Below are positions 1-6,068 of a DNA stretch of 6,068 nucleotides, one piece after another (positions within the stretch are counted from its first letter, which is position 1; every line of letters begins with the position of its first letter). The stretch covers positions 1 to 6,068 of IMG/VR virus record IMGVR_UViG_2713896905_000001; one strand, written 5' to 3'. The notes beneath the pieces were generated by a model. That model did not search any database. It saw only the letters and a list, made by a program, of their open reading frames with translations, and was not told the DNA's origin. Source of the DNA: a virus. Lineage: Duplodnaviria > Heunggongvirae > Uroviricota > Caudoviricetes. A program made the position numbers and the translations under genes.

Positions 1-304
1 GAGCGCCGCGCGTTGTTTCCGGTATATCGACTTTGATGTACGGGTTAATTTGTCTGGCGACAGTGGCAAGGTCTTTATTCAGGAGGGCTTTGCATTCTGC
101 TTCGGTATACGTTTTACCGGGCATAATGTCTTTTCCGGTGTGCCCGTAACATACAGTCCATACACCAACGATATCTTTATATGGTATGTAGCTGACACCT
201 TCCAGACCATCGTCACCACTCGGACCAGTGATTAACACAGATGCTATAGCAATAGCCCCGCCACCAATAGCAGCAGCAACGGCTTTTCGTAATGATGGAG
301 GCAT
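1..304 (-). CDS. R: SAR endolysin (phage 21 R-type lysozyme), 5' part only; the CDS runs off the window start
   Basis: Minus-strand ATG at 304-302 overlaps the S stop codon (TAATG). Hand translation gives [45 protein letters not shown]..., a Gly/Ala-rich signal-anchor-release N-terminus typical of SAR endolysins that pair with pinholins. The frame is open to position 1, which is why it is missing from the ORF track. Confidence 0.85.
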
Positions 305-510
305 TATTCACCTCTCGCAGCCTTACGCTTGTCTTCTCTGATTTTGAAATACAGATTTGTCAGATAGGTGAGAAAGCCCAACACAAGGCTTCCAAGCACT
401 CCAATCGCAGCCCACTGTGACGGACTGACCTGATCAAGCCACTGTAAAAACCAGTAGCCAGCGCTGCCGGCAGATGTGCCGTAAGCAACGCCCGTTGTGA
501 TTTTTTCCAT
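304..510 (-). CDS. S: Class II holin, phage 21 S-type pinholin (68 aa)
   Basis: ATG at 510-508 and TAA at 306-304. The 68-aa product [68 protein letters not shown] has two hydrophobic segments and a charged C-terminal tail, and sits immediately upstream of the SAR endolysin with a 1-nt overlap. I recognise it as S21-like from memory. Confidence 0.85.
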
Positions 511-675
511 CTGATATATGTCTCTGCCAGCAGAAAATGAAAGTGACCGGAAACAAAAAAGCCGCCAGTGTAACCAACTGACGGCAACCGCCTGGAACCG
601 TAATTATGTCATTCAGTCTCTGCTAAAAACGCCTGATAACATTCCTGACTCCCTGCTTCAGGTTATAAATAACAC

Positions 676-800
676 AATATATTGACAACATCCGTCACTG
701 TCTGCCAAAAAATGTACTGTCAGGTATAAGTATCGAATGACATGCAACTACCATTTTTAGCCAGCACCTCTCCGACGAAAGTCAGTGCTGGCTGTTTTTT
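676..800 (+). ncRNA. Candidate small RNA unit A (promoter-like box to intrinsic terminator), antisense to the late operon
   Basis: Perfect TTGACA at 682-687 in an AT-rich context, with a TATAAA at 664-669 just upstream, and no protein-sized ORF. The unit ends in a terminator at 759-800. It is a paralogue of unit B: AATATATTGACA, CTGTCTG, an A-run and TTTTAGCCAGC are shared. Promoter assignment and the 5' end are uncertain. Confidence 0.3.
759..800 (+). terminator. Rho-independent terminator, plus-strand orientation
   Basis: Stem AGCCAGCAC (759-767) pairs with GTGCTGGCT (785-793), 9 bp, around a 17-nt loop that has an internal GAC/GTC mini-stem. It is followed by TTTTTT at 795-800. In the minus orientation the hairpin is followed by AAAAATGG, so it is plus-specific. 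Confidence 0.55.
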
Positions 801-844
801 AAACTTAATAAAGCATCTGTAACTGAAACAATCCGCATATTAAT

Positions 845-950
845 AATATATTGACAGGCATCATTGCTGTCTGTGAAAAATACGTCTCCCAAAACATACA
901 AGGCCTTTTAGCCAGCGTCTGCTTTCTGGTCAGTCGCTGGCTCTTTTTTT
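845..950 (+). ncRNA. Candidate small RNA unit B (paralogue of unit A), antisense to the late operon
   Basis: TTGACA at 851-856 preceded by AT-rich TAATAATATA. It shares AATATATTGACA, CTGTCTG, an A-run and TTTTAGCCAGC with unit A, and ends in a terminator at 910-950 whose T-run abuts the nanS-p stop codon on the opposite strand. No ORF is present. Confidence 0.3.
910..950 (+). terminator. Rho-independent terminator, plus-strand orientation
   Basis: Stem AGCCAGCG (910-917) pairs with CGCTGGCT (935-942) around a 17-nt loop, followed by TTTTTTT at 944-950. Relative to terminator A the stem differs (GCAC/GTGC versus GCG/CGC) while staying complementary. Confidence 0.55.
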
Positions 951-952
951 CA

Positions 953-2776
953 TTATGATGCCAGTGCATTTATCTCCAGCACCAGGCTTTCTATCTCAAC
1001 GCCATATGCGGCATTTTTTGTAACATCCGTCAACGTCAGCGCATTCAGTCCCAGAGTCAGAACGTCTTTTATGGCCTGGAATGATGAACCTGCCACACCA
1101 TTCAGTTTCGGGGTAACCGTTGCACTGCCGGCTGTAAACACCAGCTCCATCGTCTGCCAGTCGTTACTGTAGTTCCCGAATTCCCCCAGCTTCGTGTTTC
1201 CTGACTTCCTGTGGTGCATCAGATTCAGTTTGCCGTCAGTGGTCTGAGTGAAGTACGACATCAGGAACGGATTACCGGTCCCCGTCATCGTCACACCATC
1301 AGGAACGGGAGCGTCTGTGTACAGATAAAGCCCCAGCCCGAACTGATTGTTGGTCAGTGCACCGGTAAGACGGAACTTACAGGTCAGCTTTCCTCCCCGG
1401 CTCAGCAGTAAGGATGCATCCGTCACAGGATGCGACAATGTCCAGCTTTTACCGCTCTCTTTGACAATTCTCAGTGCACCATCCGATAACTGAACGCTGC
1501 CATCGGTAATACTCCACCCCTGAGAAGCAACATCGCCGGCTGAGGCCAGAAGCGATATCGATTTCAGGGATGAATCACCTTCTGATGGAGTGTTCTCCGG
1601 TTTTACACCAGCAATAAATGCCTGTGAGCGCCCTGCCTGCGACAGGATAGCCGATGCCATTCTGTCAGCAATAATCCCGCGTCGTGCCCAGGCACTGAAA
1701 TGGCTCGCACGGTCTGCTGACGTCCAGTTGGCCGACGTCCGGGATGCCGCCCCGTAATAACCGGCTGCCACGATATCCGGGTCTTCCGTCGGCTCATTCG
1801 TTGGCGTGTTTTCACCACTGCCATCTGTCATAAAAGGAACAAAGAAAATATTCTGAGCTTCCTTTCCTTTATAAGCGCCATACACCACCTCATATTGTGT
1901 GGCGTACTTCTGTTTCCAGATGTATGTGGTGTCACCACAAATCCACGGCACTTTTTGAGCGCTTCCGCCATGACACTGCGCCGCCATACCGGCAAGGTCG
2001 CTGCGGAACTGCTGCACCATCGACTGGAATGCTGCAGGCTGCTGGGCATAGCCAGCGTTTGTCATATCGAATTCACCCTGCATCCAGCATACCGCCAGCA
2101 GAACATTTTCAGGATTCTTCTCCAGTGCCGCTTTTGTACGCAGTATCAGATCCTGATATAACGGCTTACCCACTCCCCAGCGCGCAGAGTTCTGGCTGGC
2201 CCCCGTAGCTTCACTGAATGTACCATCCGCCCCTGCTGTAAATGCTGAACCGCCACGGGAGCAGGGAACCAGCAGAATCCCGGCATTTTTTGGGATATAC
2301 GGCAGCAGACGTTTGGCGATATGTAAGCCCTGTCCGACACACCCATACTGACCTTTGCTTAAATCTGCTTCAGGGTGACTGAACACACTCATATCCTGCA
2401 CATCATGCAGACAATGATCTGCCGGGATCACATCGTTAAATACACATGCCTCTCCGCCAGGCGTCACCGTACTGCGACGTGCCAGCTGCTTAATACGCGG
2501 CTCAGGCGCATCATATGAATCAGGAAGAGGAATACCCTCACCATAAGACATGGCATTGGACTGGCCGGCCAGCACGACCACGTAGTACCACTCCGGCTCA
2601 GTTGTGCCACTGACCACCACATCACCTTCTGCTGCAATCGCCTGCATCAGGGTATAAGGAGTTATGGCCACAGGGCTACCAAACGGCTGCCAGCCTTCTT
2701 TCAGTTTTTGCGTGAGCTTGTCCGCCAGATCTGATGGCGATGCTGCCTGCACAATATCGTAACGATTAATCGACAT
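953..2776 (-). CDS. nanS-p: Prophage-encoded sialate (9-O-acetyl-N-acetylneuraminate) O-acetylesterase, NanS-p family (SASA/SGNH hydrolase domain), 607 aa
   Basis: ATG at 2776-2774 with a GGGAG Shine-Dalgarno about 7 nt upstream (minus strand reads GGGAGAAACTCGATG), stop TAA at 955-953. The product starts MSINRYDIVQAASPSDLADKLTQKLKEGWQPFGSPVAI (DUF1737-like N-terminus) and contains VLAGQSNAMSYGEG, the Ser-containing block of SGNH/SASA esterases. Position between Q and the lysis genes matches the known NanS-p moron of lambdoid and Stx prophages. The ORF-track extension to 2887 is rejected (see rejected list). Confidence 0.85.
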   Translation of the reverse strand: MSINRYDIVQAASPSDLADKLTQKLKEGWQPFGSPVAITPYTLMQAIAAEGDVVVSGTTEPEWYYVVVLAGQSNAMSYGEGIPLPDSYDAPEPRIKQLARRSTVTPGGEACVFNDVIPADHCLHDVQDMSVFSHPEADLSKGQYGCVGQGLHIAKRLLPYIPKNAGILLVPCSRGGSAFTAGADGTFSEATGASQNSARWGVGKPLYQDLILRTKAALEKNPENVLLAVCWMQGEFDMTNAGYAQQPAAFQSMVQQFRSDLAGMAAQCHGGSAQKVPWICGDTTYIWKQKYATQYEVVYGAYKGKEAQNIFFVPFMTDGSGENTPTNEPTEDPDIVAAGYYGAASRTSANWTSADRASHFSAWARRGIIADRMASAILSQAGRSQAFIAGVKPENTPSEGDSSLKSISLLASAGDVASQGWSITDGSVQLSDGALRIVKESGKSWTLSHPVTDASLLLSRGGKLTCKFRLTGALTNNQFGLGLYLYTDAPVPDGVTMTGTGNPFLMSYFTQTTDGKLNLMHHRKSGNTKLGEFGNYSNDWQTMELVFTAGSATVTPKLNGVAGSSFQAIKDVLTLGLNALTLTDVTKNAAYGVEIESLVLEINALAS

Positions 2777-2868
2777 CGAGTTTCTCCCATGAACAGGAAT
2801 AGAGTAGAAAAGGCCGGAACAGGAACATAACAAAATCACAGAATTAACATCTGCCAGTGGCAGGTTAC

Positions 2869-2895
2869 AAAAAAAAGGCTGCGCCATGCGCAGCC
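2869..2895 (-). terminator. Rho-independent terminator for minus-strand transcription, about 95 nt upstream of nanS-p
   Basis: Perfect GC-rich inverted repeat GGCTGCG (2877-2883) and CGCAGCC (2889-2895) with loop CCATG. On the minus strand it is followed by eight U residues (plus-strand A-run 2869-2876). On the plus strand the hairpin is followed by AAAAATC, so it is minus-specific. Confidence 0.6.
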
Positions 2896-3496
2896 AAAAA
2901 TCTCTAGGAACACGACAATCGGAATTACAACTGTTATGTATGCATGGCCCGGGTCCGCCCCGGTGAATTCAGCATCAGCACCTGAATCTGCGATTACCCA
3001 ATATTCCTGCCCACAGATTACCTATCAACACAGGTGGATTCACCATGCGGCAGTATTTCTAATAAACAGTAAGCAAAAAAATCAAGCATTATTCAGAATG
3101 GTTCTTTCAACACCGACCACTGCAATGTCACAATCCCACGCACCAGCACACCATCAGCCAGTACCGACATCAGACGTCCGATGAAATCCACTGCACCACC
3201 AGAAACAACATGATGGCAGTCATCACAAAGCGTGCACTTTCCACAGGTACTGCTCCAGCGGTAACTGCAGAGCCTGCGCCAGTGGGTAACCAGCCTACGG
3301 AGGAAGTCACACTGACTATCCCATAAACTTATTCCTGAAAGGCTCTGTGGTTGATAACGCCAGACGTGGCGCAAATACAAAAAAGTCCCGCAAAAGCGAG
3401 TCTGGAAAAATAAGGGTGGTGCGTTGTACTGGATTGAACCAGTAACCGATTGCTTAGAAGACAATTACTATGCCATTGGAGCTAAACCAGCATATT

Positions 3497-3571
3497 TGGC
3501 GGGACAGCGTGGACTCGAACCACGATAAGAAGGTTAACAGCCTTCCGTAATGACCTTTATACGACTGACCC
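3497..3571 (-). tRNA. Candidate tRNA (cloverleaf-compatible, anticodon GUU, Asn-like); may be degenerate
   Basis: Minus strand reads GGGTCAG-TC-GTAT-AAAGGTCA-TTAC-G-GAAGG-CTGTTAA-CCTTC-TTAT-CGTGG-TTCGAGT-CCACG-CTGTCCC-G-CCA. It has a canonical T-arm (GG-TTCGAGT-CC), G18G19 in the D-loop, a perfect 5-bp anticodon stem with loop CU-GUU-AA, and an encoded CCA. Weak points are a T-T mismatch at acceptor pair 4-69 and a 4-nt variable loop. Not verified with tRNAscan-SE or ARAGORN. Confidence 0.45.
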
Positions 3572-3572
3572 C

Positions 3573-3617
3573 AATAAAAAAAGCCACCGTTGCAACTTAA
3601 GAGTCACTAACGGCAGC
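3573..3617 (-). terminator. Candidate tR'-like intrinsic terminator in the late leader
   Basis: Minus strand GCUGCCGUU (from 3617-3609) pairs with AACGGUGGC (from 3591-3583) as 9 bp including two G-U pairs, around a 17-nt loop, followed by UUUUUUUAUU (plus 3582-3573). It lies about 35-45 nt downstream of the putative PR' start and directly upstream of the tRNA-like gene. The long loop makes it only a moderate terminator. Confidence 0.35.
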
Positions 3618-3627
3618 TTACCTTCTA

Positions 3628-3657
3628 ATTATGGCTAAATGGATAATTGCATGTCAA
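3628..3657 (-). promoter_or_regulatory. Candidate late promoter PR' (sigma70 -35/-10), overlapping the 3' end of Q; expected site of the Q-utilisation (qut) element
   Basis: Minus strand TTGACA (plus 3657-3652), an 18-nt spacer, then CATAAT (plus 3633-3628) immediately after the Q stop codon. Placement directly downstream of Q matches lambdoid PR' architecture. Confidence 0.45.
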
Positions 3658-4153
3658 GGCCTTTAACAGCAAGATGCTTAACTTTCTCAACACGTTTACG
3701 CATTTTGAAAGCATTTTTCATTGGCTGGTATAAAACAAATAATGACGCTTTCAGGATGTCGTCAATTTCGTTTCTACAGGTTGCCAGTGAAGGTTTTCTC
3801 CATCCCTCGCCACCACGTCCACACATCTTGCGTGGCTTTGCAGTCGCGTGATAGTAGGATGCAATTGCTCGCTTAGATGAACCATGAGCGTAGTAGCTGA
3901 GGAGGATGCCAAAGGCTTTCTTGTCAATGTACATGACGGAATCGACGACCTGAGAAATCAACATTCCATCATCATCATTGCACATTGGCCTTGTCATAAC
4001 TCTTCCCGGCTCTACGCTCTCCATGAACTTAGCTATTACGCTGCTCATACGCTTTTCCAGACGACCTGAATAAACCCATGCGCCCCACAGTTCAAGCCAG
4101 CCATTCAGCCACTCGTGCTGCTCTTTGGTGAGGTTTAGCTCTCTTATACCCAT
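3635..4153 (-). CDS. Q: Late-gene antitermination protein Q (non-lambda, phage 21/82-type Q family), 172 aa
   Basis: ATG at 4153-4151 with GGGAGAAG Shine-Dalgarno upstream, stop TAG at 3637-3635. Lies between the NinI phosphatase and the PR'/tRNA region, the canonical Q position. The product contains WGAW and [11 protein letters not shown]-type motifs that I recall from 21-type Q proteins. The start overlaps the phosphatase gene by 10 nt. Confidence 0.75.
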
Positions 4154-4815
4154 GCGACTTCTCCCTGTACCTGAATCAATGTGAGGTTTCCGCAGAACAC
4201 TGCGCCGGTATCGATATACATCTGGTTGGCAAATTTGAGTGGTTTCACTGCTGGCGTATGACCAAAGATGAACGTGTCCGCGCCTTTGATTTCTTTCACG
4301 ATCCCGTCTTGTGAGTTGCTGATTCGTTCGCGGTTCCAGATTACCTGCTGATGATCAACTGGCTTTCCAAATTCGTATTCGTCACAAGGATAATCGGCGT
4401 GGCAGATGACATATTTTTTACCTTTGCTCACCAGTTCGATGATTAACGGAAGTTCTTCTGCTTTATGGGCAAGAGCTTTAGCCAGAATTTCTTTGTCGTA
4501 ATCGAGATTAAAGAACCAGCCACCGCCATTAAGCAGCCAGTGATTGACGTTTCCACGCTCTGATAAGCCATCAATCATCATGTGCTCATGGTTTCCACGT
4601 ACAGCTCTGAACCAGGGGAATGTGATTAATTCCAGGCATTCAACGTTCTCTGCACCACAATCAACCAAATCGCCAACCGAGATAAGCAGGTCTTTTTTGG
4701 TGTCGAATCCAATCGTATCCAGTTTGTTCATCAGGTTCGTGTAGCATCCGTGCAGGTCGCCAGCTACCCAAATATTTCGGTATTTGCTGCCATCAATTCT
4801 TTCGTAGATATTCAT
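4144..4815 (-). CDS. ninI: Serine/threonine protein phosphatase, PPP-family metallophosphatase (lambda NinI/orf221-like), 223 aa
   Basis: ATG at 4815-4813. The product carries the three PPP signature blocks GDLHGCY, GDLVDCG and GNHE, and sits immediately upstream of Q as in lambda. Its ATG overlaps the ninG stop (ATGA). Confidence 0.9.
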
Positions 4816-5311
4816 GCAGCCTCACTTCTGCTGTTTCGCAGGTCTTTAAGTTTCTGTTGGTACTCTGCCTTGATCGCCCTGCACTCTTCGACAGTCCAGC
4901 GATGGCGGTTATGGTCTGATTCGATTTCCTCTACTGCTTCCTGCCCGATGCGGCTAATCAGTTCGACGCGATACGGAACGAGATTTCCGCTTTTGTGCTG
5001 GTTGCACACCACGCATTGCTTGTGAATATTGCGTTCATCAAACCGGAGTTGAGGTGCCGCAGCAGTTGTCCGGTAATGTCCGGCATCCCACTGAGCAGAC
5101 GTGAGCGTTCCGCACGAGATACATGGTAAGTCNNNNNNNNNNNNNNNNNNCGTTTCTTCTCTGCTGCTTTTTCCGCTTTTTCGCGTTCTTTGCTTCGTCG
5201 TTCGAGTGCTAATTGAGTTCCGTGTTCCGGGCAGCACCACCACTGATTTGAGAATGCCGGGTGAAACCATTCCTTGCATATTTTGCATTTCCTTCGCGCT
5301 GGTTTAGCCAT
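4812..5311 (-). CDS. ninG: NinG (Rap) recombination protein, interrupted by an assembly gap of 18 N; the two halves are in different frames
   Basis: N-terminal part from ATG 5311-5309: [53 protein letters not shown], running into the N-run. C-terminal part from 5132 to stop TGA at 4814-4812: [106 protein letters not shown]. Both parts match lambda NinG as I recall it. The central part is missing in the gap. Confidence 0.8.
5133..5150. other. Assembly or scaffold gap (18 N)
   Basis: A run of n characters in the sequence. Flanking reading frames of ninG do not match across it, as expected for a gap of arbitrary length. Confidence 0.99.
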
Positions 5312-6039
5312 TAAGCAGCCTCCCCTGTTACTTTCAGCATTCCGTTATCGAGCAGCTTTCTGGTCAGCCACTGTTGACCACGCCCGGTGATTTTTGTGGT
5401 GAACGATATCTGTATTCCGTGATTTGTGTTGACCGCTGTTTCTTTCACTGTGAAATAGCCGCGATCCATATATTCCTGCATTGGCACATTTCGCCGGGAA
5501 CCTGAAGCAATAAGGATTTTGTGATCGCGCATCCACGCAAACAGTTTGTTTGGACCAATACCGACAACCTTTGCAAAGTTTCCAATCAAAATTCCGCTGG
5601 CCTCGCCAATGCGCTCAGCAAACTCAACTTTAGGTGCTGCGAGAGCAAGCTGTTTCTCCAGTTCAGCCTTCTGGTCTTCAAGGTCAGCCGCGAGGCGCAA
5701 TGCTTCAGAGAAGGTTTGTGGGATTTTCGCGGTTGCCCCTTCGAGTTCTCGCCAGCGGTCAACAAGGCGAGCGGTGAACTCTGGCGACAACTGAGCGACA
5801 ACAATGATGCTATCGCGCTTACCTTGTTCGCCTTCGAATACATACACACGAAAACTTTGATTTAAGCCTAACCCATTGATTCTTCCACAATCCTCAATTT
5901 GAGGATGCCGGATAACACCATTTTTAGCCAGCATTTCGATAGTACGTTTCACATTGTCATGACGCTTACCTGTAAGCTCAGAGATTTCAATGCTGGTCAT
6001 TTTGATGACGTTGCTATTTATCAGCTCGTTCATTGTCAT
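5311..6039 (-). CDS. Phage regulatory/antirepressor-like protein with Rha-type N-terminal domain and KilAC (ANT) C-terminal domain, 242 aa
   Basis: ATG at 6039-6037; a second ATG at 6033-6031 has better spacing to the AGAGGA Shine-Dalgarno and may be the true start. The N-terminus has the Rha-family signature [18 protein letters not shown]. The C-terminus [22 protein letters not shown]...GYF resembles the KilA-C/ANT antirepressor domain. The stop TAA overlaps the ninG ATG (TAATG). Confidence 0.75.
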
Positions 6040-6068
6040 GTCCTCTCATATTGAAAATTCACCAATAA

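Follow-up and report, generated by a model that had tools for sequence, protein, structure and literature searches.

What is encoded on the plus strand of the 442-bp gap (511-952) that separates the sialate esterase gene nanS-p from the holin gene? The long ORFs of the window, the whole 6068-bp stretch of DNA that we analyzed, are all on the minus strand, as the initial annotation had it, and the two short plus-strand units that it placed in this gap, referred to here as units A and B, run convergent with the late operon. We conclude that the gap very probably holds, opposite the late operon, a tandem pair of paralogous genes for sRNAs that bind Hfq and act by base pairing, the first (unit A) an allele of PasA and the second (unit B) of the EcOnc51/52 type. 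Pfam SASA and Phage_holin_2_1 were assigned to nanS-p and the holin gene on contigs identical to the window. Two small ORFs in the gap, at 805-969 (-) and 851-958 (+), were dismissed as noncoding because homologues differ by 1- to 2-nt indels in the unit B loop and in the T-runs. A promoter/terminator scan also placed a minus-strand terminator within the gap, at 585-561. Elsewhere in the window, a PasD/STnc100-like RNA lies at 3078-2870; in EPEC, PasD2 is on the other side of the esterase from PasA.

Table 1. Features of the nanS-p/holin gap and its flanks in the window; promoter function, the target site and the unit B 5' end are predictions.
Feature	Position	Strand	Details
Holin gene	304-510	-	From the sequence and ORF list
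Promoter block, unit A	676-711	+	AT-rich upstream; -35 TTGACA 682-687; 18-nt spacer; TG 703-704; -10 CAAAAA 706-711
Unit A RNA, PasA family, ~84 nt	717-800	+	Variable single-stranded 5' half; UUUUUA 754-759; terminator 759-793; U6 795-800
Probable read-through RNA, ~234 nt	717-950	+	Unit A start to unit B terminator, by homology to the E2348/69 minor form
Promoter block, unit B	845-880	+	-35 TTGACA 851-856; 18-nt spacer; TG 872-873; -10 GAAAAA 875-880
Unit B RNA, ~65 nt	886-950	+	5' end inferred, +/-2; CA-rich single-stranded 5' part; UUUUA 906-910; terminator 910-942; U7 944-950
nanS-p (sialate esterase) gene	953-2776	-	From the sequence and ORF list
Putative site in nanS-p mRNA for trans pairing with unit A	976-983	-	~25 nt before the stop codon; by complementarity

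Anatomy of the two plus-strand units

The positions originally given for the two TTGACA hexamers and for both hairpins with their T-runs were all confirmed in the sequence (Table 1). In unit A, AGCCAGCAC (759-767) pairs with GTGCTGGCT (785-793); in unit B, AGCCAGCG (910-917) pairs with CGCTGGCT (935-942). T-runs follow 3' of both hairpins on the plus strand only, and the final A of the upstream UUUUUA (unit A) or UUUUA (unit B) is also the first base of the stem. A U-rich stretch joined to a terminator is the usual Hfq-binding module. A repeat search recovered both hairpins as inverted repeats and, as direct repeats between the units, the 36-nt promoter block (676-711 versus 845-880, 72% identity), TTTTAGCCAGC (11/11) and GCTGGCTnTTTTTT (13/14). 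Both RNAs were predicted to fold more stably than shuffled sequences, unit A at -22.8 kcal/mol (z -2.7) and unit B at -20.6 kcal/mol (z -4.05). A conserved 5' hairpin in unit A was considered and rejected; it is present in the MFE fold of the window allele, yet RNAalifold on 16 homologues supports the terminator alone.

The terminator stems had been described as differing by compensatory substitutions, and this proved correct. The eighth stem pair is A-U in unit A and G-C in unit B, and the same exchange recurs among homologues (GC in 14, AU in 11); pair 7 is CG in 22, UA in 2, and UG in 1. In the terminator alignment, 93% of cells were paired, versus 21 to 54% when the 3' partner was slid. 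Homologous prophage regions, where the initial annotation had proposed a check for covariation, revealed it in the upper stem: the observed score, which has only a few independent substitution events behind it, was reached by 0 of 500 shuffles. The stem substitutions across homologues are compensatory.

The pattern TTGACA-N15-TG occurs twice in the 6068 bp, counting both strands, and both matches are in the gap; 0.40 were expected, and 13 of 200 shuffles contained at least two. The -10 hexamers CAAAAA and GAAAAA are poor (3/6, with no T at -7), and a consensus promoter scan called neither plus-strand promoter, flagging instead overlapping minus-strand CAGACA-17-TATATT sites. Judged by sequence, blocks 676-711 and 845-880 are candidate promoters, and from that of unit A transcription would begin at 717/718, which corresponds to the start mapped for PasA.

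Kinship with PasA and probable match to EcOnc51/52

PasA (pathogenicity-associated sRNA A) was described from prophage PP2 of EPEC E2348/69 (PMC8550237; bioRxiv 10.64898/2026.05.13.724894), where it lies between the SASA esterase gene E2348C_0688 and the holin gene E2348C_0689 in the orientation '> < >' (PMC8550237). In EPEC it gives a northern band, is present in RIL-seq, and is lower in delta-hfq (RNA-seq log2 fold change of -2.8), and the northern probes for PasA and PasC are complementary to plus-strand RNA (PMC8550237). Units A and B have the same layout, being opposite in strand to the flanking nanS-p and holin genes. We searched the window with CM R1, built from 16 PasA/PasC sequences with the window and unit B sequences excluded. 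It matched unit A at 717-801 with 90 bits (E 6e-16) over model positions 1-85 of 85 and unit B at 871-950 with 29.3 bits (E 1e-4); the next matches after these reached at most 15 bits.

The 5' ends of PasA and PasC, from RNA-seq and northern blots, both align at window position 717, 30 nt past TTGACA. It has been proposed that the PasA 5' end may result from cleavage of a longer transcript (bioRxiv 10.64898/2026.05.13.724894), and 717 therefore need not be a primary start. The PasA seed, GCCAGCACCU, is intact in unit A (760-769), where it overlaps the 5' arm of the terminator; the published PasA site reads 3'-UCCACGACCG-5' (PMC8550237). The PasA northern probe matches window positions 766-790 with two mismatches. 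Identity of unit A is 78% to E2348 PasA and 82% to the form in Sakai Sp12 (probably 'PasA-2'), and other variants reach as much as 86%. It shares with PasA the esterase/PasA/class II holin locus, the antisense orientation, the position of the 5' end, the seed, the terminator stem, and PasD beyond the esterase, and the promoter blocks have the same architecture (TTGACA, CTGTCTG, and TG-extended -10) with four substitutions over 36 nt. Unlike PasA, which comes from EPEC, the unit A allele comes from gut-metagenome contigs, and its first ~40 nt differ from both common variants. By homology, unit A is an allele of PasA and probably an Hfq-binding sRNA; expression, Hfq binding, lower abundance in delta-hfq, and RIL-seq partners were all established for published homologues and would extend to the window allele by analogy.

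Unit B is a distant member of the PasA/PasC family, given its CM R1 score of only 29.3 bits, and it is 91 to 92% identical to unit B of the Sakai prophages Sp12 and Sp4. Its seed equivalent, GCCAGCGUCU (911-920), has two substitutions relative to the PasA seed and matches the PasC stem variant; with these two bases changed, its targets are probably different. EcOnc51 (prophage Sp12) and EcOnc52 (prophage Sp4) are Hfq-CRAC peaks of EHEC Sakai; they were predicted only, on the strength of CRAC and a terminator and without a northern blot (PMC4104026), and were later cited as 'homologues of PasA' (PMC8550237). At its published coordinates, EcOnc52 falls on Sp4 unit B, which has the sole terminator in the area, and its peak starts 29 nt downstream of the unit B TTGACA. 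EcOnc51 falls on Sp12 unit B, which is identical to Sp4 unit B, only with an offset of about +138 bp; without it, the peak falls on the unit A terminator. The offset between NC_002695.1 and NC_002695.2, on which the EcOnc51/52 assignment depends, was deduced from Rfam matches for AsxR, EcOnc03, and AgvB, and because these matches show the genome-version shift we dropped the reading of EcOnc51 as the Sp12 unit A terminator, where the published coordinates as such would put it. On this assignment, the edges of the peaks would suit a promoter-to-terminator unit, from 29 nt after TTGACA to 11 nt beyond the U-run.

Unit B also corresponds to an entity of the EPEC RIL-seq data, pasA.E2348C_0688.IGR, whose RNA2 ends lie at 743267-743294 and which has 12,788 other fragments as RNA2; the region is always the second chimera partner and has five partners, escD among them (PMC8550237). 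On its similarity, unit B is a diverged paralogue, probably of the EcOnc51/52 type, with a predicted 5' end. The initial annotation's two related plus-strand sRNA units are thus borne out by the repeats, by folds beyond shuffles, and by homologue RNAs on the same strand (PMC8550237; PMC4104026), and they belong to a known, published family of Hfq-binding prophage sRNAs (PasA/PasC and EcOnc51/52).

We were concerned that the locus might be a single gene, in which the unit A promoter alone works and unit B is a decayed duplicate that provides a back-up terminator and a 3' extension of PasA. Pearl Mizrahi et al. reported a 'minor' PasA form of 236 nt (743499-743264) that ends at the unit B terminator, and they listed the downstream IGR entity together with PasA (PMC8550237); position 743264 aligns with window position ~951. 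Neither a northern blot nor a mapped TSS has been published for a distinct unit B RNA of ~65 nt, and the unit B -10 is weak. However, virtually every copy of unit B retains TTGACA-N15-TG, whereas the 5' regions of the RNAs drift, and PasC, with its unit-B-type stem, is a northern-validated sRNA. The Sakai Sp4 copy is a natural separation of the two units: IS629 ends 25 nt before the unit B -35, unit A is absent on that side, and the unit B cut off in this way still gives its Hfq-CRAC peak 29 nt after TTGACA. We consider a single gene unlikely.

Predicted targets and alternatives to the proposed trans-acting role

In the mechanism we favor, each module would be self-contained, with a sigma-70 promoter followed by a short RNA that includes a U-rich stretch and a U-tailed intrinsic terminator. 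The repressed prophage would produce the RNAs, which would act in trans on mRNAs of both the host and the prophage. Hairpin A would terminate incompletely, giving the read-through form of ~234 nt. The seed GCCAGCACCU on the 5' arm of the terminator would pair with CUG(A/G)UGCUGG(C/A) motifs, one of them in nanS-p, whose mRNA reads GGUGCUGG at the site in Table 1, complementary to the seed core CCAGCACC; unit B, with GCCAGCGUCU, would probably have other targets than unit A. In EPEC, E2348C_0688 and E2348C_1246 both have CUG(A/G)UGCUGGA at the 3' end, where it is listed as a PasA RIL-seq target site (table S7 of PMC8550237), and most PasA partners (36 of 41) are CDS or 5'UTR (PMC8550237). In RIL-seq, PasA has bfp genes among its partners, and the unit B region has the LEE gene escD (PMC8550237). 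The PasA family thereby ties prophages to host and virulence regulation, and alleles with a different 5' half, as in the window, widen the possible target range.

Both RNAs are, by construction, fully complementary to the late mRNA in the gap, and they, or transcription across them, could instead act mainly in cis, antisense to the late transcript at the nanS-p/holin junction, and modulate its processing, read-through into the lysis genes, or the timing of lysis after induction. The placement of the units directly ahead of the lysis cassette is conserved, the 3' ends of the two nanS-p genes are among the RIL-seq partners of PasA, and a late-sense IGR RNA from the nanS-p/holin gap appears in RIL-seq (PMC8550237). 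We nevertheless consider a mainly cis role quite unlikely as the explanation of the locus: PasA partners are mostly unlinked core and virulence mRNAs (PMC8550237), and ~66 of the prophage loci sampled have the same nanS-p and holin genes but no unit, indicating that the units are not needed for lysis. Cis action is compatible with a trans role.

The initial annotation had also pointed to CA-rich motifs in unit A of a kind that pairs with seed regions of sRNAs such as GcvB, and to prophage anti-sRNAs as possible, unverified counterparts. Its sRNA units, each with its own TTGACA and terminator, stand; the anti-sRNA role, in which the units would be of the AgvB/AsxR type and unit A would mimic GcvB targets, does not, and we regard it as very improbable. 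ACAACAUC (685-692) is perfectly complementary to GAUGUUGU of GcvB R1, segment 660-716 forms a more stable duplex with GcvB than its shuffles (z -2.7), and AgvB-type sponges occur in the same prophage late regions. However, the motifs (671-677 and 685-693) lie upstream of and across the -35, 24 to 46 nt before 717, the position homologous to the 5' ends mapped for PasA and PasC. As a positive control, we paired the 5' 20 nt of AgvB with GcvB by RNAduplex, which gave -19.2 kcal/mol (z -3.3) with 0 of 200 shuffles as good. The 5' part of unit A gave -20.9 kcal/mol, with 0.43 of shuffles as good, and that of unit B -11.2 kcal/mol, with 0.79 as good. Full-length RNAs formed long, unrealistic duplexes with GcvB, so that the informative comparisons are those of the short 5' segments with the AgvB control.

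Comparison with the sponges themselves pointed in the same direction. The Rfam models for AgvB (RF02702) and AsxR (RF02703), which score the Sakai genes at 96.5, 56.6, and 88.1 bits, found no match in the window (E up to 1) or in 560-1000 (E up to 10). AgvB and AsxR resemble units A and B in several ways: they are short, bind Hfq, come from the late regions of lambdoid prophages and run toward the late operon, and their terminator is conserved where the 5' part varies. They differ in length (51-60 nt), in sponging GcvB or FnrS, and in having no sequence or CM similarity to the units. They also occupy another site: in Sakai, AgvB and AsxR abut the STnc100 3' end, tail-to-tail, between moron/STnc100 and nanS-p, and units A and B lie beyond nanS-p. 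The equivalent site in the window, 2840-2900 (+), has a PasD-like terminator only. The partners of PasA are those of a canonical sRNA, being largely CDS or 5'UTR, and no GcvB-PasA or GcvB-PasC chimera is among the sRNA-sRNA pairs that open the activating-condition EPEC RIL-seq sheet (PMC8550237).

Least credible is a minus-strand reading, in which the hairpins stabilize or terminate nanS-p mRNA and the blocks are CAGACA-17-TATATT promoters for the holin region: the promoter scan does score sites at 704-676 and 873-845 with 9/12 each, and the hairpins fold equally well as minus-strand RNA, but there they have A-runs before and AAAA after them and therefore are not intrinsic terminators, the minus-strand -10 weakens to GATATT (8/12) in most unit A copies while TTGACA is still perfect, the PasA and PasC northern probes detect plus-strand RNA (PMC8550237), a constitutive holin-directed promoter would be harmful, and the terminator at 585-561 intervenes.

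The tandem pair and a possible origin of PasC

Returning to two tandem sRNA genes, we asked how the units are distributed among IMG/VR prophages, sampling loci by a nanS-p anchor that is independent of the promoter. The gap had no unit in 66 loci, one unit in ~33, and two units 167 to 169 bp apart in ~68, and promoter count equaled terminator count in nearly all sampled gaps. Three of the unit-bearing IGRs did not match the promoter block (two have one CTGTCTG substitution and the third is IS-truncated); every other one did. A 2026 survey gave 22 kb as the minimum distance between pasA copies and reported no tandem duplicates among them (bioRxiv 10.64898/2026.05.13.724894); unit B was therefore apparently missed there, despite its presence in about half of the sampled unit-bearing loci. 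A search of genome contigs with a 16-base degenerate promoter pattern returned chance matches only, in unrelated phyla.

PasC, a northern-validated sRNA of EPEC E2348/69 prophage PP5 (PMC8550237), combines features of both units. In its one-unit gap, the promoter and 5' half of unit A continue into a stem of the unit B type whose loop is different, and PasC shares with unit B the stem variant AGCCAGCG/CGCUGGCU and a flank that abuts the nanS-p stop codon; unit B, unlike PasC, has its own 5' part, which is shorter and different. PasC looks like a deletion product, or one-unit recombinant, of a tandem pair such as that at locus L188. We lean, with a little more belief than doubt, toward a general form of this idea: the PasA locus would be a tandem paralogous sRNA pair with unit B independently transcribed and carrying its own seed, the family would diversify through duplication and unequal crossing-over between TTTTAGCCAGC...CTGGCT blocks, and PasC and single units with the 'GTAC-stem' would be products of collapse. 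The tandem paralogue pair and PasC as its one-unit recombinant may be a new point.

This bears on how the family is counted. Rfam 15 has no PasA/PasC model, and it gave no match in the window or in the reference E2348/69 loci; abundant Hfq-bound PasA and PasC RNAs therefore stay unannotated in genomes. Sequences matching unit A occur at 2295 places in 677 E. coli genomes, and among the 40 matches listed none has an annotated feature over it. Unit B figures in the literature as a 'homologue' of PasA or as the tail of its longer form; if it is a separate paralogue, estimates of copy number and of the evolution of the family change.

Adjacent paralogues with their own promoters and terminators, conserved ends, and diverged seeds or 5' parts are also found in OmrA/OmrB and PrrF1/PrrF2, and a read-through product over both genes is a further shared feature. 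OmrA/OmrB and PrrF1/PrrF2 belong to the core genome and have known regulators, whereas units A and B are carried by mobile prophages and have repeatedly collapsed to one unit or none. OmrA/OmrB and PrrF1/PrrF2 are named as tandem sRNA pairs in the 2026 survey (bioRxiv 10.64898/2026.05.13.724894).

Two plus-strand units between nanS-p and the holin gene

The gap between the minus-strand nanS-p (a sialate esterase gene) and holin genes carries two plus-strand units, unit A (RNA 717-800) and unit B (RNA ~886-950), and a direct check of the sequence found every coordinate given for them in the initial annotation to be correct. A repeat search recovered the hairpins of both units, a 36-nt promoter block common to the two (676-711 and 845-880, 72% identical), and two further common segments, TTTTAGCCAGC (11/11) and GCTGGCTnTTTTTT (13/14). 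The unit RNAs fold better than shuffles (z -2.7 for unit A and -4.05 for unit B), and T-runs lie 3' of the hairpins on the plus strand only, the minus-strand flanks being A-runs.

Both promoters consist of TTGACA, 15 nt, TG, one base, and then CAAAAA or GAAAAA, which we interpret as a perfect -35 separated by an 18-nt spacer from a weak -10 with a TG extension. The window's only two TTGACA-N15-TG matches are those of units A and B (0.40 expected), and the spacing predicts transcription starts at 717/718 and at 886/887, consistent with the 5' ends that were mapped or inferred. As a caveat to the plus-strand reading, a generic promoter scan called neither of these promoters and placed minus-strand CAGACA-17-TATATT sites at 704-676 and 873-845, overlapping both blocks. 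For the promoter test we sampled prophage loci independently, using the 3' end of nanS-p as the anchor. The strict block was present in all unit-bearing loci but three (two carry one substitution, and an IS truncates the third), and its retention across the sample argues for plus-strand rather than minus-strand promoters. TTGACA is invariant; the -10 of the minus-strand sites, by our count, is weakened to GATATT in most copies of unit A.

An Rfam 15 search of the gap returned no match, even at E up to 10. The sRNA PasA was described in EPEC E2348/69 (Pearl Mizrahi et al. 2021, PMC8550237, table S6), on the strand opposite to its neighbors E2348C_0688 and E2348C_0689 (PMC8550237), which RefSeq annotates as a SASA esterase and a class II holin. 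It has a major form of 85 nt (743499-743415) and a minor form of 236 nt reaching 743264, is less abundant in delta-hfq by RNA-seq in the activating condition (log2 fold change -2.8), and holds rank 12 by number of RIL-seq interactions (PMC8550237). Alignment to the two E2348/69 loci placed the 5' ends of both PasA and the related PasC at window 717; the 3' end of PasA maps to 800 for the major form and to ~951, the unit B terminator, for the minor one. Window 766-790 is complementary to the PasA northern probe with two mismatches, and the PasC northern probe resembles 895-918. After gathering homologues from IMG/VR, we built a covariance model from 16 PasA/PasC-type sequences, leaving out the window and unit B sequences; it matched 717-801 over its full length (90 bits, E 6e-16) and unit B at 871-950 (29.3 bits, E 1e-4), with no other window match above 15 bits. 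On sequence comparison, the match to 717-801 identifies unit A as a PasA allele. It shares 78% identity with E2348/69 PasA and as much as 86% with other variants; the differences from PasA lie within the first 40 nt, and the seed GCCAGCACCU and terminator are unchanged.

Unit B and the evolution of the gap

We regard unit B as a diverged paralogue of the PasA family. Pearl Mizrahi et al. mention PasA "homologues in EHEC (EcOnc51/EcOnc52)" (PMC8550237); in Sakai prophages Sp12 and Sp4 these are Hfq-CRAC peaks, each with a terminator prediction (Tree et al. 2014, PMC4104026), and their published coordinates belong to an older genome version, not NC_002695.2. In NC_002695.2 the Rfam matches for AsxR, EcOnc03, and AgvB exceed the published peak coordinates by ~138 bp. 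With the shift inferred from these three, EcOnc51 would fall on the Sp12 unit B, and EcOnc52, at 1.18 Mb, falls without a shift on the Sp4 unit B, the sole terminator in the area. From 1.27 Mb onward the Tree et al. 2014 values run ~138 bp below NC_002695.2, an offset relevant to any re-use of their table.

The Sp12 and Sp4 copies of unit B are identical in sequence, and the peaks (77 and 78 nt) have near-equal read areas and the same edges, from 29 nt after TTGACA to 11 nt past the U-run, as expected if reads from a single sequence had been multi-mapped. The Sp4 unit B has no unit A upstream of it, and an IS629 end sits 25 nt before its -35, an arrangement that favors transcription of unit B from its own promoter. 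In EPEC RIL-seq, the PasA-esterase region has an entry that the authors merged with PasA, pasA.E2348C_0688.IGR; its RNA2 ends fall at 743267-743294, it has 12,788 other fragments as RNA2, and it is second in all its chimeras, with five partners including the LEE gene escD (PMC8550237). We conclude that the two-unit feature is real and already described, and that its best-supported reading is two self-contained, Hfq-binding, trans-acting prophage sRNA genes, the first terminator being partly read through; viewing the PasA locus as a tandem of paralogues is the sole modest addition to the known picture.

Compensatory differences between the terminator stems, also claimed initially, were borne out by comparison among homologues. 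Across 25 distinct units, 93% of terminator-helix cells are paired, against 21-54% when slid. Pair 8 is GC in 14 and AU in 11, pair 7 is CG in 22, UA in 2, and UG in 1, and 0/500 shuffles reach the observed covariation score; the swaps at these pairs represent few independent events, and the terminator is the only consensus structure supported among the homologues.

The gaps of the sampled loci hold no unit (66), one unit, or a pair of units spaced 167-169 bp apart. Of the loci with sufficient flanking sequence, 53 carry a PasA-type unit plus unit B, 21 a single PasC-type unit, 6 a single unit with a UAC/GUA stem, and 4 unit B alone; one (L188) has a tandem pair whose unit B carries the PasC loop. 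From these arrangements, L188 included, PasC can be read as a fusion of the promoter and 5' half of unit A to a unit-B-type terminator, which would be best explained by unequal recombination between the common TTTTAGCCAGC blocks. PasA and PasC have been assigned a common ancestor, and pasA copies are reported never to lie <22 kb apart and not to be tandem duplicates (Zhu, Shabalina & Storz 2026, bioRxiv 10.64898/2026.05.13.724894); the BLAST settings of that preprint would not have detected unit B. IS629/IS3-family elements have inserted into the gap repeatedly (e.g., L151, L198, and Sakai Sp4, L004 1131), either truncating unit A or splitting it from unit B, and the preprint's terminator-less 'PasA-3' is probably such a truncated unit A.

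Putative pairing partners and late-strand signals

The PasA seed would pair with CUG(A/G)UGCUGG(C/A) motifs. The 3' end of the nanS-p mRNA contains GGUGCUGG (976-983, minus strand), a perfect 8-nt complement to the seed core; both E2348/69 nanS-p genes are among the PasA RIL-seq partners, and for E2348C_0688 and E2348C_1246 the corresponding sites appear among the PasA RIL-seq target motifs (PMC8550237). The unit B seed differs from that of PasA by two bases. In addition to acting in trans, the units may exert a cis-antisense effect on the late transcript.

The initial suggestion that unit A might pair with GcvB through CA-rich motifs did not hold. The motifs (671-677 and 685-693) precede or overlap the -35 box and thus fall outside the major RNA, and the predicted pairing is at shuffle level: the transcribed 5' part of unit A gave -20.9 (reached by 43% of shuffles) and that of unit B -11.2 (79%), with the AgvB 5' 20 nt against GcvB R1 as positive control (-19.2 kcal/mol, z -3.3). 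The sRNA-sRNA pairs opening the activating-condition RIL-seq sheet include gcvB-sroC and pasC-rne5, and among them is no GcvB-PasA or GcvB-PasC pair (PMC8550237). There is a small opening for a sponge role through a longer precursor starting upstream of 670, as the PasA 5' end may be processed (bioRxiv 10.64898/2026.05.13.724894). The anti-sRNAs AgvB and AsxR (RF02702 and RF02703) have no similarity to units A and B and occupy another site, upstream of nanS-p and directly next to STnc100. In Sakai Sp10, Sp5, and Sp9 (L005 928-1182, L328 223-482, and L330 222-491) one or the other stands tail-to-tail with the STnc100 3' end, 0-1 nt apart on opposite strands.

Entries of the EPEC RIL-seq tables list a late-sense gap RNA, pasA.E2348C_0689.IGR, as chimeric with PasB, its reads beginning at the equivalent of window 722-704 on the minus strand (PMC8550237). 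There may be a further late-strand RNA between unit A and the holin gene, possibly ending at the 585-561 terminator. This hairpin, which on the late-gene strand precedes the holin start by ~40 nt, is kept in both E2348/69 loci and has an analogue in the short unit-less gap type; it probably keeps non-antiterminated transcription, such as that of nanS-p in a lysogen, from entering the lysis genes.

Genomic setting and spread

The window represents the late region of a lambdoid prophage, its genes running on the minus strand.

Features of the late region and of the gap (window coordinates)
Feature	Position	Strand	Remarks
Q antiterminator	3635-4153	-	late region
tRNA-Asn (GUU), intact, n=1	3571-3497	-	late region
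PasD/STnc100-like RNA	3078-2870	-	Rfam and comparison with PasD2
nanS-p, SASA-family sialate esterase	953-2776	-	
Intergenic gap, 442 bp	511-952		
Intrinsic-terminator-like hairpin, GCCGUCAGUUGGUUACACUGGCGGC then UUUUUUGUUU	585-552	-	fold z -2.9
Class II holin	304-510	-	lysozyme gene next

The PasD/STnc100-like RNA, just upstream of nanS-p and in late-operon sense, matches Rfam STnc100 at 40 bits (gathering score 47); PasD2, an E2348/69 prophage sRNA, has the same CCGCAUGGUGAAUCC 5' box and GGCUGCGCAUGGCGCAGCC+U8 terminator. The window RNA seems to fall between PasD and STnc100, which fits their reported relatedness (bioRxiv 10.64898/2026.05.13.724894). Adjoining the tRNA-Asn gene, 3491-3420 on the minus strand resembles a degenerate tRNA whose acceptor stem is broken; it scores slightly below the Rfam threshold (28.6 bits) and has no ARAGORN call.

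Among deposited phages, JLK-2012 comes closest (89% identity across 78% of the window), and an identical esterase is encoded, with gene order unchanged, on contigs of human gut metagenomes and in one MAG. The gap is matched in 677 of 5426 complete E. coli genomes (86-93% identity, median 3 places per genome); among the listed matches that span unit A, 0/40 have an annotated feature. At the unit B end, a few partial matches on plasmids fall under a 'hypothetical protein' annotation. A run of 18 N at 5133-5150, within the NinG-like ORF region, is a scaffold gap, so the window comes from a scaffolded assembly.

Follow-up and report, generated by a model that had tools for sequence, protein, structure and literature searches.

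The region at 3496-2869 of the window (the whole stretch of 6,068 nt that was analysed) very probably holds a decayed moron beside an sRNA gene that is probably still live, both situated in the accessory (moron) slot of the late operon of a lambdoid prophage. Every part of the region has recognisable homologues, and all of them belong to described kinds, so that the region as a whole is fairly ordinary; what is new, modestly, is an allele that is an STnc100/PasD hybrid and has a different seed, and the scar of a tRNA-tRNA crossover. The apparent gap at the toxin slot can be replaced by a complete parts list. The initial annotation had considered a decayed moron remnant, a long structured leader or an unrecognised ncRNA; two of these options are right at once but for separate parts, the moron at 3376-3093 and the ncRNA at 3085-2869. 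The ncRNA is not an unrecognised one, since its family is already described (Rfam STnc100, RF02076; PasD of EPEC), and a reading of the whole region as a remnant gives way to the presence of both a frameshifted annotated gene, tciB, and a known ncRNA family.

Organisation of the late region and of the stx slot

According to the ORF listing all genes of the window lie on the minus strand, and the late transcript runs from high to low coordinates through the following features.

6039-5311, minus strand: Ant/KilAC protein
N run at 5133-5150, minus strand: NinG, the gene containing this run
4815-4144, minus strand: Ser/Thr phosphatase
4153-3635, minus strand: Q, phage-21-type
3657->3628, minus strand: putative late promoter TTGACA-18-CATAAT, near-consensus (11/12 positions, promoter scan)
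3571-3497, minus strand: tRNA-Asn, intact (ARAGORN/Rfam)
3496-2869, minus-strand late operon: region under study
2777-953, minus strand: SASA/nanS-p-type esterase (true start ATG at 2777, end at 953)
510-304, minus strand: class II holin, then lysozyme

The N run of 18 bases inside ninG marks the contig as a scaffolded draft; both sides of this gap are 98-100% identical in relatives.

The putative late promoter overlaps the 3' end of Q and is followed by a long hairpin and a T7 run (3657-3573, minus strand). The segment carrying it is 92.5% identical in phage Sf6, where the annotation reads pR', qut and tR', then tRNA-Asn and tRNA-Thr, and the tRNA-Asn of the window is 92% identical to the Sf6 copy. 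The pR'-qut-tR' arrangement of phage 21 and Sf6 is thus matched by 3657-3573 of the window. Since the studied region lies downstream of tR', it could be transcribed without Q only from promoters of its own.

Equivalence of the slot with that of stx rests on flanking homology to phage 933W. The argO gene of 933W and the terminator downstream of it match window 3472->3360 at 84%, the homology stops at this terminator, where stxA begins, and it resumes at the STnc100 element of 933W (207.7 bits with the Rfam model, 75 nt after stxB), which corresponds to window 3055-2938. The coding sequences of stxAB are absent from the slot, and the sole Pfam family matched among the slot ORFs is DUF3927. A non-Stx prophage therefore keeps the flanks of the stx slot, with an argO-type terminator on one side and an STnc100-type sRNA on the other.

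Occurrence and authenticity of the sequence

An exact look-up of the Q protein retrieved the source contig (GCA_001514905.1) and nine other contigs, eight of which reach the region. Of these eight further copies, one is from another genome assembly, three are from ENA metagenome assemblies and four from Logan assemblies built on public sequencing runs. Window 2860-3640 (781 nt) is 100% identical in 8/8 of them, which thus all share the deletion, the chimeric tRNA and the seed variant described below. The prophage is carried by GCA_032538165.1 as well as by GCA_001514905.1. Identity in eight further independent assemblies means that the frameshift and the chimera are real and cannot be put down to errors of sequencing or assembly. 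Several human-gut metagenome assemblies contain the allele, which is for that reason a circulating one. As all nine copies are identical, they are uninformative on selection on the sRNA.

Reading frames, composition and inverted repeats

No intact ORF exists at 2869-3496, and to this extent the region holds no convincing gene, as had been proposed. The frames previously named were recovered, namely 3093..3464 on the minus strand (123 aa, TTG start), 2936..3184 on the plus strand (82 aa) and 3210..3326 on the plus strand (38 aa), and the ORF listing contains no longer frame within this interval. The 123-aa TTG frame, however, is not devoid of coding homology: its last 30 residues are the true C-terminus of TciB (PF13064, 38.3 bits against a cut-off of 25).

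It is hardly credible that the 82-aa or the 38-aa plus-strand frame encodes a real small protein. Both are open and have ATG starts, PGAP places 'hypothetical protein' features on the equivalent strand in relatives, and prophage PP4 of E2348/69 has an intact one of 132 aa. Such features are, however, flagged as frameshifted, stop-containing or incomplete in O55:H7, E2348/69 PP2, O157:H16, Z1323CEC0004, KA0011 and EJN001, and the two frames are open because they are antisense to the conserved RNA core and to tciB. Neither has a Pfam match.

Recalculation also bore out the C+A-rich plus strand reported at 3100-3330, with C+A at 0.632, a GC skew of -0.26 and an AT skew of +0.27. The mean over 231-nt windows of the whole stretch is 0.523 (sd 0.047), and only 2.5% of such windows, all starting at 2955-3116, reach 0.632; the skew is real but moderate. 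It is explained by the normal composition of tciB, a small hydrophobic-protein gene, intact copies of which have 61-64% G+T on the coding strand.

All three of the inverted repeats reported earlier are present, at 2967-2972/2982-2987 (ATTCAG/CTGAAT), 3427-3432/3439-3444 (TACTGG/CCAGTA) and, 1 nt away from the position first given, 2949-2953/2959-2963 (CCGGG/CCCGG). The TACTGG/CCAGTA repeat is the T-stem of a degenerate second tRNA at 3491-3420, which the initial annotation had overlooked, while ATTCAG/CTGAAT and CCGGG/CCCGG are the sRNA helices P5 and P6. The terminator noticed upstream of the esterase gene is there as well, with an 8-bp stem (2895-2877, seven G-C pairs) and, after it, a minus-strand T8 run.

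A chimeric tRNA pseudogene

3420..3491, minus strand: chimeric tRNA pseudogene (Rfam tRNA, three-way alignment)

The second tRNA scores 28.6 bits with the Rfam tRNA model (RF00005), below the gathering score of 29, and is missed by ARAGORN. Four of the seven pairs of its acceptor stem are mismatched, and its T-loop has lost one base, being shortened to 6 nt from the 7-nt norm. The three-way alignment assigns its first ~19 bases (GCTGGTTTAGCTCCAATGG) to the tRNA-Thr that comes after tRNA-Asn in O55:H7 and Sf6-type prophages. This part comprises the 5' acceptor strand and the D-arm, of the type found in phage 21, Sf6 and O55:H7 prophages, while the anticodon arm (UCU), the T-arm and the 3' acceptor strand ACAACGC are of the argO type (tRNA-Arg of 933W-like phages). 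Coming from different tRNAs, the two acceptor strands cannot pair.

Halves of tRNA-Thr, from the tRNA-Asn/tRNA-Thr array of phage 21 and Sf6, and of argO, from the ileZ-argN-argO array of 933W, are thus both recognisable in the second tRNA of the window, which is unlike either array in being a non-functional hybrid of them. Judged by its sequence, the pseudogene is the scar of a recombination between two kinds of late-region module. At several bases the junction is unlike either parent, which indicates that it is old and no assembly artefact; an assembly chimera was rejected on this ground and on that of its identical recurrence in independent assemblies. The exact junction was not found by an exact-pattern scan of IMG/VR.

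In O55:H7 strain DEC5B (L001 3628-3700), the tRNA-Thr between tRNA-Asn and tRNA-Gly is unannotated by PGAP and uncalled by ARAGORN. It scores 47 bits with the Rfam tRNA model and appears to be already degenerating in that lineage.

Remnant of a tciA-tciB moron

3377..3405, minus strand: hairpin CTCGC-TTTT-GCGGG with a U-tract (5-bp stem; terminator scan 3400-3387 with T-run tail)
3245..3376, minus strand: leader remnant of the tciA-tciB moron (match to L015)
3093..3244, minus strand: tciB (DUF3927) pseudogene (Pfam PF13064, alignment of relatives)
3256-3253, 3244-3242 and 3095-3093, minus strand: tciB signals, namely Shine-Dalgarno GGAG, GTG start and original stop

The hairpin aligns downstream of argO in 933W, PhiR49_2 and O157:H16, and is homologous to an element which the 933W annotation marks, upstream of the stx genes, as a possible rho-independent terminator. 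The sequence around and beyond it follows the comparison locus L015, window 3486->3270 matching L015 377-595. In L015 tciA starts at 622, and the match resumes within tciB (window 3222->2869 versus L015 1072-1442), so that tciA (~430 bp) is missing from the window, with ~48 bp in its place. The closest relatives, O55:H7 and E. albertii, likewise have tciA deleted.

In tciB, one G is absent between 3194 and 3193 (GGTGGT-GCAG), within the conserved domain, and the shifted frame ends at a stop at 3172-3170. The syntenic region of O55:H7 strain DEC5B, with 86% identity, carries the annotation DUF3927 family protein. The extra G is kept in 7/7 relatives that match the pattern across the frameshift site, these being O55:H7, four IMG/VR contigs, a genome contig of E. 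albertii NBRC 107761 and one metagenome contig, although one of the IMG/VR contigs duplicates that of E. albertii NBRC 107761. Scans of GTDB genomes, IMG/VR and JGI metagenomes for the frameshift site found the intact allele only. With the G restored, TciB reads VESARFVMTAIMLFLVVAVDFIGRLMSVLADGVLVRGIVTLQWSVLKEPF and scores 42.9 bits with PF13064 (cut-off 25), and its alignment covers all invariant residues of five TciB homologues. An intact reading frame through the DUF3927 domain is absent from the window, the deletion being present in all nine copies of the allele. A literature search on TciB/DUF3927 returned nothing relevant.

Homology identifies window 3376-3093 as a tciA-tciB moron in decay, tciA having been deleted and tciB frameshifted. 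Intact morons of this kind, encoding a TerB-like and a DUF3927 protein, are found in PPyecE_EH1910, O157:H16 98-3133 and phage JLK-2012; the leader, the tciB sequence, the STnc100 element that follows and the slot after argO are common to them and the window, which differs in lacking tciA and in the frameshift.

It is very unlikely that tciB is still functional, whether because the deletion is a sequencing error, through a -1 slip at GGUGGUG or by a restart at the in-frame GTG (V of VDF). Downstream of the deletion the DUF3927 frame does remain open up to its stop codon; a slip in which the last G is re-read would give ..LVV-A-VDF.. and restore the ancestral protein sequence, and a restart would yield a 33-residue C-terminal peptide. 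But GGUGGUG does not fit the X XXY YYZ slippery heptamer, the eight further assemblies, which come from different projects, exclude a sequencing error, and all seven other tciB alleles with the same flanking sequence retain the G. The earlier loss of tciA from the cassette also fits an ongoing decay of tciB, which is the reading adopted here.

A probable sRNA gene of the STnc100/PasD family

3085-2869, minus strand: putative sRNA gene of the STnc100/PasD family, ~180 nt (Rfam, core model, alignments)
3085-3056, minus strand: inferred promoter-like motif (-35 TTGATT 3085-3080, 18-nt spacer, -10 TAGAAA 3061-3056)
2942..3048, minus strand: structured 5' core (Rfam and covariance model)
3048-3042 with 2948-2942, minus strand: P1 closing helix GCAUGGUG/CACCAUGC, which encloses P2, P5 and P6
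within 2942..3048, minus strand: P5 hairpin GAUUCAG/CUGAAUU and P6 hairpin CCGGG/CCCGG
2896..2941, minus strand: 3' tail, PasD type (alignments A3, A4)
2869..2895, minus strand: rho-independent terminator, PasD-type, GGCUGCGC-AUG-GCGCAGCC then U8 (terminator scan)

The Rfam STnc100 model (RF02076) matches 3078-2902 on the minus strand with 40.0 bits (E 3.1e-6), below the gathering score of 47. A covariance model of the core, built from seven canonical cores with the window excluded, gives the window 74.5 bits (E 1.4e-17), versus 46-54 bits for O55:H7-type copies and 33-37 bits for PasD. In the canonical register the core of the window keeps 7/8 pairs of P1, 7/8 of P5, 5/5 of P6 and 2/5 of P2; the latter helix is broken in this register, and its sole remaining pairing is a shifted 4-bp ACCU/AGGU. 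In the model-fitted alignment 93.4% of cells are paired family-wide, compared with 33-46% when the partners are slid, and ten pairs show compensatory change family-wide, a number reached by 0/500 shuffles of an alignment that was, however, fitted to the structure. The MFE z-score is only -2.1. When RNAalifold was run on a plain MAFFT alignment of the 13 copies, the consensus was poor (16 pairs, -7.6 kcal/mol), the 5' arm of P5 being misplaced in the PasD rows, and the covariance-model alignment was used in its place.

Upstream of the core, a block of the form TTGAYT, 18-nt spacer, TA(A/G)AAA is conserved in PasD1, PasD2, phages 434 and 2B8, O55:H7, PPyecE and O157:H16, and fits a promoter. The predicted start of the window sRNA is G3048; the published estimated 5' end of PasD2 (NC_011601 741157, PMC8550237) maps to the equivalent G, 7 nt past the -10. 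The promoter scan did not call the motif at 3085-3056. Another candidate promoter, TTGATA-17-AATATT inside the sRNA (3028->3000), was rejected, as the region has 6 promoter-like sites and shuffles have 4.6 +/- 2.8.

The segment 3085-2869 might instead be no separate sRNA but a structured 3' UTR or terminator of the moron, or a leader of the esterase gene, present only in the Q-antiterminated late transcript, which is considered unlikely. The segment does share the strand of the late operon and sits between a coding remnant and the esterase gene, its promoter-like motif is weak (-10 TAGAAA), and in Stx2 phages the STnc100 element is located in the stx2 3' region. Yet PasD1 and PasD2, which have the same upstream block, are abundant, discrete, Hfq-dependent RNAs of 172-173 nt in uninduced EPEC. 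In the absence of Q, pR' transcripts end at tR' upstream of tRNA-Asn, so that the PasD RNAs need a promoter of their own, and the published 5' end of PasD2 follows the conserved -10-like hexamer at the distance given above. A separate sRNA gene thus remains the favoured reading. A coding reading of the segment was discarded, as the window contains no minus-strand frame of at least 30 aa there. The record of phage 434 annotates a 62-aa TTG frame running through the sRNA terminator.

Relationship to known sRNAs

PasD1 and PasD2 of EPEC E2348/69 are Hfq-dependent RNAs detected by Northern blot, 172-173 nt long (PMC8550237), and carry a seed, UGUGAG, complementary to a CUCACA motif of RIL-seq targets (PMC8550237 supplementary Fig. 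S5 and tables). STnc100, located downstream of stx2B, overlaps EcOnc27, which is bound by Hfq (PMC12370729, PMC12711010). A 2014 study (PMC4104026) described sRNA genes at the moron site, convergent or co-oriented, and a common ancestor of PasD and STnc100 has been proposed (bioRxiv 10.64898/2026.05.13.724894).

The upstream block, P1 and the terminator GGCUGCGCAUGGCGCAGCC with U8 are shared by the window and PasD1/PasD2 (EcOnc13 in EHEC), and the lengths are similar, ~180 nt in the window versus 172-173 nt. PasD2 also has a DUF3927 gene, the sRNA and a SASA esterase in the same order and on the same strand as the window. The same terminator, with little or no change, is present in PasD1/2, phages 434 and 2B8, O55:H7, E. 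albertii and O157:H16. The sub-threshold scores with the Rfam STnc100 model are likewise alike, 40.0 bits for the window and 37.7/41.4 for the verified PasD1/PasD2, within the 34-41 bits obtained on PasD1, PasD2, phages 434 and 2B8 and O55:H7. Identity between the window and PasD is nevertheless only ~70%. P5 and P6 of the window follow the canonical STnc100 sequence, whereas PasD lacks P6, and at the position of the PasD seed 5'-UGUGAG-3', which is kept in O55:H7, E. albertii, PasD1/2 and phages 434 and 2B8, the window reads AGAGAU (2905-2900), differing at 3/6 positions. This seed variant was not found by an exact-pattern scan of IMG/VR.

With STnc100 (RF02076; EcOnc27, sRNA103) the window shares the late-gene strand, the downstream end of the moron slot and the 5' multi-helix core. 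The position before esterase or lysis genes is the same in 933W, PPyecE, PhiR49_2 and O157:H16. Canonical copies, however, score 140-208 bits, from 140-145 after tciB or argO in two other phages up to the element of 933W, far above the window with its 40.0 against a gathering score of 47. Moreover, the STnc100 tail of 933W shares its terminator with a convergent AsxR gene, whereas the tail and terminator of the window are of the PasD type, and Rfam found no AsxR/AgvB partner in the window. Aligned with both groups, the window copy is intermediate, having an STnc100-like core (P1, P5, P6) and a PasD-like tail and terminator. This intermediate allele offers sequence-level support for the proposed common ancestry of STnc100 and PasD.

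The P6 loop (2949-2963) carries GGA, as GCGGA here and as GGGAGGCA in canonical copies, and resembles a CsrA-binding motif. PasD2 is reported to be a partner in the most abundant CsrA-bound RNA pair (2026 preprint).

Across 13 STnc100/PasD copies (alignment A4, with rows for the window, L001, L003-L005, L010-L013, L015, L017 and L018), one 5' core is combined with at least six unrelated 3' tails or terminators, a diversity which suggests that the scaffold is conserved and the 3' module can be exchanged. In E. coli EJN001 (L018) three copies are packed into 600 nt (728-847, 956-1071 and 1195-1313). The element is matched in 2568/5426 complete E. coli genomes. Routine annotation pipelines would miss the sub-threshold STnc100/PasD sRNA, the frameshifted DUF3927 gene and the tRNA pseudogene.

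Proposed origin and possible function

Recombination within a tRNA gene very probably joined a phage-21-type module carrying Q, tRNA-Asn and tRNA-Thr to a 933W-type module with the sequence downstream of argO. The tciA-tciB moron, occupying the exact position of stxAB in 933W, has lost tciA and carries the 1-base deletion in tciB. The sRNA would be transcribed in the direction of the late genes from its own promoter-like motif, which overlaps the end of tciB, and would end at the strong terminator that immediately precedes the esterase gene.

A promoter, expression, Hfq binding and any targets are inferred for the window allele. If PasD1/PasD2 and EcOnc27 are taken as models, the sRNA would be made in the lysogen, would bind Hfq via its terminator and U-tail, and would base-pair with mRNAs of the host or of prophages by way of the single-stranded tail just before the terminator. 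Since this tail differs from the PasD seed, the set of targets would differ as well. The change of the seed could also mean decay rather than retargeting.

A wider interpretation is possible, if on balance doubtful, in which the window allele is a natural hybrid sRNA that combines an STnc100 core and a PasD-type tail with a new seed. Prophages might then retarget one scaffold by recombinational swapping or mutation of a short 3' seed cassette, short conserved RNA genes serving as crossover points, as in the chimeric tRNA 350 nt upstream. The allele is in any case a natural seed variant usable for testing target change in prophage sRNAs.

Antisense units downstream of the esterase gene

The interval from the stop codon of the esterase gene to the holin gene contains two tandem sRNA-like units (680-950, plus strand), which are antisense to the late operon. 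They have TTGACA -35 elements at 682-687 and 851-856 and plus-strand terminators at ~771-812 and 928-950, and gave no match to the Rfam AgvB and AsxR models. Over 401 nt this spacer shares 86% identity with the PasA-encoding spacer of E2348/69, and the probe sequence published for PasA matches the window at ~775-800.

Follow-up and report, generated by a model that had tools for sequence, protein, structure and literature searches.

Phage SfI carries tandem tRNA genes with the anticodons GUU and UGU downstream of its Q gene, as found with tRNAscan-SE, and the same arrangement is seen in Sf6, ST64T, PS3, and p21 (PMC3636060). In phage L, for which tRNAscan-SE was also used, a GUU tRNA is located 46 bp downstream of the late mRNA start, and a Leu tRNA occupies the second slot (PMC8022706). 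For SfI, the authors saw no bias in Asn codons to account for the gene and called its significance unclear (PMC3636060), and the phage L authors pointed to the 24/25 AAC codons in the capsid gene (PMC8022706). A homologous tRNA-Asn, 87-91% identical to the gene described here, is the first of a tRNA array downstream of Q in Klebsiella phages (Mulock; 2b LV-2017); the array of Mulock is longer, with the order Asn-Phe-Thr-Arg. A different set of tRNA genes, the ileZ-argN-argO cluster of the Stx phages (for example, Nil2 and 933W-type prophages), has the same location, between Q/tR' and the toxin/lysis genes. Its tRNAs are of the Ile-type CAU, Arg UCG, and Arg UCU kinds, and there is no tRNA-Asn among them.

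The locus described here lies in a window of 6,068 bp, by which we mean the whole stretch of viral DNA that was analyzed. A search of this window with ARAGORN found exactly one tRNA gene, a tRNA-Asn with the anticodon GTT at 3497-3571 on the minus strand, 75 nt long including an encoded CCA. We conclude, with a probability of about 0.88, that this is an intact, functional phage-encoded tRNA-Asn(GUU), the first member of a phage-21/Sf6-type tRNA cluster between tR' and the lysis genes. It is an already known, ordinary, and described feature. The initial annotation had compared it with the tRNA genes of Stx-type phages. It is, however, a member of the Asn-Thr set found in phage 21 and Sf6 and not of the Stx Ile-Arg-Arg set. 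The window contains no tRNA-Ile(CAU), no tRNA-Arg(UCG), and no stx gene, and of the tRNA-Arg(UCU) only a 3' fragment is present.

The tRNA-Asn gene and its genetic context

All genes of the window are on the minus strand. They comprise a roi/antirepressor gene (6039-5311, Pfam ANT), ninG (5311-4812), a Ser/Thr phosphatase gene (4815-4144, Pfam Metallophos), a late antiterminator Q of the Sf6/phage-21 family (3635-4153, Pfam Phage_antitermQ, 90.2 bits), a nanS-like esterase gene (2887-953, Pfam DUF1737, SASA, and DUF6645), and an S21-type holin gene (510-304, Pfam Phage_holin_2_1). A run of 18 N at 5133-5150, within ninG, shows that the window is a masked or scaffolded assembly. At the nucleotide level, the Q gene of the window is 97.9% identical to gene 59 of Sf6 and 87% identical to Q of phage 21. 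When the region 2850-3700 was compared with complete E. coli genomes, the best match was about 88%.

The late promoter PR' is at 3628-3657 on the minus strand, with the -35 sequence TTGACA at 3657-3652 and the -10 sequence CATAAT at 3633-3628. This is a near-consensus sigma-70 promoter (TTGACA-18-CATAAT), with 11 of 12 matches in the promoter scan, and it lies partly within the 3' end of Q, as it does in Sf6. It is followed by the late-leader terminator tR' (3576-3619, minus strand), a long hairpin at 3619-3581 and then a U-run that ends 4 nt before position 1 of the tRNA-Asn. The fold of tR' has a free energy of -21.2 kcal/mol with z = -4.87, and none of 200 shuffled sequences was as stable. 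The leader is identical to that of Sf6, in which the promoter and the qut site are annotated, at 61 of 62 positions, and its terminator part is invariant when compared with the annotated terminators of phage 21 and Sf6, whose records annotate PR', qut, and tR'. The promoter at 3657-3628 and the hairpin with its U-run at 3619-3576 are thus homologous to annotated PR', qut, and tR' elements, in agreement with the earlier placement of the tRNA downstream of PR'. As in the phage 21/Sf6 group, the tRNA-Asn follows PR'-qut-tR' directly, with an antiterminator gene of the Q21/Sf6 family upstream of it and the lysis genes downstream. The window differs from that group in the base at position -1 of the tRNA, which is G instead of T, in the tRNA-Thr(UGU) slot, which holds a dead Thr/Arg chimera, and in having the nanS-like esterase gene before the S21-type holin gene, where the others have the holin directly.

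The RNA reads GGGUCAG-UC-GUAU-AAAGGUCA-UUAC-G-GAAGG-CUGUUAA-CCUUC-UUAU-CGUGG-UUCGAGU-CCACG-CUGUCCC-G-CCA. The Infernal search with Rfam RF00005 gave a match at 3500-3571 on the minus strand that covers the full model (positions 1-71 of 71) and scores 55.3 bits, the gathering score being 29 (E = 3.2e-10 for the window). Both programs therefore call a tRNA, and ARAGORN returns the same coordinates that had been proposed for a cloverleaf with the anticodon GUU. In the acceptor stem, U4 is opposite U69, and the lowest pair of the D stem, U13-U22, is also non-standard. A variable loop of 4 nt is followed by a canonical T-arm with the T-loop UUCGAGU; the discriminator is G73, and the CCA is encoded at 3497-3499. 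The mismatch, the short variable loop, the canonical T-arm, and the encoded CCA had all been described in the initial annotation and can all be read in the sequence. The universal tertiary nucleotides are readable as well: U8, A14, G18G19, A21, U33, A37, G53, U54U55C56, A58, and C61. The score over threshold, a cloverleaf of four helices backed by covariation (see below), the tertiary nucleotides, and the 3' CCA together place the gene in RF00005. The identity elements of E. coli AsnRS are the anticodon G34 U35 U36 and the discriminator G73. Both are present here, in the loop CUGUUAA and in the G before CCA. There are also features that do not favor an intact tRNA-Asn. The pairs U4-U69 and U13-U22 weaken two stems, and the single-sequence fold, which is cloverleaf-like, has z = -1.74; it is not unusually stable and so lends no support. 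An unremarkable fold z-score of this kind is usual for tRNAs.

The gene is identical at 75 of 75 positions to annotated genes of phage 21 (OL657228 39591-39665), Sf6, and JLK-2012, and also to a tRNA-Asn of E. coli O55:H7 DEC5B in RefSeq, which was annotated by PGAP and is not flagged as a pseudogene. Altogether, 39 phage records match it at 99% or more, including SfI, BTP1, L, ST64T, HK446, and PS3. The identity of 75/75, with U4-U69 included, extends through phage 21, Sf6, SfI, BTP1, L, ST64T, HK446, and PS3; for phage L, the record compared was that of cII-101. By contrast, the host E. coli tRNA-Asn (asnT/U/V/W) is identical at only 44 of 75 positions, so the phage gene has not been copied from the host recently. 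In the host tRNA, all acceptor pairs are formed, the variable loop has 5 nt, and the anticodon stem has a CGG/CCG (CNG) motif, whereas the phage tRNA-Asn has no CNG. The two tRNAs share the anticodon loop CUGUUAA, G73, the T-loop UUCGAGU, and the CCA, and therefore they share the AsnRS identity elements. Separately, we considered that the sequence might be a phage attachment site or an integration remnant. This was rejected, as the tRNA is full length, is located in the late leader, far from any integrase, and is not a partial 3' copy.

Conservation of the U4-U69 mismatch

Related loci were obtained from IMG/VR with two patterns, one consisting of the anticodon and the T region and the other of the 5' 27 nt only. 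Among the 129 loci chosen on the 5' 27 nt only, pair 4-69 is U-U in 121, U-C in 6, and U-G in 2; part of the sample was chosen by patterns that fixed some columns, and much of the sampled family is nearly clonal or identical. The anticodon loop CTGTTAA is present in 128 of the same 129 loci. Pair 28-42 is A-U in 112 and C-G in 16, with no one-sided intermediates, and the remaining locus is a frameshifted sequence.

When the relatives were reduced to 26 distinct variants, clean double substitutions were seen at three pairs: A6-U67 to G-C, G7-C66 to A-U, and A28-U42 to C-G. Over these variants, 90.1% of the cells are paired, whereas sliding of the partners gives 35-53%. The covariation score of 0.134 exceeds that of shuffles (0.061), and 0 of 500 shuffles reached as high a value. 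The exceptions are the two pairs that are already non-standard in the window. Pair 4-69 is U-U in 22 of the 26 variants and non-standard in 24, and pair 13-22 is U-U in all 26. The Klebsiella-phage variants, which have another upstream leader, show all three compensatory changes (6-67, 7-66, and 28-42) and still have U4-U69. Furthermore, the tRNA-Asn is identical between phages whose Q genes are 87% identical; at such a divergence, the probability of 0 mismatches in 75 nt is about 3e-5, although this identity may partly reflect recent horizontal spread and not constraint alone. On these comparisons, U4-U69 is an old family trait, tolerated or selected, of a tRNA whose fold is under selection, and it is not a sign of decay.

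Could the gene nevertheless be a decaying pseudogene, in which U4-U69 marks the loss of function? The initial annotation had left this open because of the mismatch. The window sequence does have two non-standard stem pairs, 4-69 and 13-22, the adjoining tRNA is clearly dead, and rare variants in the relatives break more pairs, for example, with G1-A72 or C11-A24. However, a mismatch that is a conserved family trait gives no pseudogene signal, and it is kept even by the Klebsiella-phage variants, which differ at about 7-10 positions and retain the cloverleaf by three compensatory changes. Despite a 13% divergence of Q, the gene shows not one substitution from that of phage 21, and its 55.3 bits is the same score as that of all the functional phages. 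The identical gene of BTP1 is apparently expressed, to go by the wording of the paper (PMC7067206). Thus, the present data largely refute the idea of a decaying gene, which we regard as scarcely credible. The initial annotation named three options; the ARAGORN and Infernal calls, the identical annotated gene that is not flagged as a pseudogene, the GUU tRNAs reported in SfI and phage L, and the compensatory changes support the first of them, a functional phage tRNA.

A Thr/Arg tRNA chimera in the second slot

The tRNA-Asn is the constant first gene in 131 loci for which ARAGORN output was obtained, and the next slot holds Thr, Phe, Gly, or nothing; exactly Asn and then Thr is found in 100 of the 131. 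Clusters of the phage-21/Sf6 type have an intact second tRNA, usually Thr(UGU). In the window, this place is taken by the chimera, a departure that concerns the cluster and not the tRNA-Asn itself.

The chimera is at 3417-3491 on the minus strand. It scores 28.6 bits with Rfam, just below the gathering score of 29, and it is not called by ARAGORN. For comparison, the intact phage 21 tRNA-Thr has 61.5 bits, and the variant in JLK-2012 has 49 bits. The first 19 nt of the chimera (GCTGGTTTAGCTCCAATGG) are identical to those of the phage 21 tRNA-Thr(UGU), 19 of 19, and all 9 informative sites in this part are Thr-like. From the D-loop on, 51 of 57 positions are instead those of the tRNA-Arg(UCU) found in Stx prophages and other E. 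coli prophages; among the informative sites of this remainder, 17 are Arg-like, 2 are Thr-like, and 1 matches neither. The anticodon is UCU, and the sequence that flanks the element downstream is likewise Arg-type. Accordingly, the 3' 56 nt of the broken tRNA and the flank that follows it derive from the tRNA-Arg(UCU) of the Stx-phage cluster. The chimera further carries substitutions peculiar to it, and its T-loop has lost 1 nt, which leaves TTCAAT. Because four of its seven acceptor pairs are broken, we consider it dead.

These data modify two earlier statements. The gene at 3497-3571 had been called single, which holds for intact tRNA genes, but a second, broken and chimeric tRNA lies beside it. 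The adjacent hairpin, which lies at 3427-3444 and has a 6-nt loop of TTCAAT, is real; however, it had been said not to be foldable into a tRNA, and it is the T-arm of the broken element that runs from 3491 to 3417 on the minus strand. The remnant is clearly, from its two sets of diagnostic sites, a mosaic junction of two lambdoid late regions, placed inside the conserved D-arm of two tRNA genes. No other copy of the Thr/Arg chimera was found in phage records, with exact and degenerate patterns in IMG/VR contigs and GTDB species genomes, or with blastn in 5,426 complete E. coli genomes.

Other junctions were seen in the relatives. Two IMG/VR loci have an Asn/Gly chimera, a variant ending in ...TTCGATTCCCGCTACCCGCTCCA, in which the 5' part is the tRNA-Asn and the 3' end matches the tRNA-Gly(UCC) of JLK-2012, joined in the T-arm. 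The annotated tRNA-Thr of JLK-2012 (positions 5237-5312 of locus L001) is not called by ARAGORN, and PGAP has no annotation for its counterpart in DEC5B (L003). Its score of 49 bits goes with mismatches in the anticodon and T stems; the first 26 nt are those of the phage 21 tRNA-Thr, after which it diverges, and it may be another recombinant. Such cases suggest that recombination between adjoining tRNA genes recurs, and the tRNA genes at these loci evidently serve as recombination points. At least three unrelated leaders occur in the 55 nt upstream of the tRNA-Asn, namely, the phage-21-type tR', another type of terminator, and the Klebsiella type; the tRNA thus travels between late regions as a module.

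The region between the remnant and the esterase gene contains further features. The terminator scan found a terminator-like hairpin with a T-run at 3377-3400 on the minus strand, downstream of the remnant, and this hairpin is homologous to the sequence after tRNA-Arg(UCU) in other prophages, as aligned with the E. coli 06-00048 and Nil2 loci. In a comparison of 3093-3400 with JLK-2012 (L001) and another locus (L005), the tRNAs and the esterase gene of the relatives are separated by two genes, one of them TerB/TciA tellurite-resistance-like and the other DUF3927. Most of this module is deleted from the window, in which the matches span about 330 bp, compared with about 755 bp in the relatives. 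An open reading frame listed by the program at 3093-3464 on the minus strand overlaps the tRNA remnant. At 2902-3078 (minus strand), in the interval that separates the tRNA region from the nanS-like esterase gene, there is a sub-threshold Rfam match to the sRNA STnc100, with 40 bits against a gathering score of 47 and E = 4.4e-7. Just upstream of the esterase open reading frame, at 2877-2895 on the minus strand, a GC-rich hairpin of 8 pairs, 7 of them G-C, is followed by T8. Several weak matches to sRNA families coincide with this hairpin, which looks like an intrinsic terminator within the late operon that Q-modified polymerase would need to read through.

Expression and possible functions of the tRNA-Asn

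From lambdoid biology, transcription from PR' in a lysogen would be expected to end at tR'. Once the prophage is induced, RNA polymerase modified by Q would pass tR', and the tRNA-Asn would then form the 5' part of the late transcript. Its excision would involve RNase P at the 5' end and RNase E with exonucleases at the 3' end, and addition of CCA should be unnecessary, the CCA being encoded. The base at position -1 (3572, minus strand) is G in the window, whereas T (113 loci) is the usual base among the 131 relatives, followed by A (14), C (2), and G (2); this rare base counts somewhat against the functional reading, since it could alter the processing of the tRNA-Asn by RNase P. In the context U33-G34-U35, G34 would be a substrate for the insertion of queuosine. 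Given the anticodon GUU and G73, the host AsnRS would be expected to charge the tRNA, which would then add to the decoding of AAC and AAU in late protein synthesis. In the RNA-seq study of BTP1, the two tRNA genes were set aside when the genes with TPM >100 were listed, and the lytic operon was described as starting directly after them (PMC7067206). This suggests that the BTP1 tRNA genes, including the identical tRNA-Asn, are also highly expressed, which the paper does not state.

What is the function of a tRNA-Asn in these phages? Asn codons are not rare, and SfI has no Asn codon bias (PMC3636060), which is a difficulty for a role in decoding. The AAC:AAT ratio in five open reading frames of the window is 29:31, a count of little weight because the virion genes lie outside the window. 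One might instead propose that the cloverleaf is mainly a signal for RNase P or RNase E, by which the qut/tR' leader is cleaved off the late mRNA, with decoding incidental. The tRNA does occupy the extreme 5' end of the late transcript, 4 nt beyond tR', and the finding of the same tRNA behind at least three different leaders would fit such a role. However, processing alone would not require conservation of the anticodon loop, in 128 of 129 loci, and of G73. Many lambdoid phages, including lambda and P22, express their late genes with no tRNA at this place (P22: PMC8022706), and the presence of different genuine tRNAs (Thr, Phe, Gly, and Leu) in the second slot fits decoding better. Thus, we consider a processing element very unlikely, and a functional tRNA-Asn the better explanation.

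A more specific role, which is compatible with a functional tRNA-Asn, is counter-defense. The nuclease P2-OLD cuts off the anticodon arm of tRNAs with paired CNG motifs at 28-30 and 40-42; tRNA-ThrU (UGU) is cut fastest, and the host tRNA-Asn(GUU), one of three tRNAs compared with it, is cut more slowly (PMC12445682). The phage 21 tRNA-Thr resists this cleavage and rescues cells (PMC12445682). The phage tRNA-Asn could then be a nuclease-resistant replacement for the host tRNA-Asn, acting with tRNA-Thr(UGU) against nucleases of the P2-Old type that cut the anticodon arm. The host tRNA-Asn has CGG and CCG at 28-30 and 40-42, as verified in the sequence of 5,425 genomes, whereas the tRNA-Asn of the window has AAG and CUU, with CNG absent on both strands, as do 112 of 129 relatives. 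The protective phage 21 tRNA-Thr is the usual neighbor of the tRNA-Asn, and Asn codon usage does not explain the gene (PMC3636060). Against this, the suppressor screen yielded only UGU tRNAs (PMC12445682), the motif is present as CAG and CUG in 16 of 129 relatives, mostly the Klebsiella-type variants, and lack of a 3-nt motif is, by itself, weak evidence. Furthermore, the partner tRNA-Thr is destroyed in the window, so that the pair cannot act together there. We therefore regard counter-defense as unlikely, and only tentatively suggest that the phage-21-type tRNA-Asn might be the second half of a two-tRNA (Asn and Thr) module directed against P2-Old-like nucleases, the Thr half of which is, by the chimeric sequence that replaces it, destroyed by recombination in the window prophage. 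The benefit of the tRNA-Asn may thus be either codon supply or the replacement of host tRNA that a nuclease has cut.

For annotation, the consequence is routine: the tRNA-Asn of late operons of the phage-21/Sf6 type should be annotated as an intact tRNA gene. The only new items here are the Thr/Arg chimeric scar, found nowhere else that was searched, and the idea of nuclease resistance. If the latter is true, the decoding of AAC and AAU could continue when the host tRNA-Asn is cut, and this could explain why a phage carries a tRNA for codons that are not rare. The Thr/Arg junction, for its part, supports tRNA genes as recombination points in phage mosaicism.
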